Shown here in pieces: positions 1 through 64,000 of a stretch of 64,000 nt of DNA. Source of the stretch: an uncultured Actinomycetota bacterium (lineage in GTDB: Bacteria > Actinomycetota > Actinomycetes > CAWDCV01); assembly GCA_963801015.1 (NCBI GenBank), contig CAWDCV010000003.1:266886-330885 (forward strand), given 5' to 3'. The translations under genes were made by a program, and so were the position numbers. Positions within the stretch are counted from its first letter, which is position 1, and every line of letters begins with the position of its first letter. The notes under the pieces were generated by a model, which was given only the letters and a program-made list of their open reading frames with translations, was not told the DNA's origin and ran no database searches.

Positions 1-137
1 AGAACAGCGAGCTCGTGGCCGAGACGCTGGGCGAGCACGTCTTCGACTTCTTCCTGCGCAACAAGCGCGCGGAATGGCAGGACTATCGCCGCCAGGTGAC
101 CGTCTACGAGCGGGACCGCTACCTGCCCGTCCTCTAG
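1..137 (+). CDS. glnA: glutamine synthetase, C-terminal fragment (gene starts upstream of window)
   Basis: Frame starting at nt 3 reads ...NSELVAETLGEHVFDFFLRNKRAEWQDYRRQVTVYERDRYLPVL* (TAG 135-137), a typical type-I GS C-terminus. It lies directly upstream of glnE, as glnA2 does in actinobacteria. Confidence 0.6.
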   Translation, partial: NSELVAETLGEHVFDFFLRNKRAEWQDYRRQVTVYERDRYLPVL

Positions 138-229
138 CGTGTCCTAGCCCCGGTTGTCCACAGCCCGAATCCATCCACAGCTGTGCTCGTTCCCAGAGAT
201 CGGTCGGGATTGCTGGGTACGTTCCTGGG

Positions 230-3187
230 GTGAGCGGAACGGAAGCACCCCGACGGCCCCGACCGGGCGAGAGCGTCGGGGTGCGTCTGATCCGCCACGG
301 CTTCACCGATCCGGGTACGGCCGAGCAGCTGCTGACCGGCCTCGACGGCGGTGCCGAGGAGGCCGTGCTCGCCGCGCTCAGTGAGACCGCCGACCCTGAC
401 CTGGCGCTGTCTGCTCTGTCCCGGATCGTCGCTGCGCTAACGCCGGCCGATCGCGCGCTGCTGCTCGATGCTCTCGGCGCTGACGATGCGCTGCGTCGCC
501 GGCTGCTGGGCATCCTCGGGGTGAGCGCCGCTCTCGGCGAGCATCTGGTGCGCCACCCGGAGGACTGGCCACTTGCAGGTCGCGAACCGTTGGCGCCGAA
601 AGCCGCGCTGAAGGCGGTGACCTCGACTGCCGGACGTTCCGCGCTCGACATGCTGCGGGTGGCCTACCGGCGCGTCCTGCTCGGCATCGCCGCCGACGAT
701 CTCGATGGCGTGACGTCGATGGAACAGACCGCGGTGCGGCTGTCCGATCTCGCCGACGCGACGCTTCAGGCGGCCCTCGACGCGGCGGTCACCGAGCGAG
801 GGGCCGACGACGAGCACTGCCGGCTCGCCGTCATCGCCATGGGCAAGTGCGGCGGGCGCGAGCTCAACTACGTCAGTGACGTGGACGTCATTTTCGTCGC
901 CGAGCCTGTTCCCGGCGGCGACGAGGCGGCTGCGCTGCGTACGGCGACGCGGCTCGCGTCAGCGGTGATGGCGGCATGCTCGAAGTCGACGGCGGAGGGG
1001 GCGATCTGGGAGGTCGATGCCGGCCTGCGGCCCGAGGGGCGAGCCGGTCCGCTCGTGCGCACGCTGGCGAGCCACCTCGCCTACTACCGCCGCTGGGCGA
1101 AGACCTGGGAGTTCCAGGCCCTGCTCAAGGCACGTCCCGCCGCCGGCGACCTCGAGCTTGGGCAGCAGTACGTCGACGCAGTGCAGCCGCTCATCTGGTC
1201 GGCGGCGGACAGCCCGAGCTTTGTCACCGATGTGCAGGCCATGCGGCAGCGGGTGGAGCAGAACGTTCCCCGCAAGGACGCCGACCGCGCACTGAAGCTT
1301 GGGCCCGGTGGGCTGCGCGACGTGGAGTTCTCGGTGCAGCTGCTGCAGCTCGTCCACGGTCGCTCTGACCCGACGCTGCACAGCGCGACGACACTCGACG
1401 CGCTCGCGGCGCTGCGCGACGGTGGGTACGTCGGGCGCGACGACGGGCAGGGCCTCGCCGACGCCTACCGCTTCCTGCGCACGTTGGAGCACCGCATCCA
1501 GCTGTTCCGGTTGCGCCGCACACATGTCGTGCCCGACGACGAGCGCGATCTGCGCCGGCTGGGCCGCTCGCTGGGCTTTCGCGCCGATCCGGTGGCTGAC
1601 CTCACCGCCGCCTGGCGACAGCATGGCCGCGAGGTGCGCCGGCTGCACGAGAAGCTGTTCTACCGACCGCTGCTGGCGGCCGTCGCTCAACTCTCTCCAG
1701 ACGAGGCGCGCCTCACTCCCGCCGCAGCGCGCCAGCGACTCGAGGCGCTCGGCTACGCCGACCCAGCGGGAGCGCTGCGCCACCTGGAAGCGCTGACCAG
1801 CGGTGTCCGCCGCGCCGCCGCGATCCAGCGGACGTTGCTGCCGGTGATGCTGGGGTGGTTCGCCGACGCGCCCGATCCCGACGGTGGGCTGTTCGCCTTC
1901 CGCCGGATGAGCGAGGAGCTCGGTTCCACGCCCTGGTACCTGCGGCTGCTCCGTGACGAGAGCGCCTCCGCGCAGCGAGTGGCGCGACTGTTGGCATCCA
2001 GCCGCTACGCGTCCGACCTGCTGCTGCGAGCACCGGAGAGCGTGGCGCTGCTCGCCAGCGAGGAGGAACTCCGGCCGCGAGGTAGGGCGGCCCTGCTCAG
2101 TGAGGTCGAGGCGGCGACCGGCCGCTACGACGACCCGGTTCAGGCGGCGGAGGCGGCGCGTGCGGTCCGCCGCCGCGAGCTCGTTCGCATCGCCGCCGGC
2201 GACGTCCTCGGCCTGCTGTCGGTCGACGTCGTCGCGGAGGCGTTATCGGATCTCACCGCGGCGACCATTGCCGGCACTCTTGGCGTCGCCCTGCGGCAGG
2301 TCGAAGCCGAGCGACGCGGCCCGCTGCCCATGCGCATCGCCGTGATCGGCATGGGTCGTCTCGGCGGCCATGAGCAGCAGTACGCGAGTGATGCCGACGT
2401 GGTGTTCGTCTCCGATCCGCTACCGGATGCGATCGAGCGTGAAGCATCCGAGGCCGCTCACGCGGTCGCGCATGAGCTGCGCCGACTGCTGCGGCTGCCG
2501 GCGCCCGACCCTCCCATCGAGGTCGATGCTGCGCTCCGCCCCGAGGGTCGGCAGGGGCCGCTGGTGCGGACGTTGGCTTCCTACCAGGCCTACTACGCAC
2601 GCTGGTCGCAGGTGTGGGAGTCGCAGGCCCTGCTGCGCGCGGAGCCGATCGCGGGCGACACCTATCTCGGCCAGCGGTTCCTGTGGTTGATCGACCCCAT
2701 GCGTTGGCCGGAGGGCGGCATCGACGACGCCGCGGTCCGCGAGATCCGCCGCATCAAAGCACGCGTCGAAGCCGAGCGCCTGCCGCGCGGCGCCGACCCC
2801 ACGACGCACGTCAAGCTCGGTCGCGGTGGACTCGCCGACGTCGAGTGGACGGTTCAGCTGCTGCAGCTGCGGCACGCCGCCGCAGTCCCGATGCTGCGCA
2901 CCACCCGAACGCTGGCCGCGTTGAAGACGGCGGCGGCTGCCGGCCTGCTGTCCGAGGACGATGCGAGCGTTCTCGCTGACGCCTGGCGAGCGGCGGCACG
3001 TATCCGCAATGCAGTGCTGCTCGTTCGCGGTCGTCCCGGCGACAGCATCCCGACCGACGTCCGCGAGCGGGCGAGCGTGGCGCGACTGCTGGGTTACCCA
3101 CCGGGCGAATCGGGCATGGTGGTGGAGGACTACCGTAGGGTGACCAGGCGAGCCCGGAGCGTCGTCGAGAGGGTGTTCTACGGATGA
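230..3187 (+). CDS. glnE: bifunctional glutamine synthetase adenylyltransferase/adenylyl-removing enzyme
   Basis: Long ORF ending at 3187 with two GlnE nucleotidyltransferase repeats (GKCGGRELNYVSDVDVIFV and GRLGGHEQQYASDADVVFV). The ORF-track ATG 74 would overlap the glnA stop. In-frame GTG 230 gives VSGTEAPRRPRPGESVGVRLIRHGF, like mycobacterial GlnE N-termini. Start uncertain, stop firm. Confidence 0.9.
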   Translation: MSGTEAPRRPRPGESVGVRLIRHGFTDPGTAEQLLTGLDGGAEEAVLAALSETADPDLALSALSRIVAALTPADRALLLDALGADDALRRRLLGILGVSAALGEHLVRHPEDWPLAGREPLAPKAALKAVTSTAGRSALDMLRVAYRRVLLGIAADDLDGVTSMEQTAVRLSDLADATLQAALDAAVTERGADDEHCRLAVIAMGKCGGRELNYVSDVDVIFVAEPVPGGDEAAALRTATRLASAVMAACSKSTAEGAIWEVDAGLRPEGRAGPLVRTLASHLAYYRRWAKTWEFQALLKARPAAGDLELGQQYVDAVQPLIWSAADSPSFVTDVQAMRQRVEQNVPRKDADRALKLGPGGLRDVEFSVQLLQLVHGRSDPTLHSATTLDALAALRDGGYVGRDDGQGLADAYRFLRTLEHRIQLFRLRRTHVVPDDERDLRRLGRSLGFRADPVADLTAAWRQHGREVRRLHEKLFYRPLLAAVAQLSPDEARLTPAAARQRLEALGYADPAGALRHLEALTSGVRRAAAIQRTLLPVMLGWFADAPDPDGGLFAFRRMSEELGSTPWYLRLLRDESASAQRVARLLASSRYASDLLLRAPESVALLASEEELRPRGRAALLSEVEAATGRYDDPVQAAEAARAVRRRELVRIAAGDVLGLLSVDVVAEALSDLTAATIAGTLGVALRQVEAERRGPLPMRIAVIGMGRLGGHEQQYASDADVVFVSDPLPDAIEREASEAAHAVAHELRRLLRLPAPDPPIEVDAALRPEGRQGPLVRTLASYQAYYARWSQVWESQALLRAEPIAGDTYLGQRFLWLIDPMRWPEGGIDDAAVREIRRIKARVEAERLPRGADPTTHVKLGRGGLADVEWTVQLLQLRHAAAVPMLRTTRTLAALKTAAAAGLLSEDDASVLADAWRAAARIRNAVLLVRGRPGDSIPTDVRERASVARLLGYPPGESGMVVEDYRRVTRRARSVVERVFYG

Positions 3188-4167
3188 CGCGGGATCTCGT
3201 GCCGGGCGGCGTGCGACGCGACGTGGCCGTCGACGGCATGCGCTTCTCGTTGTGGCGCAGTGACCCCGGTCCACAGGGAGTTGATCCGGCAAGTCTCGCG
3301 CCTGCAACACATTCCACGCCTGCGGCGATGCTGCTCCACGGGGTCCCAGAAACAGGGGCGATGTGGCGGGACCTGCTCGCGGAGTTGGGCAGCGACCGCG
3401 TCGTGCTGGCTCCCGACCTGCCCGGCCTCGGGTTGAGTGAGCTGCGCGGACCCTACGACGCACGCACGGTGGCGGCACGTATTGCTGCACTGGCCTTGCA
3501 CGAGCTGGATGCGCCGGTCGACATCGTGGGCCACGACTGGGGAGGTGTCGTCGGACTCACGTTGGCGGCATCACGCCCGGATCTTGTCCGGCGCCTGGTA
3601 GTCCTCAATGCGGCGTACCGCTACGTCGACCTGCGCGCGGCCTGGCACATCCCGACGGCGTCCCTGCCTGGCCTGCCGGAGCTGGCGTTTCGGGTCGGTG
3701 GGAGGTCCCTGGTCGGGCAGGTGATTCGGGTCGGGTGGCACGCCGATCGGCCAGTGGCGCCAGATCTCCTGGCGCACTACCAGGACGCCTACGCAGACCC
3801 GCAACGTATCGCCGCAATGCTCGGCTACTACCGCGACAACTTCCGTCCCCGAGCCGCGGCAGCTCTTCGCGGAGTGGCCGGGCGCGCCCGATCCGCGCCG
3901 GCCCCCGTCGATGCCGTGGCCAGGCGACGATCGCCCGGACCGCGGATGCCGTCGCTCGTCGTCTGGGGTGCGCTCGATCCGGTGCTGCCCGATAGCGTCC
4001 GCGCCAGCCTGGTGCGCGATCTCAGCGATTGCCCGTGCGTGGTCATTCCCCACGCCGGTCACTTCGTGCTTGAGGAGGCCCCGGAGATAGCAATCCCGGC
4101 GATCGCCGCCTTTCTCAGAGAACCGGACGGCCTTGGGGAGCCGGACGGCGAGGTGACCGGGTCGTGA
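3184..4167 (+). CDS. alpha/beta hydrolase, epoxide hydrolase/haloalkane dehalogenase-like
   Basis: HGVPETGAMW oxyanion region, GHDWGG nucleophile elbow (Asp type), C-terminal HAGHFVLEEAP catalytic His. ATGA overlap with the glnE stop. Confidence 0.8.
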   Translation: MTRDLVPGGVRRDVAVDGMRFSLWRSDPGPQGVDPASLAPATHSTPAAMLLHGVPETGAMWRDLLAELGSDRVVLAPDLPGLGLSELRGPYDARTVAARIAALALHELDAPVDIVGHDWGGVVGLTLAASRPDLVRRLVVLNAAYRYVDLRAAWHIPTASLPGLPELAFRVGGRSLVGQVIRVGWHADRPVAPDLLAHYQDAYADPQRIAAMLGYYRDNFRPRAAAALRGVAGRARSAPAPVDAVARRRSPGPRMPSLVVWGALDPVLPDSVRASLVRDLSDCPCVVIPHAGHFVLEEAPEIAIPAIAAFLREPDGLGEPDGEVTGS

Positions 4168-5411
4168 GCCAGCCCGAGTCGACCGCCACGGCGAGCTATC
4201 GCGAGGTATTCGGCAACCGTGAATTCTCCGGGCTGATCGTCGCCCAGGTGCTGAGCGAGTGCGGGGACCAGATCGCCCGGGTCGGCCTGGCTGTGCTCAT
4301 TCTCGCCCGCACCGACAACCCGTTCCTTGCGGCGCTGGCGTTCGTGGTCGGCTACGTGCCAGCGATCTTCGGCGCTGCGCTGCTCGGGCCGTTTGCTGAT
4401 CGGGTGTCGCGCCGCACGGTGATGCTCATCGCCGACATGGGGCGCGCGGTCCTCATCGGATTGCTCGCACTGCTGGCCGTGCCGTCAACGCCGGTCTGGC
4501 TGCTGTTCGCGCTGCTGTTCTTCGCGGAGTTGCTGAGCGCCCCTTTCGAGGCGGCTCGCGCTGCGGTGCTCCCGGACGTGCTGCCCGATCCGCGTCATTA
4601 CCTGCGCGGTGCTGGGTTGAGTCGAGTGCTCTCACAAGTCGACCAGGTCTTGGGCCTCGCGCTCGCCGGCGTGGTGGTTGCCCTGATCTCCCCCCGCGGT
4701 GCTCTCGTCACGGACGCGGTGACGTTCGCGCTGTCGTTCGCGGTCGTCCTCCTCACCTTGCGCCGCCGGCCGGCACCGCTGCAGGCGCGCAGTGGCATCG
4801 CCGGGTACCTCCACGATCTGCAGCGCGGCGCAGCGCAGGTGGCCAGCGATCCGGTGCGACGTTGCCTCGTGTTGTTCGCGTGGGGCGCAGCCGCCTTCAT
4901 GATCGCTCCCGAGGCGGTGGCGCTGGCCTACGCCGAGTCGGGCGGAAACTCCGCGGCGGTCGGAACGGTGCTGATGGCGGCGTTGCCCGCGGGGGGCGCT
5001 CTTGGGGCGATCCTCGTCAGCCGCTGGCCGCCCGGCGATCAGACGCGGGCGATCCTGCCGCTGGCCCTGGCATCCTGCCTGCCCCTGGTGCTCACTGGCG
5101 CATCTCCGCCGGTCCTGATCGCGACCGCACTGTGGTTCGTCGCCGGCGTCGGCCAGGGATTCATGGTTCCGCTGATCGCCACGGTCAACCTGCTGACACC
5201 CGCACACAGCCGTGGACGAGTCAACGGGCTGGCCGCTGCCGGCTTCAACGTCGGGTCCGCGTCGGCCTTTGCCCTCGCCGGTCTTGGGGCGGCGGTGCTG
5301 TCGCCCGCGCTGGTCGTGCTGCTCGCCGGCATCGCGGGAATCGTCGTCTGTGTCGTTGCCTGGACGCGATGGCCCCGCGATGCGCTGGCGGCAGCGGTGG
5401 CACCCGGCTGA
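4164..5411 (+). CDS. MFS transporter
   Basis: 415 aa, about 12 hydrophobic helices, loop motif GPFADRVSRR after TM2 typical of MFS. GTGA overlap with the upstream hydrolase. Confidence 0.8.
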   Translation: MSQPESTATASYREVFGNREFSGLIVAQVLSECGDQIARVGLAVLILARTDNPFLAALAFVVGYVPAIFGAALLGPFADRVSRRTVMLIADMGRAVLIGLLALLAVPSTPVWLLFALLFFAELLSAPFEAARAAVLPDVLPDPRHYLRGAGLSRVLSQVDQVLGLALAGVVVALISPRGALVTDAVTFALSFAVVLLTLRRRPAPLQARSGIAGYLHDLQRGAAQVASDPVRRCLVLFAWGAAAFMIAPEAVALAYAESGGNSAAVGTVLMAALPAGGALGAILVSRWPPGDQTRAILPLALASCLPLVLTGASPPVLIATALWFVAGVGQGFMVPLIATVNLLTPAHSRGRVNGLAAAGFNVGSASAFALAGLGAAVLSPALVVLLAGIAGIVVCVVAWTRWPRDALAAAVAPG

Positions 5412-5414
5412 CCT

Positions 5415-6233
5415 CTAGCCGGTGGTCACGGGCTCCTGGAGCTCGGTCACCCAGGTGTTCACGTCATCGCCGGTTTGCAGGTAGAGCTCGCGGTTCAAGC
5501 CAACGGACCGGTAGCCGTGGGCGTCGATCCAGCTCGCCAGCGTCTGGATGGACGACATGACGTTGTCCATCGAACCGCGGTGGACGATCGTTGCCGCCTG
5601 CTCGACTGCGGGAAGGTCAACGACGGCGAAGTCGTGTCCGGTCGCCTCGACGTTCACGGGCAGCGTGGCATGAACGACGACCCCGTCACCGTCCCGCATG
5701 TTCTCGTAGTAGGCGATCGCCGGCCCTACTGGTGTCACACCGGCCTGGTCGAGCCGTCGTACAAGCTCGTCGTACAGCGGCTGGATGACCGGGGTGATCG
5801 ATTGTGGTTCGAAGCTTGCGGCTGTGCCGGTGAGCTCCGCGACCCGTACCGCGGGGAGAGCCTTGATCTGGATGTCGTCGGTGGGCATGGCACCTTCCCT
5901 TTCGATGAGGTGGAGCCTCGCCTCGACACCGCGTAGGCGGGCGGTGTCCGCTGCGATCTGCGACTGCAGTTCGGCGCGGCGCAGCGTCAGCATCCCGCCG
6001 AGCTCCTCGACGCCAACCTTCTCGTCAAGAAGCGTCCGTACGCGCTCGAGGGTGAAGCCCAGGTCCTTGAGCGCGACGATCCGGTTGAGACGTGACAGCT
6101 GTTGCGCGTCGTACGAGCGGTATCCGGTGGCGTCGTCGACGTGCGCCGGCTGCAGCAGGCCAATGGCGTCGTAATGACGCAGCATGCGCACCGACACCCT
6201 GCCGTGTCGGGCGAAGTCTCCAATGCTGAACAT
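5415..6233 (-). CDS. MerR family transcriptional regulator with GyrI-like (BmrR-type) effector-binding domain
   Basis: N-terminal MerR HTH (FSIGDFARHGRVSVRMLRHYDAIGLLQPAHVDDATGYRSY), coiled-coil linker, and a C-terminal ~150-aa domain resembling GyrI-like ligand-binding domains. Confidence 0.85.
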   Translation of the reverse strand: MFSIGDFARHGRVSVRMLRHYDAIGLLQPAHVDDATGYRSYDAQQLSRLNRIVALKDLGFTLERVRTLLDEKVGVEELGGMLTLRRAELQSQIAADTARLRGVEARLHLIEREGAMPTDDIQIKALPAVRVAELTGTAASFEPQSITPVIQPLYDELVRRLDQAGVTPVGPAIAYYENMRDGDGVVVHATLPVNVEATGHDFAVVDLPAVEQAATIVHRGSMDNVMSSIQTLASWIDAHGYRSVGLNRELYLQTGDDVNTWVTELQEPVTTG

Positions 6234-6242
6234 GACGATCTC

Positions 6243-6273
6243 GGTGTACGACCTGACACGGTGTCAGGGTCAA
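6243..6273 (-). promoter_or_regulatory. MerR-type promoter: TTGACC -35, 19-bp spacer holding a perfect 8+8 palindrome, TACACC -10
   Basis: Minus strand reads TTGACC-CTGACACCGTGTCAGGTCG-TACACC, then 9 nt (GAGATCGTC), then ATG (6233). Palindrome CCTGACAC-g-GTGTCAGG lies at 6252-6268. A 19-bp spacer is the hallmark of MerR-regulated promoters. Confidence 0.5.
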
Positions 6274-6908
6274 GCGCCGATCGCTGTTGCCGTTCCTGGC
6301 ATCTGGATCTCGATCTCGTTGCTCAATGTTGCCCCGTTCAGCAGTTCGAGTCGGTCACCGCTCCAGAAGCGGCCCGGGTCGAACCAGTTGACCGGCCGAT
6401 TGGCGGGCAGCAGGCCCATGGCCTGGTACGTGGAGGCGACCAATTCGGCGCAGTACAGCGTCTCCAACGATGCGCCGTACCGCACGCGGCCGAACACCCA
6501 CCGCCGACTCATGTCGAGCGTGCTCGGGAATGGCGTGCCGTCGAGCCGGGCGATGACCTTGAGCACCGCGTCTTCCATCTCGGGAGTGATCGTTGCATCG
6601 AGCTGTCGCAGGAAGCCGCGTTGGCGGTACTTGTCGTGCCATGCCGTCACGGCGTCGCGCAGCAGGTGAAGCTGCACGCCGCGCTGATGCTTGCCCGTCC
6701 ATACGTCCGGCAGCGACCGACCGAGCTCGGCGTGCCAGAGCAGCGGCGGCAGGTCATCGAGGACGACGGCCATGCCAACGTGATTCACCGGAGCGTTCGT
6801 TGCGGCTCGGATGGCCATGTCGGCGAAGGTGGCACCGCGGAACAGCCAGATGTCGCCGGTACGCGTGAGCTCGACGGCATCGTCGAGGACGAGTGAAGTG
6901 GCTGCCAC
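6270..6908 (-). CDS. hypothetical protein, possibly a permuted papain-like (YiiX/NlpC-P60 superfamily) enzyme
   Basis: 212-aa ORF with coding-like composition. The His-before-Cys arrangement (NHVGMAVV ... TLYCAELVASTYQAMGLL) recalls permuted NlpC/P60 proteins. Family assignment is from memory only. Confidence 0.5.
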   Translation of the reverse strand: MAATSLVLDDAVELTRTGDIWLFRGATFADMAIRAATNAPVNHVGMAVVLDDLPPLLWHAELGRSLPDVWTGKHQRGVQLHLLRDAVTAWHDKYRQRGFLRQLDATITPEMEDAVLKVIARLDGTPFPSTLDMSRRWVFGRVRYGASLETLYCAELVASTYQAMGLLPANRPVNWFDPGRFWSGDRLELLNGATLSNEIEIQMPGTATAIGA

Positions 6909-6927
6909 GGATCGCTAGCCTAGGGGC

Positions 6928-7134
6928 GTGCGGATCTGGAAACTCCTTGGCATCGCCGGGCTGGTAGGTGTCGCGGCGACTGGTGCGGCAGTAGCGCGGT
7001 CAGAACGCAAGCGGCGCGCCTACACCTCCGAGGAGGTCCGCGACCGGCTTCACAACCGGGCCGCTGCTCTCGACAGTGGAGACGGCGCTGAGGGCCCAGC
7101 CGACGACGACGAAACGCGGCCCGACCAGCGCTGA
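6928..7134 (+). CDS. small membrane-anchored hypothetical protein
   Basis: 68 aa with one N-terminal TM (IWKLLGIAGLVGVAATGAAVA) followed by a charged tail. It ends 2 nt before the oxidase start. GTG start. Confidence 0.45.
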   Translation: MRIWKLLGIAGLVGVAATGAAVARSERKRRAYTSEEVRDRLHNRAAALDSGDGAEGPADDDETRPDQR

Positions 7135-7136
7135 CC

Positions 7137-9929
7137 ATGTCGCTCGTCGCCGGCCTGCGTGCCGTCATCGAGGGTGAGGTCGACGACTCCACGCGGCGCC
7201 GCGCCGAGTACTCCACTGACGCCAGCAACTACCGCGTCGTGCCCATTGCGGTCGTGTTCCCGCGCACCCGCGACGACCTCCTAGCGCTCGTGGCGTGGGC
7301 AAGGGAGACCAGCACCTCCGTCACGATGCGCGGCGGTGGAACGTCGGTCGCCGGCAATGCTGTCGGCCCTGGGGTGGTCGTGGACACCTCACGCCATCTC
7401 GGCCGAGTGTTGTCGATCGATCCGCAACGACGCCGAGCCACAGTCGAACCCGGTGTCGTGCTCGCTGACCTGCAGACCGCGGCGGCACCCTTCGGGCTGC
7501 GCTTCGGACCTGATCCGTCGACTCAAGCGCGGGCGACAATCGGCGGCATGGTCGGCAACAACGCCTGTGGTCCGCGGACCGTGGCGTACGGGAGAACAGC
7601 CGACAACGTTGCCTCACTCGATGTCATCGACGGCGCCGGGCGCTCGTTCACCGCCGGGCCGGGCATGGTGGTACTTCCGGAGCTGGAGCAGCTCGTCGCG
7701 CACCGGCTCGCGGTCATCCGCACCGAGTTGGGCAGGTTCTCGCGGCAGATGTCCGGATACGCGCTGGAGCATCTGCTGCCCGAACGCGAACCGAACCTTG
7801 CGCGCGCTTTGGTCGGCTCGGAGGGCACGCTCTGCGTGGTGACCGAGGCGGAAGTCGACCTGGTGCCGCGAGAGCAGTCGCCGGCGCTGGCAGTCCTCGG
7901 GTACGCGACGCTGGCGGACGCCGCAGAAGCGGTTCCCGCGATGCTCGCCCAGCGACCGCTGGCCGTGGAGGGTCTGGATTCGCGGCTCGTCGAGGTCGTC
8001 CGCCGGCGGCGCGGCCCTGGTGCGGTTCCCGACCTGCCTCGCGGGCGCGGCTGGTTGATGGTGGAGACCGGAGGAGCGACGCCGGGAGCCGCTCTCGCAG
8101 CGGCGCGCGCCATCGTCGACGTGGGACAGGCTCTGGATGCCCTGATCGTGTCCGCGGGACCGGAGGCGCTCGCGCTCTGGCGGATCCGCGAGGACGGTGC
8201 CGGCCTGTCTGGACGTGCTCCTGACGGGCGCCCAGCGTGGCCAGGCTGGGAGGACGCTGCGGTCCCGATCACGCGTCTCGGAAGCTATTTACGCGAGTTC
8301 GACACGCTCATGGACGGCTACGGCGTGCACGGCTTCCCGTACGGCCACTTCGGTGACGGCTGCATCCACGTCCGGCTCAGCCTTCCGCTGGACGACAGCA
8401 GGGGCGTTGCGGTCGCCCGGCGCTTCCTCGAGGACGCGGCCCGGCTCGTTGCCGAACACGGCGGCTCCCTGTGCGGAGAACACGGGGATGGCCGCGCCCG
8501 GAGCGAGCTGCTGCCCCTCATGTACTCGGCTGACGCCATCGACACCTTTGCGGCGGTCAAGGCGCTTTTCGATCCTGACGACATCCTCAATCCCGGCGTC
8601 GTGGTTCGGCCGCGTCCACTCGACGTCGACCTGCGCCGCCCCCAGGCGCGCCCGCTCTCCATCGCGGGAGGCATGGCGTTCCGGCACGACGGTGGTGACG
8701 TCACCGCCGCCTTCCACCGCTGCGTCGGCGTCGGGAAATGCCGCGCCGACACGACGCTCACCGGCGGCTTCATGTGTCCGTCGTACCTGGCAACGCGTGA
8801 CGAGAAGGACAGCACGCGAGGCCGCGCGCGGGTCCTGCAGGAGGCGGTCAACGGGACCCTCGTGCTCAACGGCTTGTCATCGCGAGAGGTCGCTGAGTCA
8901 CTCGATCTGTGCCTGTCGTGCAAGGCATGCTCGAGCGACTGCCCGGCCGGCGTGGACATGGCGATGTACAAGTCCGAGGTCCTACATCGCCGCTTCCGGC
9001 GTCGGTCACGGCCGCGCAGTCACTATGCACTGGGCTGGTTGCCGCGGTGGCTGCGCATGCCTGGGCCGGTGCCGGCGCTGGTGAATGCCGCTGTCACCGT
9101 TCCGGCGTTGCGCAACGTGCTGCTCGCGGCCGCGGGCATCGACAGGCGCAGGTCGGTTCCATCGCTCGCCCGGCGCTCATTCGTCGGTCGCCGGCGGCGC
9201 AGCGTCCCCGCGGCCCGGGACTTGCCTCCAGTGCTGCTGTGGGTGGATTCCTTCAGCAAGGGTTTCGATCCCGCCGTTGCGACAGCAGCGGAACAGGTGT
9301 TGCGTGCTGCGGGATACGACGTCGTCGTGGCGCCGCGTTTCCTGTGCTGCGGACTGACGTGGATTACCACCGGGCAGCTCGACGGGGCCCGACGTCGTCT
9401 CCGACGACTGCTCGACGCCTTCGATCCGACAGCGTCGCAGGGCGTGCCGATCGTGGGCCTCGAGCCGTCGTGCGTCGCAGTGCTGCGTTCCGACCTGTTG
9501 GAGCTGCTCCCAGACGATCCGCGATCAGCGCGCGTCGCCCGTCAGGTCGTCACCCTCGCCGAGGTGCTCGAGGGCCCAACACCGCGCGAGGGATGGCGCC
9601 CCGACCTGTCTGGCGTGCGCGTGATCGCCCAGCCGCACTGCCATCAGCACGCGGTGATGGGCTACGCCGCCGAGCAGCGGCTGCTCGCAGCGTGCGGAGC
9701 AGACGTACGCGTGCTGACTGGGTGCTGCGGGATGGCGGGAAACTTCGGCATGGAGCGCGGACACTACGAGGTCTCGGTCGCGATTGCCGAACACGCACTC
9801 CTGCCGGCACTGCGAGAGATGCCGGACGCCGTCCTCGTCGCCGACGGCTTCTCCTGCCGCACCCAGGCCGCCGACCTGGCCGGCGTACGGGGTGTGCACG
9901 TTGCACAGCTACTGACGAGAACCAAGTGA
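7137..9929 (+). CDS. FAD-binding oxidase fused to Fe-S/CCG domains (GlcD-GlcF-like, D-lactate/glycolate oxidase family)
   Basis: FAD_binding_4-like N-terminus (VVFPRTRDDL...MRGGGTSVAGNAVG), 4Fe-4S motifs (CVGVGKCRAD..., CLSCKACSSDCPAGVD) and two cysteine-rich CCG-type repeats (FLCCGLTW, LTGCCGMAGNFG). Confidence 0.9.
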   Translation: MSLVAGLRAVIEGEVDDSTRRRAEYSTDASNYRVVPIAVVFPRTRDDLLALVAWARETSTSVTMRGGGTSVAGNAVGPGVVVDTSRHLGRVLSIDPQRRRATVEPGVVLADLQTAAAPFGLRFGPDPSTQARATIGGMVGNNACGPRTVAYGRTADNVASLDVIDGAGRSFTAGPGMVVLPELEQLVAHRLAVIRTELGRFSRQMSGYALEHLLPEREPNLARALVGSEGTLCVVTEAEVDLVPREQSPALAVLGYATLADAAEAVPAMLAQRPLAVEGLDSRLVEVVRRRRGPGAVPDLPRGRGWLMVETGGATPGAALAAARAIVDVGQALDALIVSAGPEALALWRIREDGAGLSGRAPDGRPAWPGWEDAAVPITRLGSYLREFDTLMDGYGVHGFPYGHFGDGCIHVRLSLPLDDSRGVAVARRFLEDAARLVAEHGGSLCGEHGDGRARSELLPLMYSADAIDTFAAVKALFDPDDILNPGVVVRPRPLDVDLRRPQARPLSIAGGMAFRHDGGDVTAAFHRCVGVGKCRADTTLTGGFMCPSYLATRDEKDSTRGRARVLQEAVNGTLVLNGLSSREVAESLDLCLSCKACSSDCPAGVDMAMYKSEVLHRRFRRRSRPRSHYALGWLPRWLRMPGPVPALVNAAVTVPALRNVLLAAAGIDRRRSVPSLARRSFVGRRRRSVPAARDLPPVLLWVDSFSKGFDPAVATAAEQVLRAAGYDVVVAPRFLCCGLTWITTGQLDGARRRLRRLLDAFDPTASQGVPIVGLEPSCVAVLRSDLLELLPDDPRSARVARQVVTLAEVLEGPTPREGWRPDLSGVRVIAQPHCHQHAVMGYAAEQRLLAACGADVRVLTGCCGMAGNFGMERGHYEVSVAIAEHALLPALREMPDAVLVADGFSCRTQAADLAGVRGVHVAQLLTRTK

Positions 9930-10031
9930 TTGCGAATCAGGACTACCGATGAGGAACAGACCCGGCAGCTTCCCCGGTAGTTGCTGGCGTGCCATCGGCG
10001 AGCGAAGGAGTTCGTAACGCTGATCGCTCAA
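9909..10031 (-). pseudogene. RelE/ParE-family toxin remnant (N-terminal ~20 aa of homology only)
   Basis: TTG 10031 overlaps the restored antitoxin stop (TTGA). It reads LSDQRYELLRSPMARQQLPGKLP..., matching the YELxxxPxAxRQLxxLP N-terminus of RelE/ParE toxins. It then degenerates and stops at 9909, inside the 3' end of the oxidase gene. Confidence 0.4.
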
Positions 10032-10373
10032 CTCGATGCACTGTGTCGGAGCATCGCCTCGCCGAGCATCTCCTCGCTCTCGCCTTCTCCCCGCGCCAAC
10101 TCAGCGTCCGAGGCAACCAAATTGACGAAGGGCGTCGCTGTCCGCGAGAACCGCGATCGTCTCCTCGAGTGACTGCAGATCCTCTTGGGCCAGCAGGACA
10201 GCCGAAGGCCGGCCGTCGACGGTAACTGTGACTCGCTCATGCTGCCAACGTCCGCTCCACGACTGCCGGGCCTGCTCGAGCAGGTCGTCAGGGAGGGCCC
10301 AGATTCGACGTCCATGTCGTCGAGCAGCGCGGAGACACTCCTGCTGCGACGTCAGGCCCAGAGCATCGCTCAC
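10028..10373 (-). pseudogene. Phd/YefM-family antitoxin, frameshifted
   Basis: ORF 10101-10373 carries HERVTVTVDGRPSAVLLAQEDLQSLEETIAVLADSDALRQ and then ends as FGCLGR*. The expected C-terminus LVASDAELARGEGESEEMLGEAMLRH continues in the next frame to 10028. One extra T in the TTT run (plus strand AAA 10119-10121) explains the shift. Confidence 0.6.
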
Positions 10374-10385
10374 GCGCGACGTCTG

Positions 10386-10853
10386 TCAGCCGGGCGGACC
10401 AAGGGCGAGCGTCATCGTGGTGCTGTAGGGGTTCGCGGTGTAGTCGCCGAACGGTGCACACGGGACGAAGCCGACGCTGGCATACAGCGACCGGGCAGCT
10501 GCGAAGGCATCCATCGTCCCGGTCTCGAGACTGACCCGGGTGTTGCCTCGATCAGCAGCAGTCCGGAGCAGGTGAACGAGCATGGTGCAACCGACACCCT
10601 GCCCGCGCGCGATCGCGCTCGTGTGCATCGACTTCACCTCGGCATGGCGGCTGTCGAGCTGCTTCAGCGCACCGACGGCGAGCAGCGCACCGTCCCGGCG
10701 GGCACTGAAGAACGAGGCCGCGGGATCGAGCAGCCCACCGAGGTCGAGAGCGTGCACGTGCTCGGGCGGCGACGCCTCGCGGGCGAAGGGCAGATGCTGC
10801 TCGAGTAGGGCACGAACGTCTTCGCGCCGCGGATCGTCGGGCGCGATGCACAC
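10386..10853 (-). CDS. GNAT family N-acetyltransferase
   Basis: Acetyl-CoA motif A (VKSMHTSAIARGQGVGCTMLVHLL). The ORF-track start 11018 overlaps the glnA 3' end, so GTG 10853 (VCIAPDDPRRE...) is chosen. Confidence 0.8.
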   Translation of the reverse strand: MCIAPDDPRREDVRALLEQHLPFAREASPPEHVHALDLGGLLDPAASFFSARRDGALLAVGALKQLDSRHAEVKSMHTSAIARGQGVGCTMLVHLLRTAADRGNTRVSLETGTMDAFAAARSLYASVGFVPCAPFGDYTANPYSTTMTLALGPPG

Positions 10854-10902
10854 GCGAGGGAGCCGCCGACCCGGGGACGTCCAGGTCAGCGGCTCCGACG
10901 AC

Positions 10903-12327
10903 TCACAGGTCGTAGTAGAGCTCGAACTCGTGCGGGTGCGGGCGGAGGCGGATCGGGTCGATCTCGTTCTCCCGCTTCCACAGCACCCAGGTGTCGATGA
11001 GGTCGGGCGTGAAGACATCGCCCTCGAGCAGGTAGGCGTGGTCTTCCTCGAGTGCGTCGAGCACCGCCGGCAGCGATCCCGGGACCTGCTGCACGGAGAT
11101 GTGCTCGTCCGGCGGGAGCTCGTACAGGTCCTTGTCGATGGGGTCGGCGGGCTCCATCTTGTTGCGGATGCCGTCGAGGCCGGCCATGAGCATCGCCGAG
11201 AAGGCGAGGTAGGGGTTGCAGGACGGGTCGGGCACGCGGAACTCGAGCCGCTTGGCCTTGGCGTTCGGCCCGGTGATCGGGATCCGGATGCAGGCGGACC
11301 GGTTGCGCTGTGAGTACACGAGGTTCACCGGCGCCTCGAAACCGGGCACGAGCCGGTGGTAGCTGTTGACGGTCGGACACGTGAACGCCAGCAGCGACGG
11401 GGCGTGCGCGAGCAAGCCGCCGATGTACCAGCGCGCCGCGTCCGACAGGCCGGCGTAGCCGAGTTCGTCGTAGAACAGCGGCTCGCCGGCCTTCCACAGC
11501 GACTGGTGGCAGTGCATGCCCGAGCCGTTGTCGCCGAACAGTGGCTTCGGCATGAACGTTGCCGTCTTGCCCGCGGCCCACGCGGTGTTCTTGATGACGT
11601 ACTTGTAGAGCATCAGCTTGTCGGCTGCGTGAAGCAGGCTGTCGAAGCGGTAGTTGATCTCCGCCTGTCCAGCGGTGCCCACCTCGTGGTGAGCGCGCTC
11701 CACCTCGATGCCGACAGCGCCGAGGTTCGCGACCATGTCGTCGCGCAGATCGGCGTAGTGGTCGACCGGCGGCACCGGGAAGTAACCGCCCTTGTACCGC
11801 GTCTTGTAGCCGCGGTTGCCGCCCTCCTCGACGCGGCCGGTGTTCCACTGGCCCTCGACCGAGTCGATGAAGTAGTAGCCGGCGTTCTGCCGGGTCTCGA
11901 AACGGATGTCGTCGAAGACGTAGAACTCCGCTTCTGGACCGAAGTAGACCGTGTCCGCGATGCCGGTGGAGGCGAGGTGGGCCTCGGCCTTGGCGGCAAT
12001 GTTGCGTGGGTCGCGACTGTACGGCTCGTCGGTCAGCGGGTCGAGAATGTCGAAGTTCAGCGCGAGCGTCTTGCGCACCCGGAACGGGTCGACGAATGCC
12101 GTCGTGGGATCGGGCTTCAGCTTCATGTCCGACTCGTGGATCTCCTGGAAGCCACGGATCGACGAGCCGTCGAACATCAGGCCGGTGATGAACGCGTCCT
12201 CGTCGAAGGCGCTCGCCGGCATCGTGAAGTGCTGCATGACGCCCGGCAAATCGCAGAACCGGACGTCGACGTACTCCACGCCCTCGTCCTTGATGTAGCT
12301 CAGGACCTCGTCGGCGTTCTCGAACAT
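10903..12327 (-). CDS. glnA: type I glutamine synthetase
   Basis: [37 protein letters not shown]... is the canonical actinobacterial GlnA1 N-terminus. 474 aa. GGGAGG RBS lies 4 nt upstream of ATG 12327; the upstream ORF extension is rejected. Confidence 0.95.
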
Positions 12328-12413
12328 CCAACCTCCCTTGTCCGGGAGCCGGATGCGCCCGGAGTGACGTCCGCGACAGTAGGTGAGGGCAGTTTCTCGG
12401 CCATTGCTCTGGT

Positions 12414-12449
12414 GTTTCGCCGGTGTTACCCACCTGGTCGCAGTGTTAC
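12414..12449 (-). promoter_or_regulatory. candidate GlnR operator upstream of glnA
   Basis: Minus strand: GTAAC-ACTGCG-ACCAG-GTGG-GTAAC-ACCGGC-GAAAC. The proximal box fits the published GTnAC-n6-GAAAC consensus exactly; the distal box has a good a-site and a degenerate b-site. It lies 87-122 nt upstream of the glnA ATG. Confidence 0.4.
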
Positions 12450-12509
12450 GGCAGAGGTCAACGGTGGCCCCGACGTGCAACATCGGGGCGCGCCACTAGC
12501 CTCGTTGTC

Positions 12510-12947
12510 GTGGATCGTACGGGGGCCGCGACCGGCGACGGCGCCGGCCCGACCCCGCAGGCGTACCCGGGTCAGCGGCTCGGCCGACCACAGTCCGGTC
12601 CCGGATCGGTGGCGAGTTTCGGCCCGCGGCTGCTCGCATTCATCCTCGACTCGGCGATGAGCCTGCTCGTCGCGCTGCTGCTCTTCCGACCGCTGGAGCA
12701 GTGGACGGTCAGCGCCGTCTTCGCTGTCGAGGTCCTGATCCTCACCGCATTCGGCGGGGCAAGCGCGGGGCAGCGCGTGGTCGGCATGCGGGTCGTGCGG
12801 ATGTCCGACGGCGACCCGATCGCCATTCCTGCCGCCATCGTGCGGACTGCACTGCTCCTGCTGATCATTCCGGCGATCATCTGGGACGCCGATGGGCGCG
12901 GCCTGCATGACAAGGCCGCCGGCACGGTGCTGATCCGCACCCGCTAG
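12510..12947 (+). CDS. RDD family membrane protein
   Basis: RLLAFILDSAMSLLVALLLF..., GQRVVGMRVV..., RGLHDKAAGTVLI are RDD-domain hallmarks. Position next to glnA1 matches Rv2219A. GTG 12510 chosen as start. Confidence 0.8.
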   Translation: MDRTGAATGDGAGPTPQAYPGQRLGRPQSGPGSVASFGPRLLAFILDSAMSLLVALLLFRPLEQWTVSAVFAVEVLILTAFGGASAGQRVVGMRVVRMSDGDPIAIPAAIVRTALLLLIIPAIIWDADGRGLHDKAAGTVLIRTR

Positions 12948-12954
12948 GCGACGC

Positions 12955-13635
12955 TTAGCGGGAGGGTGGGCGCGGCATCTTCGGCATGCGAGCGTTGCGG
13001 GGGAGCGGTCCCTTGGGCACCGGCAGCGGCTGCTGCGGCAGGGCGCGCAACCGGTTGTTGACCTCACGTACCTCGGCAGGGCGCAGATTGCGCGGCAGCT
13101 TCGCCAGATGTGAGGGGAGCTTGCGCAGCTGAACCTGGCCGTCTGCGTCGCCGACCACCACGTCGTACACCGGCGCCTCGGGCACGAACCGGCTGATCTT
13201 GCGCTTCTCGGCGGTCAGTAGCCCGGTCAACCGCGTCGGCGAACCTTCGCCGACGAGCACGATGCCGGGACGCCCCACCGCGCGGTGAACGATGTCCTGG
13301 TTCCGCGTCACCGCGATCGCCGGCGTGACGGTCCAGCCGCGGCGCAGCGTGTTCAGTACCCCGGCCGCCGCCCCCGGTTGGCCCTCGATCTGGCGGTAGG
13401 CAGCGCGTTCGGCGCGCCGACCGAAGACAATCACCACGACGAGCAGGGCCGGCGTGATGCCGAGCAGTCCCCAGATGATGGGCGCACCGGTGACGAGTCC
13501 GATCACGACGAAGATCAGCAGCGTGCCCAACGCGCACGCGAGCAGGATCCAGCCGATAGCCGGGTCGGCCTTGCGTGTCATGCGATAGGCGACGCCGATC
13601 TGCCGCAGCCGTGCGAACCGCTCCTTGCGAGCCAT
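12955..13635 (-). CDS. DUF4191 domain-containing membrane protein
   Basis: MARKERFARLRQIGVAYRMTRKADP..., then two TM helices and a soluble C-terminus. This is the typical Rv2219-like protein between glnA1 and lipA. Confidence 0.85.
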   Translation of the reverse strand: MARKERFARLRQIGVAYRMTRKADPAIGWILLACALGTLLIFVVIGLVTGAPIIWGLLGITPALLVVVIVFGRRAERAAYRQIEGQPGAAAGVLNTLRRGWTVTPAIAVTRNQDIVHRAVGRPGIVLVGEGSPTRLTGLLTAEKRKISRFVPEAPVYDVVVGDADGQVQLRKLPSHLAKLPRNLRPAEVREVNNRLRALPQQPLPVPKGPLPRNARMPKMPRPPSR

Positions 13636-13675
13636 GCACGGAGGATACGTGGCTGGCGATGGTGCTAGCCGTGGC

Positions 13676-13840
13676 TCAACGGCGGCGCAGGACCGCCTCC
13701 AGTTCCTGCCATCCGGCGTCGATGTTGTTCATCTCGTTCTCGCAGACCGCCTCCCACGCATTGCGTTGAGATTGGCGGTGGACGGCCCGCGTCACCCATT
13801 CGACGAGGGACGTCGCGCTACGCAGGAGGGTGGACTGCAC
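13676..13840 (-). CDS. possible small ORF (54 aa) in the lipA-DUF4191 gap
   Basis: GTG 13840...TGA 13676: VQSTLLRSATSLVEWVTRAVHRQSQRNAWEAVCENEMNNIDAGWQELEAVLRRR. Third codon positions are mostly G/C. It fills an otherwise unexplained 270-nt gap. No RBS seen and no family recognised. Confidence 0.25.
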   Translation of the reverse strand: MQSTLLRSATSLVEWVTRAVHRQSQRNAWEAVCENEMNNIDAGWQELEAVLRRR

Positions 13841-13905
13841 GAACTCAGGCTTGGGCAGTGAGGTTACGTCCGCGTTCTGGGCATGAGAACTCGTCGCAAC
13901 AACGC

Positions 13906-14838
13906 TCAGGCCGGCTCGCGTGCCTGGACTGCCTGCGCGTACAACCGTCCCGCCCGATAGGACGAACGCACCAGCGGGCCGGACAAGACTCCGACGAAGC
14001 CGAGCGACTCCGCCTCCTGGCTGAGCTCGACGAACTCCTCCGGTCGCACCCACCGGGTCACCGGGTGGTGGCGTACGGAGGGCCGCAGGTACTGCGTGAT
14101 GGTCAACAGATCGCAGCCCGCGTTGCGCAGTTCCCGCATTGCGTCGGTCACCTCGGCGCGCTCCTCGCCCATGCCGAGGATGAGGTTGGACTTCGTCACC
14201 AGGCCGGCTGCGCGCGCCTGCCGGATCACGTCCAGCGAGCGGTCGTAGCGGAAGCCAGGGCGGATGTGCTTGAAGATGCGCGGCACGGTCTCGAGGTTGT
14301 GCGCGAGTACCTCCGGCTCGGACCCGAAGACCTCGTCGAGCAGCGCCGGCGTGGCGTTGAAGTCGGGGATGAGTACCTCGACGCCGGTCCCCGGGTTGAG
14401 CGCGTGGATCTGCCGGACGGTCTCGGCGTAGAGCCAGGCACCGCCATCGGCCAGGTCGTCACGGGCCACCCCGGTCACCGTGGCGTACCGCAGGCCCATC
14501 GCCTGCACCGACTCGGCCACGCGTCGGGGCTCGTCGACGTCGAGGGCCGCGGGCTTGCCGGTGTCGATCTGGCAGAAATCGCAGCGTCGCGTGCACTGGT
14601 CGCCGCCGATGAGGAAGGTCGCCTCGCGGTCCTCCCAGCACTCATAGATGTTGGGACAGCCGGCCTCTTCACAGACCGTGTGCAGTCCTTCGCGCCGCAC
14701 CAGCGCCTTCAGCTCTGTGTACTCCGGACCGGTGCGCAGCTTGGTCTTGATCCACGCCGGCTTCTTCTCGATCGGCGTCTGCGCGTTGCGCACCTCGAGG
14801 CGGAGGAGCTTCCGGCCGTCAGGCATGACAGCGGTCAC
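13906..14838 (-). CDS. lipA: lipoyl synthase
   Basis: Radical-SAM CxxxCxxC ([10 protein letters not shown]) plus the N-terminal [12 protein letters not shown] cluster motif. GTG 14838 is preceded by GGGAGGAG. Confidence 0.95.
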
Positions 14839-14896
14839 GGTGCTCCTCCCTCGAGTGCGTACGTTGGCCAGCAAATGCTCGGTAGGCCCATCCAGG

Positions 14897-15547
14897 CTAC
14901 GCCGGCACCGCCGCCGGCTGCCGGACGAGCAGTGTCGGCAAGTGTCGCTCCACGACCGGGAGGACATCGTCCACCGACACCGGGCGGTGCAGCTCCGCCG
15001 ACAGCGAGGTCACGCTCGCATCGCGGATTCCGCACGGCACGATCCGGTCGAACCACGACAGGTCGCAGTCGCAGTTCAGAGCGAAGCCGTGCATCGTGAC
15101 GCCACGAGAAACCCGAATGCCGATGGCCGCGACCTTGCGGTCCTGCACGTCATCGATGCCGCGGACCCACACCCCGCTACGCCCCGTCACCCGCTCCGCC
15201 GCGAGTCCGATCTCAGCGCAGACGTCGATGAGCACCTGCTCCATCCGGCGCACATAGGCGACCACGTCGACCGGGTCCTGCAGCGCGACGATCGGGTAGC
15301 CGACCAGCTGTCCGGGACCGTGCCAGGTGATCTTGCCGCCCCGGTCCACGTCGACTACGGGCGTGCCGTCGACGGGCCGATCCATTGGCTCGGTACGGCG
15401 CCCCGCGGTGTAGACCGGGGGGTGCTGCAGAAGCAGGACGGTGTCGCCGATGTCGCCGGCGACGCGGGCGGCATGGAGGCGGCGTTGCTCGTTCCAGGCT
15501 GCGTCGTACGGCAGCTCGCCGACGTAAGTAACCTGCAACGCTGTCAC
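14897..15547 (-). CDS. lipB: lipoyl(octanoyl) transferase
   Basis: [19 protein letters not shown] and [21 protein letters not shown] are LipB signature regions. It lies upstream of lipA. Confidence 0.95.
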
Positions 15548-15554
15548 CCGGTCA

Positions 15555-15629
15555 GCGTACGTGCCGTTGGCCCGGCGAGCCGCTGAGCAGCGGCCCTGCG
15601 AGGATCGAGGGACACACCCTCACGTACGC
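15555..15629. repeat. nested inverted repeats in the lipB/mmpL divergent intergenic region
   Basis: GCGTACGTG (15555-15563) and its exact complement CACGTACGC (15621-15629) flank an inner 7-bp-arm palindrome GCCGCTGagCAGCGGC (15579-15594). They end just before the AAGGAG RBS of the MmpL gene. Confidence 0.3.
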
Positions 15630-15647
15630 GCAAGGAGCCCCTCCCGC

Positions 15648-17801
15648 ATGACCACCTCGGCCACGACCACCGCCGAGCAAACGCCCGCGCGCCGCTCACG
15701 CTGGCGGTTTGTGCTTCCCGCCGCGGTCGTCATCGTCTGGCTATTCGTCGGCGGACCGCTCGGCTCGTTCACGGGTCGGTTGGCGGAGGTGCAGTCCAAC
15801 GACAACGCCAGCTTCCTGCCCTCCGACGCGGAGTCGACGCGAGTCACTGAGCTCCAGGAAGGCTTCCAGGAGCAGACGGTTCTCCCGGCGATCATCATCT
15901 GGGAGAGCGAGGACGGCCTGAGCGCCGAGACGCAGCAGGCTGCCGTCGCCGACCTGGAGGCCATCGCGTCGCTGGACGGAATCGTCGGGCAGGTCAGTCC
16001 GCCGATCCCGTCCGAGGACGGGCAGGCACTGCAAGCGATCGTCCCCCTGGACCCGAACCTCGGCGAGGGACTCATCGAGGTCGTCGAGGAGATCCGGGCA
16101 CAGCTCGCGGACACGCCGGGCGCCGAGGTATACGTCGCGGGACCGGCCGGCATCCTTGCGGACTTCGCTGATGCCTTCGCTGGGATCGACGGCATCCTGC
16201 TCCTCACGGCCGGTGTGGTCGTGCTCGTCATCCTGTTCGTCGTCTACCGCAGCCCCGTGCTCCCGTTCCTCGTGCTCCTCAGCGCGCTGCTCGGCCTGGG
16301 TGTCGCCTCGGCAGTGGTCTACTTCCTCGCCGATACCGATGTGATCACGCTCAATGGGCAGAGCCAAGGCATCCTGTCGATCCTCGCCGTGGGCGCTGCG
16401 ACCGACTACGCGCTGCTCCTGACGGCGCGCTTCCGGGAGGAGCTGCGAGAGAACCGCGATCGTTTTGCGGCGATGCGAGTAGCCCTGCGGCAGTCGTTCG
16501 CGCCGATCGTCGCGTCGGGCAGCACCGTGATCCTCGGCGTGCTGTGCCTGCTCTTCAGCGAGCTCAACTCCAATCGCGGACTGGGTCCGGTCGCGGCGAT
16601 CGGCATCGCCTGCTCGCTGCTGGTCGCGCTCACTTTCTTGCCTGCTGGCCTGGTGCTGCTCGGTCGGGCAGCTTTCTGGCCCTTCCGGCCGGCGTACGGG
16701 TCCCCGCATCCGGAGACCACGGGAGTGTGGGGCCGGGTGGCGCGGCTGGTGGGCCGTCGCGCGCGCTGGGTCTGGATCGTGACCGCTGCGGTCCTGCTCG
16801 CGTTCGCGGCGTTTGCGCCCACCCTCGACGCGGACGGGCTGTCCGAGACCGAGCTGTTCCTCCAGCCGGAGGAGTCGGTCGAGGGACAGGCCGCGCTGTC
16901 GCGGCACTTCTCCGGCGGAGCCGGGAACCCGGTCGTCGTCATCGCGAACGAGGACTCTGCCGACCAGGTCCTCGAGGTCATGGAGGGCACCGACGGCATT
17001 GACAGTGCCGCCATCGTGACGGAATCCGGTCAGCCGGGTCAGGGACCCGCCAAGGTCGTCGATGGCCAGGTCCAGATCGATGCCGTCCTCGGCTCCGATC
17101 CGAACAGCGACGAGGCTATCGCCGCCGTCCGCGGCTTGCGGGTTGACCTGGATGACGTCAGCGGTGCCGATGCGCTGGTCGGTGGCACGACCGCAATCAA
17201 TCTCGACGTACGCGAGAGTTCGCAGCGCGACAACACGGTCATCATTCCGATCGTCCTGCTGGTGATCTTCATCGTCCTCGCCCTCTTGTTGCGCGCGCTG
17301 CTCGCGCCGGTGCTGCTCATCGCCACCGTCGTGCTGTCCTTTGCGGCCACGCTCGGGGTGGCGTCACTGGTGTTCGACTACGTGTTCCGCTGGCCGGGCT
17401 CGGATCCCTCGGTGCCGCTATACGCGTTCGTGTTCCTCGTCGCGCTGGGCATCGACTACAACATCTTCTTGATGACCCGGATCCGCGAGGAGTCGTTCCG
17501 TCGCGGGACGCGGCCGGGCATCCTCAAGGGCCTAGCGGTAACGGGCGGTGTCATTACGTCCGCGGGCATCGTGCTGGCGGCGACGTTCAGCGCGCTGGGC
17601 GTCATCCCCATCCTCTTCCTCGCGCAGATCGCGTTCCTCGTCGCCTTCGGCGTCCTGCTCGACACGATCGTGGTGCGGTCCCTCCTCGTGCCGGCGCTGT
17701 CGTACGACATCGGGCCCCGCATCTGGTGGCCGAGCAAGCTGGCCCGCCGCGAGGAGCCGGAGGAGGCGCGAGCACCCGAGCTGGCCGACGTGGGCGCCTG
17801 A
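15648..17801 (+). CDS. MMPL family (RND superfamily) transporter
   Basis: Two 6-TM bundles with large extracytoplasmic loops. Motifs include GVASAVVYFL..., ILAVGAATDYALLL and VALGIDYNIFLMTRIREE. ATG 15648 follows AAGGAG. Confidence 0.9.
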   Translation: MTTSATTTAEQTPARRSRWRFVLPAAVVIVWLFVGGPLGSFTGRLAEVQSNDNASFLPSDAESTRVTELQEGFQEQTVLPAIIIWESEDGLSAETQQAAVADLEAIASLDGIVGQVSPPIPSEDGQALQAIVPLDPNLGEGLIEVVEEIRAQLADTPGAEVYVAGPAGILADFADAFAGIDGILLLTAGVVVLVILFVVYRSPVLPFLVLLSALLGLGVASAVVYFLADTDVITLNGQSQGILSILAVGAATDYALLLTARFREELRENRDRFAAMRVALRQSFAPIVASGSTVILGVLCLLFSELNSNRGLGPVAAIGIACSLLVALTFLPAGLVLLGRAAFWPFRPAYGSPHPETTGVWGRVARLVGRRARWVWIVTAAVLLAFAAFAPTLDADGLSETELFLQPEESVEGQAALSRHFSGGAGNPVVVIANEDSADQVLEVMEGTDGIDSAAIVTESGQPGQGPAKVVDGQVQIDAVLGSDPNSDEAIAAVRGLRVDLDDVSGADALVGGTTAINLDVRESSQRDNTVIIPIVLLVIFIVLALLLRALLAPVLLIATVVLSFAATLGVASLVFDYVFRWPGSDPSVPLYAFVFLVALGIDYNIFLMTRIREESFRRGTRPGILKGLAVTGGVITSAGIVLAATFSALGVIPILFLAQIAFLVAFGVLLDTIVVRSLLVPALSYDIGPRIWWPSKLARREEPEEARAPELADVGA

Positions 17802-17809
17802 GCTCGCCG

Positions 17810-18523
17810 CTAGGTGAGCAGTCGAGGCTGGATGCGGGTCTCGGTGACGCCGCCACCTGCCAGCGCTTCGACCTGATAGGCCGCGGCGTCGGGCTGGTCC
17901 GCCACGGCTTCGACCAGCTCCGTGCCGGCGTAGTGCAGGCCGACACCGTCGTCGGTGGCGTACGACATCGGCAGCGTCCCGTCCTCGACCAGCCGGTGCA
18001 GCAGTGGCCGGCGCTGCTCCTCGGAGTCGTAGTGCACGCCGTTGCCGTACGGCAGCAAGCCGAGCCCGTTCGTGACTGGTCGCAGCGTCGGTCCGAACGA
18101 GTCGGTCGGGCCGCCGACATGCCAACAGATCGAACCAGCGCTGACGCCGGTGAGGACGACGCCGGATTCCCACGCCTCTCGCATCACGTGGTCGACGCCA
18201 TGCAATCGCCACAGCGCAAGCAAGTTCGCGACCGAACCGCCGCCGACGTAGATGACGTTCTGTGCGAGCAGGTGCTGGCGTACGTCCGGCACGCTCGGCA
18301 TTTGGAACAGCGACAGGTGACTCGCGTCGACGCCGCCGAGCGCGGCCACGGCGGCGTAGACCAGCGTCAGATAGCGGTCGCTGTCACCCGTCGCGGTGCC
18401 GACGAAGCTGAACCGAGGGCGTTCGGCACCCGACAACCGCAGGGCATGCTGCACAAGCGGCCCGGCGTCGTACATCCCGCGAGCGTTTCCGCGGAAGCCG
18501 CCGCTCGTGGCGAGGATGTTCAT
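17810..18523 (-). CDS. peptidase E / S51 family (type 1 glutamine amidotransferase-like) protein
   Basis: NVIYVGGGSVANLLALWRLHGVD...VVLTGVSAGSICW is the S51 nucleophile-Ser region. Confidence 0.75.
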   Translation of the reverse strand: MNILATSGGFRGNARGMYDAGPLVQHALRLSGAERPRFSFVGTATGDSDRYLTLVYAAVAALGGVDASHLSLFQMPSVPDVRQHLLAQNVIYVGGGSVANLLALWRLHGVDHVMREAWESGVVLTGVSAGSICWHVGGPTDSFGPTLRPVTNGLGLLPYGNGVHYDSEEQRRPLLHRLVEDGTLPMSYATDDGVGLHYAGTELVEAVADQPDAAAYQVEALAGGGVTETRIQPRLLT

Positions 18524-19782
18524 GCGCTCAGGTCCTCGAGCACGGCGTCGGCGGCGCGACGCCCCGACACCATCGCGCCCTGGATAGAGCTGGAGTCGCG
18601 CGCATCGCCGCAGACGTACAGCCCGGGCTCAACGCGCACCGGCTTGCGGAAGTCGTGCGGAGGCGGCATCGCTGGCAGCGCGTCGGCAATCGGGTAGCTG
18701 CCCAGCATTGTCCATCGCCGAGTGTCCATGCCGTACAGCACGGCCAGGTGCTTGCGCACGGCGCTCTCGTCCGCGTCGGGATGCACGCCGAGCACGCTCG
18801 ATGAGACAAGCGTTGTGCCCTCGGGCGCGTAGGCGCGCGCGGCACTGCTGATGGGGACGGTATTGATCACGGGTCCGCGATGGCGGACGCCGTCGACGAC
18901 GAGAATCCCGTCGCCCTCGAGCAGCACCTCGTCGGTGACGTGGTAGTAGGTCGTCACGGACTTCATTGCCGGTACGGGCAGCGAGGGCAGCAGCGCCGAC
19001 GCCGTCCGCGGGTCGGTGGCGACGACGACCGCTCGGGCGTGCACGGCGCGGCCGTCACCGAGTCTTGCCTCCGCGGCGGAGACGGCAGTCACGTTCGCCT
19101 GCGTCGCAATCCGCCCCACCAGCTCACGGGCAAGCTGCTTGGGGATGTCGCCCATGCCGGTGGCCGGCACAGACGGAGTGCCGCGAACGAATGTGCGCAG
19201 CAGCAGGTCGAAGAACAGGCTCGAGGTCTCGAGCTCGTCCTCGAGAAACGTGCCTGCAAAGAACGGACGGATGAGCTGGTCGATGGCGCGATCGCTGACA
19301 CCACGCTCGCGCAGCGCCGCTCGTGTCGTCGTCTCGGTCGCCTCCAGCAGGTCGTGCGCAGGACGCCGTGCATCGTCGACGGCCATGGCGGCGAGACGCG
19401 CCTTGTCCCGCATGCTGCCGATGGGGGCGAGTGCCGAAGACAGCGCCCAGGTAGGGCGCCGGCGTGGATCGGCGATACGAGCACGGCGGCGTCCATCGAG
19501 CGCGACGATGACGCCCGGTGCCAAGGCCTGCAGGTGCAGACGACGATGGTCGAGAACCCGCCTGCCCTCCGGGTAAGCGGGGTTGTAGAGCTGGAACCCG
19601 CGATCCAGCAGGAAGCCATCGACGTCGTCGGTACGCACCCGGCCACCGACGTCGTCCGAGGCCTCGAGGACGACGACATCGAGACCGTCCTGGTGGAGCC
19701 GACGCGCAGCGCACAGGCCGGCGAGCCCGGCGCCGACGACGGCGACGTCCGCGCTGTCCGGGAGCTCCGCGCTGTCGATCAC
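18520..19782 (-). CDS. FAD-dependent amine oxidase/desaturase-family oxidoreductase
   Basis: Dinucleotide-binding fold DVAVVGAGLAGLCAARRL...VVVLEASDDVGGRV and C-terminal FAD motif LYVCGDARDSSSIQGAMVSG. 4-nt overlap with the downstream S51 gene. Confidence 0.8.
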   Translation of the reverse strand: MIDSAELPDSADVAVVGAGLAGLCAARRLHQDGLDVVVLEASDDVGGRVRTDDVDGFLLDRGFQLYNPAYPEGRRVLDHRRLHLQALAPGVIVALDGRRRARIADPRRRPTWALSSALAPIGSMRDKARLAAMAVDDARRPAHDLLEATETTTRAALRERGVSDRAIDQLIRPFFAGTFLEDELETSSLFFDLLLRTFVRGTPSVPATGMGDIPKQLARELVGRIATQANVTAVSAAEARLGDGRAVHARAVVVATDPRTASALLPSLPVPAMKSVTTYYHVTDEVLLEGDGILVVDGVRHRGPVINTVPISSAARAYAPEGTTLVSSSVLGVHPDADESAVRKHLAVLYGMDTRRWTMLGSYPIADALPAMPPPHDFRKPVRVEPGLYVCGDARDSSSIQGAMVSGRRAADAVLEDLSA

Positions 19783-19814
19783 CAGGGCACGCTACCGACG
19801 GCTCCCCGCGCTGC

Positions 19815-19865
19815 GCCGCTCGACCTGTGGACATCGGTACCTGTGGACAACCGACGCCGCTCGAC
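19815..19865. repeat. nested direct repeats in the oxidoreductase/kinase divergent region
   Basis: GCCGCTCGAC (19815-19824) - CTGTGGACA (19825-19833) - tcggtac - CTGTGGACA (19841-19849) - accgac - GCCGCTCGAC (19856-19865). The 11-mer ACCTGTGGACA occurs twice, 16 bp apart. Confidence 0.35.
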
Positions 19866-19889
19866 GGCGAACTCTGTTTCGCTGGTGGT

Positions 19890-21014
19890 GTGCAGGACTT
19901 CGAGGTTCCCGGCTACGTCCTCGATCGACTCCTCGGCTTCGGGGGCACCGGAGAGGTATGGGCCGCGCATCCGGCTGCGGGCGGCCCCGCAGTCGCGGTG
20001 AAGCGGCTGCGCCCAGGCGGCGACGGCATGGCCACGGAGGAGGCCAGGCAGCGGTTGCGACGAGAGGCGCTCGTGCTCGCCGAATTCGACGATCCGCATG
20101 TGGTGCGGTTGCACCGGGTGCTCCGGGCGTCAACCGGCGATGACATCTTGGTCCTCGACCTCGCCGAGGGTGGCAGCCTCGCCCGCGTGCTCGCGCTGCG
20201 GGGTCGGCTCGCCGTCGGCGAAGTCGTAACGATTGCCGTACCGCTCGCGCAGTCCCTCGCCACTGCTCATCGGCGCGGCATCCTGCACGGCGACGTGAGT
20301 GCTTCGAACGTCCTGTTCGCTGCCGATGGGCGCCCGCTGCTCGCCGACCTCGGCGTGGCACGACTAATCGGCGAACCGGCGGGGACCGATAACAACCCGC
20401 AGGGCACCACCGGGTTCACCGACCCGGTCGTACTGACGGGGGAGCCGGTGCGAGCTGCGAGTGACGTCTACGGCCTCGCCGGCGTGTGCTGGACCGCGCT
20501 CACCGGCTCAGCACCTGACCCGAGGGTGAGCACGATGTCGGCGGGCGCACGAGCCGAGGCCCTGCGCGCGCACGCGCCGGGGACGCCAGACACGCTCGCC
20601 GACGCAATCGCCCGCGGTCTTGCCGCGGACCCCACCGATCGGCCGGATGCCGCACAGTTCTCTCAGTTGGTGTGGAGGTGTGCCGCGGCTCAGCCCGTAC
20701 GGCTGCCGGCCGGCATGTCGACGCTGGAGGCGCCGGCCGACAACGGTGACGTGGTGACGCATCGCGTCCGGCCGGCACATTCATGGCGACCGCGCCGACC
20801 GCGACGTCCGCGCCAGCCCGCCGTCGGCGCAGACGCTGGCGGCCTCCCGCGATCGACGCCCGCACGGTGCTGCGAGGCAGCGCTCTGCTTGTCGTCCCCG
20901 TGCTGCTGGCGATGGCGGTGTGGGCCGGCACGCGGTGGGCCGACAGCACCGGTGCCGCAGATCCGGCGCCGGCAGAGCACGCTGCCGCCGAAACGGATTG
21001 GGCTGCCGTCCTGA
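19890..21014 (+). CDS. Ser/Thr protein kinase (Hanks type); 3' end anomalous
   Basis: LGFGGTGEVW (Gly loop), VAVKRL (Lys), ILHGDVSASNVLF (catalytic loop, HGD variant), LADLGVA (DLG). Start GTG 19890 or 19827. After about 20780 the frame becomes Arg/Pro-rich junk and overlaps the next ORF by 232 nt. Confidence 0.65.
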   Translation: MQDFEVPGYVLDRLLGFGGTGEVWAAHPAAGGPAVAVKRLRPGGDGMATEEARQRLRREALVLAEFDDPHVVRLHRVLRASTGDDILVLDLAEGGSLARVLALRGRLAVGEVVTIAVPLAQSLATAHRRGILHGDVSASNVLFAADGRPLLADLGVARLIGEPAGTDNNPQGTTGFTDPVVLTGEPVRAASDVYGLAGVCWTALTGSAPDPRVSTMSAGARAEALRAHAPGTPDTLADAIARGLAADPTDRPDAAQFSQLVWRCAAAQPVRLPAGMSTLEAPADNGDVVTHRVRPAHSWRPRRPRRPRQPAVGADAGGLPRSTPARCCEAALCLSSPCCWRWRCGPARGGPTAPVPQIRRRQSTLPPKRIGLPS

Positions 21015-21379
21015 GCAAGCTCGATGACCAGTGGTCGACCGCGTTCAGTACCGGAGACGTCGACGCGCTGCGCGCTGTCGATGCTTCAGATTCTGCGGCG
21101 CTGGCCGGCGACCGTGCGCTTCTGCAGCGCTATGTCGAGGCCGGCGCGAGTGCGCGCGGCCTGCGGGTCGAGCGGCTGAGTGTGTCCGCGGTGTCCGTGG
21201 TCGACGATCGCGTCGTGCTCCGCGTCATCGATCGGATCGAGCCGTACGACATCGTTGATGGCGGCGGTGCCGTGCTCCGAACCGAGCCCGGTCGAGGCGA
21301 CACGGCGTGGCGCATCACGTTGGTGCGGACCGATCCGGCAGACGCGACGTGGCGGATCGCGTCAGTGGCTCGGGCGTGA
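20783..21379 (+). CDS. membrane-anchored hypothetical protein (probably the displaced C-terminal module of the kinase)
   Basis: Arg-rich stretch (ARRRRRRWRPP), one TM (ALLVVPVLLAMAVWAG) and a ~130-aa extracytoplasmic domain. Clear coding signal in this frame from ATG 20783; an in-frame stop lies at 20747-20749. Confidence 0.6.
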   Translation: MATAPTATSAPARRRRRRWRPPAIDARTVLRGSALLVVPVLLAMAVWAGTRWADSTGAADPAPAEHAAAETDWAAVLSKLDDQWSTAFSTGDVDALRAVDASDSAALAGDRALLQRYVEAGASARGLRVERLSVSAVSVVDDRVVLRVIDRIEPYDIVDGGGAVLRTEPGRGDTAWRITLVRTDPADATWRIASVARA

Positions 21380-21385
21380 CCTGAA

Positions 21386-22282
21386 TCAGCCGGCGAGACC
21401 GGAGCGCATTGCGCTCTCGATGTCCGGGTGCTCGAACGTGAAGCCAGCGGTCTCCAGGACGCGGGGGAGCACTCGATGGCTGGCGAGGACCTCGTTGGCG
21501 AACTCGCCGAGCCCGACCTGGAGCGCGACAGCGGGCACCCAGAATGGGGTAGGCCGGTGCAGCAGCTTGCCCAGTGTCTGGGTCGCTTCCCGATTCGTGA
21601 CCGGATCGGGAGCGGTGACATTGACCGCCCCGACGACGTCGTCGGCTGTCAGGAGGAAGCGGATCGCGCGCACCTCGTCGACCAGGCTGACGAAGCTCCA
21701 GTACTGGTGCCCCGACCCGAGGCGGCCGCCCAATCCCAAGCGGAAGATGGGAACGCAGCGTTCGAGAAGCCCACCGCGGCGCGACATGACGAGCCCACTA
21801 CGAAGCCGACAGACCCGGATGCCCGCATCCTGCGCGGCCGTCGTCGCTGCCTCCCACTCGGTGCAGGTCTCGGCGAAGAAGTCGCTCCCGGCTGGGTCGC
21901 TTTCCTCGATGGGACGGTTACCGGTGTCGCCGTAGTAGCCGATCGCGGACGCATTGAGCAGCACTCGGGGGCCGGAGTCGATCTTGGCCAGCGCCTCGCT
22001 GAGCGTTCGCGTGCTATCCACGCGACTCGCCCGGAACTTTGCCTTGAACGACTCGGTCCAGTGGAGGGCATCACCGGCGTTGACGCCGGCGAGGTTGATG
22101 GCAGCGTCAACGCCGGTGAGCGCCAATACATCGAGCGAGCCTGCCGCCGGATCCCATGACACCTCGTCCGGCGCGGCCGCGTCTCGACGCACCAGACGGG
22201 TCACCTCGTGCCCGTCGGCGCACAGGGCCCGGACGAGCGGTGTCCCGATCATTCCCGACGAACCGGCGATGACGATCTTCAC
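21386..22282 (-). CDS. TIGR01777-type SDR/epimerase family protein (YfcH-like, DUF1731 C-terminus)
   Basis: MKIVIAGSSGMIGTPLVRAL Rossmann motif; C-terminal HRVLPRVLETAGFTFEHPDIESAM is typical of the family. Confidence 0.85.
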   Translation of the reverse strand: MKIVIAGSSGMIGTPLVRALCADGHEVTRLVRRDAAAPDEVSWDPAAGSLDVLALTGVDAAINLAGVNAGDALHWTESFKAKFRASRVDSTRTLSEALAKIDSGPRVLLNASAIGYYGDTGNRPIEESDPAGSDFFAETCTEWEAATTAAQDAGIRVCRLRSGLVMSRRGGLLERCVPIFRLGLGGRLGSGHQYWSFVSLVDEVRAIRFLLTADDVVGAVNVTAPDPVTNREATQTLGKLLHRPTPFWVPAVALQVGLGEFANEVLASHRVLPRVLETAGFTFEHPDIESAMRSGLAG

Positions 22283-22324
22283 GAGGACATCATCGCGTGC
22301 GGATGGTGTCCCGGCATCCCGCGA

Positions 22325-23033
22325 TCAGCCGGCGTCGGGTGGGAGCTGCGTCGCGAACCAGTCGAACACGCGCTGGTCCACCTGCCGCCGGCCGAGCGGC
22401 TCGCAATGCCAGTCGGCGCCCTGCTCTCTCGTGAAGCGTGCGAGCTCCTTGGTGGCGGGCAGCGCGTCGTAGAGCTGCTGTGACTGGCCTGGCCAGAACT
22501 GTCCTTGTCCGGGGAAGTCACGAGCAGCGGCGTCGAGATCTTCTGAATGAGGTCGCCGAGTGCATACTGACGGGCCAGCGGGAGGATGGCGAACAGGTCG
22601 TCCGTCCCGTACGGCCGAGTTCGGGACGCGAACTCGCGCTCCTGCGCCGGCGTCGACGGGATCGACGCGGTGACCTTGTCGAACGTCTCGCGTTGGCCGG
22701 TGTCGACCAGCTCGATGAGCTCCTTCGGCAGCTGGCCGGCCCACGACGTGAAGACGTCAACGACACCGGGATCGGCGACGGCGGCGACGAACGGTGCTCG
22801 AACGCGAGAGCGCGCGGCAACCAGTACCCGCCCTGGCTGACGCCGATCGCGGTCAGGCGCTGCGCATTGACGTCGGGGCGTGCCACCAGCACATCCACGA
22901 CGGGGGTGAGGACAGCCTCCCAATCCGGGCGGAACGGCACGTTCCGGTCGAACAGCATCGACTGCTGCCCCGGGCCGTCATAGAGGGGAGGAACTGCGCC
23001 TCGACCTGCAGGCGCACTGGTTCTTCCCCGCAA
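22325..23033 (-). pseudogene. alpha/beta hydrolase (FrsA/DUF1100-like), N-terminally truncated with two frameshifts
   Basis: Homology runs through three frames. Frame 1: YDGPGQQSMLFDRNVPFRPDWEAVLTPVVDVLVARPDVNAQRLTAIGVSQGGYWLPRALAFEHR. Frame 2: APFVAAVADPGVVDVFTSW...ISTPLLVTSPDKD. Frame 3: QFWPGQSQQLYDALPATKELARFTREQGADWHCEP...*. Shifts lie near 22790-22800 and 22500-22510. Only ~140 nt remain upstream before the sucB stop. Confidence 0.7.
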
Positions 23034-23174
23034 CCCCGCAGACGGTCAGTTCCCCCAGGGGTACGCGGTAAAGGCTCGCGGCACCGTCGTGGTGCACTGC
23101 GGCGGCCCGCACGCCTCCACGCTCACCGTGCCGATCGCTCGGCTCTGACCGCCTCACGTTCTGACAGTTGGGGC

Positions 23175-25118
23175 CTAGAGACCGAGTTCGGCCTCGAAGC
23201 GGCCTTCTTCGAGGCGCTGCTTCACCGTGACGAGGAACCGCGCAGCGTCTGCGCCGTCGACGAGACGGTGGTCATAGGTGAGCGCGAAGTACGCCATCGA
23301 CCGCACCGCGATCACCTCACCGAGGTCGGGATCCTCGACGACGACCGGCCGCTTGACGACAGCGCCGGTGCCGAGGATCGCCACCTGTGGCTGATTGAGA
23401 ATCGGCGTGTCGAAGAGCGCGCCACGGCTGCCGGTGTTCGTGAGTGTGAAGGTGCCCCCGGACAGCTCGTCAGGGCCGACCTTGTTCGAACGGGTGCGCT
23501 CCGCCAGGTCGGCGATCTTGCGGGAGAGGCCGCCGAGGTTGAGATCACCGGCGTTCTTGATCACGGGAACGAGCAGGCCGCGTTCAGTGTCGACGGCGAT
23601 TCCCAGGTGCTCCGCGTCGTGATAGGTGATCTCACCCTTGTCGGTGTCGATCGACGCGTTGACCGCAGGATGCTGCTTGAGCGCCTCGATCGCCGCGATC
23701 GCGAAAAACGGCAGGAACGACAGGCGGACTCCCTCGCGGGCCTCGAACTCGCCCTTCACCTGCTGACGTAACCGGGCGATGTTCGTGACATCGACCTCGA
23801 CGACCGTGGTGAGCTGAGCCGATACCTGCAGCGACTCGACCATTCGCTGAGCGATGACCCGGCGCAGACGCGACATCTTCTCGGTCTGTCCGCGCAGCGG
23901 CGATGGCGCCGGCGCGGTGGCAGCGGGACCAGCCGCCGCGGCGGCGGCATTGGCCGGTGTGCCGACGGGCTGAGCCTGCGGGGTCCGGGGTTCCGGCTGC
24001 GTGTCGCGAGCCGGCTCCTGCTGTCTGGCTCGGGCTGCCTCGAGCACGTCCTGCTTGCGGATCCGCCCACCCACACCTGATCCCGACAGCGTCGACAGGT
24101 CGACGCCATGCTCGGTGGCGAGCTTGCGGACCAGCGGGGTGACGTAGGCGCTGCCGTCGCCGCTCGGCGTCTCGCGTGCGGCTTCGCCATCAGCGGTGGC
24201 GGAGTCAGCGGCAGCTTCGGACTCGTCAGCGCCACCGCCATAGTCCCCCCGTCCTGACTGTGGCTGGGCGGGAGTCTGGGCAGAGCTGCCGTTGCCGTCG
24301 GTTTGTTGCTGCGGCGACGCCTCCGCTTGCGGCTTCTGCGCTTGCGGTTCCTCCGCCTGCCGCTCCTCCTGCTGAGGGGGAGCCTGCTGGGGGGACGATG
24401 TCGACTCAGATTCGGCGCCGCCAATGATCGCCAGTTCGGTACCGACGTCGACGGTCTCGTCCTCGCGAACGTTGATGCGGGTCAGGACGCCGGCCGCGGG
24501 CGACGGGATCTCGGTGTCGACCTTGTCCGTCGAGACTTCGACCAGCGGCTCGTCCGCCTGGACCTGGTCGCCTTCCTGCTTGAGCCAGCGGGTCACGGTG
24601 CCCTCGGTCACGCTTTCACCCAAGGCCGGCAGGACGACGGGCGTACCACCGTTCGAACCGGACTGCTGACTGCTCTGCTGCGCCGGCTGCTGTTCCGATC
24701 GTTGCTGGGCCGGTTCCTGCTCAGGCTGCTGTTCGTCCTCCTGCTCTGCCTGCTGCGGCTGTTGATCCGGCTCGGGCTCCTGTTGCTGCTGCGGGGCGCC
24801 GCTGTCCTGTTCGGCCGGCGTCTCCTCGGCCTGCGTCTTCTCCGCCGGCTGGTCGCTCGAGGCGGAATCACTGGTGTCCGACGAGTCGCCGATCACGGCG
24901 AGCTCGCTACCGACCTCGACCGTTTCGTCCTCATGCACCTTGATCTGCGTCAGGACGCCGGCCGCCGGCGACGGGATCTCGGTGTCGACTTTGTCGGTGG
25001 AGACCTCGAGCAGCGGCTCGTCCGCCTGGACCTCGTCGCCTTCCTGCTTGAGCCAGCGCGTCACGGTGCCCTCGGACACGCTCTCGCCGAGCTGGGGCAT
25101 GGTCACGGAGACGGACAT
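23175..25118 (-). CDS. sucB: 2-oxoacid dehydrogenase E2 (dihydrolipoyllysine-residue succinyl/acyltransferase), two lipoyl domains
   Basis: Two lipoyl domains ([19 protein letters not shown] twice), a PSBD ([34 protein letters not shown]) and a catalytic domain with the DHRLVDG motif. ATG 25118. Confidence 0.9.
24418..25112. repeat. internal duplication: two ~225-bp lipoyl-domain coding repeats (about 24418-24645 and 24888-25112)
   Basis: The two copies are nearly identical at DNA level over long runs, e.g. cagcggctcgtccgcctggacct(g/c)gtcgccttcctgcttgagccagcg(g/c)gtcacggtgccctcgg, including synonymous positions. Confidence 0.8.
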
Positions 25119-25202
25119 CTGCTGCTTCGACTCCTCTGTTGTTAGGTGCACGGGGAGCAAGTCCTCGTGGGTCAGTTCGAGTTCGCGTGGGAGCGTAAGT
25201 CC

Positions 25203-26573
25203 TCAGCCGTGCGTGTGCAGCGGCTTGCCGGCCAAGGCCATGTGCGCCTCCCCGACGGACTCCGACAGCGTGGGATGCGGATGGATCAGCGCCGCCACCT
25301 CAGTCGGCAGCGCCTCCCAGTTGTAGATGAGCTGTGCCTCGGCGAGGTTCTCACCGAGCCGAGCGCCGACCATGTGGATGCCGACGACAGGTCCGTCCTT
25401 CTGCGCGATGACCTTCACAGCACCCGCAGTCTTGAGGATCTGCGCCTTGCCATTGCCGGCGAGGTCGTAGGTGAACTCGTCGATCTCGAGGCCGCGCTCG
25501 CGTGCCACGGTCGAGGTGATACCGACGGACGCGACCTCTGGATCGCAGTACGCAATGCGCGGGACGCCGTCGTGGTCGATGGGTGCGGGGTTCAGGCCGC
25601 CGAGCCGCTCGGCGACGAGGATGCCCTCCTGGAAGCCGAGGTGGGCCAGCTGCAGCGTGGGGATGAGGTCGCCAACCGCCGAGATCGTCGGGATGTTGGT
25701 TTGGCACCACTGGTCGACCTTGACGTACCCGCGGTCCATCTCCACGCCGACGGTGTCGTATCCGAGACCCTCGGACACCGGCCCGCGTCCGACGGCAACG
25801 AGCAGCAGCTCGGCGTCCAACGTCTTTCCGCCCTCGAGGCTCACCCGGACACCGTCGTCGGTGTACTCGACGCCGGAGAACCGAGCGCCCAGCTCGAAGC
25901 CAATCTTCCGGCGCCGGAACGCCCGCTCCAGCAGTTTGGACGACGACTCCTCCTCGAGCGGAAGCAGATGGGGGAGCATCTCGACGATCGTCACCTCGGC
26001 GCCGAACGACCGCCAGACGCTGGCGAACTCGACCCCGATCACGCCGCCGCCGAGGATGACCGCGGAGGCGGGTACGGAATCAAGGGTCAACGCGTGGTCG
26101 GAGCTGATGACGCGGTTGCCGTCGATGTCCAGGCCCGGGAGCGACTTCGGCACGGAGCCGGTCGCGAGCACGATGTGCCGACCTTCGTAGAGCTGGTCGT
26201 CGACCTGGACGGCGGTCGGTGAGACGAGCGTGCCGCTGCCCTCGACATAGGTGATCTTGCGGCTGCGCACGAGGCCCTGCAGGCCCTTGTAGAGCCGGGA
26301 GACGACGCCGTCCTTGTAGCCGTTGACGCCCTTCATGTCGATGCCGTCGAACGACGTCTTGACGCCGTACATCTCACTCTCACGCGACTGGTCGGCGATC
26401 TCGCCCGCGTGCAGGAGCGCCTTGGTAGGGATGCAGCCGCGGTGCAGGCAGGTCCCGCCGAGCTTGTCCTTCTCGATCAGCGCGACGTTCATGTCCAACT
26501 CGGCCGCTCTCAGCGCGCAGGCGTAGCCGCCGCTGCCGCCTCCGAGGATCACCAGGTCGAAGGGGTCAGCCAC
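25203..26573 (-). CDS. lpd: dihydrolipoyl dehydrogenase (E3)
   Basis: FDLVILGGGSGGYACA FAD fold, redox-active GGTCLHRGCIPTK disulfide and C-terminal HPHPTLSE interface motif. Confidence 0.95.
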   Translation of the reverse strand: MADPFDLVILGGGSGGYACALRAAELDMNVALIEKDKLGGTCLHRGCIPTKALLHAGEIADQSRESEMYGVKTSFDGIDMKGVNGYKDGVVSRLYKGLQGLVRSRKITYVEGSGTLVSPTAVQVDDQLYEGRHIVLATGSVPKSLPGLDIDGNRVISSDHALTLDSVPASAVILGGGVIGVEFASVWRSFGAEVTIVEMLPHLLPLEEESSSKLLERAFRRRKIGFELGARFSGVEYTDDGVRVSLEGGKTLDAELLLVAVGRGPVSEGLGYDTVGVEMDRGYVKVDQWCQTNIPTISAVGDLIPTLQLAHLGFQEGILVAERLGGLNPAPIDHDGVPRIAYCDPEVASVGITSTVARERGLEIDEFTYDLAGNGKAQILKTAGAVKVIAQKDGPVVGIHMVGARLGENLAEAQLIYNWEALPTEVAALIHPHPTLSESVGEAHMALAGKPLHTHG

Positions 26574-26634
26574 CAGATGCTCCTTTGCTATTCCTTCTCA
26601 TGCGCTGTCCATCCTTCCACTGCTCGTCCACTGT

Positions 26635-26659
26635 CATTTGATTCGGCCATTTGACTCGG
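26635..26659. repeat. imperfect tandem 12-mer in the lpd/hypothetical divergent promoter region
   Basis: CATTTGATTCGG-c-CATTTGACTCGG (26635-26646 and 26648-26659), within an unusually AT-rich ~90-bp stretch between the lpd start (26573) and ATG 26683. Confidence 0.3.
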
Positions 26660-26682
26660 GGGCCATCTCATACGGTGGCGGC

Positions 26683-27027
26683 ATGCGCTTGTCCTCGTTG
26701 TTCCGCCGGCAGCGGCCCGGAACGCTGCGTACGGCCGATAGAGCCGACGTGGACCACCTCAGCGAGTTCGCCCGATCGCGGCGCGGGGTCGAGGCGTTCG
26801 TCGAGCCTCGCACGACGGTGACCGATACAACGGTCGTGCTCGTCGCTCACGACGGTGAATGGACCCGCCGTCGAGTGGCGAGCGCTCGGGCGGCTCACGA
26901 CCTCGCCGGCAAGCTGGGTATCCCCGCCTACGACGCGGCCGTGGTCGGCTACCCGTCGCGGATGCGGGAGTGGACCGCTCGACAGGCCCGAGCGACCGAC
27001 GGCAGCAGCGCGGACGATTCCGGCTGA
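26683..27027 (+). CDS. conserved hypothetical protein
   Basis: 114 aa from ATG 26683 (MRLSSLFRRQRPGTL...VVLVAHDGEWTRRRV...). Coding-like composition; no family name recognised. Confidence 0.55.
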   Translation: MRLSSLFRRQRPGTLRTADRADVDHLSEFARSRRGVEAFVEPRTTVTDTTVVLVAHDGEWTRRRVASARAAHDLAGKLGIPAYDAAVVGYPSRMREWTARQARATDGSSADDSG

Positions 27028-27054
27028 GGCACCAGCCTCGGCGAGGGGGGAGCG

Positions 27055-29829
27055 GTGAACCTTGTCGGCGGCACCCTGAAGATCCGGCCGGGGGAGGGTC
27101 GGGTCGTCGCCACCGTTGCGGGTGCCTTCGCGGCAGTCGAGGCCGGCCGCGGGCTTGGTGAGGTGAGCGTCCAGGCACTGGTTCTCGACAGTGCCGGGGC
27201 AGCGATCCTGCCGCCGCTCTACATCGCGCTCGGGCTGGTCGGTCTCGTCGCGACGCTGTCGTACGGCGCACTGATCGGACGCTTCCGTGGGGTGCTGTTT
27301 CCCGCGTCACTACTCATCATCGCCGCAGTCATCGGCGTCGAAGGGGGGGCCGTTCTCCTCGTTGGTGACGTGCGCTTGTTCGCTGTCGCCTGGGTGTCGG
27401 TGTTCACCGCCGGAGCGCTACTGACAACCGTGCTGTGGACCGTCGCCGGGCGGATCTTCGATACGCGGCAGGCCAAGCGGCTGTTCCCCCTGTGCACCGC
27501 GGCCACGATCGCCGGCGGGTTCCTCGGACTGCTCGCTGCTGGTCCACTGTCACAGCTGGTCGGCGTGGAGCCCCTGATCGTCGGCCAAGCACTGCTCACC
27601 CTGACGGGCGGACTCGCCTTGTGGCGGGTCCGGAGCCGGCTCGATGTCGCCCGCAGGCGCCGTGTCGACGAAGATCGCTCGCTTCGCGCCGGCGCGGCCT
27701 ATGTCCGGCGTTCCCCGGTGATGCGCCTGGTGGCGATTGCCTACCTGCTGTTCGCCGTCCTGCTGTTCTCGATGGCCTTCCCGTTCTCCGCCGCGATGGC
27801 AGATGCCTTCCCCGACCGCGCCGACCTCGCGACGGCGCTCGGCCTCCTTGCCGCGGCCGTGACCGCCGTGTCGTTCCTCCTCGCCGCGCTCATCGCCAAC
27901 CGCCTGTATGCGCGCTTCGGCGTAACCACCGTCGCGTTGCTGCTGCCGCTCGTCTATCTCGGCGGATTCGGCATTTGGCTGGTCGCGTTCACCACGGTCA
28001 CCGCGATCGGGGTGAAGTTCGCACAGGAAGCCACCCAGCGTGGACTGTCCAACACCGTGTGGAGCGCCCTGTTCACTGTTGTCCCGTCCGCTCGTCGTGG
28101 CCAGGTCCTCGCCTTCATCGACGGCGTACCCGGCCAACTCGGCACTGTGCTCACCGGAGCGCTCCTCATCGGTGCCGCGGCCGTCGGCGTGGATGCGACA
28201 TCGAGGCCGCTCTTCGCGCTCGGTGTTGCAGCCGCGGTCGCATGCCTGTGGACTGTGGTCCTTGTTCGCCGCCGCTATCCCGCTGCCCTGCTGGCCACGT
28301 TGCGGGAAGGGCCGGGGGAGCAGGTGCTCGAGGGCGGCCCGGGGCTCGCCGCACTCGCCCTTCACCCAGGAATGACGGCGCAGCTGCGGACTGCCTTGCA
28401 ATCGGACCGTCCGAGTGACCGTCGGCTTGCGGTCGAGCTATCGAACCGGCTCGACGTGCGGGACGTGGTGATCGACGTGGTCCCTCTGGTCGACGATCCG
28501 GAGCCGAGCGTTCGTCGAGCGGCGCTTGCCACCGTGAGCCGGCATGGCAATCCCGCCACGTTTGATGCGATCGCCCCAGGAGCCATCGACCGGCTCGCGC
28601 TCGACGAGGATCCACAGATTCGTGCCGAGCTCGCCGTGGCACTGTGTCGGTGGCAGCGCATCGACGAGGGTCGCTCCATCACCGATGCGCTGCTCGGATC
28701 CGAGCAGGCCGACGACCGGGCCGCTGGGCTGCGTGTCGTCGCCGAGCTGCGTGGCAATCAGTGGAGCGAGCAGCTGATTGCAGCACTCGCCGCCGACGCT
28801 CCAACGGTGCGGACAGCCGCTTCGAACGCTCTGGTCAATCGACCCGAGCTGACGGCACATGTGCTCCGCACGTTGCTCTCAGGTCCCGAGGTAGCTCGCG
28901 ATGCTGCCCTTTCAGCTCTCGATGGAGACGACCCCCAGGTACAGGACACGCTGGTGCCCTGGGCGCTGGACTCCGTCACGCGGGCAATGACGCTGCGCCA
29001 GCAGGCTGCAGATGTCTCCACGAGGGCGGGCGAGAGCGCCACGTTCCTCAGTGACCTCCTGCGCCGTCGCAGTGCGACGATGGAGAGCCGTCTGCTTCGG
29101 GTACTCGCCATCCTGGGAGCTCCCGAGGCCGTCGGCCCGATCCGCCGATGCCTGCACTCGGGCGACGCAGAGACCCGAGCTCAAGCGATCGAGGCGCTCG
29201 ACGCTCTCGGCAACGGGCCACTCGCGCGGGCCGTGGTCCGCTTGATCGACAGCGAGCCAGGATCCGGCCCTGCGAGTGACGTCGAGACGACGTCGATTCT
29301 TCGCCGGCTGACCGAGTATCCCGATCTCTGGGTTCGCGCTCTTGCCCTTCGTACACTCAGCGAGGATGGCGCCGGAGGTGCTGCGATGCCTGACGGTCGC
29401 ACCGTGTTGGACGACCTCGACAGGATGCTGCTGCTTCGCCGGGTCCCGCTGTTCTCGATGCTTGAGCCGGAGGACCTTCAGCGGGTCTCCGCGACAGCCG
29501 TGGAGCGGATGTACGCCGGCGGCGAGGCGCTGATGAATCAGGGAGACGTTGGCGACGAGCTCATCGTGATCGTCGAGGGAACCGTCGACGTCGTCCAGCA
29601 AGACGGGAACGGCTCGCGGCGATTCATCCGCAGCTACGGCGCCGGCGACCACATCGGCGAGCTGGCCGTCCTGCGCCAGGGGATACGGGTCGCGACTGTT
29701 CTCGCCGACGAGCGGGGTGCTCGAGGCCTCGTACTTAGCGGTCCCGGGGTGCAGGCGATCCTGCGCGAACGACCCGACGCCGCCATGGCCATGCTGGCAA
29801 CGCTGGCCGAGCGGATCAGCACCCAATGA
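27055..29829 (+). CDS. multidomain membrane protein: MFS/TLC (Npt-like) transporter domain - HEAT repeats - cyclic nucleotide-binding domain
   Basis: About 12 TM N-terminal domain with FDTRQAKRLFPLCTAATIAGGFLG (ATP/ADP-translocase-like). HEAT-type repeats (DDPEPSVRRAALATV, DEDPQIRAELAVAL, APTVRTAASNAL, GDAETRAQAIEALDALG, PDLWVRALALRTL). C-terminal cNMP domain (LLRRVPLFSMLEPEDLQ...GDHIGELAVLRQGIRVATVLA). Confidence 0.8.
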   Translation: MNLVGGTLKIRPGEGRVVATVAGAFAAVEAGRGLGEVSVQALVLDSAGAAILPPLYIALGLVGLVATLSYGALIGRFRGVLFPASLLIIAAVIGVEGGAVLLVGDVRLFAVAWVSVFTAGALLTTVLWTVAGRIFDTRQAKRLFPLCTAATIAGGFLGLLAAGPLSQLVGVEPLIVGQALLTLTGGLALWRVRSRLDVARRRRVDEDRSLRAGAAYVRRSPVMRLVAIAYLLFAVLLFSMAFPFSAAMADAFPDRADLATALGLLAAAVTAVSFLLAALIANRLYARFGVTTVALLLPLVYLGGFGIWLVAFTTVTAIGVKFAQEATQRGLSNTVWSALFTVVPSARRGQVLAFIDGVPGQLGTVLTGALLIGAAAVGVDATSRPLFALGVAAAVACLWTVVLVRRRYPAALLATLREGPGEQVLEGGPGLAALALHPGMTAQLRTALQSDRPSDRRLAVELSNRLDVRDVVIDVVPLVDDPEPSVRRAALATVSRHGNPATFDAIAPGAIDRLALDEDPQIRAELAVALCRWQRIDEGRSITDALLGSEQADDRAAGLRVVAELRGNQWSEQLIAALAADAPTVRTAASNALVNRPELTAHVLRTLLSGPEVARDAALSALDGDDPQVQDTLVPWALDSVTRAMTLRQQAADVSTRAGESATFLSDLLRRRSATMESRLLRVLAILGAPEAVGPIRRCLHSGDAETRAQAIEALDALGNGPLARAVVRLIDSEPGSGPASDVETTSILRRLTEYPDLWVRALALRTLSEDGAGGAAMPDGRTVLDDLDRMLLLRRVPLFSMLEPEDLQRVSATAVERMYAGGEALMNQGDVGDELIVIVEGTVDVVQQDGNGSRRFIRSYGAGDHIGELAVLRQGIRVATVLADERGARGLVLSGPGVQAILRERPDAAMAMLATLAERISTQ

Positions 29830-32441
29830 CTGACGTCGGAACGCTGCCCACCGGAACGATCACGTTCCTCCGGTCGGACGTCGAGGGCTCCATGCGCCTC
29901 GTCCAGGAGCTCGGTTCTCGCTTCGACGAGCTCAATGCCCAGCACCAGGCACTGGTTCGTACCGCCTGCGCCGAGTACGGAGGTCAAGAGGTCCGCACCG
30001 AGGGAGACGCATTCTTCGTCGTCTTTTCCGATACTCACGACGCCGTGCGCGCTGCGGTGGCAATTCAGAAGTCGATTGCGACGCACGCGTGGCCGGCCGG
30101 CGTCACGCTTCGCGTCCGAATCGGGCTGCACGCTGGATCCGCGTACCGTGCCGGCGACGACTACGGCGGGCTGGAGGTCAACCGGGCCGCCCGGATCGCG
30201 GCTTCGGGGCACGGTGACCAGATCGTGATCTCAGATGCTGTGCGGGCGCTGGTCGAGGCGGATCTACCGTCCGGCGTTGCGATTCGCAATCTCGGCCGAC
30301 ACCGGTTCAAGGACCTTCGCCAGCCCGAGCAGCTGTTTCAGCTCGATGTCGAGGGGCTGCCGACGCAATTCCCGCAGCTGCGGACGGCGAGTGGTTCGGT
30401 GGGCAACCTGACGACGCGGCTCACGAGCTTCGTCGGTCGAGAAGAGGAGCTCGGAGCGCTCGAAGAGCTGCTCGAGCAAAACCGGCTGGTCACGCTCACC
30501 GGTCCGGGCGGCACCGGGAAGACGACCCTGGCTCTCGAGCTCGCTCGGAATGTCGCCCCGGACTTCCTCGACGGGGTGTGGCAGGTGAACCTGGCCAGCC
30601 TGTCCGAGCCCAGCGCCGTGCGGGCGACGATCGCTCGGACGCTGGGGCTCTACGACGGGCCGGTGGACTCCGCGGCAGCCCGACTCGACGCGTATCTCGC
30701 GGACCGCACCCTGCTGCTCGTGCTCGACAACTTCGAGCACCTGCTCGACGCGGGCCGGGAGGTGTCCGACCTGCTGTCCCGGTCGCCAGGATTGCGCGTC
30801 GTCGCGACCAGCCGGGCACGCCTGCGGCTTGCGGGTGAGCAAGAGTTCCCCGTGCCCCCGCTCCCGGTTGACAGTGCAGCGATCCAGCTGTTCCTCGATC
30901 GGGCTCGGGCCGCACGTCCTGCGCTACGCGGCACGCCGGAGGAAACGCAGCACATCGCCGGCATCTGTGTCGCGTTGGACGGTCTGCCACTGGGGATCGA
31001 GCTCGCGGCAGCGCGGGTGGTCACCCTGCCGTTGGGTGCGATCGCTGAGCGGCTGACGCGGCATCAGCCGTTGCCCGGACGTGGGTATCGCGATCTGCCG
31101 CAGCGGCACCAGACTCTCGACGACACCATCGACTGGAGCTACCACCTGCTGACACCAACGGCGCAGCACCTGCTCGCGCAGCTGTCGGTCTTCGTCGGTG
31201 GTTTCGATCTCGAGCAGGCGGAACAGATCGCCGGCGCCGACCTCCTCGACGACATCGTCTCGCTGTGCGAGCAGAGCCTGCTCGTGCCGGTCGATGCCGC
31301 AAACGGCATCCGCTATCGGATGCTCGAGACCATCCGTACGTATGCTGCCCGGCGGCTGGACGCAGCCAGGGAGACCGACACGCTTCGGGAGCGGCACGCG
31401 CAGGCGTACCTCGGTCTCGCTCAGCGCGCCGCTGCCCACTACCTACGCCACGATCAAGCCGAGTGGCTCGACCGGCTCGTCACGGACGATGCCAACCTCC
31501 GCGTTGCCATGCGCTGGGCTATCGAGACCGAGGACGCCGCGTACGGGATGCGCCTCGGGGGCGCGCTGTGGCGCTACTGGGTGACCACCGGCCGACTTGC
31601 CGAGGGTCGTGCGCTGATGACGCGCGTGATGGCGCTCGACGGCGCGGCGGAGCGTTCGGACGCCAGGATTCTCGGCCTGGATGCAGCGGGCAGCCTCGCC
31701 TACTGGGCGAGGGACCAGGAAGCCATGCGGGATCTTTACGACGAACAGCTAGCACTCGCGCGTTCCGTAGGCGATGCAGCAGCCCAGGCGAACGCGGCGT
31801 TCAACGTCGCGCACAGCCGCTTCCTGCTCAACGACCCGCCCGGCGCCCACGCGATGGCGAGCTTCGCGCGGGAGCGATACGTGGAGGTAGGCGACCCCGT
31901 AGGCGTGGCTCGGGCGGATTGGTCGCTGTGCGTGCAACGATTCGAGACGGAAGGCCCGCAGGCTTTGCGTCCCGCGTTCGTCGAGCTGCTGCATCGATTC
32001 CACGGCCTCGCCGACCCGGCCTATGAGGGCATGGTCGCCTTTGGCCTCGCGTGGGACGCGATCCGCTCGGGGGACGTCCGAGAGGCATCGCGATGGGGTC
32101 TGCGAGGAATGCTTGCGGATCGGCCCCTCCATGACGTGGCAAGCCAGACGATTGCGTTGCAGGAGTCGGGGCCAGTTCTGCTCGAGCTTGGCGACGCGGA
32201 GGGCGCCGCGACCGTCCTCGCTGCTTTTCAAACACTCAGCGATCGGTACGGCGTGCGCGCTCCCCTCGCCTTCGAGCGGATTCTCGGAGTCCGTCACATC
32301 GATGAGCGGATTGCTGACCAGCTTGGGCCGGAACGCACGGCCGCCGCGACGCAGCGGGGACGAGGCATGACGATCGATGGGGTCTTCGCGTACCTACTGC
32401 AGCGGTTGGATGCGCTCGGCATCGAACCCGCCGAGGCGTGA
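29826..32441 (+). CDS. class III adenylate/guanylate cyclase fused to STAND (NB-ARC-like) ATPase and TPR-like C-terminus
   Basis: Cyclase motifs TFLRSDVEGS, TEGDAFFVVF, RIGLHAG and GGLEVNRAARI. P-loop LVTLTGPGGTGKTTLALELA, Walker B LLLVLDNFEH. Long helical-repeat tail. ATGA overlap with the upstream gene. No LuxR HTH at the end. Confidence 0.85.
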   Translation: MTDVGTLPTGTITFLRSDVEGSMRLVQELGSRFDELNAQHQALVRTACAEYGGQEVRTEGDAFFVVFSDTHDAVRAAVAIQKSIATHAWPAGVTLRVRIGLHAGSAYRAGDDYGGLEVNRAARIAASGHGDQIVISDAVRALVEADLPSGVAIRNLGRHRFKDLRQPEQLFQLDVEGLPTQFPQLRTASGSVGNLTTRLTSFVGREEELGALEELLEQNRLVTLTGPGGTGKTTLALELARNVAPDFLDGVWQVNLASLSEPSAVRATIARTLGLYDGPVDSAAARLDAYLADRTLLLVLDNFEHLLDAGREVSDLLSRSPGLRVVATSRARLRLAGEQEFPVPPLPVDSAAIQLFLDRARAARPALRGTPEETQHIAGICVALDGLPLGIELAAARVVTLPLGAIAERLTRHQPLPGRGYRDLPQRHQTLDDTIDWSYHLLTPTAQHLLAQLSVFVGGFDLEQAEQIAGADLLDDIVSLCEQSLLVPVDAANGIRYRMLETIRTYAARRLDAARETDTLRERHAQAYLGLAQRAAAHYLRHDQAEWLDRLVTDDANLRVAMRWAIETEDAAYGMRLGGALWRYWVTTGRLAEGRALMTRVMALDGAAERSDARILGLDAAGSLAYWARDQEAMRDLYDEQLALARSVGDAAAQANAAFNVAHSRFLLNDPPGAHAMASFARERYVEVGDPVGVARADWSLCVQRFETEGPQALRPAFVELLHRFHGLADPAYEGMVAFGLAWDAIRSGDVREASRWGLRGMLADRPLHDVASQTIALQESGPVLLELGDAEGAATVLAAFQTLSDRYGVRAPLAFERILGVRHIDERIADQLGPERTAAATQRGRGMTIDGVFAYLLQRLDALGIEPAEA

Positions 32442-32457
32442 GTCCCAGAGAAGGACC

Positions 32458-32871
32458 CTAGAACGAGTGATGGACGGCCTCGACGTTGTTGCCGTCGAGA
32501 TCGCGTAGGAAGACGCCGTAGTAGCCGGGGTGGTACTCCGGCCACACCCGTGGCTCGTGCAGGATCTCGGTGCCCATCTTCTGAGCCGCGGAGTGCACTG
32601 CGTCTACCGCCTCGCGCGACGGCGCGGTCAAGGCCAGGTGGACGGGTCGCACGCCGGGATCGACGAGCGGCCCGAGCCACAGCCGGGGGAAGCCGTCGGG
32701 CCCGCTGAGCCCGACAACCGTCCCGTCGTCGTGCGTCTGTCGCATCGCCTCCTGGATTCCGAGAGCAGCGAAGACGCTGAGGTAGAAGTTTGCTGCCGCG
32801 TCCACATCCTCGACTTGCAACGCGAGATGGTCGATCACGGCTCCGACCGTACGCCCAGCTTGCTCGGCCAC
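32458..32871 (-). CDS. VOC (glyoxalase/bleomycin resistance/dioxygenase) family protein
   Basis: VIDHLALQVEDVDAAANFY...YYGVFLRDLDGNNVEAV. An alternative GTG start at 32838 would abut the MmpL stop instead of overlapping it. Confidence 0.8.
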   Translation of the reverse strand: MAEQAGRTVGAVIDHLALQVEDVDAAANFYLSVFAALGIQEAMRQTHDDGTVVGLSGPDGFPRLWLGPLVDPGVRPVHLALTAPSREAVDAVHSAAQKMGTEILHEPRVWPEYHPGYYGVFLRDLDGNNVEAVHHSF

Positions 32872-34931
32872 CAGGCCCGGATGCCTAAGTCGAGCGTGAC
32901 TGCGGGAACAAGCAGCGAACGAACTACCACGGTGTCCAAGAGGACGCCGACGGCCACGACGACACCGAGCTGGAGCATCGGCACCACCGGCAGCACAGCG
33001 AGTACGGCGAACGTGGCCGCAAGGACGAGTCCCGCGCTAGTGATGACGCCGCCGGTGACGACGAGCGCGCGCAGCACGCCGTTCCGTGCGTCGCCCGTAC
33101 GGCTCACTTCTTCGCGGGCCCTGGTCATCAGGAAGATCGTGTAGTCCACGCCGAGGGCCACGAGGAAGAGGAATGCGAATAGCGGCAGGGGAAGGAAGGC
33201 CTGGCTGTACGCGTCATAACCCAGCACGTTGAGCAGCAGCGCGGAGGCGCCGAGCGCGGCGGCGTACGACAGCACCACGCTGAGCAGCAACACAATCGGC
33301 AGCACGATTGCACGCAGCAGCACCAGCAAGACAACGAGCACTACGCCGAGAATCAGCGGTATCACGACGCGTTGGTCTCGCTCAACCGCAGCTTCCGTGT
33401 CGAGTTCGATAGCCGTGGAGCCGCCGACGAGCGCGTCGGCGCCGTCGATGTCGCGCACGGCAGCACGCAGCCGCTGCACCGTTGCTTTCGCCGCATCGCT
33501 GTCAGTGGCGTCGGTAAGCACGGCGGACAGCTGAATCCATCCATCGGCTCCGCCCTGCGCCTCGACGGAGACGACGCCTGCCACGTCAGATGCCTCGTTC
33601 GCTGCTTCGCTCTCGAATCCCTGGCGAACCAGGATGTCTGCGGGGTCGCCGGATCCGCCGGGGAAGTGGGCTTCGAGCGCCTGCTGCCCGGTCACCGACT
33701 CGGGCGTCGAGGTGAACATGCCGCTCATCGGCAACCCGCTGGACAGCGTCGTGATGCCGAGAGCGAGTGCCGCCAAGCCCAGGGTGGTTCCGATCCACAA
33801 CGCACGCGGTCTGCGGCCGACGAGTCGAGCAACGCGTTCCCAGGTGCGGTGCTGTGTTGCTTGCTCTGCAGGCTCAAAGCGCGGCGTGAACGGCCAGAAC
33901 ACCCACCGGCCGAGAATGACGAGCAGTGCCGGTAGGAGCGTGGTCATCGCGACGAAGGCGGTGGCAATGCCAACGGCAGCGACCGGGCCGAGGCTGCGGG
34001 TCGAGTTGAGGTCTGCTGCGAGCAGGCAGAGCATCCCGATCGCGACTGTTGTTGCCGACGCAAGGAGGGCGGGAAACGCACTGCGCAGCGCACGCCACAT
34101 CGCGACGTACCGATCCTCGTGACGATGCAGCTCCTCGCGGTAGCGCGCGACGAGGAGGAGTGCGTAGTCCGTACCGACGCCGAAGACCAGCACCGTGAGG
34201 ATGCCGATGCTCTGCGCGTTGACCACCAGTCCGACGCGATCGGCGAGCAGCCAGACGATGGCGTTGGTCAGCAGATTGGCTAGCCCGACGACGACCAGCG
34301 GGAGCAGCCACAGCACGGGACTTCGGTAGGTGAGCAGCAGCACAACAGTAACGACCACGACGGTCGCGATCAGCAGGGTCGACTCGACACCGTCGAACGC
34401 TGATTCGAGATCGGCCGAGGCGCCGGCGGGTCCGGTGACGAACACGTCCAATCCGGGCGGCGCACCTGGTTGCACGACGTCGCGCAACGCCTCGACATTC
34501 CCGGTCAGCGCCTCGTCGTCATCGGGAAGTGGGACGACGAGCAGCATCGCTTCACCATCCGGCGCTGGTGTCGGGGGTGGGATCGCGGCAACTGCCAGGG
34601 AACTGGCGGCCGAGACGTGCGCAGCTACGGTGGCACGGTCTCCATCCGTCAACCCGCCGGGCCGCTCGTACACGACCAACGCCGTCTCTGCGCCGGAGTT
34701 GCCGAAACCCTCGACGGTCTTCAGGACCCGCGTGGACTCTGCTCCGGCCGGCAACCAGGCTGAGGCTTCGTTGTTCTCGACCTCGCTCAGGCTGCCGGTG
34801 ATCGCCGTACCTCCGACGACGAGCGCCAGCCATCCGACGATGATCAGCCAGGCGATTCCCCGCCGTGGAGTCGAGCGTTGTGTTGGTTGATTGGTGGCGG
34901 GTGGGCGTTCGTGTTGGATGTCGACTGTCAT
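32835..34931 (-). CDS. MMPL family (RND superfamily) transporter, second copy
   Basis: Paralogue of 15648-17801 (GVGTDYALLLVARYREEL, VALGVDYTIFLMTRAREE). ATG 34931 (MTVDIQHERPP...) chosen; the 120-aa upstream extension is Arg/Pro junk. Confidence 0.9.
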   Translation of the reverse strand: MTVDIQHERPPATNQPTQRSTPRRGIAWLIIVGWLALVVGGTAITGSLSEVENNEASAWLPAGAESTRVLKTVEGFGNSGAETALVVYERPGGLTDGDRATVAAHVSAASSLAVAAIPPPTPAPDGEAMLLVVPLPDDDEALTGNVEALRDVVQPGAPPGLDVFVTGPAGASADLESAFDGVESTLLIATVVVVTVVLLLTYRSPVLWLLPLVVVGLANLLTNAIVWLLADRVGLVVNAQSIGILTVLVFGVGTDYALLLVARYREELHRHEDRYVAMWRALRSAFPALLASATTVAIGMLCLLAADLNSTRSLGPVAAVGIATAFVAMTTLLPALLVILGRWVFWPFTPRFEPAEQATQHRTWERVARLVGRRPRALWIGTTLGLAALALGITTLSSGLPMSGMFTSTPESVTGQQALEAHFPGGSGDPADILVRQGFESEAANEASDVAGVVSVEAQGGADGWIQLSAVLTDATDSDAAKATVQRLRAAVRDIDGADALVGGSTAIELDTEAAVERDQRVVIPLILGVVLVVLLVLLRAIVLPIVLLLSVVLSYAAALGASALLLNVLGYDAYSQAFLPLPLFAFLFLVALGVDYTIFLMTRAREEVSRTGDARNGVLRALVVTGGVITSAGLVLAATFAVLAVLPVVPMLQLGVVVAVGVLLDTVVVRSLLVPAVTLDLGIRAWWPSKLGVRSEP

Positions 34932-35095
34932 GCGGCCACGATCTCGGCGCGGGAGGGGTCCCGTCGTCCGCCGTGAGTCGCCAAGCGGGGTCGTCACACG
35001 GAGCAGGCTGGGGACCTCACGTACGACTGCGGTGGTAGTCAGGCGTCGACCGTGAGCGGATGACGCCACGCAGGTAAGCCGCCTACCGTGCGGCC

Positions 35096-36271
35096 GTGAG
35101 CATGTGGCGGTCGTGGGGCGACTCGGCAATGCCCCCGTGGGAGCGCTGGCACGGACCGGCGCCGGTCGTCGCGCTCTGGGTGTCCGCCGTCCAGCTGCTC
35201 GGCACGTACTTCGCCACGCACGACCAGACCGGCCCGACGCCGTTGGTGCCCTGGGGGATGGTCCTCCTCGCGGTCGGCGGTGTGTCACTAGCGTTCATGA
35301 ATCGCAGTCCCATGGGCGTCCTGGTCGTCACCCAGATCGCCACGATCGCGTACTACGTTCTCGGCTTTCCCGTTGACGGGCCGGTGTTCCTCGCGCTCTT
35401 CGTCGCCCTCGTCAACGCTGTGCTCAAGGGGTACGGCCGGTGGCCCTGGATCCTCTACACCCTCGGGCTGCTGGTGCGCTTCGTCCTGATTTGGGTTGTC
35501 CAGGACGAGCTTCCGAGCCCGGGTGCGCAGCTGGGCCAGGCGGCGTGGGGATACCTATTCCTGGCCGGTGCTGCGCTGTTTCGCAATCGCTCCGATCACT
35601 TCGCCGAGGTACGCCGCCGCCAGGCCGAGAGCCGGCGGCGTGAGGTGAGCGAGGAGCGGCTGCGCATCGCGCGCGAGCTGCACGATGTCCTGGCGCACAA
35701 CGTGTCGCTCATCAACGTGCAGGCGAGTACCGCGCTACACCTGATCGACGCCGAGCCAGAGCGTGCACGTACCGCGCTGGCCGCCATTAAGGAAGCCAGC
35801 CACGAGACGCTGCAAGAGCTACGCGCCACGGTCGGAGCGCTGCGGCAGGTCGACGAGGGCGCACCGCGCGCGCCGACGGCCGGTCTGGCCCGGGTGGACG
35901 AGCTGGTCCGGCAGACCGCGGACGCCGGACTGCGGGTGGATGTCGTTCGTCTCGGAGACCCTGGGCCGCTACCACCGCGCGTCGATCTCGCGGCCTACCG
36001 CATCGTGCAGGAGGCTCTCACCAACGTCCGACGCCATGCGGGTGTGGACGAGGCCTCTGTGACGCTGACGTACGGCCCGCGGGACCTGGGGATCGAGGTA
36101 TCGGACGCGGGTGCGGGGAATGGTCAGGTCGACAGCAACGCGATGGAGGGCCATGGCCTGCAGGGGATGCGAGAACGAGCGGCAGCGCTTGGGGGAACGC
36201 TGCACGCCGGACCGCGCCCGCAGGGTGGATGGAGCGTGGTGAGCGTGCTCCCCGTGACCTCGGACTCATGA
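35096..36271 (+). CDS. sensor histidine kinase, HisKA_3 (LiaS/DesK/NarX-like), intramembrane-sensing type
   Basis: About 5 N-terminal TM helices and no large extracytoplasmic loop. H-box RIARELHDVLAHNVSLINVQ. HATPase N/G boxes (EALTNVRRHA, DAGAG, GHGLQGMRERAAALGG). Confidence 0.85.
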   Translation: MSMWRSWGDSAMPPWERWHGPAPVVALWVSAVQLLGTYFATHDQTGPTPLVPWGMVLLAVGGVSLAFMNRSPMGVLVVTQIATIAYYVLGFPVDGPVFLALFVALVNAVLKGYGRWPWILYTLGLLVRFVLIWVVQDELPSPGAQLGQAAWGYLFLAGAALFRNRSDHFAEVRRRQAESRRREVSEERLRIARELHDVLAHNVSLINVQASTALHLIDAEPERARTALAAIKEASHETLQELRATVGALRQVDEGAPRAPTAGLARVDELVRQTADAGLRVDVVRLGDPGPLPPRVDLAAYRIVQEALTNVRRHAGVDEASVTLTYGPRDLGIEVSDAGAGNGQVDSNAMEGHGLQGMRERAAALGGTLHAGPRPQGGWSVVSVLPVTSDS

Positions 36272-36933
36272 CGCGCGTCCTGCTCGTCGACGACCAGGCA
36301 CTGGTACGTGCGGGCTTTCGCGCGCTGCTGGATGCGGAGCCGGACATCGAGGTGGTTGGCGAAGCGGCCGACGGCGAGGCGGCGGTACGACTGGCGGGGA
36401 GCCTGGTGCCCGACGTCGTGCTCATGGACATTCGTATGCCCGGCATGGACGGTCTGGCAGCGACCGCGCAGATCGGCAGCGATGCGCGACTCGCAGCCGT
36501 ACGCATCGTGGTCCTCACGACATTCGACCTCGATGAGTACGTGTTCGAGGCCCTGCGGGTCGGCGCCAGCGGGTTCCTCGTGAAGGACACCGAACCGGTG
36601 GATCTGCTGCACGCAGTTCGTGCGGTGGCGCGCGGCGACGCGTTGCTGTCCCCGGGGGTCACGCGTCGGTTGATTGCCGAATTCGCCACCCGCCTGCGTT
36701 CGCCGGGATCGGTACCAGGACTGGACTCGCTGACCGACCGGGAACGTGAGGTCGTCACGCTGGTCGGCGAGGGACTGTCGAACGACGAGATCGCGCGGCG
36801 GCTGTTCGTCAGCCCAGCGACCGCGAAGACGCACGTCAGCCGATCGATGATGAAGTTGGGTGCGCGGGATCGGGCACAGCTCGTGGTGTTCGCCTACGAG
36901 TGCGGGTTGGTTCGGCCGGGCTGGTTGTCCTGA
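36268..36933 (+). CDS. LuxR/NarL-family response regulator
   Basis: MTRVLLVDDQALVRAGF...DVVLMDIRMPGMDG receiver domain and C-terminal LTDREREVVTLVGEGLSNDEIARRLFVSPATAKTHV HTH. ATGA overlap with the kinase. Confidence 0.9.
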   Translation: MTRVLLVDDQALVRAGFRALLDAEPDIEVVGEAADGEAAVRLAGSLVPDVVLMDIRMPGMDGLAATAQIGSDARLAAVRIVVLTTFDLDEYVFEALRVGASGFLVKDTEPVDLLHAVRAVARGDALLSPGVTRRLIAEFATRLRSPGSVPGLDSLTDREREVVTLVGEGLSNDEIARRLFVSPATAKTHVSRSMMKLGARDRAQLVVFAYECGLVRPGWLS

Positions 36934-37084
36934 GTCGTTGGCCCTATCAGTGGGGTCTGACAAGAATCTTCGCCCGCTGCTTCTTATCCACAGGAGAATC
37001 GTCAAGAATTGTTTTACCGGGCCTGCAGCAATTCCTCTGTGGACGGCTCCGGAATTGTCGGCGGCTGGTTCTACGCTTTTCTGT

Positions 37085-38412
37085 ATGGCCGCCGATCTGG
37101 ATGTGGGCACGTCGGTACTCGACCGGCTGCGCAGTCTGCACCGCGACATCGATTTCGTGCTGGCCGCCGATGTGAGCGCCGGGTCCTCGACGGAGTTGAT
37201 CGAGGAGCTGCGGGAGCTGGAGCGGGCGGCCCGGCGGCTGCCCGCGGCGCGGTCGGCGCGCGTCGCGGAACTCGCCTCCCGCGGGGTCGCCGCCGAGCGC
37301 GGCTGCCGCTCCGATGCCGCGTTCCTGCGGCAGCTGCTGAACTGCTCCGCGGCGGAGGCCGGGTCGTGGCTGGCGCTAGGCGGACGAGCTGGTCCCGGGG
37401 CGGTCACTGTCGACCGGGGAGCTGCTCCCGCCGCGGCTGCCCGCGCTCGCTGCCGCGGTCGCGCACGGGTGAGGTCGGGCGCGGAGCAGGTGCGGCTGAT
37501 TCGGCACACGATGCGCCGCATCCCGAACACCGTTGATCAGCCCACCCGGGACAAGGCCGAACACGACCTGGTCGCGCACGCGCGCACCCTCGACCCGGAG
37601 CAGCTCAAGCACGCGTGCGCGCGGATGCTGATGTGCCTGGACCCGGACGGATCCCTCGGTTCCACCGACGACGAGCGAGCGGCGGCAGCGCGGGTTCACG
37701 ATCGGCCGGCAGGACCGGCACGGCATGTACCCCGTCACCGGCCTCCTCGACCCGGAGACCGGCGCCCTGCTGCGGGCCGCCCTCGAACCGCTCGCCGCGC
37801 CCAGGCACACCGCGCAGGAACGCGACATGCGGACCGTGTCGCAGCGGATGCACGACGCCGTCCGCGACGCCGCGAAACTCATGCTGAGCTCCGGTGACCT
37901 GCCATCGCAGGCCGGGGTGCCCACCACCCTGCTCATCACCGCGAAGCTCGACGACCTGGAACGCCGCACCGGGCACGTGACCACCGCCCACGGCGGCCTC
38001 ATCCCCATCCGCGACGTGCTCCGCCTCGCGGCGAACGCCCGGCTGGTGCCGGCGGTGTTCGACACCGACGGCGAACCACTGTGGCTCGGCCACGCCCAGC
38101 GCCTCGCGTCCAAACCCCAACGACAGATCCTCACTGTCATGGACAAGGGCTGCGTCTACCCCGGCTGCGACGTGCCCGCCACCAGGTGTGAGGTCATGCA
38201 CCTGCACCGACTGGGTCAACGGCGGACCCACCAACATCGACAACCTCGCCCTCGGCTGCGACTACCACCACCACCGCTTCGACGAATGGACACTGCAACG
38301 CCGCAACGGGCGGGTGTGGTGCACCCCACCGACGTGGGTCGACCCCGCCAAACGACCCAGAATCAACACGGTATTCCACGACCCCGAATTACCCATACCG
38401 CCACCCGAGTAA
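37085..38412 (+). pseudogene. DUF222/HNH endonuclease (REP13E12-like element), at least 4 frameshifts
   Basis: Homology hops between frames. It starts with MAADLDVG...ELASRGVAAERGCRSDAAFLRQLL...LALG, then DELVPGRSLSTGELLPPRLPALAAAVAHG (~37383-37469), then AEQVRLIRHTMRRIP...LDPDGSLGSTDDER. It continues with RGFTIGRQDRHGMYPVTGLLDPETG...GCVYPGCDVPATRCEV and ends with DWVNGGPTNIDNLALGCDYHHHRF...*. Confidence 0.8.
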
Positions 38413-38581
38413 TTCGCCACAGAATTCGTACCGCATGGAGCGTATGGCCGCGAGGCGGCGTACTGCACTGGATGTAGGCGAGATCGACCCTGCGGGGCGA
38501 CGACGATGGGCGTTCGCGCGAGCAGGCTGGTTCCCGAGCGTCGGCACGAGAGCCGGCAGTGCACGAGGAGATGAGAACGCG

Positions 38582-39034
38582 ATGAGTACCAGCGAACAGG
38601 AGGCGGGACCGCGGCGGGTACGTGCCGGCGATGCTGAACGGGAACGAGCGGTCGAGCAGCTGCGACGCCACCACGAGGAAGGACGGCTCGACAGCGGCGA
38701 GTTCACCGAGCGCATGGAGGTGGCGCTGGCGGCTCGCTGGGTCGACGAACTTCCGGGGTTGCTCACCGACCTTCCTGGTCTCGACCGGGTCGCGTCGACT
38801 GAGCCGCAGAGCCGCGCGCGAAAGGGCGCTCGTGACCGGCGCGGGCAGTGGCGTCCGTTCGCTCCCGTGGTTGCTGCGATCGTCGCGGTCGTGGTGGTGC
38901 TCGCAGTGATCGGATCGATCGGCGCTATCGCGAACGGGTTCTTCCCGTTCCCGCTGCTCTGGCTGCTGTTCGGGCTCTTCCTGTTCAAGCCGTGGTTCCG
39001 GCACCGGTTCCATCACGCGAGTCGCCAGCAGTAA
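38582..39034 (+). CDS. DUF1707 domain-containing membrane protein
   Basis: RVRAGDAERERAVEQLRRHHEEGRLDSGEFTERMEVAL is the DUF1707 (SHOCT-like) motif, followed by C-terminal TM helices. ATG 38582 follows GAGGAG. Confidence 0.75.
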   Translation: MSTSEQEAGPRRVRAGDAERERAVEQLRRHHEEGRLDSGEFTERMEVALAARWVDELPGLLTDLPGLDRVASTEPQSRARKGARDRRGQWRPFAPVVAAIVAVVVVLAVIGSIGAIANGFFPFPLLWLLFGLFLFKPWFRHRFHHASRQQ

Positions 39035-40585
39035 CTACAGGGTCAGCCGCCCGTCGGCGATGTCGCGGGCGAGCTGAACCAGGGTGCGAACGCCGGCGCC
39101 GGTCCCGCCCTTGGGGGTGTAGCCGTACGCCTCGCCCTCATTGAAAGATGGCCCGGCGATGTCGAGGTGGACCCAACGCAGCCCGTCCGGGACGAACTCG
39201 CGCAGGAACAGGCCAGCCACGAGCATCCCGCCAAAGCGTTCACCCATGTTGGCGATGTCGGCCACGTCGGTGTCCATCGACTTCCGCAGCTCATCCGGCA
39301 GCGGCATGGGCCACATCTGCTCTCCGGCCCGGGTCGCGGCGTCGTGGACTGAAGCGCGCACCGCGTCGTCGTTGGACATGATCGCCGAGGTACGGCTGCC
39401 CAGTGCGATGAGCTGCGCGCCGGTGAGCGTGGCAATGTCGACGAGCAAGTCCGGCTTCTCCTCGCTGGCTCGCACGATCGCGTCGGCGAGCACGAGCCGG
39501 CCCTCGGCGTCGGTGTTGAGCACCTCCACAGTGCGGCCGCCATACATGGTGAGCACGTCCGACGGTCGCTGCGCCGTGCCGGACGGCATGTTCTCGGCCA
39601 GCGGCGCCCACCCCGTGACGTTGACCGGGATGCCGAGCTGCGCGATGGCGACCATCGCGGCGACGACGGCGGCAGCGCCGCTCATGTCGGCTTTCATCCA
39701 CTCCATGCCCTGGGACGTCTTCAGCGACAGGCCGCCAGAGTCGAACGTGATGCCCTTGCCGACGAGGGCGAGATGCTTGGTGGCCTTGCGCGGTCGGTAC
39801 GCGATCCGGACCAGGCGCGGCGGGTTCGTCGAGCCCTGCCCGACACCGAGGATGCCGCCGTAGCCGCCGTCGGCGAGGGCGGATTCGTCGAGCACCTCCA
39901 CGTCGAGGCCGACCTTGTGCTCGCGCGGCAGGCCGGCGGCAATGTCGGCGAACTCCACCGGATGCAGGTCAGACGCTGGCGTGTTGACCAGGTCCCGGGT
40001 GAGGCGTACCGCCGCAGCGACGGTCGTCGCGTCGTTGACGGCCGCCTTGACGGCCTTGTCCTTGGCGCTGGGGGTGAGCAGAACCAGCTGCTCGACACCG
40101 GGCTTGTGCTCGGGCTGCGAGGCGACGCGGTAGCGGTGGAAGGTGTACGACCCGAACAGCGCGCCCTCGGCGACCGCCCCCGCCTGCGCGGCGCTGCTGG
40201 CGGGCAGCGCCAACCCCACCGAAGCCGTCCCCGCTAACGCCCGAACGGCTGCGCCCGCGGCGCGGCGCAGCGCCTCGAGATGAGCGGGATCGTCGGCGTC
40301 GTCCGATGCTGGCCCGAGTCCGACCACGACCACGACATCTGCGCGCAGCGCACCCAGGGTGGCGACCTTCGTCACGCCGCCGACCGTGCCGGTGCCGCCG
40401 AGGGCGGCCACCGTGCTGGCGAGGCGGCCACGCAGTGCCTTGTCGACGGCTCGCGCCTCGCTGCTGAGGACGAGATCGCCCGTGCCGTTGGAGCCGCGAG
40501 TGCCGGCTCCCGGTCGTACGCCGACGACGAGCGCATCCAGGGCGGCCTTAGCGGCGTCGGTCTTGCTCAGGCGAATTGTGATCAA
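39035..40585 (-). CDS. pepA: leucyl aminopeptidase (M17)
   Basis: [15 protein letters not shown] and the [14 protein letters not shown]17 signature. Confidence 0.95.
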
Positions 40586-40638
40586 TGAAGGGTCCTGTCA
40601 TCGGCTCTAGTAACCGGCCGATGCTAGCGTCGGTCTGC

Positions 40639-41757
40639 GTGACGTTCGCTCCTGCAGCCGGGCTCCGGCACAGCCCTCTGTACGAGCGGCACGCAGCACT
40701 CGGGGCGAAGCTCGCCGACTTCGGCGGGTGGGAGATGCCCATCGAGTACCCGGGTGGCGGCGTCATCAAGGAACACACCGCGGTCCGTACGGCTGTGGGC
40801 ATCTTCGACGTCAGCCATCTCGGCAAGGCGGCGATTCGCGGCGAAGGTGCCGCGGCGTTCGTCCAGGAGACGTTGAGCAACGACCTGGACCGCATCCACC
40901 CGGGCAAGGCGCAGTACACGCTCTGCATCGACGATGCGTCCGGTGGCGTCGTCGACGACCTGATTGCCTACCTGCGTGGCAGCGACGACGTGTTACTCGT
41001 GCCCAATGCCGCCAATGCCGTCGGCGTCATCCAGCGGCTGCGTGACGCCGCTCCAGCGTCGGTCGAGGTCGTCGACGAGCACGAGGCGTACGGCGTGCTC
41101 GCGGTGCAGGGTCCGAACAGCGCTCAGCTCCTCGCTGACGTGGGCATCAGCACCGGACACGACTACATGTCCTTTGTGGAAACCAGCTGGCAGGACCGCG
41201 ACGTCGTCGTCTGCCGAACCGGCTACACCGGTGAGCACGGCTACGAGCTGCTGCCTCGGTGGGACGACACGGGGGACCTGTGGGACGCGTTGCTCGAGGC
41301 CGGGCAGGCGTACGGCGGCCTGCCGTGTGGCCTCGGTGCCCGCGACACGCTGCGTACCGAGATGGGGTACCCGCTTCACGGGCAGGACCTCACTCTCGAC
41401 ATCACCCCGGTCCAGGCCCGACTCGGCTGGGCCGTTGGCTGGAAGAAGCCTGCGTTCTGGGGACGCGACGTCCTCGTCGCTGAGCGGGAAGCCGGGCCGC
41501 GGCGATTGCTGCGCGGACTAGAAGCCACGGATCGGGGTATCCCTCGACCGCACATGCAGGTACGCGGCAGCGACGGCGCGTCCGTGGGCGAGGTCACCAG
41601 CGGCACCTTCTCGCCGACGCGGCGCATCGGGATCGGCCTTGCCCTCCTGGCGTCGGACGTGAGCGAGGGAGATGTCGTCTCCGTCGACGTGCGCGGTCGC
41701 ACGTCTGCCATGCGCGTCGTCAAGCCACCGTTCGTTCAACCCTCTGCTGCGAGCTGA
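40639..41757 (+). CDS. gcvT: glycine cleavage system aminomethyltransferase T
   Basis: [29 protein letters not shown]..., [27 protein letters not shown] 40639 chosen; the ORF-track start 40585 abuts the pepA start. Confidence 0.95.
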
Positions 41758-42458
41758 TGAGTTCTTCCTCCTCGATCCCGTCCGAACCCCATCCCACCGA
41801 CGACAAGCCCAGCCCCGCGCTGGACTGGCGGTCCATCGCGGGTGGTGCTGGGGCGGCGTCAATCGTCGCCTACGCAACCTCACGACTCGGTGTCGCCGGC
41901 ACGATCACCGGCGCGGCCATCATGTCGATCGTCGCTGCGGTGACGTCGACGTACATCGCGCGGGCCGCTCACCAAACCGAGCGGCAGGTCCGGAAGGTGA
42001 CTCAGCAGATGAGTGCCGCCGCGTCTGCGCACGCACCTACCGCGGCGGAGACGCACACATCTGAACCGGATGAGGCGCTGCCGCATCCGGAGCCAGTGCC
42101 CACACCAGAGACCGATAGCGACAACGAGGCCGAGCTTGAGACCAATGGCCAGGGCTGGCCCTGGCGCAGGATGGCCATCCTCGCCGGTGTGCTCTTCGCC
42201 GCGACGATCGCCGTCGTCTACTTCGTCGGCATCGCCAGCAATGCGGAGCAGCCGCTTGCCCCGCGCGAGTCCGCACCGCAACCTGCCGCCACGGATCAGA
42301 CCGACCAGCAACCGGCTCCCACGGATGACGGGGCGCCAACGCCGAGCCCAAGCGCATCGGCCACGTCGACCGCCACGTCAAGCCCGACGTCCTCGGCCAC
42401 CACGACGAGGACGCCCACCGATCCCCCCGGCACCCCCTCACCGACGAGCGGAGGATGA
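41757..42458 (+). CDS. hypothetical membrane protein with Pro/Thr/Ser-rich C-terminus
   Basis: 233 aa, two hydrophobic segments, low-complexity tail (SPSASATSTATSSPTSSATTTRTPTDPP). Start overlaps the gcvT stop (TGATG), and its stop overlaps the next start (ATGA). Confidence 0.55.
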   Translation: MSSSSSIPSEPHPTDDKPSPALDWRSIAGGAGAASIVAYATSRLGVAGTITGAAIMSIVAAVTSTYIARAAHQTERQVRKVTQQMSAAASAHAPTAAETHTSEPDEALPHPEPVPTPETDSDNEAELETNGQGWPWRRMAILAGVLFAATIAVVYFVGIASNAEQPLAPRESAPQPAATDQTDQQPAPTDDGAPTPSPSASATSTATSSPTSSATTTRTPTDPPGTPSPTSGG

Positions 42459-43186
42459 GCATGCGTCCTCTCGTCGGCATCACCGCCTACGCCGAGAAGG
42501 CCCGCTGGGGTGTCTGGGGCGACGTCCCCGCCGTGCTGCTGCCGGAGCGGTACGTCGCGCATGTGTCGGCCGCGGGCGGCATCCCCGTCCTGCTGCCGCC
42601 GCAGCCCGCTCCTGAGCTCGCCGATCGCCTCGACGCGCTCATCCTCGCCGGTGGGGCGGATATCGATCCGCGGCGGTATGGCGAGCAGCACGAGACGGGG
42701 CTGGAAGCGCTGCGCCCGGACCGGGACGAGGCGGAGCTGGCCCTCCTCGACGCTGCGGTCGAGCGCGATCTTCCGACGCTCGGGATCTGCCGCGGCATGC
42801 AGCTGCTCTGCGTGGCCCACGGGGGAACGCTGATCCAGCACCTTCCCGACGTCGTCGGTCATGACAAGCATCGCGCGGTCGTGGGGGAGTACTCCTATCA
42901 CGATGTGTCGACCGACCCGGGCAGCCGGCTTGCCGGCATCCTCGGTCGGGACGCAAACGTGCTCTCATACCACCATCAGGGAATCAAATCGTCGGGTCGG
43001 CTCACGCCATCTGCGTGGGCCTTCGACGGCACGATCGAAGGTGTGGAGGATCCACACCGACGTTTCCTCGTCGGTGTGCTCTGGCATCCCGAGGCCGGTA
43101 CCGACGGGCGGCTGTTCCAGAGCCTGGTGGCCGCGGCATCGAACGGCCTGGAGAACCGCGTGTCGCAGGTTGCGCACGCGCCGTAG
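42455..43186 (+). CDS. gamma-glutamyl-gamma-aminobutyrate hydrolase family protein (peptidase C26, class I GATase-like)
   Basis: LGICRGMQLLCVAHGG nucleophile Cys elbow; HHQG and WHPE motifs. Confidence 0.85.
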   Translation: MSMRPLVGITAYAEKARWGVWGDVPAVLLPERYVAHVSAAGGIPVLLPPQPAPELADRLDALILAGGADIDPRRYGEQHETGLEALRPDRDEAELALLDAAVERDLPTLGICRGMQLLCVAHGGTLIQHLPDVVGHDKHRAVVGEYSYHDVSTDPGSRLAGILGRDANVLSYHHQGIKSSGRLTPSAWAFDGTIEGVEDPHRRFLVGVLWHPEAGTDGRLFQSLVAAASNGLENRVSQVAHAP

Positions 43187-43207
43187 GAGGGAAACCCTCA
43201 GACAGCC

Positions 43208-44089
43208 ATGGAGAGACAGCCATTGCCCACGGGCAACGACCAGACCGCAATCATCCCCCAACTCGGCGAGGACCACTTCGACGTGGTCATGCGCGGGTAC
43301 GACCGACGCCAGGTCGACGAGCGCGTCGCGCGGCTGCGCAGCCGCGCTCAGGAGCTCGAGAGACGGCTGGAAGCAGCGCAAACCGACGCCTCCGATGCGT
43401 GGCGCGAGGTGGAGAGCTTCCGGCAGTCGGCCACCCACGCGGCGCCCACCGCACAGCAGCTCGGCGACCGCATCACCGGCCTCCTGCGGCTTGCCGACGA
43501 GGAGGCGACCGCTCGTCGGTCCGCCGCCAAGGTCGACGCCGACCGTCTCACCAAGGAGGCGGAGGAGCGGACCAAGCAGGCCCTGAGCGAGGCCGAGGAG
43601 CGGGCGCGCAAGATCCTGACTGAGGCGGAAGAGAAGTCTCGGCGAAGCGACATCGACGCCCGGCGTCGCATCGACAGTCTCGAGCGGCACCACACCGACC
43701 TCGTGCAGCGGATGACCCGGATGCGCGACGTCCTCGTCGATCTCCTCGGGCAGGAGCGGGCGGCGAGCGAGGCCGCGAAGCCCGCTCCAGGTTCCGCGCC
43801 GGCGGGACAGCCGGGCACACCGGGTGGCAAGGCGGAAGAGTCGGTCCGGATCGTTGCCGCGCAATCGTCACCAGCGCCCGCCACGAACGGCCCCGCCGAG
43901 CCGGTGCAGCCCGGCGCCGAGGGACCGGCCCGACCGAACGGTCGCGACGAGCCGCAGCGGCCCGCTCAGGGCGGACCACCGCGACCTCAACCGCCGACGA
44001 CTCAGCCAGCAACGAGCCAGCCATCAACGAGTCAGCCATCAACTCAGGGACCGATTACTCAGGGGCAGAGCGGGCAACGTCGTAGCTAG
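43208..44089 (+). CDS. DivIVA domain-containing coiled-coil protein
   Basis: FDVVMRGYDRRQVDERVARL is the DivIVA N-terminal motif. It is followed by a long coiled coil and a Pro/Gln/Ser/Thr-rich tail. Confidence 0.8.
   Translation: MERQPLPTGNDQTAIIPQLGEDHFDVVMRGYDRRQVDERVARLRSRAQELERRLEAAQTDASDAWREVESFRQSATHAAPTAQQLGDRITGLLRLADEEATARRSAAKVDADRLTKEAEERTKQALSEAEERARKILTEAEEKSRRSDIDARRRIDSLERHHTDLVQRMTRMRDVLVDLLGQERAASEAAKPAPGSAPAGQPGTPGGKAEESVRIVAAQSSPAPATNGPAEPVQPGAEGPARPNGRDEPQRPAQGGPPRPQPPTTQPATSQPSTSQPSTQGPITQGQSGQRRS
44003..44047. repeat. 15-bp x 3 in-frame tandem repeat in the DivIVA-like gene tail
   Basis: CAGCCAGCAACGAGC / CAGCCATCAACGAGT / CAGCCATCAACTCAG, encoding QPATS-QPSTS-QPSTQ. 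Confidence 0.8.
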
Positions 44090-44120
44090 AGCCGCACCCC
44101 GGGGAGAAGGCGAGCCCACC

Positions 44121-44519
44121 GTGGCCGAGCAGACCCGCTCCGCATCCGTCGATGCCCCCGCCGAGCAGCTGTTCGACTACCTGTCCGACATCGAGAACCT
44201 GCCGCGCTACTTCGACTCGATGACGTCCGCAGAGCCTGCCGGAGGCGACGCGGTACGGACGACGGCCAATGTCGACGGTCAGAAAGTGGAAGGCGAGGCG
44301 TGGTTCCGCGTCGACGATGACGCTCGCCACATCGAGTGGGGATCCGAGGGACCGAACGACTACTCGGGCTGGCTGCGCGTCGCCAACGGCGACGATGGCG
44401 GCTCGACGGTCGAGGTGCACGTGTCGACCGGGCGGGCGGCCAACGGCGACGTCGATGAGGGCCTCGAGCAGACGTTGGACAACATCAAGCGGCTCGTGGA
44501 GGAGCAGAGCGCGGCCTGA
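44121..44519 (+). CDS. SRPBCC (polyketide cyclase/dehydrase-like) family protein
   Basis: From GTG 44121: VAEQTRSASVDAPAEQLFDYLSDIENLPRYF..., a typical SRPBCC N-terminus. GGGGAGAAGG lies upstream. The ORF-track extension overlaps the DivIVA gene. Confidence 0.75.
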   Translation: MAEQTRSASVDAPAEQLFDYLSDIENLPRYFDSMTSAEPAGGDAVRTTANVDGQKVEGEAWFRVDDDARHIEWGSEGPNDYSGWLRVANGDDGGSTVEVHVSTGRAANGDVDEGLEQTLDNIKRLVEEQSAA

Positions 44520-44545
44520 ACCCCGGGCCCTGCTCTCCGTTGCCG

Positions 44546-44870
44546 TCAGCCCAGGTCGAGGCGGTCGAGCCAGAGGTCGAGTAGCTCTCGCGACCCCAGC
44601 ACGTCCACCTGCGAGTGGTCGACCGACCGGCGGCGATAGATCACGGCGAGCACATCGGTAAGTGGGCCGCGCAGGGCGACCGCCGCTTTCTCGTAACTGC
44701 GCCGCCAGGTCAGACCGTCGGAACCGGACTCGATGAACCACTCGGCCGCGAGGTCAGGATCGGTGTCGGCGGCGTGTAGGCGAAGGCTCGCCGCTGAACC
44801 ATGCAGTCGATCGAGCGCCGGCCCGTGGTCCGGACGCGGACTAGCGACGTTCTCGAGTAGCTCGTACCGT
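44546..44870 (-). pseudogene. C-terminal fragment of a maleylpyruvate isomerase-family (mycothiol-dependent, DinB-like) protein
   Basis: ...LRLHAADTDPDLAAEWFIESGSDGLTWRRSYEKAAVALRGPLTDVLAVIYRRRSVDHSQVDVLGSRELLDLWLDRL matches the C-terminal domain of that family. The N-terminal metal-binding DinB domain is absent. Confidence 0.5.
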
Positions 44871-45259
44871 CGCGTCGACCGCGAAGGTGGTTCCGCCCTG
44901 CATCTGCAGCGGTTCGTGCGGATGGTGGGTGAGGACGAAGACGGGCACGGAAACGGCGGGTCGTCACCCCACCAGCCCGTCCACGACTCATCCCATGGGC
45001 CTGGGCCTCCGCCGAACATCCCCCGATCCATGATCTCGGCACCGAAGGTGTCCATCGCCTCGGCGAGCACGTCGGCGTCCTGGTTCCGCGTCCCTCCTGG
45101 CATGTTGTGCCGTTCGTGGAAGCTCTCCAGGTCGTACGCCCACTCGTGCATACGTTCGCCACCGTCGCCCAGCGGCGCCTCGGTGCGCGGGTTGGGTCCG
45201 GCGACGAACCCATCGAGAGACATGCTGATGTCGAACGTGAGCTGTGACATGTCGATCAT
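44871..45259 (-). pseudogene. dihydrofolate reductase-family (RibD C-terminal domain) protein, frameshifted and 3'-truncated
   Basis: LTFDISMSLDGFVAGPNP...GAEIMDRGMFGGGPGPWDESWTGWWGDDPPF continues in another frame as VPVFVLTHHPHEPLQMQGGTTFAVD (shift near 44947-44953). It then breaks off and is fused in frame to the neighbouring fragment. Confidence 0.6.
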
Positions 45260-45278
45260 CAGGTGGCGTCAGGTTGCC

Positions 45279-46640
45279 TTAAGTGGAATTGCCCACCGAC
45301 GCATGCTCGGTCGGTGCATCTGATGCTTCTGATGAAGCCGGCTGTCCGTGCACATACCGGTCCGACAGCACGCGGTAGTACTTCGATCGCAACGCGACCA
45401 AGGACAGGACGAGCCCGATCACGCCAGTGATCGTGAAGACCAGCGCGATGCCTCGATCGGGTCCGGTGCCGAACCAGTCGCCAATCAGCTCGACTCCCGA
45501 ACCCGTGGTCATGAAGGGGATGAAAACGAACTGTGCGATCGGGCTGATGAGGAACGCCGTCAGCGGTGAGGCGGAGAGCTCGACGCTCTGCGCGAACCCG
45601 AAGACGCGTCCCTGCCGCTCGAACGGCACCACCTTCTGCAGCACTGTTTGCTCGGCCGCTTCGATAAGGGGGATGACGCAGAGGTAGACGAAGATGCCCA
45701 CCGTGAGCAGCACAATCGACGAGCGCAAGGAAAACGTGCACGAAATCAGCCAGATCACGACGTTCGCAAGCAGCAGCGAACGCAGCGGGTTCGCACCGAG
45801 ACCTCGCCGAGCGATCACCAGACCACCCACGATGAAGCCGGTGCTGAGAAATCCCCAGAGCAGCCCCCAGACCTCGACGGACACCAGCGACAAGCCGTAG
45901 GCGTCCAGCAGCGCCATGTACACGCCACCGAGGAGGTTGTTGATGGCGCTGAATGCGATGAGGGCGAACAAGCCGGGGATGGCGCCGATGACAGCGAGCG
46001 TCCCGCGAATGTCGATGCGCGGGCCGCTGCCGTCGTCGCTCGCAGCGACGCGGTCCTCGGGCATGCGTACCAGCGCCAGGTGCACGATGGACGCTGCCGT
46101 GACAACGATCGCGAGGATGAGCACGTACAGCATCCCGGACAGCCCGACGAGGATCCCGCTGATGACGGACGTCACGAGGAACGAGATCCCGGATGCCGTA
46201 CCCACCAGTCCATTGGCTCTATCGCGACGCTCCTCGGGGATCAGCAGCGTGACCGCGGTGGTCATGGCAATGGTGCGGATATTGCCGACGATGACGCCGG
46301 CCATGAGGAGCAGCGTGAACACCCACAGCGTCGGGCTCGCCGGATCGGCGAACGCGGCCCCGCCGACAACGACGTAGATCGCTAGGCAGATGCCGTACAG
46401 CACGAGTGACACCGCACTGGAGACGACCATCGCCACCTTCTTGCGGTGGTGATCGACCAGGCTGCCGAACCACAGTCCGGACAGTGCCGTGAAGGCGAGG
46501 TAGATGCCCGCGATGACGCCGGTGGCGAAGACAGATCGCGTTTCGAGGTAGACGAAGAACGTGATGGCGAACCACACGGTGAAGTTGATGACCGACACCA
46601 GCAGCGTGTTGGCCAGCAGGTGAAAGAACGTTCGCCCCAT
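45279..46640 (-). CDS. MFS transporter (macrolide-efflux/MFS_3-like)
   Basis: 453 aa, 12 TM. N-terminus FFHLLANTLLVSVINFTVWFAITFFVY and the GSLVDHHRKK loop are typical of this MFS subgroup. Confidence 0.85.
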   Translation of the reverse strand: MGRTFFHLLANTLLVSVINFTVWFAITFFVYLETRSVFATGVIAGIYLAFTALSGLWFGSLVDHHRKKVAMVVSSAVSLVLYGICLAIYVVVGGAAFADPASPTLWVFTLLLMAGVIVGNIRTIAMTTAVTLLIPEERRDRANGLVGTASGISFLVTSVISGILVGLSGMLYVLILAIVVTAASIVHLALVRMPEDRVAASDDGSGPRIDIRGTLAVIGAIPGLFALIAFSAINNLLGGVYMALLDAYGLSLVSVEVWGLLWGFLSTGFIVGGLVIARRGLGANPLRSLLLANVVIWLISCTFSLRSSIVLLTVGIFVYLCVIPLIEAAEQTVLQKVVPFERQGRVFGFAQSVELSASPLTAFLISPIAQFVFIPFMTTGSGVELIGDWFGTGPDRGIALVFTITGVIGLVLSLVALRSKYYRVLSDRYVHGQPASSEASDAPTEHASVGNST

Positions 46641-46653
46641 GCGGTGTCGGTGC

Positions 46654-47034
46654 TCAGCTGTCCTGTATTACGGCGAGGATGTTGCCGGCAGGATCGGTGA
46701 ACCATGCGATGGGTGGCCCCTCGTCCCCGCGGGCGATCCCCTTCTCGTCCTGCTCGAAGCCGTCGTATCTCACAAAGCTGACTCCGCGCTCAGTCAAGGT
46801 GTCGACCACCTGCTCGATGTCGTCGACAGGGAAATTGAGGATCGTGTACGTCGCCGGCGCGTGATCCGGCTTGGGATAAACCATGACGTCCCGACCGTCG
46901 GCGATCTGAAGACGCAGCAAGCCCATCTCCTCGACGTCGAAGACCGTCAGTCCAAGTGTCTGTCCGTAGAACGTCTTGGCCTGTTCCAGATCCGGTACGG
47001 CGAAACTGCTGAAACCCGCGGTGTTGCCGAGCAT
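46654..47034 (-). CDS. VOC (glyoxalase) family protein
   Basis: From ATG 47034: MLGNTAGFSSFAVPDLEQAKTFYGQTLGL...WFTDPAGNILAV. Confidence 0.8.
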   Translation of the reverse strand: MLGNTAGFSSFAVPDLEQAKTFYGQTLGLTVFDVEEMGLLRLQIADGRDVMVYPKPDHAPATYTILNFPVDDIEQVVDTLTERGVSFVRYDGFEQDEKGIARGDEGPPIAWFTDPAGNILAVIQDS

Positions 47035-47136
47035 GTCGTGTCCTCTCGTGTAGCCGATGACGGTGACAGGGAGTCTGGTACGCCCCGACGACATCCTGAC
47101 CGTCGGTCCACGCTGAACTCATCGGTTGCTGGTGAA

Positions 47137-47865
47137 CTATCCCGTCGCCATCACCAGAAGAGCCAGCGTCGTCGTGAGCTCAATGGCTGCACCAATCACG
47201 TCGCCGGTGATGCCGCCGAGTCGTTGCCTGCAACGCCGGACAAGGAGGGCCGCAGCACCTAGCGCGAGGAGTAGGGCGACCAGTCCCACCCAGCCCACCG
47301 CGAGGAGAGCTCCGCCAGCAACGACGAGTGCAGTGAGCACGATCAGTGGCCAGGAGGCGGTGCCAGCAACGAGGGCTCCCAGGCCGTCAGTGCGTGCGGC
47401 GGGCACGCCTCTGGCACAGCACACCAGAATGCTGAGCCGCCCAATGACGACGGCGACCAGAAGCGCCTGCCAGGACGCTTCGGCCAGCGACGTCACCTGG
47501 ATGAGCAGCACGAGGATGAGGGCGGTGACCCCGAACGGCCCGATGTCCGACGCGCGCATCACGGCGAGCGCACGGTCAGCTGGTCGCCGTGAACCGAGGC
47601 CATCCGCGGTGTCGGCGAGTCCGTCGAGGTGCAGGCCGCGGGTCAGGGCCGCCAGGCTGGCGAGGGCGAGTGCGGCCGCTGTCGGCGAGGAGAGGCCAAG
47701 TCGCTCAGCCAGCAGGAGAACGACGCTGCCCGCAGCACCGAGTGCTGCACCCACGGGGACGAACCACCACAGGGCCCGCTTGGCTACCTCGCGGTCGACG
47801 GCACCGACGTCACCTACGGGTACCGCGGTCAGCAGCCCGACGGCCAGCCGAAGCGCCGCCGTCAT
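47137..47865 (-). CDS. cobS: adenosylcobinamide-GDP ribazoletransferase
   Basis: [15 protein letters not shown] CobS signature, multi-TM. ATG 47865 overlaps the cobT stop (ATGA). Confidence 0.9.
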
Positions 47866-48929
47866 GCTGGCGCTACGCCCGCCTCGTCCAGCGTCGCCAT
47901 CTCGCGGAGCGTGGCACCTGCTGCAGCGAGAACGGGCAGCGCGACCAGAGCGCCGGTGCCCTCGCCCAGCCGCATGCCGTAGTCGACGACGGGTTCGAGG
48001 CCCAGCCGCAGGAGCGCGATGGAGTGCGCGGGCTCGGGCGAGCGGTGCCCGGCAAGCCACCAGCGAGCCGCGCCGGGTGCGATCCGGTGAGCGACCAGGG
48101 CTGCGGCACCGGAGACGACACCGTCGAGGACGACGGGCGTGCGCCGGACCGATGCCTGCACCAGCGCCCCGGCCATCGCAGCGATGTCGGCGCCGCCCGC
48201 GACGCTGAGCACGCGGACCGGATCACCGAGGTGGGGGCGAGTTCGGCGCAGTGCGTCGCGGACCACGGCGGCCTTGCGCATCCAGCCGTCGTCGTCGATA
48301 CCGGTGCCGCGACCGACGACGCTGGCGGCGTCGCTCGACGTGAGCGCGGCGACCAGGACCGCCGCGATCGTGGTATTGCCGATCCCCATGTCGCCGGTGA
48401 GGAGCAGGTCGGCGCCCGCGTCCACCTCGTCGTCGACGACGGCCCTCCCTGCCTGGATCGCCGCTGTCGCTTCGTCGTACGACAGCGCGTCCTCCACGTC
48501 GATGCGCCCGGACCCGCGCCGTATCTTCCACCGGGTTAGATCAGCAGGCAGATCGTCGAGGTCGGCGTCGACGGACAGGTCGAGCACGCGGACGGTCGCG
48601 CCGGCGAGCTGCGCCAGAACATTCACGGCAGCCCCACCGGCGACGAAGGTCCGCACCATGGCCGCGGTGACCTCGGCGGGATAGGCCGATACGCCTGCTG
48701 TCGCGACGCCGTGGTCGCCGGCGAAGATCAGCACGCGCGGGCGCGCGAACGGGCGTGGTGGGCAGGCATCCTGCACTCCGGCCAGCCAGATCGACAGGTC
48801 CTCGAGTCGGCCGAGCGCGCCAGCAGGCTTGGCGAGCAGCGCTTGCCGCTGCTTGGCGTCGGCGCGCGCCTGCTGCGAGGGAAGGGGAACGAGCTTCGCG
48901 ACGTCGCCGAGGTCGAGCGGTTCCGTCAC
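47862..48929 (-). CDS. cobT: nicotinate-nucleotide--dimethylbenzimidazole phosphoribosyltransferase
   Basis: [18 protein letters not shown]..., [20 protein letters not shown] are CobT motifs. GTGA overlap with the upstream cobU. Confidence 0.95.
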
Positions 48930-50227
48930 AGCCGCATGACCCTACCCGCGACCAGCAGCGCCACCTCGTCGGATTCGGCGGCGATGCGCGCGTTGAGCCG
49001 ACCCAGCTCGTCGCGGAAACGTCGCCCAGACTCGGTGGCGGGCACGACGCCGCTTCCGACCTCGTTGCTCACGGCGATCACGTTCGCCGTCGTCGCGCGC
49101 CAGGCGTCGATGAGGTCGTCGATACGGTCCTGCAGATCAGGCGCGTCGAGGTAGGCGCCGAGCCACAGCGTGAGGCAGTCGACGAGGACTGGCCCGGTGG
49201 CCTCTCGAAGCAGTGCTGCCAGCTCGACCGTCTCAATGGTCGTCCACTGCGGCGGCCGGCGGGCGCGGTGCGTGGTGACGCGTGCCACCCACTCCTCGTC
49301 CGCGGGATCGACAATGCTCGTGGCGACGTAGGTGACCTTCGGTTCGGCGGCGAAGCGTCGTTCCGCCTCGACCGACTTCCCCGATCGTGCTCCACCCAGG
49401 AGGAGCACCCGTCGGGGCGGTTTCTCGTCGGGCTCGCGCTGCCCCGCCTGCAGCACAGCGCCGTCCGGCACCACCCGAGCCCCCCATACGGACAATCGAC
49501 GCGACAGTTCTTGCGTCGGCGGGTTGCGATGTCCGAGGTGAATGGCGACGACGTCGGTGGCGGGCGTGATCGCACCGCTCCGGCGCAGTTCGGCCAACGT
49601 GCTCGGGAACGTCGTCAGGTCGAGGTGCCCCGTCGCATGCTCGGTCCAGTCGCCGCAGGTCTCCTCGAGCAGAACAGCGTCGTACGCCGCGTTCCGCGTG
49701 GCCTCGACGGCCGCGTCGGGCAAGGGCCCGGTGTCGGTGGCGTAGAGAATCCGCGCATTGTCGTGGGCAACGTCGTAGAGGACGGCATCGCGTTCATGGG
49801 CCGCGGGCAGGACGCGCACGTCGTATCCGGCTGCGTCGAGGCGGTCGCCGGCTCGTACGGGCCGAAGCCGTACCGGACCGTCGGGGCCGATCCAGTCCTG
49901 GCACGCCGTCAGCGCCGACGTGGGGCCGATCAGATCGAGCTGATCGGTCGCACCCGCCCAATGTCGCCATAGCAGCGCGGCCGGTCCGGTGTGATCGGGA
50001 TGGTCATGCGTGAGCAGGATTGCCCGCACGTCGCTCAGCGAGCGTCCGAACCGTTGGGCTGCGCGTGGCGCCTCTGGCCCGCAGTCGAGCATCAGCCGGC
50101 CGTCGACGAGAACGGCGGTCTGCCCACGAATCTCTCCCGTCCGGCGGGCGGCCACGCACGACGCGCACGTGCAGAACGGATTCGGCCAGCCGTCCGCACT
50201 GCCGGTTCCGAGCAGTACCAGCTCCAT
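48926..50227 (-). CDS. cobU: MBL-fold hydrolase domain fused to adenosylcobinamide kinase/adenosylcobinamide-phosphate guanylyltransferase
   Basis: N-terminal half: [12 protein letters not shown] (HxHxDH MBL motif). C-terminal ~175 aa: [13 protein letters not shown]-loop, [28 protein letters not shown] (CobU/CobP). ATG 50227. Confidence 0.85.
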
Positions 50228-50241
50228 TAGCGTTGGCTCCC

Positions 50242-50451
50242 ATGGTGTGGACGTGGCGGTACGAGGACGGCAACGGCAATCCTGTCGATCGGCCGGGCGC
50301 ACCGCGCGAAGACTTTCCCACGCAGGCGGATGCCGAGTCGTGGCTCGGCGAGACCTGGCGCGACCTGCTGGCCAGCGGGGTCGACCAGGTGACGCTGCTG
50401 GACGGTGACCGCGTTGTCTACTCCGGGATGAGCCTGCACCCGGCGGACTGA
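50242..50451 (+). CDS. small hypothetical protein
   Basis: 69 aa from ATG 50242 (MVWTWRYEDGNGNPVDRPGAPREDFPTQADAESWLGETWRDLLASGVDQVTLLDGDRVVYSGMSL). Coding-like composition; divergent from cobU. Confidence 0.5.
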   Translation: MVWTWRYEDGNGNPVDRPGAPREDFPTQADAESWLGETWRDLLASGVDQVTLLDGDRVVYSGMSLHPAD

Positions 50452-50597
50452 AGCCGGCCAGAGGGAGACCAGCGCGTCAACTGGTTCCGCTTGTACACGA
50501 CACGCCGAACGATGCCGTACGCGAGGAACCAGGCAATGACCCGCGGCGATCAGGGTCCAACGTCCGGGACTTTCTCGGGCTGCTGCCCCGACGACGA

Positions 50598-51596
50598 TCA
50601 GGGACGACGCTTCGGGCTCACGGTCTTGGCTGCGTCGCGCTCGACCACCGGGTCGAGGATCTCGTCGATGCGCTTCAGCAGGTCGGCGTCCAGTTTCTTG
50701 CCGGCAGCGCCGGCGTTGTCGACGACCTGCTCCGGACGGCTGGCGCCGATGATGGCCGCGGAGACGTTGTCGTTCTGCAGCACCCATGCGGTGGCGAGCT
50801 GAGCCATGGACAGACCGGCGTCGTCGGCGATCGGCTGCAGTCGCTGCACACGAGTGAGTACGTCGTCGGTGAGGTAGCGGCGAATCATGTTGGCACCGCC
50901 CTTGTCGTCGGTCGCTCGCGACCCAGCAGGTGGCTGCTCACCCGGTCGGTACTTCCCGGTGAGGATGCCCTGAGCGATAGGGGAGAACACGATTTGCCCG
51001 ACCCCGAGCTCCTCAGACGTCGGGACGACGCGGCTCTCGATGACGCGCCACAGCATCGAGTACTGAGGCTGGTTCGACACCAGCGAGACACCGAGCTGCC
51101 GAGCGAGGTCCACGCCGGCACGGATCTGGTCGGCGGTCCACTCCGAGACACCGACGTACAGCGCTTTGCCCGCACGGACGACGTCGGCGAACGCCTGCAT
51201 CGTCTCCTCGAGCGGCGTCTCGTTGTCGTATCGATGCGCCTGGTAGACGTCGACGTACTCCATCTGGAGCCGGCGCAGCGAGGCGTCGATTGATTCCAGG
51301 ATGTGCTTGCGCGACAGACCGCGGTCGTTCTTGCCCGGACCCATCGACCAGAAGACCTTGGTGAGGACCTCCAGGCCCTCGCGCCGCTCGCCCTGCAGCG
51401 TGCGACCGAGGACCTCCTCAGCGCGACCACCGGCGTAGACGTCGGCGGTGTCGAACGTGGTGATGCCCGCGTCGAGGGCGGCGCGTACGCAAGCTTGCGC
51501 CGCGTCCTCCTCCACTTGCGAGCCGTGGGTCAGCCAGTTGCCATATGCGATCTCGCTGACGATGAGCCCGCTGTCGCCGAGGTGTCGAAACTCCAT
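50598..51596 (-). CDS. aldo/keto reductase (Kv-beta-like subgroup)
   Basis: MEFRHLGDSGLIVSEIAYGNW..., FDTADVYAGG, VDVYQAHRYD, SNQPQYSMLWR. Confidence 0.9.
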   Translation of the reverse strand: MEFRHLGDSGLIVSEIAYGNWLTHGSQVEEDAAQACVRAALDAGITTFDTADVYAGGRAEEVLGRTLQGERREGLEVLTKVFWSMGPGKNDRGLSRKHILESIDASLRRLQMEYVDVYQAHRYDNETPLEETMQAFADVVRAGKALYVGVSEWTADQIRAGVDLARQLGVSLVSNQPQYSMLWRVIESRVVPTSEELGVGQIVFSPIAQGILTGKYRPGEQPPAGSRATDDKGGANMIRRYLTDDVLTRVQRLQPIADDAGLSMAQLATAWVLQNDNVSAAIIGASRPEQVVDNAGAAGKKLDADLLKRIDEILDPVVERDAAKTVSPKRRP

Positions 51597-51627
51597 GCCT
51601 CAACCCTAGGTGCGCAGCGTCGATCCC

Positions 51628-52218
51628 TCAGATCGTGGCGCCGGGCTTCACCTGAGGCTTGGGAAGGCGCAGCCGGCGCAGCTGCATGCTGCGCAACAGC
51701 GCATACGACGTCGTGCCCTTGGTTTGCTCGTCGGGGAAACGCTGCTCGACCGTCTTGCGCAGGCCGCGAGCGAGGAGGAACGAATCGACGATGACCACGG
51801 CAAGCAGCACCAGCCAGAGCAGGATGCCGATGCTGTAGACGACCTCGTTGCGTACGAACGTGGCGAGCAGGACGACGAGCGCGACCGGCAGGAAGAACTC
51901 CGCTGCGCTGCGTCGGGAGTCCACATAGTTGCGCGCCAACCGCCGGACCGGCCCACGATCACGGGCCGGCAGGTTCTTCTCCTCGCCCGTCAGCAGCGCC
52001 TGTCGCGAGGCCATCCGCTCCTGCCGGGCACGCTCACGGGTGCGGCGGTACGCCTCCTTGCGATCCTTCGGCGCGCGGACAGCCTGGCGGCGCTGTTGCT
52101 CCGCGTCGCGACGCTTCGGGGTGGGCCGTCCCTTGCCGACCTCGGGGGTCTCCCCGACGTCCATCGGGGTCGCAGTCTCGGTGCTGCTCGAGCGCCGGCG
52201 GAGGAGGGGACGGATCAC
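51628..52218 (-). CDS. DUF3043 domain-containing membrane protein
   Basis: GKGRPTPKRRDAEQQRRQ...LPARDRGPVRRLARNYVDSRRSAAEFFLP plus two TM helices. GTG 52218 chosen; the upstream ORF extension runs into the pspA promoter region. Confidence 0.8.
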   Translation of the reverse strand: MIRPLLRRRSSSTETATPMDVGETPEVGKGRPTPKRRDAEQQRRQAVRAPKDRKEAYRRTRERARQERMASRQALLTGEEKNLPARDRGPVRRLARNYVDSRRSAAEFFLPVALVVLLATFVRNEVVYSIGILLWLVLLAVVIVDSFLLARGLRKTVEQRFPDEQTKGTTSYALLRSMQLRRLRLPKPQVKPGATI

Positions 52219-52350
52219 GCCATCAGGATAAGGGCCGGATCCGGGGCGCGGGCCCTCGCCGAGGCTGCGACGGCGCCCTAGGGTGGGGGACCGGGATTGA
52301 TTCCTGCGCCTGAACCACGGCCACACATATGAAGGAGGCGGCCGCAGCCC

Positions 52351-53184
52351 ATGGGTGTCATGAAGCGGATGTCCATGATCTTCCGTAGCAAGGCGAACCG
52401 CGTCCTCGACAAGGCCGAGGATCCGCGCGAGACGCTCGACTACTCCTATCAAAAGCAGCTAGAGCTGCTCCAAAAGGTCCGCCGCGGCGTCGCCGACGTC
52501 GCCACCTCCCGCAAGCGCATCGAGCTCCAACTGCAGCAACTGCAGGCGCAGTCCGACAAGCTCGAGGATCAGGGTCGCAAAGCGCTGGCGGTCGGCCGTG
52601 AGGACCTTGCACGCGAAGCGCTGACGCGTCGCTCCGGTGTCCAGCAGCAGATGCAGGACCTGCAGACGCAGTACGTCTCCCTGCAGGGCGAGGAGGAGAA
52701 GCTGACGCTCGCCTCGCAGCGCCTCCAGGCCAAGGTGGACGCCTTCCGCACCCGCAAGGAGACGATCAAGGCCACGTACACCGCCGCCGAGGCGCAGACC
52801 CGCATCGGCGAGGCGTTCTCCGGCATCTCCGAGGAGATGAGCGACGTCGGGCTGGCGATGCAACGGGCGGAGGAGAAGACCCAGACGCTGCAGGCACGCG
52901 CAGGTGCGATCGACGAACTGCTCGCCTCCGGGGCGCTCGACGACCCGACCGGCATGGCGAAGGACGACATCACTGCCGAGCTCGACCGGCTGTCGTCCAC
53001 GCAGGACGTCGAGCTGGAACTGCGCCGCCTGAAGGGCGAGCTGCCCTCCGGCGCATCCGCGGCTGAGCTCGAAGCGGGCACGAGTGTCACCACGCCGACG
53101 GAGGCAACGGCGACCCCCATCCCGGCGGAACCTATGGAGCCGGCCGCACCGCGGCAGCCCGAGCGGCAGGGAGATGCAACGTGA
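52351..53184 (+). CDS. pspA: PspA/IM30 family protein
   Basis: MIFRSKANRVLDKAEDPRETLDYSYQKQLELLQKVRRGVADVATSRKR... is the canonical PspA N-terminus and coiled coil. GAAGGAGG lies upstream. Confidence 0.9.
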   Translation: MGVMKRMSMIFRSKANRVLDKAEDPRETLDYSYQKQLELLQKVRRGVADVATSRKRIELQLQQLQAQSDKLEDQGRKALAVGREDLAREALTRRSGVQQQMQDLQTQYVSLQGEEEKLTLASQRLQAKVDAFRTRKETIKATYTAAEAQTRIGEAFSGISEEMSDVGLAMQRAEEKTQTLQARAGAIDELLASGALDDPTGMAKDDITAELDRLSSTQDVELELRRLKGELPSGASAAELEAGTSVTTPTEATATPIPAEPMEPAAPRQPERQGDAT

Positions 53185-53459
53185 TCGTCCGCATTCTCGG
53201 TGAGGGCCAGTTCGAGGTCGGCGACGACGGCGTGGCCGACCTCAACCGACTCGACCAGGACCTCCAACGCGCGCTCGACGGCGACGACGACGCGGCATTC
53301 CGGTCGGCGCTGTCTGCGCTCTTAGCGAAGGTGCGCGAGTCGGGCATTCCGCTGGCGCTTGACGCGTTGGAACCATCAGACCTGATCCTTCCGGCTGAGG
53401 ACGCCCACGTCGACGAGGTACGCGACATGCTCGGCAACGAGGGCCTGATCCCTGGGTAA
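53181..53459 (+). CDS. PspA-associated small acidic protein (PspAA-like)
   Basis: 92 aa, MIVRILGEGQFEVGDDGVADLNRLDQDLQRAL... GTGA overlap with pspA. The sequence pattern matches what I recall of actinobacterial PspAA. Confidence 0.65.
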   Translation: MIVRILGEGQFEVGDDGVADLNRLDQDLQRALDGDDDAAFRSALSALLAKVRESGIPLALDALEPSDLILPAEDAHVDEVRDMLGNEGLIPG

Positions 53460-53513
53460 TTCCGTGGTTCAACTCAGCTGACTGAGCAACGAAAGGAAGC
53501 TCCCGACACCGCG

Positions 53514-54434
53514 ATGGCCCACTCTCGCTACGCCCCCGATCGTGGCTTGTCGGCCCGTATGGGCCTCACCATGTTCCTGCTCGGGTTGCTCTACATCGTT
53601 TTGTTCGTCGTCATCGGCTGGGCGCTCGGCGGTACCAGCAGCGCCTGGGTCATTGCGCTCGTGGTGTCTGCGGCCGCCCTGTGGGCGCAGTGGTTCTTCT
53701 CCGATCGGCTGGCGCTGTACTCCATGCGCGGGCGGATCGTCACCCCGCAGGAAGCACCACAGCTGCACGCGATCGTCGACCGGCTGTGTGCGCTGGCCGA
53801 CATGCCGAAGCCGCAGGTCGCGATCGCCGACGTCGACATCCCCAACGCCTTCGCCACCGGACGGTCGCCGAAGCGCGCAGTCGTCTGCGCCACCACCGGG
53901 CTCATGCGTCGCCTCGACGACCGTGAGCTCGAAGGCGTCCTCTCTCACGAGCTGTCGCACGTCGCCCACCGTGACGTCACGGTCATGACCATCGCGTCGT
54001 TCGTCGGTGTGCTTGCCGGTTTCCTCACCCGGATCGGGATCTTCTCGGGTATGGGTGGCGGCCGCGACCGCGACAGCAATGCGGCAGTCGTCCTTCTGGT
54101 CGTGACGCTGGTCAGCGTGCTCGTCTATGCCGTCAGCTTCCTGCTCATCCGCGTGCTGTCCCGCTATCGCGAGCTGTCCGCAGACCGTACTGGCGCCTTG
54201 CTCACCGGGCAGCCGTCGGCGCTGGCGAGCGCACTGGTCAAGATCAACGGTGACATGGGTCGCATCCCCACCCGCGACCTGCGGCAGGCCGAGGCCTTCA
54301 ACGCGTTCTTCTTCGCCCCCGCCATTGCCAAGGGAACCAGCCTCTCCTCGCTGTTCTCGACGCACCCGCCGCTGGAGCAGCGGCTCGCACAGCTGAACCG
54401 CATCTCGGCGCAGCTCGGGCGCGCGGCCGGCTAG
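53514..54434 (+). CDS. htpX: zinc metalloprotease HtpX
   Basis: HELSHVAHRD zinc motif, 4 TM, C-terminal STHPPLEQRLAQL. Confidence 0.95.
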   Translation: MAHSRYAPDRGLSARMGLTMFLLGLLYIVLFVVIGWALGGTSSAWVIALVVSAAALWAQWFFSDRLALYSMRGRIVTPQEAPQLHAIVDRLCALADMPKPQVAIADVDIPNAFATGRSPKRAVVCATTGLMRRLDDRELEGVLSHELSHVAHRDVTVMTIASFVGVLAGFLTRIGIFSGMGGGRDRDSNAAVVLLVVTLVSVLVYAVSFLLIRVLSRYRELSADRTGALLTGQPSALASALVKINGDMGRIPTRDLRQAEAFNAFFFAPAIAKGTSLSSLFSTHPPLEQRLAQLNRISAQLGRAAG

Positions 54435-54449
54435 GCGTCTGATCGTTCG

Positions 54450-56552
54450 ATGGGCATCCTCGACTCGCTGCTCGGCCGGACCAAGCCGGTGCAGCCCAAC
54501 CTCGATGCGTTGTTCGCCGTGCCCAATGCGGCGATCACGCTCGAGGTAGGCGCAGATCTGCGGCCTACGGGCGTCGGATCGGTCTGCTTCCGCGCGGCGG
54601 AGGGTGGCGCCTTCACCCAGCTGCAAGCCGAGATCCAGAGCTTGCTCGACGCGGACGACGGACCCAAGGTCGAGGTGACTCGCGACGAGTACGGCTACAC
54701 CTGGCTCGTCAGCACCACATCTCCGCCGGACGTTTCGGAGCTCGTCACCGACCTGCACGCGGTCAACAGCACGCTGCAAGACCATGGCTTCGGTCCGCAG
54801 CTGCTCTGCTCCCTGGTGTGCTTCGCCGACGCTTCAGGCCGTCGCGTCGGTCTGGTCTACCTCTACAAGCGCGGCACGTTCTACCCGTTCGTGCCACTCG
54901 ACGGGCAGCACCGTGACAACGCTCTCGAGTTGCAGGTGCGCGGGCTGCTCGAGGGTGACCTGCGCATCGAGAGCGACCTGTCGCGCTGGTTCCCCGTCTG
55001 GGGGCCCGGGTCATTCTCCGCGACCTTCGTCGACTGCGCTCCAGGGTGTGCTCGCGCCGAAGGCCGGCTCGTGAGTCGACGGGTGCTCGCCCTCGACTTC
55101 GGTACCTCATCGGCGCGCGCACTCGTCCTGGACGCTGAGGCCGCTCCCGTTCCGGACGCGCTCGCCCGACACAAGGTCAAGCTCACCGTCGACGATCAGG
55201 GTGCGGCGGAGCTGGATCCGCGGACATACCTTGACGGAGTCGTCGCATGTATCGACGAGCTGCGCGAGGGCGGCCATCTCGATGGCATCACCGACGTGGT
55301 CGCCTCGACGCAGTGGCACTCACTGATGGCGCTGGATTCTTCGGGCGAGCCGATGAGCGGGCTGCTGACGTGGGCTGACACCCGGGCCGCCGAAGGGCCG
55401 CTGCCTGACATCGCCGACCCGGCCGCCTGGCACCGCCGCACGGGCACCTGGGTCCACGCGCAGTACTGGAGTCTCAAGGCGCCATGGCTGCTGCGCCAGC
55501 TCAGCGCTACACCCGCGCTGCTGGTCGGCCTGCCCGAGTACGTCTATGCCTCGCTGCTCGGCGAGAGCGGCGCGTCGGGGTCGTCCGCGTCGGGCACCGG
55601 CCTGTTCGACTGGGCCAAGAATGCGTGGGACGACGAGGCCATCGACGTCGCTCGCATTCCTCGCGACCTGCTGCCAGTCGTCCTCCCAGACGACTGGACC
55701 GGCGTGGCGGAATCCTCCTGGTCGAAGCGGTGGCCTGAGCTCGCCGAGGCGCGGTGGCATCCGCCGCTCGGCGATGGTGCCGCCTCCAACCTCGGGGCGG
55801 GCTGCATCGATCCGTCGGCCGTGGCAGTCACCATCGGTACGTCAGCCGCAGTCCGCGTCGTCCAGCCGGCGAACGAGGCAGCGGACGTTCCGCCCGCGCT
55901 ATGGCGCTATCGCGTCGATAAGGACCGCGTCGTCAGCGGGATCGCGTTCTCTGCCGGCGGTGGAATGTTCGCCTGGGCCAAGGACGTCCTCGACCTCCCC
56001 ACCGACGACAAGGGCGAGACGGTCGGGCTGCGCGACGTCCCCATCGGCTGCAACGGCGTCACCTTGCTCCCGTACCTCGCCGGCACCCGCGCCCCGCGGC
56101 ACGTGCCCGCCGGGAGCGGGGTCATCGCCGGACTGTCGCTCGGCACCGATCCGGTCGAGCTCGTCGCCGCCGCGATCGAAGGCATGTGCTTCGAGATCTC
56201 GAGCGGCTTGGAGACGCTGGTCGGGCTACTCGACGACAGCGGGGAGGGCTCGTCGCCGGACGTGGTCGGCGGTGGCGGGGGCTTGGAGAAATCACCGTTC
56301 TGGCAGCACCGGCTGGCGGCTGCCATGGGTAGCCGGCTGCGGATGGCTTACGTCCCGGAGACCGCCGCGCGCGGAGCGGGGATGCTGTCCCTGGGCTTGG
56401 TCGACGAGTCGCACGTGCCGCAGTGGACAGAAGGCGTCATCGCGAGTGACGAGGAGATCGCGGCGATGGACGAAGCGCATCGGCGCTACGACCGGCTGCG
56501 TGAGTTGCACGGCATCCCCGCCGCCGGCGCTGCCAGCGCCGCCCCGACCTGA
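54450..56552 (+). CDS. single ORF: PspAB-like N-terminal module (~205 aa) joined in frame to an FGGY-family carbohydrate kinase
   Basis: N-terminus MGILDSLLGRTKPVQPNLDALFAVPNAAITLE...YGYTWLV...LVYLYKRGTFYPFVP (PspA-associated PspAB-like). From GTG 55071: VSRRVLALDFGTSSARALVLD..., TQWHSLMALD, GDGAASNLGAG (FGGY kinase). No in-frame stop between them. Confidence 0.7.
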   Translation: MGILDSLLGRTKPVQPNLDALFAVPNAAITLEVGADLRPTGVGSVCFRAAEGGAFTQLQAEIQSLLDADDGPKVEVTRDEYGYTWLVSTTSPPDVSELVTDLHAVNSTLQDHGFGPQLLCSLVCFADASGRRVGLVYLYKRGTFYPFVPLDGQHRDNALELQVRGLLEGDLRIESDLSRWFPVWGPGSFSATFVDCAPGCARAEGRLVSRRVLALDFGTSSARALVLDAEAAPVPDALARHKVKLTVDDQGAAELDPRTYLDGVVACIDELREGGHLDGITDVVASTQWHSLMALDSSGEPMSGLLTWADTRAAEGPLPDIADPAAWHRRTGTWVHAQYWSLKAPWLLRQLSATPALLVGLPEYVYASLLGESGASGSSASGTGLFDWAKNAWDDEAIDVARIPRDLLPVVLPDDWTGVAESSWSKRWPELAEARWHPPLGDGAASNLGAGCIDPSAVAVTIGTSAAVRVVQPANEAADVPPALWRYRVDKDRVVSGIAFSAGGGMFAWAKDVLDLPTDDKGETVGLRDVPIGCNGVTLLPYLAGTRAPRHVPAGSGVIAGLSLGTDPVELVAAAIEGMCFEISSGLETLVGLLDDSGEGSSPDVVGGGGGLEKSPFWQHRLAAAMGSRLRMAYVPETAARGAGMLSLGLVDESHVPQWTEGVIASDEEIAAMDEAHRRYDRLRELHGIPAAGAASAAPT

Positions 56553-56555
56553 GGG

Positions 56556-57734
56556 TTACGGCAGGGCCAGCATCCGATCCAGGGCGGCGCGGGCCTCGCT
56601 GGCGGTCTGCGGGTCGACGGTGATGCGGTTGACAACACGCCCCGCGGCGAGATTCTCCATCGCCCACACCAGGTGCGGCAGGTCGATGCGATTCATCGTC
56701 GAGCAGAAGCACACGGTGCGGTCGAGGAACATGATCCGCTTGTCCGGGTGCCGCTTGGCCAGCCGCTGCACGAGGTTGAGCTCGGTGCCTACCGCCCAGG
56801 CCGAGCCGGACGGCGCGGCATCGATCGTGCGGATGATGTATTCGGTGGAGCCGACGAGGTCGGCCTTGGTCACGACCTCGTACGTGCACTCGGGATGGAC
56901 GAGCACGCTGACGTCGGGGACGCGCTCTCGCACGTCTGCCACCGCGTCAGCGGTGAAGCGACCGTGCACCGAGCAGTGCCCGCGCCAAAGGATCATGGTG
57001 GCGTCGCGCAGTTGCTGCATTGTCAGCCCGCCGCCCGGCTTGTGCGGATTGAAGACGACGCAGTCGTCGAGCGACATGCCCATCTGCAGCACGGCGGTGT
57101 TGCGGCCCAGGTGCTGGTCGGGGAGGAAGAGCACCTTCTCGCCCTGCTCGAACGACCACTCGAGTGCGCGCTTGGCGTTCGAGGAGGTGCAGATCGTGCC
57201 GCCGTGCCGGCCGGTGAAGGCCTTGATGTCGGCGGAGGAGTTCATGTACGTCACGGGCACGGTGTCCGCTGCCACGCCGGCGTCCTCCAGGACCTCCCAC
57301 GCCTCGGCTACCTGGTCCAGGGCGGCCATGTCGGCCATCGAGCAGCCGGCAGCGAGGTCGGGCAGCACGACCTGCTGAGAGTCGGCGGTCAGGATGTCGG
57401 CGCTCTCGGCCATGAAGTGGACGCCGCAGAACACGATGTAGTCGGCCTCCGGCCGGGCGGCCGCGTCGCGCGCCAGCTTGAACGAGTCGCCGGTGACGTC
57501 CGCGAACGCGATGACCTCGTCACGCTGGTAGTGATGGCCGAGGACGAAAGCGCGATCGCCCAGGGCGTCGCGCGCCACTCGGCCTCGCCGTACCAGATCG
57601 GGATCGGACGCGGCTGGCAAATCACCGGGGCACTCGACCCCGCGCTCGCTGCTGGGGTCGGCGTCACGCCCGAGCAGGAGCAGCGCCAGCGGCGTCGGCG
57701 TGACACCGGTGGGCAGATCGAGGTCGACGGTCAT
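56556..57734 (-). CDS. nadA: quinolinate synthase
   Basis: FVLGHHYQRDEVIAFADVTGDSFKLA, FCGVHFMAESADIL, GCSMAD, HPEC. ATG 57734. Confidence 0.95.
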   Translation of the reverse strand: MTVDLDLPTGVTPTPLALLLLGRDADPSSERGVECPGDLPAASDPDLVRRGRVARDALGDRAFVLGHHYQRDEVIAFADVTGDSFKLARDAAARPEADYIVFCGVHFMAESADILTADSQQVVLPDLAAGCSMADMAALDQVAEAWEVLEDAGVAADTVPVTYMNSSADIKAFTGRHGGTICTSSNAKRALEWSFEQGEKVLFLPDQHLGRNTAVLQMGMSLDDCVVFNPHKPGGGLTMQQLRDATMILWRGHCSVHGRFTADAVADVRERVPDVSVLVHPECTYEVVTKADLVGSTEYIIRTIDAAPSGSAWAVGTELNLVQRLAKRHPDKRIMFLDRTVCFCSTMNRIDLPHLVWAMENLAAGRVVNRITVDPQTASEARAALDRMLALP

Positions 57735-57757
57735 GATGAAATTCTCCCTGACGAGCG

Positions 57758-58606
57758 CTAGAGGTACGCGCCTGATGGAACGTACGGAGCCGGCGGCTTC
57801 ATCCCGCGCAGGCACAGGTAGCCGGACGTCTCGACCGTCAGACCGGCGGCTAGACCGATGTCGAGGGCCCATTCGTTCTCGACTGTGATGTTGCGCACAT
57901 TGATCTCCTCGCCCGGCGTCGATCGGGCGAGGACCTCCCAGAGCAGCTTGTGCGCGACTCGACGTGATGTGGCGGCGAGGAGTGCCACCGAGCCGTCGAG
58001 CACGTAGGCGTAGCCATTGCCGAGAAACGTGTCACAGACCAGCAGGGGGTGATCACCGCCGAGGAGCCGGTGATCCGGGCCGTGTGAGGCGCCACGGACC
58101 TGACGGTCGACCGACTCGAGCAGCGCCAAGTCGGCGATCGTTCCGGGTCGGACGTGGTCGACGAAGGGCAGCACGGCGCGGTCGACGGTGCCACTCAGCG
58201 TCATCATCGGATGGAGGCTGAACCCCGCCAGCCGGTAGCGACGGGCGGCTCGGGGATCGGGCGAGGACACGATCATGCCGCGGACGGATCCCTCGGCGTA
58301 GCTCAGCGTGCGCTCGAGCAACACCCGCCCAATGCCGCGGTTCTGCACCGTCGGGAGCACCGCGTACGACGACAGCATCCACAGCCGCTCGCGGCGAACG
58401 GCAATGGCCTCGCCGACTGCCTCTCCTCCCACCTCGGCGATCCAGCAGCCCGCGGGATCGGTTGCCAATTGATGCTGTACGCGCTGCCGGAAGCGTTGTG
58501 CCCGGATCGCTGTCCGGGGGAAGCCGGGGCCGAGGGGCGTAAAGGCGGCTTCGGTGATCGACTCGACGGCCGGGATGTCTTCCTCGCGCATCGGGCGGAG
58601 CATCAT
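57758..58606 (-). CDS. GNAT family N-acetyltransferase (two-domain type)
   Basis: MMLRPMREEDIPAVESI...VLPTVQNRGIGRVLLERTL (acetyl-CoA motif). Start ATG 58606 (or 58591); the longer extension is antisense to the glycerate kinase gene. Confidence 0.75.
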   Translation of the reverse strand: MMLRPMREEDIPAVESITEAAFTPLGPGFPRTAIRAQRFRQRVQHQLATDPAGCWIAEVGGEAVGEAIAVRRERLWMLSSYAVLPTVQNRGIGRVLLERTLSYAEGSVRGMIVSSPDPRAARRYRLAGFSLHPMMTLSGTVDRAVLPFVDHVRPGTIADLALLESVDRQVRGASHGPDHRLLGGDHPLLVCDTFLGNGYAYVLDGSVALLAATSRRVAHKLLWEVLARSTPGEEINVRNITVENEWALDIGLAAGLTVETSGYLCLRGMKPPAPYVPSGAYL

Positions 58607-58637
58607 GAGCGGACCGCCATAGGGAAGACTTTGCCCC

Positions 58638-59735
58638 ATGCGGGTCCTCGTTGCTCCGGATAAATTCGCGGGCACCCTCACCGCGGTCGAGGCAGCGGAT
58701 GCCATCGCGCAGGGGTGGCAGCGCACGGCTCCCGTTGACGTCGTGACGACGGCACCGCTGTCCGACGGCGGTCCCGGCTTCGTGGACGTCGTCCAGGCAG
58801 CGCTCGGCGGGAAGCTGCTGTCGGTCACCGCGACCGGTCCGCGCGGCGAGCAGGTGCCAACGACGCTGCTCCTTGTCGACGGCACCGCGTATATCGAGGC
58901 GGCGCAGGCATGCGGCCTGCACCTCATCCCCCCGCCGGAGCGGGATCCGAGCACGGCGACGTCGTACGGCGTCGGACAGTTGATCGGGTCGGCGGTGGAC
59001 GAGGGCGCTGCTCGGATCGTCGTCGGGCTCGGCGGCAGCGCGACCAACGACGGCGGCGCTGGCATGCTCGCCGCGCTGGGCGCGATGCCAGTCGCCGAGC
59101 TTCGGCTCGGTGGCGCCGCGCTGGCCGACGTGGCAGAGGTCGACCTCTCGCCCGCTCGTGAGCGCGTCGCCGGCGTGGAGCTGGTAGCGGCGAGTGACGT
59201 GGACAACCCACTGCTCGGCCTGCGCGGGGCGAGCAACGTCTTCGGCGCCCAGAAGGGCGCCACGCCCGACGACATCCAGCGCCTCGATGGAGCCCTCACT
59301 CATTTCGCCGAGCAAACCGATCGGCGGCTCGCGGACAGCAAGGGCGCCGGAGCGGCCGGCGGCCTCGGCTTCGGGCTGGCGCTGCTCGGAGCCACTCGAG
59401 TACCGGGTATCGGCACCGTCCTCGATCTGGTCGGCTTCGACGCGCTGGTCCAGTCGGCCGACGTCGTGGTCACTGGCGAGGGCTCGTTCGATTACCAGTC
59501 GTTGAGTGGCAAGGTCGTCAACGGCGTGGCCGAAGCCGCGACACGGGCGGCTCGCCCGACCGTGGTTCTCGCCGGGCGAGTCGAGGTCGGGCGGCGAGAG
59601 ATGGCCGCCGTCGGGGTGGAGTCCGCCTATTCGGTCGTCGACCTCGCTGGGTCCGTCGAGGCTGCACTGGACCGACCGGCAGAGCGACTTGCCGACTTGG
59701 CCGCTCGCGTGGCTCGCACCTGGTCGCGCCGCTGA
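58638..59735 (+). CDS. glxK: glycerate kinase
   Basis: MRVLVAPDKFAGTLTAVEAADAIAQGW..., LSDGGPGF, VVTGEGSFDYQSLSGKV. Confidence 0.9.
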   Translation: MRVLVAPDKFAGTLTAVEAADAIAQGWQRTAPVDVVTTAPLSDGGPGFVDVVQAALGGKLLSVTATGPRGEQVPTTLLLVDGTAYIEAAQACGLHLIPPPERDPSTATSYGVGQLIGSAVDEGAARIVVGLGGSATNDGGAGMLAALGAMPVAELRLGGAALADVAEVDLSPARERVAGVELVAASDVDNPLLGLRGASNVFGAQKGATPDDIQRLDGALTHFAEQTDRRLADSKGAGAAGGLGFGLALLGATRVPGIGTVLDLVGFDALVQSADVVVTGEGSFDYQSLSGKVVNGVAEAATRAARPTVVLAGRVEVGRREMAAVGVESAYSVVDLAGSVEAALDRPAERLADLAARVARTWSRR

Positions 59736-59864
59736 AGCCAGTGGTCGCGTACTCGGCCTGGGTGGCGCAACGTGTCACTATGGATGGGAATGCAGGGCCG
59801 GGGTGACTCGGTTGGCACTGCTGTACGGCCCATAATGTCCGCACCACCACATAGGAGCTCGTCC

Positions 59865-60245
59865 ATGACGGTCAGTGGCAGTACCGAAACCACGACCAGC
59901 CCGACGTCGACTCCGGCGCCGAGCGGGATCATCCTCACCGACGTAGCAGCCGGCAAGGTCAAGAGCCTGCTCGAGCAGGAAGGCCGCGACGACCTGTCGC
60001 TGCGGGTCGCGGTACAGCCGGGCGGCTGCTCCGGCCTGCGTTACCAGCTTTTCTTCGACGAGCGCTCGCTCGACGGCGACGTCGTCAAGGACTTCAGCGG
60101 CGTCTCCGTTGTCACCGACCGGATGAGCGCCCCCTACCTCGGCGGCGCCACGATCGACTTTGTCGACACGATCGAGAAGCAGGGCTTCACCATCGACAAC
60201 CCGAACGCCTCCGGCTCGTGCGCATGCGGAGATTCGTTCCACTGA
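59865..60245 (+). CDS. erpA: iron-sulfur cluster insertion protein (HesB/IscA/ErpA family)
   Basis: LRVAVQPGGCSGLRYQLFFD and the C-terminal CACGDSFH motif. ATG 59865 follows AGGAG. Confidence 0.9.
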   Translation: MTVSGSTETTTSPTSTPAPSGIILTDVAAGKVKSLLEQEGRDDLSLRVAVQPGGCSGLRYQLFFDERSLDGDVVKDFSGVSVVTDRMSAPYLGGATIDFVDTIEKQGFTIDNPNASGSCACGDSFH

Positions 60246-61319
60246 TCACCCATTGGGGGCGCACTCGCTGATCGCCAGCCGCATGTGCCGCTCGGTGATC
60301 GCAGGAGCAGCGTCGTCGCACGCGCGAGCCAGCGCCGTGTGAGCCACGTACATCACTCGTCGGCGCAGGTCGCCCGTGCGCCCACGCATGTAGTGGCGCA
60401 TCAGCAGGCGCAGTGCCACTGGGGTGACCAGCTCGGTCAGCGGCTGATCGGTGACGTCAGAGACGCGCTGCGCGAGGATCCGGGCCAGGCCCGTCACATC
60501 CGGCACGGGGGGCACGTGCACGGAGCTCTCGATGAAGCCCTCGGCGGATCGGTACCCCGGCTGGGTGACGTAATGGTCGTGCACCGCTATCACGGCCGCC
60601 GCGGGTAGCTCTTCGGCGATCAGCCGAACTACCCGACCGAAGAACCCGTCGACCAGTCGCGCCGAGTCGGCGGGAGCCGATACCTGTAGCCACTTGTCGG
60701 TGTCGTCGAACACCAGCACGGGCAGCAGGTCCCGTGCTGCGATGAGCTCGAGGATGCGCCGCGCCTGCTCGACCACCTCCGCTCCCGATCGAGGTGAGGA
60801 TGGCGAGCTCGCCGAGTCGAGTTCCGCGGCGAGCTCCAGCCGTACGCCCATCCAGCTCGGAGCCACGCTGACCTTGGTCGGACGGCGCCGATCCGCGGGC
60901 AAGGTGGGAGTCGTCCGGCGCAGGATCCGGCGAGCGTCGTCCTCGTCGGCCGGCTGCGCGTACGCGATGTACCGAGCGACGGTGCGCACCAGATGCGCGG
61001 CGAAGGCGACCGGAGAGGTCGCCACCTCCGCGTCCTCCAGCGATACCGGGATCGGCAGCGGGGCGAGGTCCTCGACCAGCGGTCCTAGCACGTACGACAT
61101 GACACTCGACTTGCCCGACCCGCTGCTGCCGATCAGAGCGACCTGCTCACCGCGCCGCAATGCCGCATCGAGGGTCTGCTCGCAGGTCGTCCCGCCGGTC
61201 AGCTCGTCGAACGGCACATGGAAGCGAAACAGTTCTGCCTGCCGCGGCGCGGGGTCGAACACGTGCTCATCGCGAAGGCGTAGCAAGGTGTCAGCGGTGT
61301 CGGTGGCGTCCGCGGTCAC
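60246..61319 (-). CDS. ORC/Cdc6-like AAA+ ATPase, no recognisable DNA-binding or effector domain
   Basis: Walker A VALIGSSGSGKSS, Walker B LLPVLVFDDTDKW, sensor-1-like AAVIAVHD, lid GDLRRRVMYVAHTALARACDDAAPAITERHMRLAI. GTG start overlaps the upstream stop (GTGA). Confidence 0.7.
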   Translation of the reverse strand: MTADATDTADTLLRLRDEHVFDPAPRQAELFRFHVPFDELTGGTTCEQTLDAALRRGEQVALIGSSGSGKSSVMSYVLGPLVEDLAPLPIPVSLEDAEVATSPVAFAAHLVRTVARYIAYAQPADEDDARRILRRTTPTLPADRRRPTKVSVAPSWMGVRLELAAELDSASSPSSPRSGAEVVEQARRILELIAARDLLPVLVFDDTDKWLQVSAPADSARLVDGFFGRVVRLIAEELPAAAVIAVHDHYVTQPGYRSAEGFIESSVHVPPVPDVTGLARILAQRVSDVTDQPLTELVTPVALRLLMRHYMRGRTGDLRRRVMYVAHTALARACDDAAPAITERHMRLAISECAPNG

Positions 61320-62281
61320 GGTCGCACGGTAACCGCCGTGTAGACCGTCCGTGGCCGGCCGGGTCCGTTGCGCACCGTCGTCGTCTCGACGAGCCCAGCC
61401 TCGAGCAGCTCACGCAGCAACTGGGCGGCACGCGACCGAGTCCAGCCGTGCCGGGCGAGGAGGCCGGGATCGGACGCGCTGGCCGGGCCAGAGGCCTCGA
61501 GGTCCGCGACGAGCTCGGCGGCAGCGGGGGAGACGGCTGACAGCCGCCGATCGCGTTCTCGGGCGCTGCCCGCCAGCGCCTCGGTAGCGGCCGGCTCGGC
61601 CAGGGCAACTCGGGTGGCGCTCAGCAACGCGCGCGGATTACCCGCGGCGAAGTCGACGATCGTCGCCAGCGCGTCGTCGGCGAGTTGCCCGTTGGGTACC
61701 CGAGCGCGGACGAGCGCGCGCGCCTGATCGTCCGGCAGGGCAGGCAGCGCCACTTCGACGTCGAAGAATGCGTCCGCCGGAGGGCGCAGCAGGGTGGCTC
61801 GGTCGCGGTCGGTGCACGTCACTGCCCAGCGGACAGGCAGCTGCCACAGCTCGTCGCGCAGCGTGCCGAACAGGCCGTACGCCGCGGCGGGCACCGCGTT
61901 GTCGAGCAACGCCACCGCCGGCAGTGCGTCCGCGGGGGTAGAGAGGAGGCGTTGCAGCGGCCAGTCGTCCGTTCTGTCGAAAGCAGTGCGGCGCTGCGAG
62001 CCGTCGCCATCCATGAGTCGCGCCGTCACGACGTCGACGAGCTGCTGCGTCGTCAGCGCCGTACCAGCGTCGATCCAGAGCGAAGCAACCCCTTGCTCCC
62101 GCAGGTTCCTCGCCACTTGGCGCAGCACCGTGGTCCTACCTGACCCGCGCTCGCCGACCAGCAGCACGTTGAGATCCGCGTTGACGGCGCCCACGACGCG
62201 GCTCACGGTTGCGTCGCGGCCCACCACAAGTGCCGCGTCGAGCTGGTTGTCGAGGAGCGGTCGACCACTCAACTGCAACAC
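61316..62281 (-). CDS. ORC/Cdc6-like AAA+ ATPase with C-terminal winged-helix domain
   Basis: LVVGRDATVSRVVGAVNADLNVLLVGERGSGRTTVLRQV (Walker A), AVALLDN (degenerate Walker B), AAGNPRALLSATRVAL lid, C-terminal GWTRSRAAQLLRELLEAGLVETTTVRNGPGRPRTVYT. GTG 62281 chosen (leaderless geometry). The ORF-track extension to 63547 is antisense to adoK. Confidence 0.7.
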   Translation of the reverse strand: MLQLSGRPLLDNQLDAALVVGRDATVSRVVGAVNADLNVLLVGERGSGRTTVLRQVARNLREQGVASLWIDAGTALTTQQLVDVVTARLMDGDGSQRRTAFDRTDDWPLQRLLSTPADALPAVALLDNAVPAAAYGLFGTLRDELWQLPVRWAVTCTDRDRATLLRPPADAFFDVEVALPALPDDQARALVRARVPNGQLADDALATIVDFAAGNPRALLSATRVALAEPAATEALAGSARERDRRLSAVSPAAAELVADLEASGPASASDPGLLARHGWTRSRAAQLLRELLEAGLVETTTVRNGPGRPRTVYTAVTVRP

Positions 62282-62306
62282 AAATCTCACTATACGTTCA
62301 CAACGT
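62282..62306 (-). promoter_or_regulatory. candidate leaderless promoter (-10 TATAGT) overlapped by a 5+5 palindrome
   Basis: Minus strand: ACGTTgtgAACGT-ATAGT-gagattt-GTG. TATAGT (62289-62294) lies 7 nt upstream of GTG 62281. Palindrome ACGTT-cac-AACGT lies at 62294-62306. This is the only AT-rich patch in the neighbourhood. Confidence 0.4.
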
Positions 62307-62362
62307 TTCGTGGGAAAGCCGGCGGCACTGTCATTCGAGGATCGCCCAGTACCCTGCACCCC

Positions 62363-63349
62363 GTGCGCATCGCCGTCACCGGATCTATCGCGACCGATCA
62401 TCTGATGACGTTCCCGGGACGGTTCGCCGACTCCTTCGTCACGGACAAGCTGCACTCGGTGTCGCTGTCGTTCCTCGTCGATGACCTCCACGTGCGGCGC
62501 GGCGGCGTTGCCGCGAACATCGCCTTCGGACTCGGCTGCCTGGGCCTGCGGCCGGTACTCGTCGGCGCCGTCGGCCCGGATTTCGCTGACTATCGCTCCT
62601 GGTTGGAGCGGCACGGCGTCGACTGCGACTCCGTCCGGGTGTCGACGGTGGCCCATACCGCCCGGTTCGTCTGCACGACCGATATCGATCACAACCAGAT
62701 CGCCTCCTTCTATCCGGGTGCCATGACCGAGGACCGCGAGCTCGAGCTGTGGCCGGTGGCCGAACGCCTCGGCGACCTCGACCTGGTCCTCATCGGCGCC
62801 ACCGATCCGGCCGCGATGACCCGACACACGCAGGAGTGCCGCCAGCGCGGCTACCGCTTCGTGGCGGATCCGTCTCAGCAGCTGGCGCGGATGGACGGTC
62901 CGGAGATCCGGCTGCTGGTCGAGGGCGCGGCGTACCTGTTCACCAACGAGTACGAAGCAGCCTTGACCGAGCAGAAGACCGGCTGGACTTCGCAGCAGAT
63001 CCTCGATCGCGTTGACGTGCGGGTGACCACACTCGGCAAGAAGGGCGCCATCGTCGAGCGGTCCGGGCAGCCTTCGGTCCAGGTGGCCTGCCCGCGCGAG
63101 GAAGGCAAGGTCGATCCGACCGGCGTGGGTGACGCGTTCCGCGCTGGCTTCCTCGCCGGCATCGGGTGGGGCTTGTCGGACGAACGCTGCGCACAGCTCG
63201 GCGCGATGCTCGCGACATTCGTCATCGAGACGGTCGGCACCCAGGAGTACGACCTCGGGCATGGGCAGTTTCTCGACCGCTTCACCGAGGCGTACGGCGC
63301 TGAGGCTGCTGCAGATATCACCGCTCATCTGCGGCTGATCCCCGCCTGA
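62363..63349 (+). CDS. adoK: PfkB-family carbohydrate/nucleoside kinase, adenosine kinase-like
   Basis: MRIAVTGSIATDHLMTFPGRFADSFV..., GGVAANIAFGLGCLG, DPTGVGDAFRAGFLAG. Same position as Rv2202c relative to hesB. Confidence 0.8.
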   Translation: MRIAVTGSIATDHLMTFPGRFADSFVTDKLHSVSLSFLVDDLHVRRGGVAANIAFGLGCLGLRPVLVGAVGPDFADYRSWLERHGVDCDSVRVSTVAHTARFVCTTDIDHNQIASFYPGAMTEDRELELWPVAERLGDLDLVLIGATDPAAMTRHTQECRQRGYRFVADPSQQLARMDGPEIRLLVEGAAYLFTNEYEAALTEQKTGWTSQQILDRVDVRVTTLGKKGAIVERSGQPSVQVACPREEGKVDPTGVGDAFRAGFLAGIGWGLSDERCAQLGAMLATFVIETVGTQEYDLGHGQFLDRFTEAYGAEAAADITAHLRLIPA

Positions 63350-63372
63350 CGCGCCCGCCTGCAGGGCCGGAC

Positions 63373-64000
63373 GTGCGCATCGAGCCACCGCCGAGCCGCT
63401 GGCTCTTCCCACCGCCGAGCGCAGCCGACGCGGAGGGGATCGTCGCCCTGGGCGCGGATCTGCTACCCGGAACGCTGCTGGCCGCCTACCGCACCGGCCT
63501 GTTCCCGATGCCGATCGGGCGGCGGTACCCGACGGCCTGGTGGTCACCGGATCCGCGGGGGATCTTGCCGCTGGAGTCGCTGCGCATCAGCCGGTCGCTG
63601 CGAGCATCGACGCGCCGATTCGAGATGACCGTCGATGCCGCTTTTGCTCAAGTAGTGCTCGGCTGCAGCGACCCGGGTCGCCCGCACGGGTGGATCAGCC
63701 GCGACATCCGAGACGCCTACGTGATGCTGCACCGGCTCGGCTGGGCGCACAGCGTCGAGGCGTGGGCACCGGACGGGACGCTGGCCGGCGGCCTGTACGG
63801 CGTGGCCATCGGCGGACTGTTCGCCGGCGAGTCGATGTTCTCCGCCCAGCGCGATGCCTCGAAGGTGGCGCTGGTGCACCTGGTTGGCTTGCTCCTTGAA
63901 GATCGACGACCGCACCGGCTTCTGGACGTCCAGTGGGCGACGCCGCACATGCAATCGCTCGGCGCCCGTGCGATCCCGCGCGAGGAGTACCTGGGCCTGC
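63373..64000 (+). CDS. aat: leucyl/phenylalanyl-tRNA--protein transferase (3' end beyond window)
   Basis: My own translation from GTG 63373: ...AAYRTGLFPMPIGRRYPTAWWSPDPRGILPLESLRISRSLRAS...GWISRDIRDAYVMLHRLGWAHSVEAWAPDGTLAGGLYGVAIGGLFAGESMFS...ASKVALVHL. It is absent from the ORF track because it is open-ended. Confidence 0.85.
   Translation, partial: MRIEPPPSRWLFPPPSAADAEGIVALGADLLPGTLLAAYRTGLFPMPIGRRYPTAWWSPDPRGILPLESLRISRSLRASTRRFEMTVDAAFAQVVLGCSDPGRPHGWISRDIRDAYVMLHRLGWAHSVEAWAPDGTLAGGLYGVAIGGLFAGESMFSAQRDASKVALVHLVGLLLEDRRPHRLLDVQWATPHMQSLGARAIPREEYLGL

Follow-up and report, generated by a model that had tools for sequence, protein, structure and literature searches.

A co-inherited pair of ORC/Cdc6-like ATPases with a conserved promoter dyad in Actinomycetota, probably a defence or addiction module

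The defence and addiction systems of Actinobacteria have been charted much less fully than their counterparts in Proteobacteria and Firmicutes. Several described systems offer points of comparison for the gene pair reported here. Archaeal Orc1/Cdc6 proteins, such as A. pernix ORC1 (2v1u) and S. solfataricus Orc1-1/Orc1-3 on origin DNA (2qby), combine an AAA+ base and a lid bearing a sensor arginine with a C-terminal winged helix. The ATPase_2 family (PF01637), exemplified by SSO1545 (2fna), consists of small AAA+ proteins that also end in a winged helix; to our knowledge, neither a function nor a paired paralogue nor a conserved operator is on record for this family. STAND NTPases (nSTAND1/5/6, NACHT and NB-ARC, including the Avs type) join a P-loop NTPase, a helical lid, a winged helix and C-terminal sensor repeats in a single large polypeptide. 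Type II toxin-antitoxin modules of the Phd/YefM-RelE/ParE kind are bicistronic: a DNA-binding gene leads, the second gene overlaps it by four nucleotides, and a palindromic operator covers the promoter. Finally, BREX employs ORC/Cdc6-type ATPases, namely BrxC/PglY, which carries a wHTH, BrxD, a stand-alone ATPase, and BrxB/BrxF, which are inactive and STAND/ORC-like, and its Type 2 is concentrated in actinomycetes (PMC12839542).

We describe a two-gene cassette in a 64,000-nucleotide stretch of DNA (the window) from an uncultured Actinomycetota bacterium, and consider it to be an undescribed module that is probably a defence or addiction system. Its features are collected in the table below. 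An initial annotation of the window had reported two overlapping minus-strand genes whose 3' end touches the erpA stop codon, and the ORF coordinates bear this out, with the GTGA overlap at 61316-61319 and the gene B stop (TGA, 60246-60248) abutting the end of the ErpA-like gene at 60245. All of the motifs that it quoted were found, namely GERGSGRTT, LLDN, GNPRALL and GRPRTVYT in A, and GSSGSGKSS, VLVFDDTD and GDLRRR...ITERHMRLAI in B. It had also described the 5' end of the cassette as the only AT-rich patch nearby; the patch does exist (GC 0.645 versus about 0.69 in 400-nucleotide windows), but the dip is only modest. Homologues of gene A begin with M-x-LSGRPLLD, and GTG 62281 is therefore taken as the start codon. 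The same N-termini disfavour the in-frame GTG at 62290 and mark a 743-amino acid antisense ORF as an artefact. The GC content of the cassette equals that of its flanks, and no compositional sign of recent transfer was found.

Table. Coordinates of the cassette, its predicted control region and its neighbours in the window
Feature	Position	Strand	Remarks
Fe-S_biosyn / ErpA-like gene (flank)	59865..60245	+	convergent with gene B; Pfam PF01521 on the L042 orthologue
Gene B	60246..61319	-	357 aa; ORC/Cdc6-like AAA+ ATPase, catalytic motifs intact, without DNA-binding tail
Lid arginine R319 of B	60363..60365	-	sensor-2-like; first R of GDLRRR; invariant column
Walker B of B, VLVFDDTD, then KW	60696..60719	-	D206, D208 and W210 invariant
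Walker A of B, GSSGSGKSS	61104..61130	-	G64, G67, G69, K70 and S72 invariant
Gene A	61316..62281	-	321 aa; ORC/Cdc6-like AAA+, degenerate ATP site, C-terminal winged helix
GTGA overlap	61316..61319	-	gene A stop over gene B start
Winged-helix domain of A	61334..61528	-	residues ~252-316; ASASD..GWTRSRAAQLL..GRPRTVY wing; AF2 secondary structure
Walker A of A, GERGSGRTT	62129..62155	-	Arg replaces canonical Lys
29-bp dyad-symmetric candidate operator	62286..62314		minus strand CCCACGAAACGTTGTGAACGTATAGTGAG; spans promoter spacer and -10 box
-10 box TATAGT	62289..62294	-	dyad positions 21-26; family consensus TAnnGT; 7 nt before start codon
Core palindrome ACGTTcacAACGT	62294..62306		inner arms of the 29-bp dyad
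-35-like hexamer	62311..62316	-	TTCCCA in the window, TTGCTA or TTGCCT in most other loci; promoter scan
PfkB-family kinase gene (adoK of the initial annotation; flank)	62363..63349	+	divergent from gene A; Pfam PF00294 on the L042 and L049 orthologues

Protein A is modelled by AF2 with a pLDDT of 91 as an AAA+ base, a lid and a winged helix, with two helices (78-91 and 108-114), as read from the model, between strands 2 and 3, the region in which initiator-clade AAA+ proteins carry their specific helical insert. Its top Foldseek matches in the PDB are archaeal Orc1/Cdc6 proteins (2v1u and 2qby, E 4.5e-10), 2fna is also among the top matches, and NB-ARC structures are found as well. The window protein lacks an intact Walker A (GxxGxGK[ST]) and Walker B (hhhhD[DE]), having GSGRT and LLDN at these sites. 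Across the A family both the Walker A lysine position (K, R, T or V) and the residue that follows the Walker B aspartate, Asn in the window protein, are variable. The winged helix matches MarR_2, PadR or TrmB in many family members, and 23 of 36 A homologues match PF01637.

The AF2 model of protein B (pLDDT 86) has no winged helix, and its top Foldseek matches are 2v1u, 1w5t and ORC4 (E 1.5e-5 to 1e-3). B carries a conserved N-terminal extension of 55 amino acids and, after strand 2, a helical insert of about 100 amino acids, which spans residues 97-194 as read from the model. Invariant throughout the B family are GxGKS/T, the DDxD-W motif, H247, R285 and R319. The earlier assignment of both proteins to the ORC/Cdc6 type holds in these single-chain models, whose fold is of that type and whose best Foldseek matches are in both cases Orc1/Cdc6-type structures. 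The asymmetry that had been noted between the two proteins likewise extends to the whole family, with a variable ATP site and a winged helix in A, and invariant motifs and no such tail in B; the initial annotation took it to suggest a sensor/regulator combined with a motor, which would be one way to read it.

A and B are distant paralogues (hhalign 97%, E 5e-11, 213 columns), and the family comprises about 300 clusters at 50% identity (E <= 1e-30). Genomes were scanned with a profile of 12 sequences trimmed from a 36-sequence alignment; the full set of 36 had no stretch that was conserved enough. Among about 50 actinobacterial loci, A lies directly upstream of B throughout, including all 38 genome loci with enough DNA, as expected for the coupled genes that had been proposed; in 24 of 33 non-redundant loci the two overlap by exactly four nucleotides (ATGA or GTGA). 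The pairwise identities of A correlate with those of B (r = 0.87), with A evolving faster than B. The two genes and the dyad described below co-occur strictly and have co-evolved.

As in the initial annotation, the two-gene architecture could be matched to no named system. Pfam, NCBIfam, PADLOC and PHROGs claim neither protein, and scans with them return only generic matches at the level of the P-loop or AAA_16. The PADLOC search that had been suggested as a check (PADLOC-DB 2.0.0) gave no significant full-length match for either protein, the best matches being local to the P-loop at E 2.7e-4 (for A, PDC-M54A and the MADS component mad8; for B, mad3 of MADS). Curated ORC/Cdc6 models match the P-loop only, TIGR02928 with 14-18 bits (cutoff 181) and PF24389 with 19 bits (cutoff 27), and STAND models of Pfam stay below their gathering scores (nSTAND5 with 28.7 bits for A, cutoff 34; nSTAND1 with 18.7 bits for B, cutoff 27.1). 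Sequence-profile matches to PDB entries (RecA, midasin and ABC transporters) cover the P-loop alone and were set aside as uninformative. We found no description of the cassette in the literature on nSTAND5 and ORC-CDC6-like proteins or on actinobacterial AAA+/wHTH defence pairs, and a paper on plasmid pFiD188, which carries a copy, does not discuss the cassette genes. The family is currently without a dedicated Pfam or NCBIfam model.

The likeness to archaeal Orc1/Cdc6, the best Foldseek match of both proteins, includes the complete domain order of A as well as the presence of two paralogues and of a dyad-symmetric DNA site beside the gene. However, identity is only 14-18% and sequence searches recover the P-loop alone. 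There is no winged helix in B, A has a degenerate ATP site, and the cassette is an accessory, mobile element of bacterial hosts whose dyad is a putative promoter-operator rather than an origin. BREX similarly sets a wHTH-bearing ORC/Cdc6-like ATPase beside a second ORC/STAND-like protein that is stand-alone or inactive. In contrast, PglZ and the PglX/BrxX methyltransferase are absent from ten annotated contexts, neither PglW nor a helicase is linked to the cassette, BrxC has about 1200 amino acids, and in the cassette it is the degenerate partner that bears the wHTH. A matched BrxF only weakly and locally at the P-loop (E 0.04-0.06), and no model named BrxC or BrxD gave a match. The domain order of STAND NTPases is also recognisable, weak nSTAND matches occur in family members and rare members carry TIR or protease effector fusions; however, there are no C-terminal sensor repeats, since B ends after the lid and A after the winged helix, and the cassette is a two-protein system, predicted to form a heteromer, rather than one large polypeptide.

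Upstream of gene A, the initial annotation had pointed to the sequence TATAGT 7 nucleotides before GTG 62281, where it is indeed found (62289-62294), and to an overlapping palindrome, ACGTTnnnAACGT at 62294-62306, as a possible autoregulatory site of a leaderless promoter. The palindrome is real. With arms of five base pairs it is by itself near chance level; conservation across loci, however, reveals it to be the core of a dyad of 29 base pairs (62286-62314), larger than the annotation had seen, and the comparison of loci strongly supports the idea of a leaderless promoter with an operator. The dyad lies upstream of A in nearly every locus (about 50), although A identity falls to about 30% and the flanks are unrelated, and in locus L049 the core palindrome is kept where the remaining intergenic region has diverged. 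Complementarity holds at 78.9% of its paired positions and drops to 28-41% once the partner is slid; changes on both sides are seen in 11 of the 14 pairs, and none of 500 shuffles reaches the observed values. Position 3/27, for example, uses A:T, T:A, G:C and C:G. T21, A22, G25 and T26 are invariant or nearly so.

TTCCCA-16-TATAGT is the sole sigma-70-like promoter match within 3 kb in the window. The family promoter consists of a TTGCTA-like -35 element, a 17-nucleotide spacer and a TAnnGT -10 element, and in most loci TTG(C) stands immediately 5' of the dyad. The dyad ends 3-4 nucleotides before the start codon of gene A in nearly all loci, and because the promoter ends so close to the start codon this dyad-bearing promoter is predicted to yield a leaderless mRNA. 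On its other side, 49 base pairs separate the dyad from the start of the PfkB-family kinase gene. A reading of the dyad as a structured RNA or DNA hairpin was rejected, as it has no Rfam match, folds weakly (-4.4 kcal/mol, z -0.7) and lies upstream of the predicted transcription start. The recognition helix of the winged helix differs between operator classes, a correlation that is confounded with phylogeny.

These features could also belong to an ordinary pair of ATP-switched transcription factors that controls itself and a regulon elsewhere, in the manner of a small LAL/AfsR- or MalT-type regulator with a helper ATPase. Such a pair would account for the AAA_16-type NTPase joined to a winged helix in A, as in LAL-type regulators, for the operator over its own promoter, and for the many loci that lie amid metabolic genes or, in 11 Nakamurella-type cases, are followed by an ECF sigma / anti-sigma pair. 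We nevertheless regard it as improbable. There is one dyad per locus within +/-10 kb, and one within the 64-kb window, and all 22 metagenome matches to the dyad pattern precede an A gene, lie at the end of a contig or mark a scar left by deletion of A. In addition, no neighbouring gene is conserved across clades, and a patchy distribution with copies on a plasmid and in mobile islands is ill-suited to a core regulator.

A replication or partition module, relic or active, in which an ORC-like initiator pair would use the dyad as the origin- or centromere-like site of a mobile replicon, is very improbable. The best structural matches are origin-bound Orc1/Cdc6 proteins, including the Orc1-1/Orc1-3 heterodimer of 2qby, the dyad lies beside an initiator-like gene, and one copy is on a linear plasmid. 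However, nearly all copies are single chromosomal insertions without other replicon, integrase or conjugation genes, the cassette is present on only 1 of 72,556 plasmids, and the dyad, whose position is exactly that of the promoter, lacks both an adjacent AT-rich unwinding region and repeated boxes.

The suspicion that the cassette occupies a variable slot proved justified, as the pfkB-erpA interval is used only in the clade of the window (loci L001, L042 and L049) and other clades carry the cassette elsewhere. The cassette travels as a single unit from one unrelated genomic slot to another. Different clades have different flanking genes, and all-vs-all clustering of ORFs found no third gene conserved across clades, with synteny being lineage-specific only. 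Most copies are chromosomal, at positions that are stable within a lineage, and many are located among ordinary housekeeping or metabolic genes. The Phycicoccus cassette is surrounded by a transposase, resolvases, a DUF1016 nuclease and a Type ISP fragment, and that of locus L050 adjoins HsdM and DUF5131. Locus L056 bears the scar of a deletion, which we count with these signs of mobility and conflict. In R. fascians the cassette is on the linear plasmid pFiD188, the only carrier among the plasmids searched, which speaks against a wide plasmid distribution. No copies were found in INPHARED phages, IMG/VR or BFVD, which argues against a phage origin.

On pFiD188 the cassette directly follows a Phd/RelE and a RES-type toxin-antitoxin module, being third in the row, and it shares with type II systems the predicted layout set out above. 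An ATP-dependent addiction module is one conceivable reading, with A as autorepressor and neutraliser and B as a growth-arresting ATPase that is freed upon loss of A, stabilising the plasmid or island that carries it. The order of the genes, their four-nucleotide overlap, the operator palindrome on the promoter and the predicted leaderless mRNA fit this reading, as do the faster evolution of A and a deletion scar in locus L056 from which both genes are gone together. Its chances appear small, however, since both proteins are AAA+ ATPases of 35-40 kDa, unlike known toxin or antitoxin folds and with neither known nor predicted toxin activity, their paralogy would be unusual for a toxin-antitoxin pair, and most copies are chromosomal, in stable positions conserved within lineages.

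A few B proteins are fused to additional domains. P0295 and P0382 contain a CAP12/Pycsar TIR domain and a hydrophobic C-terminal tail resembling a transmembrane helix, and P0263 contains a trypsin-like peptidase. A recognisable effector is absent from about 99% of family members. The fusions, together with the pFiD188 copy beside toxin-antitoxin modules and the copies in mobile or restriction islands, hint at a role in genetic conflict.

In the model that we prefer, a sigma-70-type promoter would fire 6-7 nucleotides upstream of the gene A start to give a leaderless bicistronic mRNA, on which translation of B would be coupled to that of A through the stop/start overlap. A, most likely as a dimer, would bind the promoter dyad via its winged helix and GRPR wing and repress its own operon. 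A and B most likely join in a hetero-oligomer, with ATP hydrolysis supplied by B. The role is most likely one in genetic conflict, either defence against invading DNA or addiction to a plasmid or island, in which A would serve as DNA-bound sensor and repressor and B as ATP-driven switch or output. We are fairly confident of the autoregulated, co-inherited architecture with its own control region. The full model of an autoregulated mobile cassette, with the conflict role included, is tentative, and our judgement of it stops just short of even. Observations that count against a conflict role are the lack of effectors in nearly all members, the many loci among housekeeping genes, the flank-like GC content, the absence from phages and viruses and the single plasmid carrier.

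A more specific version, which we consider possible but doubtful, is that of a minimal immune or addiction system without a dedicated effector, built from two ORC-like ATPases. Here a catalytically dead A would sit on its own operator until foreign DNA, loss of A or some other trigger passes control to the active B, whose ATP-driven assembly on DNA would itself be the output, for instance as a block to replication or transcription. TIR or protease effectors would then be additions in rare variants, and the operator and winged-helix specificity would be private to each lineage.

If the conflict reading is true, the actinobacterial repertoire of defence and addiction gains a compact two-ATPase system, which would also be a bacterial example of ORC/Cdc6-like paralogues that act at a defined DNA site as a heteromer. 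Whatever its function, the locus lends itself unusually well to experiment, with a putative operator of 29 base pairs that shows arm-matched changes across lineages, a winged helix that varies by operator class, a promoter predicted to be leaderless, and carriers in culture (Mobilicoccus spp., Nakamurella lactea and R. fascians pFiD188), so that binding specificity, ATP dependence and phenotype are directly testable.

Neighbouring ORFs were called heuristically by GC3, a procedure that misses low-GC genes. Among 223 of them, scanned for enrichment of defence genes, PADLOC matches comprise MTase_I, MTase_III, RmrT, MzaA, mad2 and PDC-S02, matches that stand without a genome baseline. Three further neighbour matches, to DpdE/ZorD, are HelZ-like SNF2 helicases and probably housekeeping proteins.

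The main new finding, and the strongest addition to the initial annotation, is a conserved operator-promoter whose arms change together and which moves with the genes of the cassette. The cassette consists of gene A, which encodes an ORC/Cdc6-like AAA+ protein with a winged helix, and gene B, which encodes a paralogue with an intact ATPase site. A 13-bp palindrome noted earlier upstream of A is real and forms the centre of a 29-bp dyad (consensus CTAACAnAACTTACTGTAAGTATnGTTAG). Essentially all loci have the dyad ahead of A regardless of the flanking genes, including those in which A identity falls to about 30%, and it is present as one copy per locus in all sequence examined. The right arm of the dyad always holds TAnnGT, with T21, A22, G25 and T26 showing little or no variation, and its left edge usually carries TTGC(TA), 17 nucleotides upstream of TAnnGT. 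The promoter at the window dyad is the sole sigma-70-like site in 3 kb. The -10 box lies 6–7 nucleotides before the start codon of A, which is itself 3–4 nucleotides past the dyad, and no conserved Shine-Dalgarno sequence is found upstream of A. A -10 box close to the start codon with no Shine-Dalgarno is the layout of leaderless actinobacterial mRNAs, and the A mRNA is predicted to be leaderless.

The symmetry of the dyad was evaluated with 38 distinct operators. Mirror positions are complementary in 78.9% of cases, compared with 28–41% after the partner column is shifted by 1–3 positions. Changes on both sides are seen in 11 of the 14 dyad pairs, and the observed values were reached by 0 of 500 shuffles. 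At position 3/27 each of the four complementary combinations occurs: CTAAC/GTTAG, CTTAC/GTAAG, CTGAC/GTCAG and, in the window clade, CTCAC/GTGAG. Two forms of the inner arms alternate, AACGTT..AACGT and CTTAC.GTAAG. The clade of locus L037 (8923-8951) carries a perfect 14/14 palindrome, CTAGCAAAAGTAGCTGCTACTTTTGCTAG, which differs in sequence and retains the 29-bp length and the position; this suggests a possible switch in operator specificity. As a hairpin the dyad is weak (-4.4 kcal/mol, z -0.7) and no Rfam family matches it, so it reads as a protein-binding site rather than a nucleic-acid structure. The recognition helix of A differs by operator class (WTRPRVVQV with CTAAC, VSRPRLVTLF with CTGAC, and VSAARVSQVL with CTTACG), as would be expected if A reads the dyad, with phylogeny confounding the correlation.

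Scanned for exact matches to the dyad pattern, 241 million metagenome records yielded 22 sites, of which 20 directly precede an A gene, one is at a contig end, and one is a deletion scar (locus L056, 1328-1380). None of these sites lies before another kind of gene, so nothing points to a regulon and the operator belongs to the cassette. The possibility that A and B are an ordinary ATP-switched regulator is weakened by the same fact, namely that the operator occurs solely at its own promoter. Descent from a replication or partition system is likewise weakened, since there are no replicon genes and the dyad coincides with a promoter. At the L056 scar the operator CTCACACTCCTTACCGTAAGTAAGGTTAG runs into CTG CAG CTC AGC GGT CGA, codons 1 to 6 of A with CTG in place of ATG, and unrelated sequence comes next. 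The cassette is intact in the close relatives L058 and L022. Judged by comparison of sequences, the two ORC-like paralogues are inherited and lost together with their private dyad-promoter, and are predicted to be co-expressed. In the mechanism we propose, a dimer of A would bind the dyad and repress the operon, B would be translated from the leaderless mRNA by coupling to A, and the two proteins would form a heteromer in which B supplies ATP hydrolysis. Because the arms co-change and the operator travels with the genes, the system is directly testable.

Features of the window locus and genomic slots of the cassette in other carriers
Feature	Carrier	Position	Strand	Description
ORF B	window	60246-61319	minus	357 aa
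ORF A	window	61316-62281	minus	321 aa, start GTG 62281
Overlap of A and B	window	61316-61319		GTGA
Stop codons of B and ErpA-like gene	window	60243-60248		abutting, zero spacer
29-bp dyad	window	62286-62314		
Intergenic region	window	62282-62362		81 bp, common to A and divergent pfkB/adoK-like gene
PfkB-family kinase	window	begins at 62363		divergent from A
Cassette slot				between cbs and metB-region genes
Cassette slot	N. lactea			after acs, before ECF sigma factor
Cassette slot				between larA and malic-enzyme gene
Cassette slot				adjoining DUF222 gene
Cassette slot	Phycicoccus			among Tn3-like transposase, two resolvases, DUF1016 nuclease, Type ISP fragment
Cassette slot				beside hsdM and DUF5131
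Cassette slot				near IS elements
Cassette slot	pFiD188			directly behind Phd/YefM-RelE and RES-toxin pairs

The initial annotation described A and B as overlapping by GTGA, with the stop of B touching that of erpA. Both features are present, the latter at a convergent Fe-S_biosyn/ErpA-like gene, and all of the motifs it quoted are found in the two translations. As a whole its observation is confirmed and its interpretation supported. Homologues of A uniformly begin M-x-LSGRPLLD, which fixes the start codon of A. A 743-aa ORF in the frame of A (61316-63547, minus strand) was rejected as an artefact, as the part above 62281 is the antisense of the GC-rich pfkB. A scan of window positions 59700-62700 found no intrinsic-terminator-like site. 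In the close relative L042, a 26-nucleotide gap separates the stops of the ErpA-like gene and B. The start of the pfkB/adoK-like gene is 49 bp from the dyad, so in the window clade binding of A could also affect the kinase promoter.

Scanning 185,579 species genomes gave 41 loci, all of them in Actinomycetota. Most are in soil or water MAGs, with Mobilicoccus species as cultured carriers; other routes led to Nakamurella lactea and to plasmid pFiD188 of Rhodococcus fascians. No copies were present in the phage and viral collections searched. Wherever a locus extends far enough upstream, B is directly preceded by an A homologue on the same strand, and the stop/start overlap (ATGA or GTGA) measures exactly four nucleotides in 24 of 33 non-redundant loci. 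Across 528 locus pairs the identities of A and B are correlated (r = 0.87), and B is the more conserved in 70% of these pairs. An exhaustive HMM search (E <= 1e-30, clustering at 50% identity) gives the B family about 300 clusters, nearly all members being stand-alone proteins of 330–360 aa. In L001 (7972-10001), a 97%-identical MAG locus, A and pfkB are each broken into two reading frames, which are likely indel errors of long-read assembly and not pseudogenisation.

The interval between erpA and pfkB had been proposed as a variable slot. The location of the cassette does differ elsewhere, but the order pfkB-A-B-erpA is found only in the window clade (B identity of 97–98% in L001 and L042, and 88% in L049, where A is 73% identical). 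The GC content of the window cassette equals that of its flanks, and it is thus no recent arrival. Comparison of locus ORFs revealed no third gene conserved across clades.

No specific curated family for A or B was found in the libraries searched, where AAA_16 is near threshold and nSTAND5, ORC-CDC6-like, TIGR02928 and PADLOC mad3/mad8 are all sub-threshold and match only the P-loop. PHROGs gives the same generic picture, with nothing specific for either protein, and profile matches to PDB sequences end at the P-loop. The predicted structure of A (pLDDT 91) consists of an AAA+ base, lid and winged helix, and is closest to archaeal Orc1/Cdc6 on DNA (2v1u and 2qby, E 4.5e-10), followed by ORC1/Cdc6, SSO1545, NB-ARC, RuvB, and clamp loaders. 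That of B (pLDDT 86) is without a winged helix and best matches 2v1u, 1w5t and ORC4, then HslU and TnsC. B carries a conserved 55-residue N-terminal extension, in which HVPFD is invariant, and its strand 2 is followed by a helical insert of about 100 residues. Profile-profile comparison of A and B (probability 97%, E 5e-11, 213 columns) shows that they are distant paralogues over the whole ATPase module. The asymmetry reported between a degenerate A and an intact B proved to be a property of the family. Invariant in B are GxGKS, DDxD-W, H247, R285, and R319. In A the Walker-A lysine position accepts K, R, T or V, and variation also affects the residue following the Walker-B aspartate (R and N, respectively, in the window), while LSGRPLLD, FGxLRDELW, PPADAFF, GNPR, ASASD and the GRPR wing are invariant.

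Each part of the cassette is already known: the ORC/Cdc6-STAND-type ATPases, the winged helix and the autoregulated bicistron. However, the cassette itself is not described in the curated families, defence-system models or literature searched, and PADLOC gives no significant match for A or B. BREX systems include ORC/Cdc6-type ATPase pairs, one with a wHTH (BrxC) and the other stand-alone or inactive (BrxD or BrxB) (PMC12839542). The pairing of a wHTH ATPase with a second ATPase is shared in outline, but no defining BREX genes are linked to the cassette.

A role in conflict, either defence or addiction, is the reading we favour on genomic evidence. It is favoured by the patchy distribution, the variable insertion sites, the copies in mobile or restriction islands, the plasmid copy adjacent to toxin-antitoxin genes, the L056 deletion scar, and rare fusions of B. 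Several points speak against a defence role: many cassette contexts consist of housekeeping genes, phage and viral copies are absent from the collections searched, matches in the PADLOC neighbour scan were counted without a genome baseline, and about 99% of B family members are without an effector domain. In the B proteins P0295 and P0382, a CAP12/Pycsar TIR domain (PF10137, E 1e-21) is fused at the C-terminus, followed by a hydrophobic, transmembrane-helix-like C-terminal tail; at the P0295 locus the fused B is still preceded by A, the 4-nucleotide overlap and the dyad. A third B homologue, P0263 (585 aa), is without its first ~25 residues and has a trypsin-like peptidase domain (PF13365) N-terminal to it. 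A rival reading is a toxin-antitoxin-like addiction module: the cassette shares the architecture of type II systems, but its proteins are large paralogous ATPases.

The TIR fusions number two, and the proteins most closely related to them, at 68% identity, lack the fusion. Genes for an HsdM-like methyltransferase, DUF5131 and AAA_14-DUF4143 neighbour a TIR-fused B in L050 (6964-9734). The linker of P0263 looks low in complexity, and the fusion may be an artefact of gene calling. In Mobilicoccus and one other clade, SNF2-family helicases of about 1100 aa are encoded near the cassette (L032:11350-14697, L033:13354-16665 and L019:2852-6388); on PADLOC DpdE models they reach E ~1e-207, yet they resemble HelZ-type housekeeping helicases. 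In 11 Nakamurella-type loci (L013-L022, L029, L044; ~11000-12800) the genes next after the cassette encode an ECF sigma factor and a possible anti-sigma factor of 228 aa, a neighbourhood that is probably lineage synteny and less likely a functional link. The sole plasmid copy is on the linear virulence plasmid pFiD188 of R. fascians D188 (L054:4175-8978; NC_021080 38666-43469). There the cassette is third in a row, behind a Phd/YefM-RelE/ParE pair and a second pair in which a RES NAD+ phosphorylase gene accompanies a hypothetical gene. A and B carry the RefSeq names 'ATPase AAA' and 'ATP-binding protein', and genes for Lsr2 and a DEAD/DEAH helicase lie downstream.
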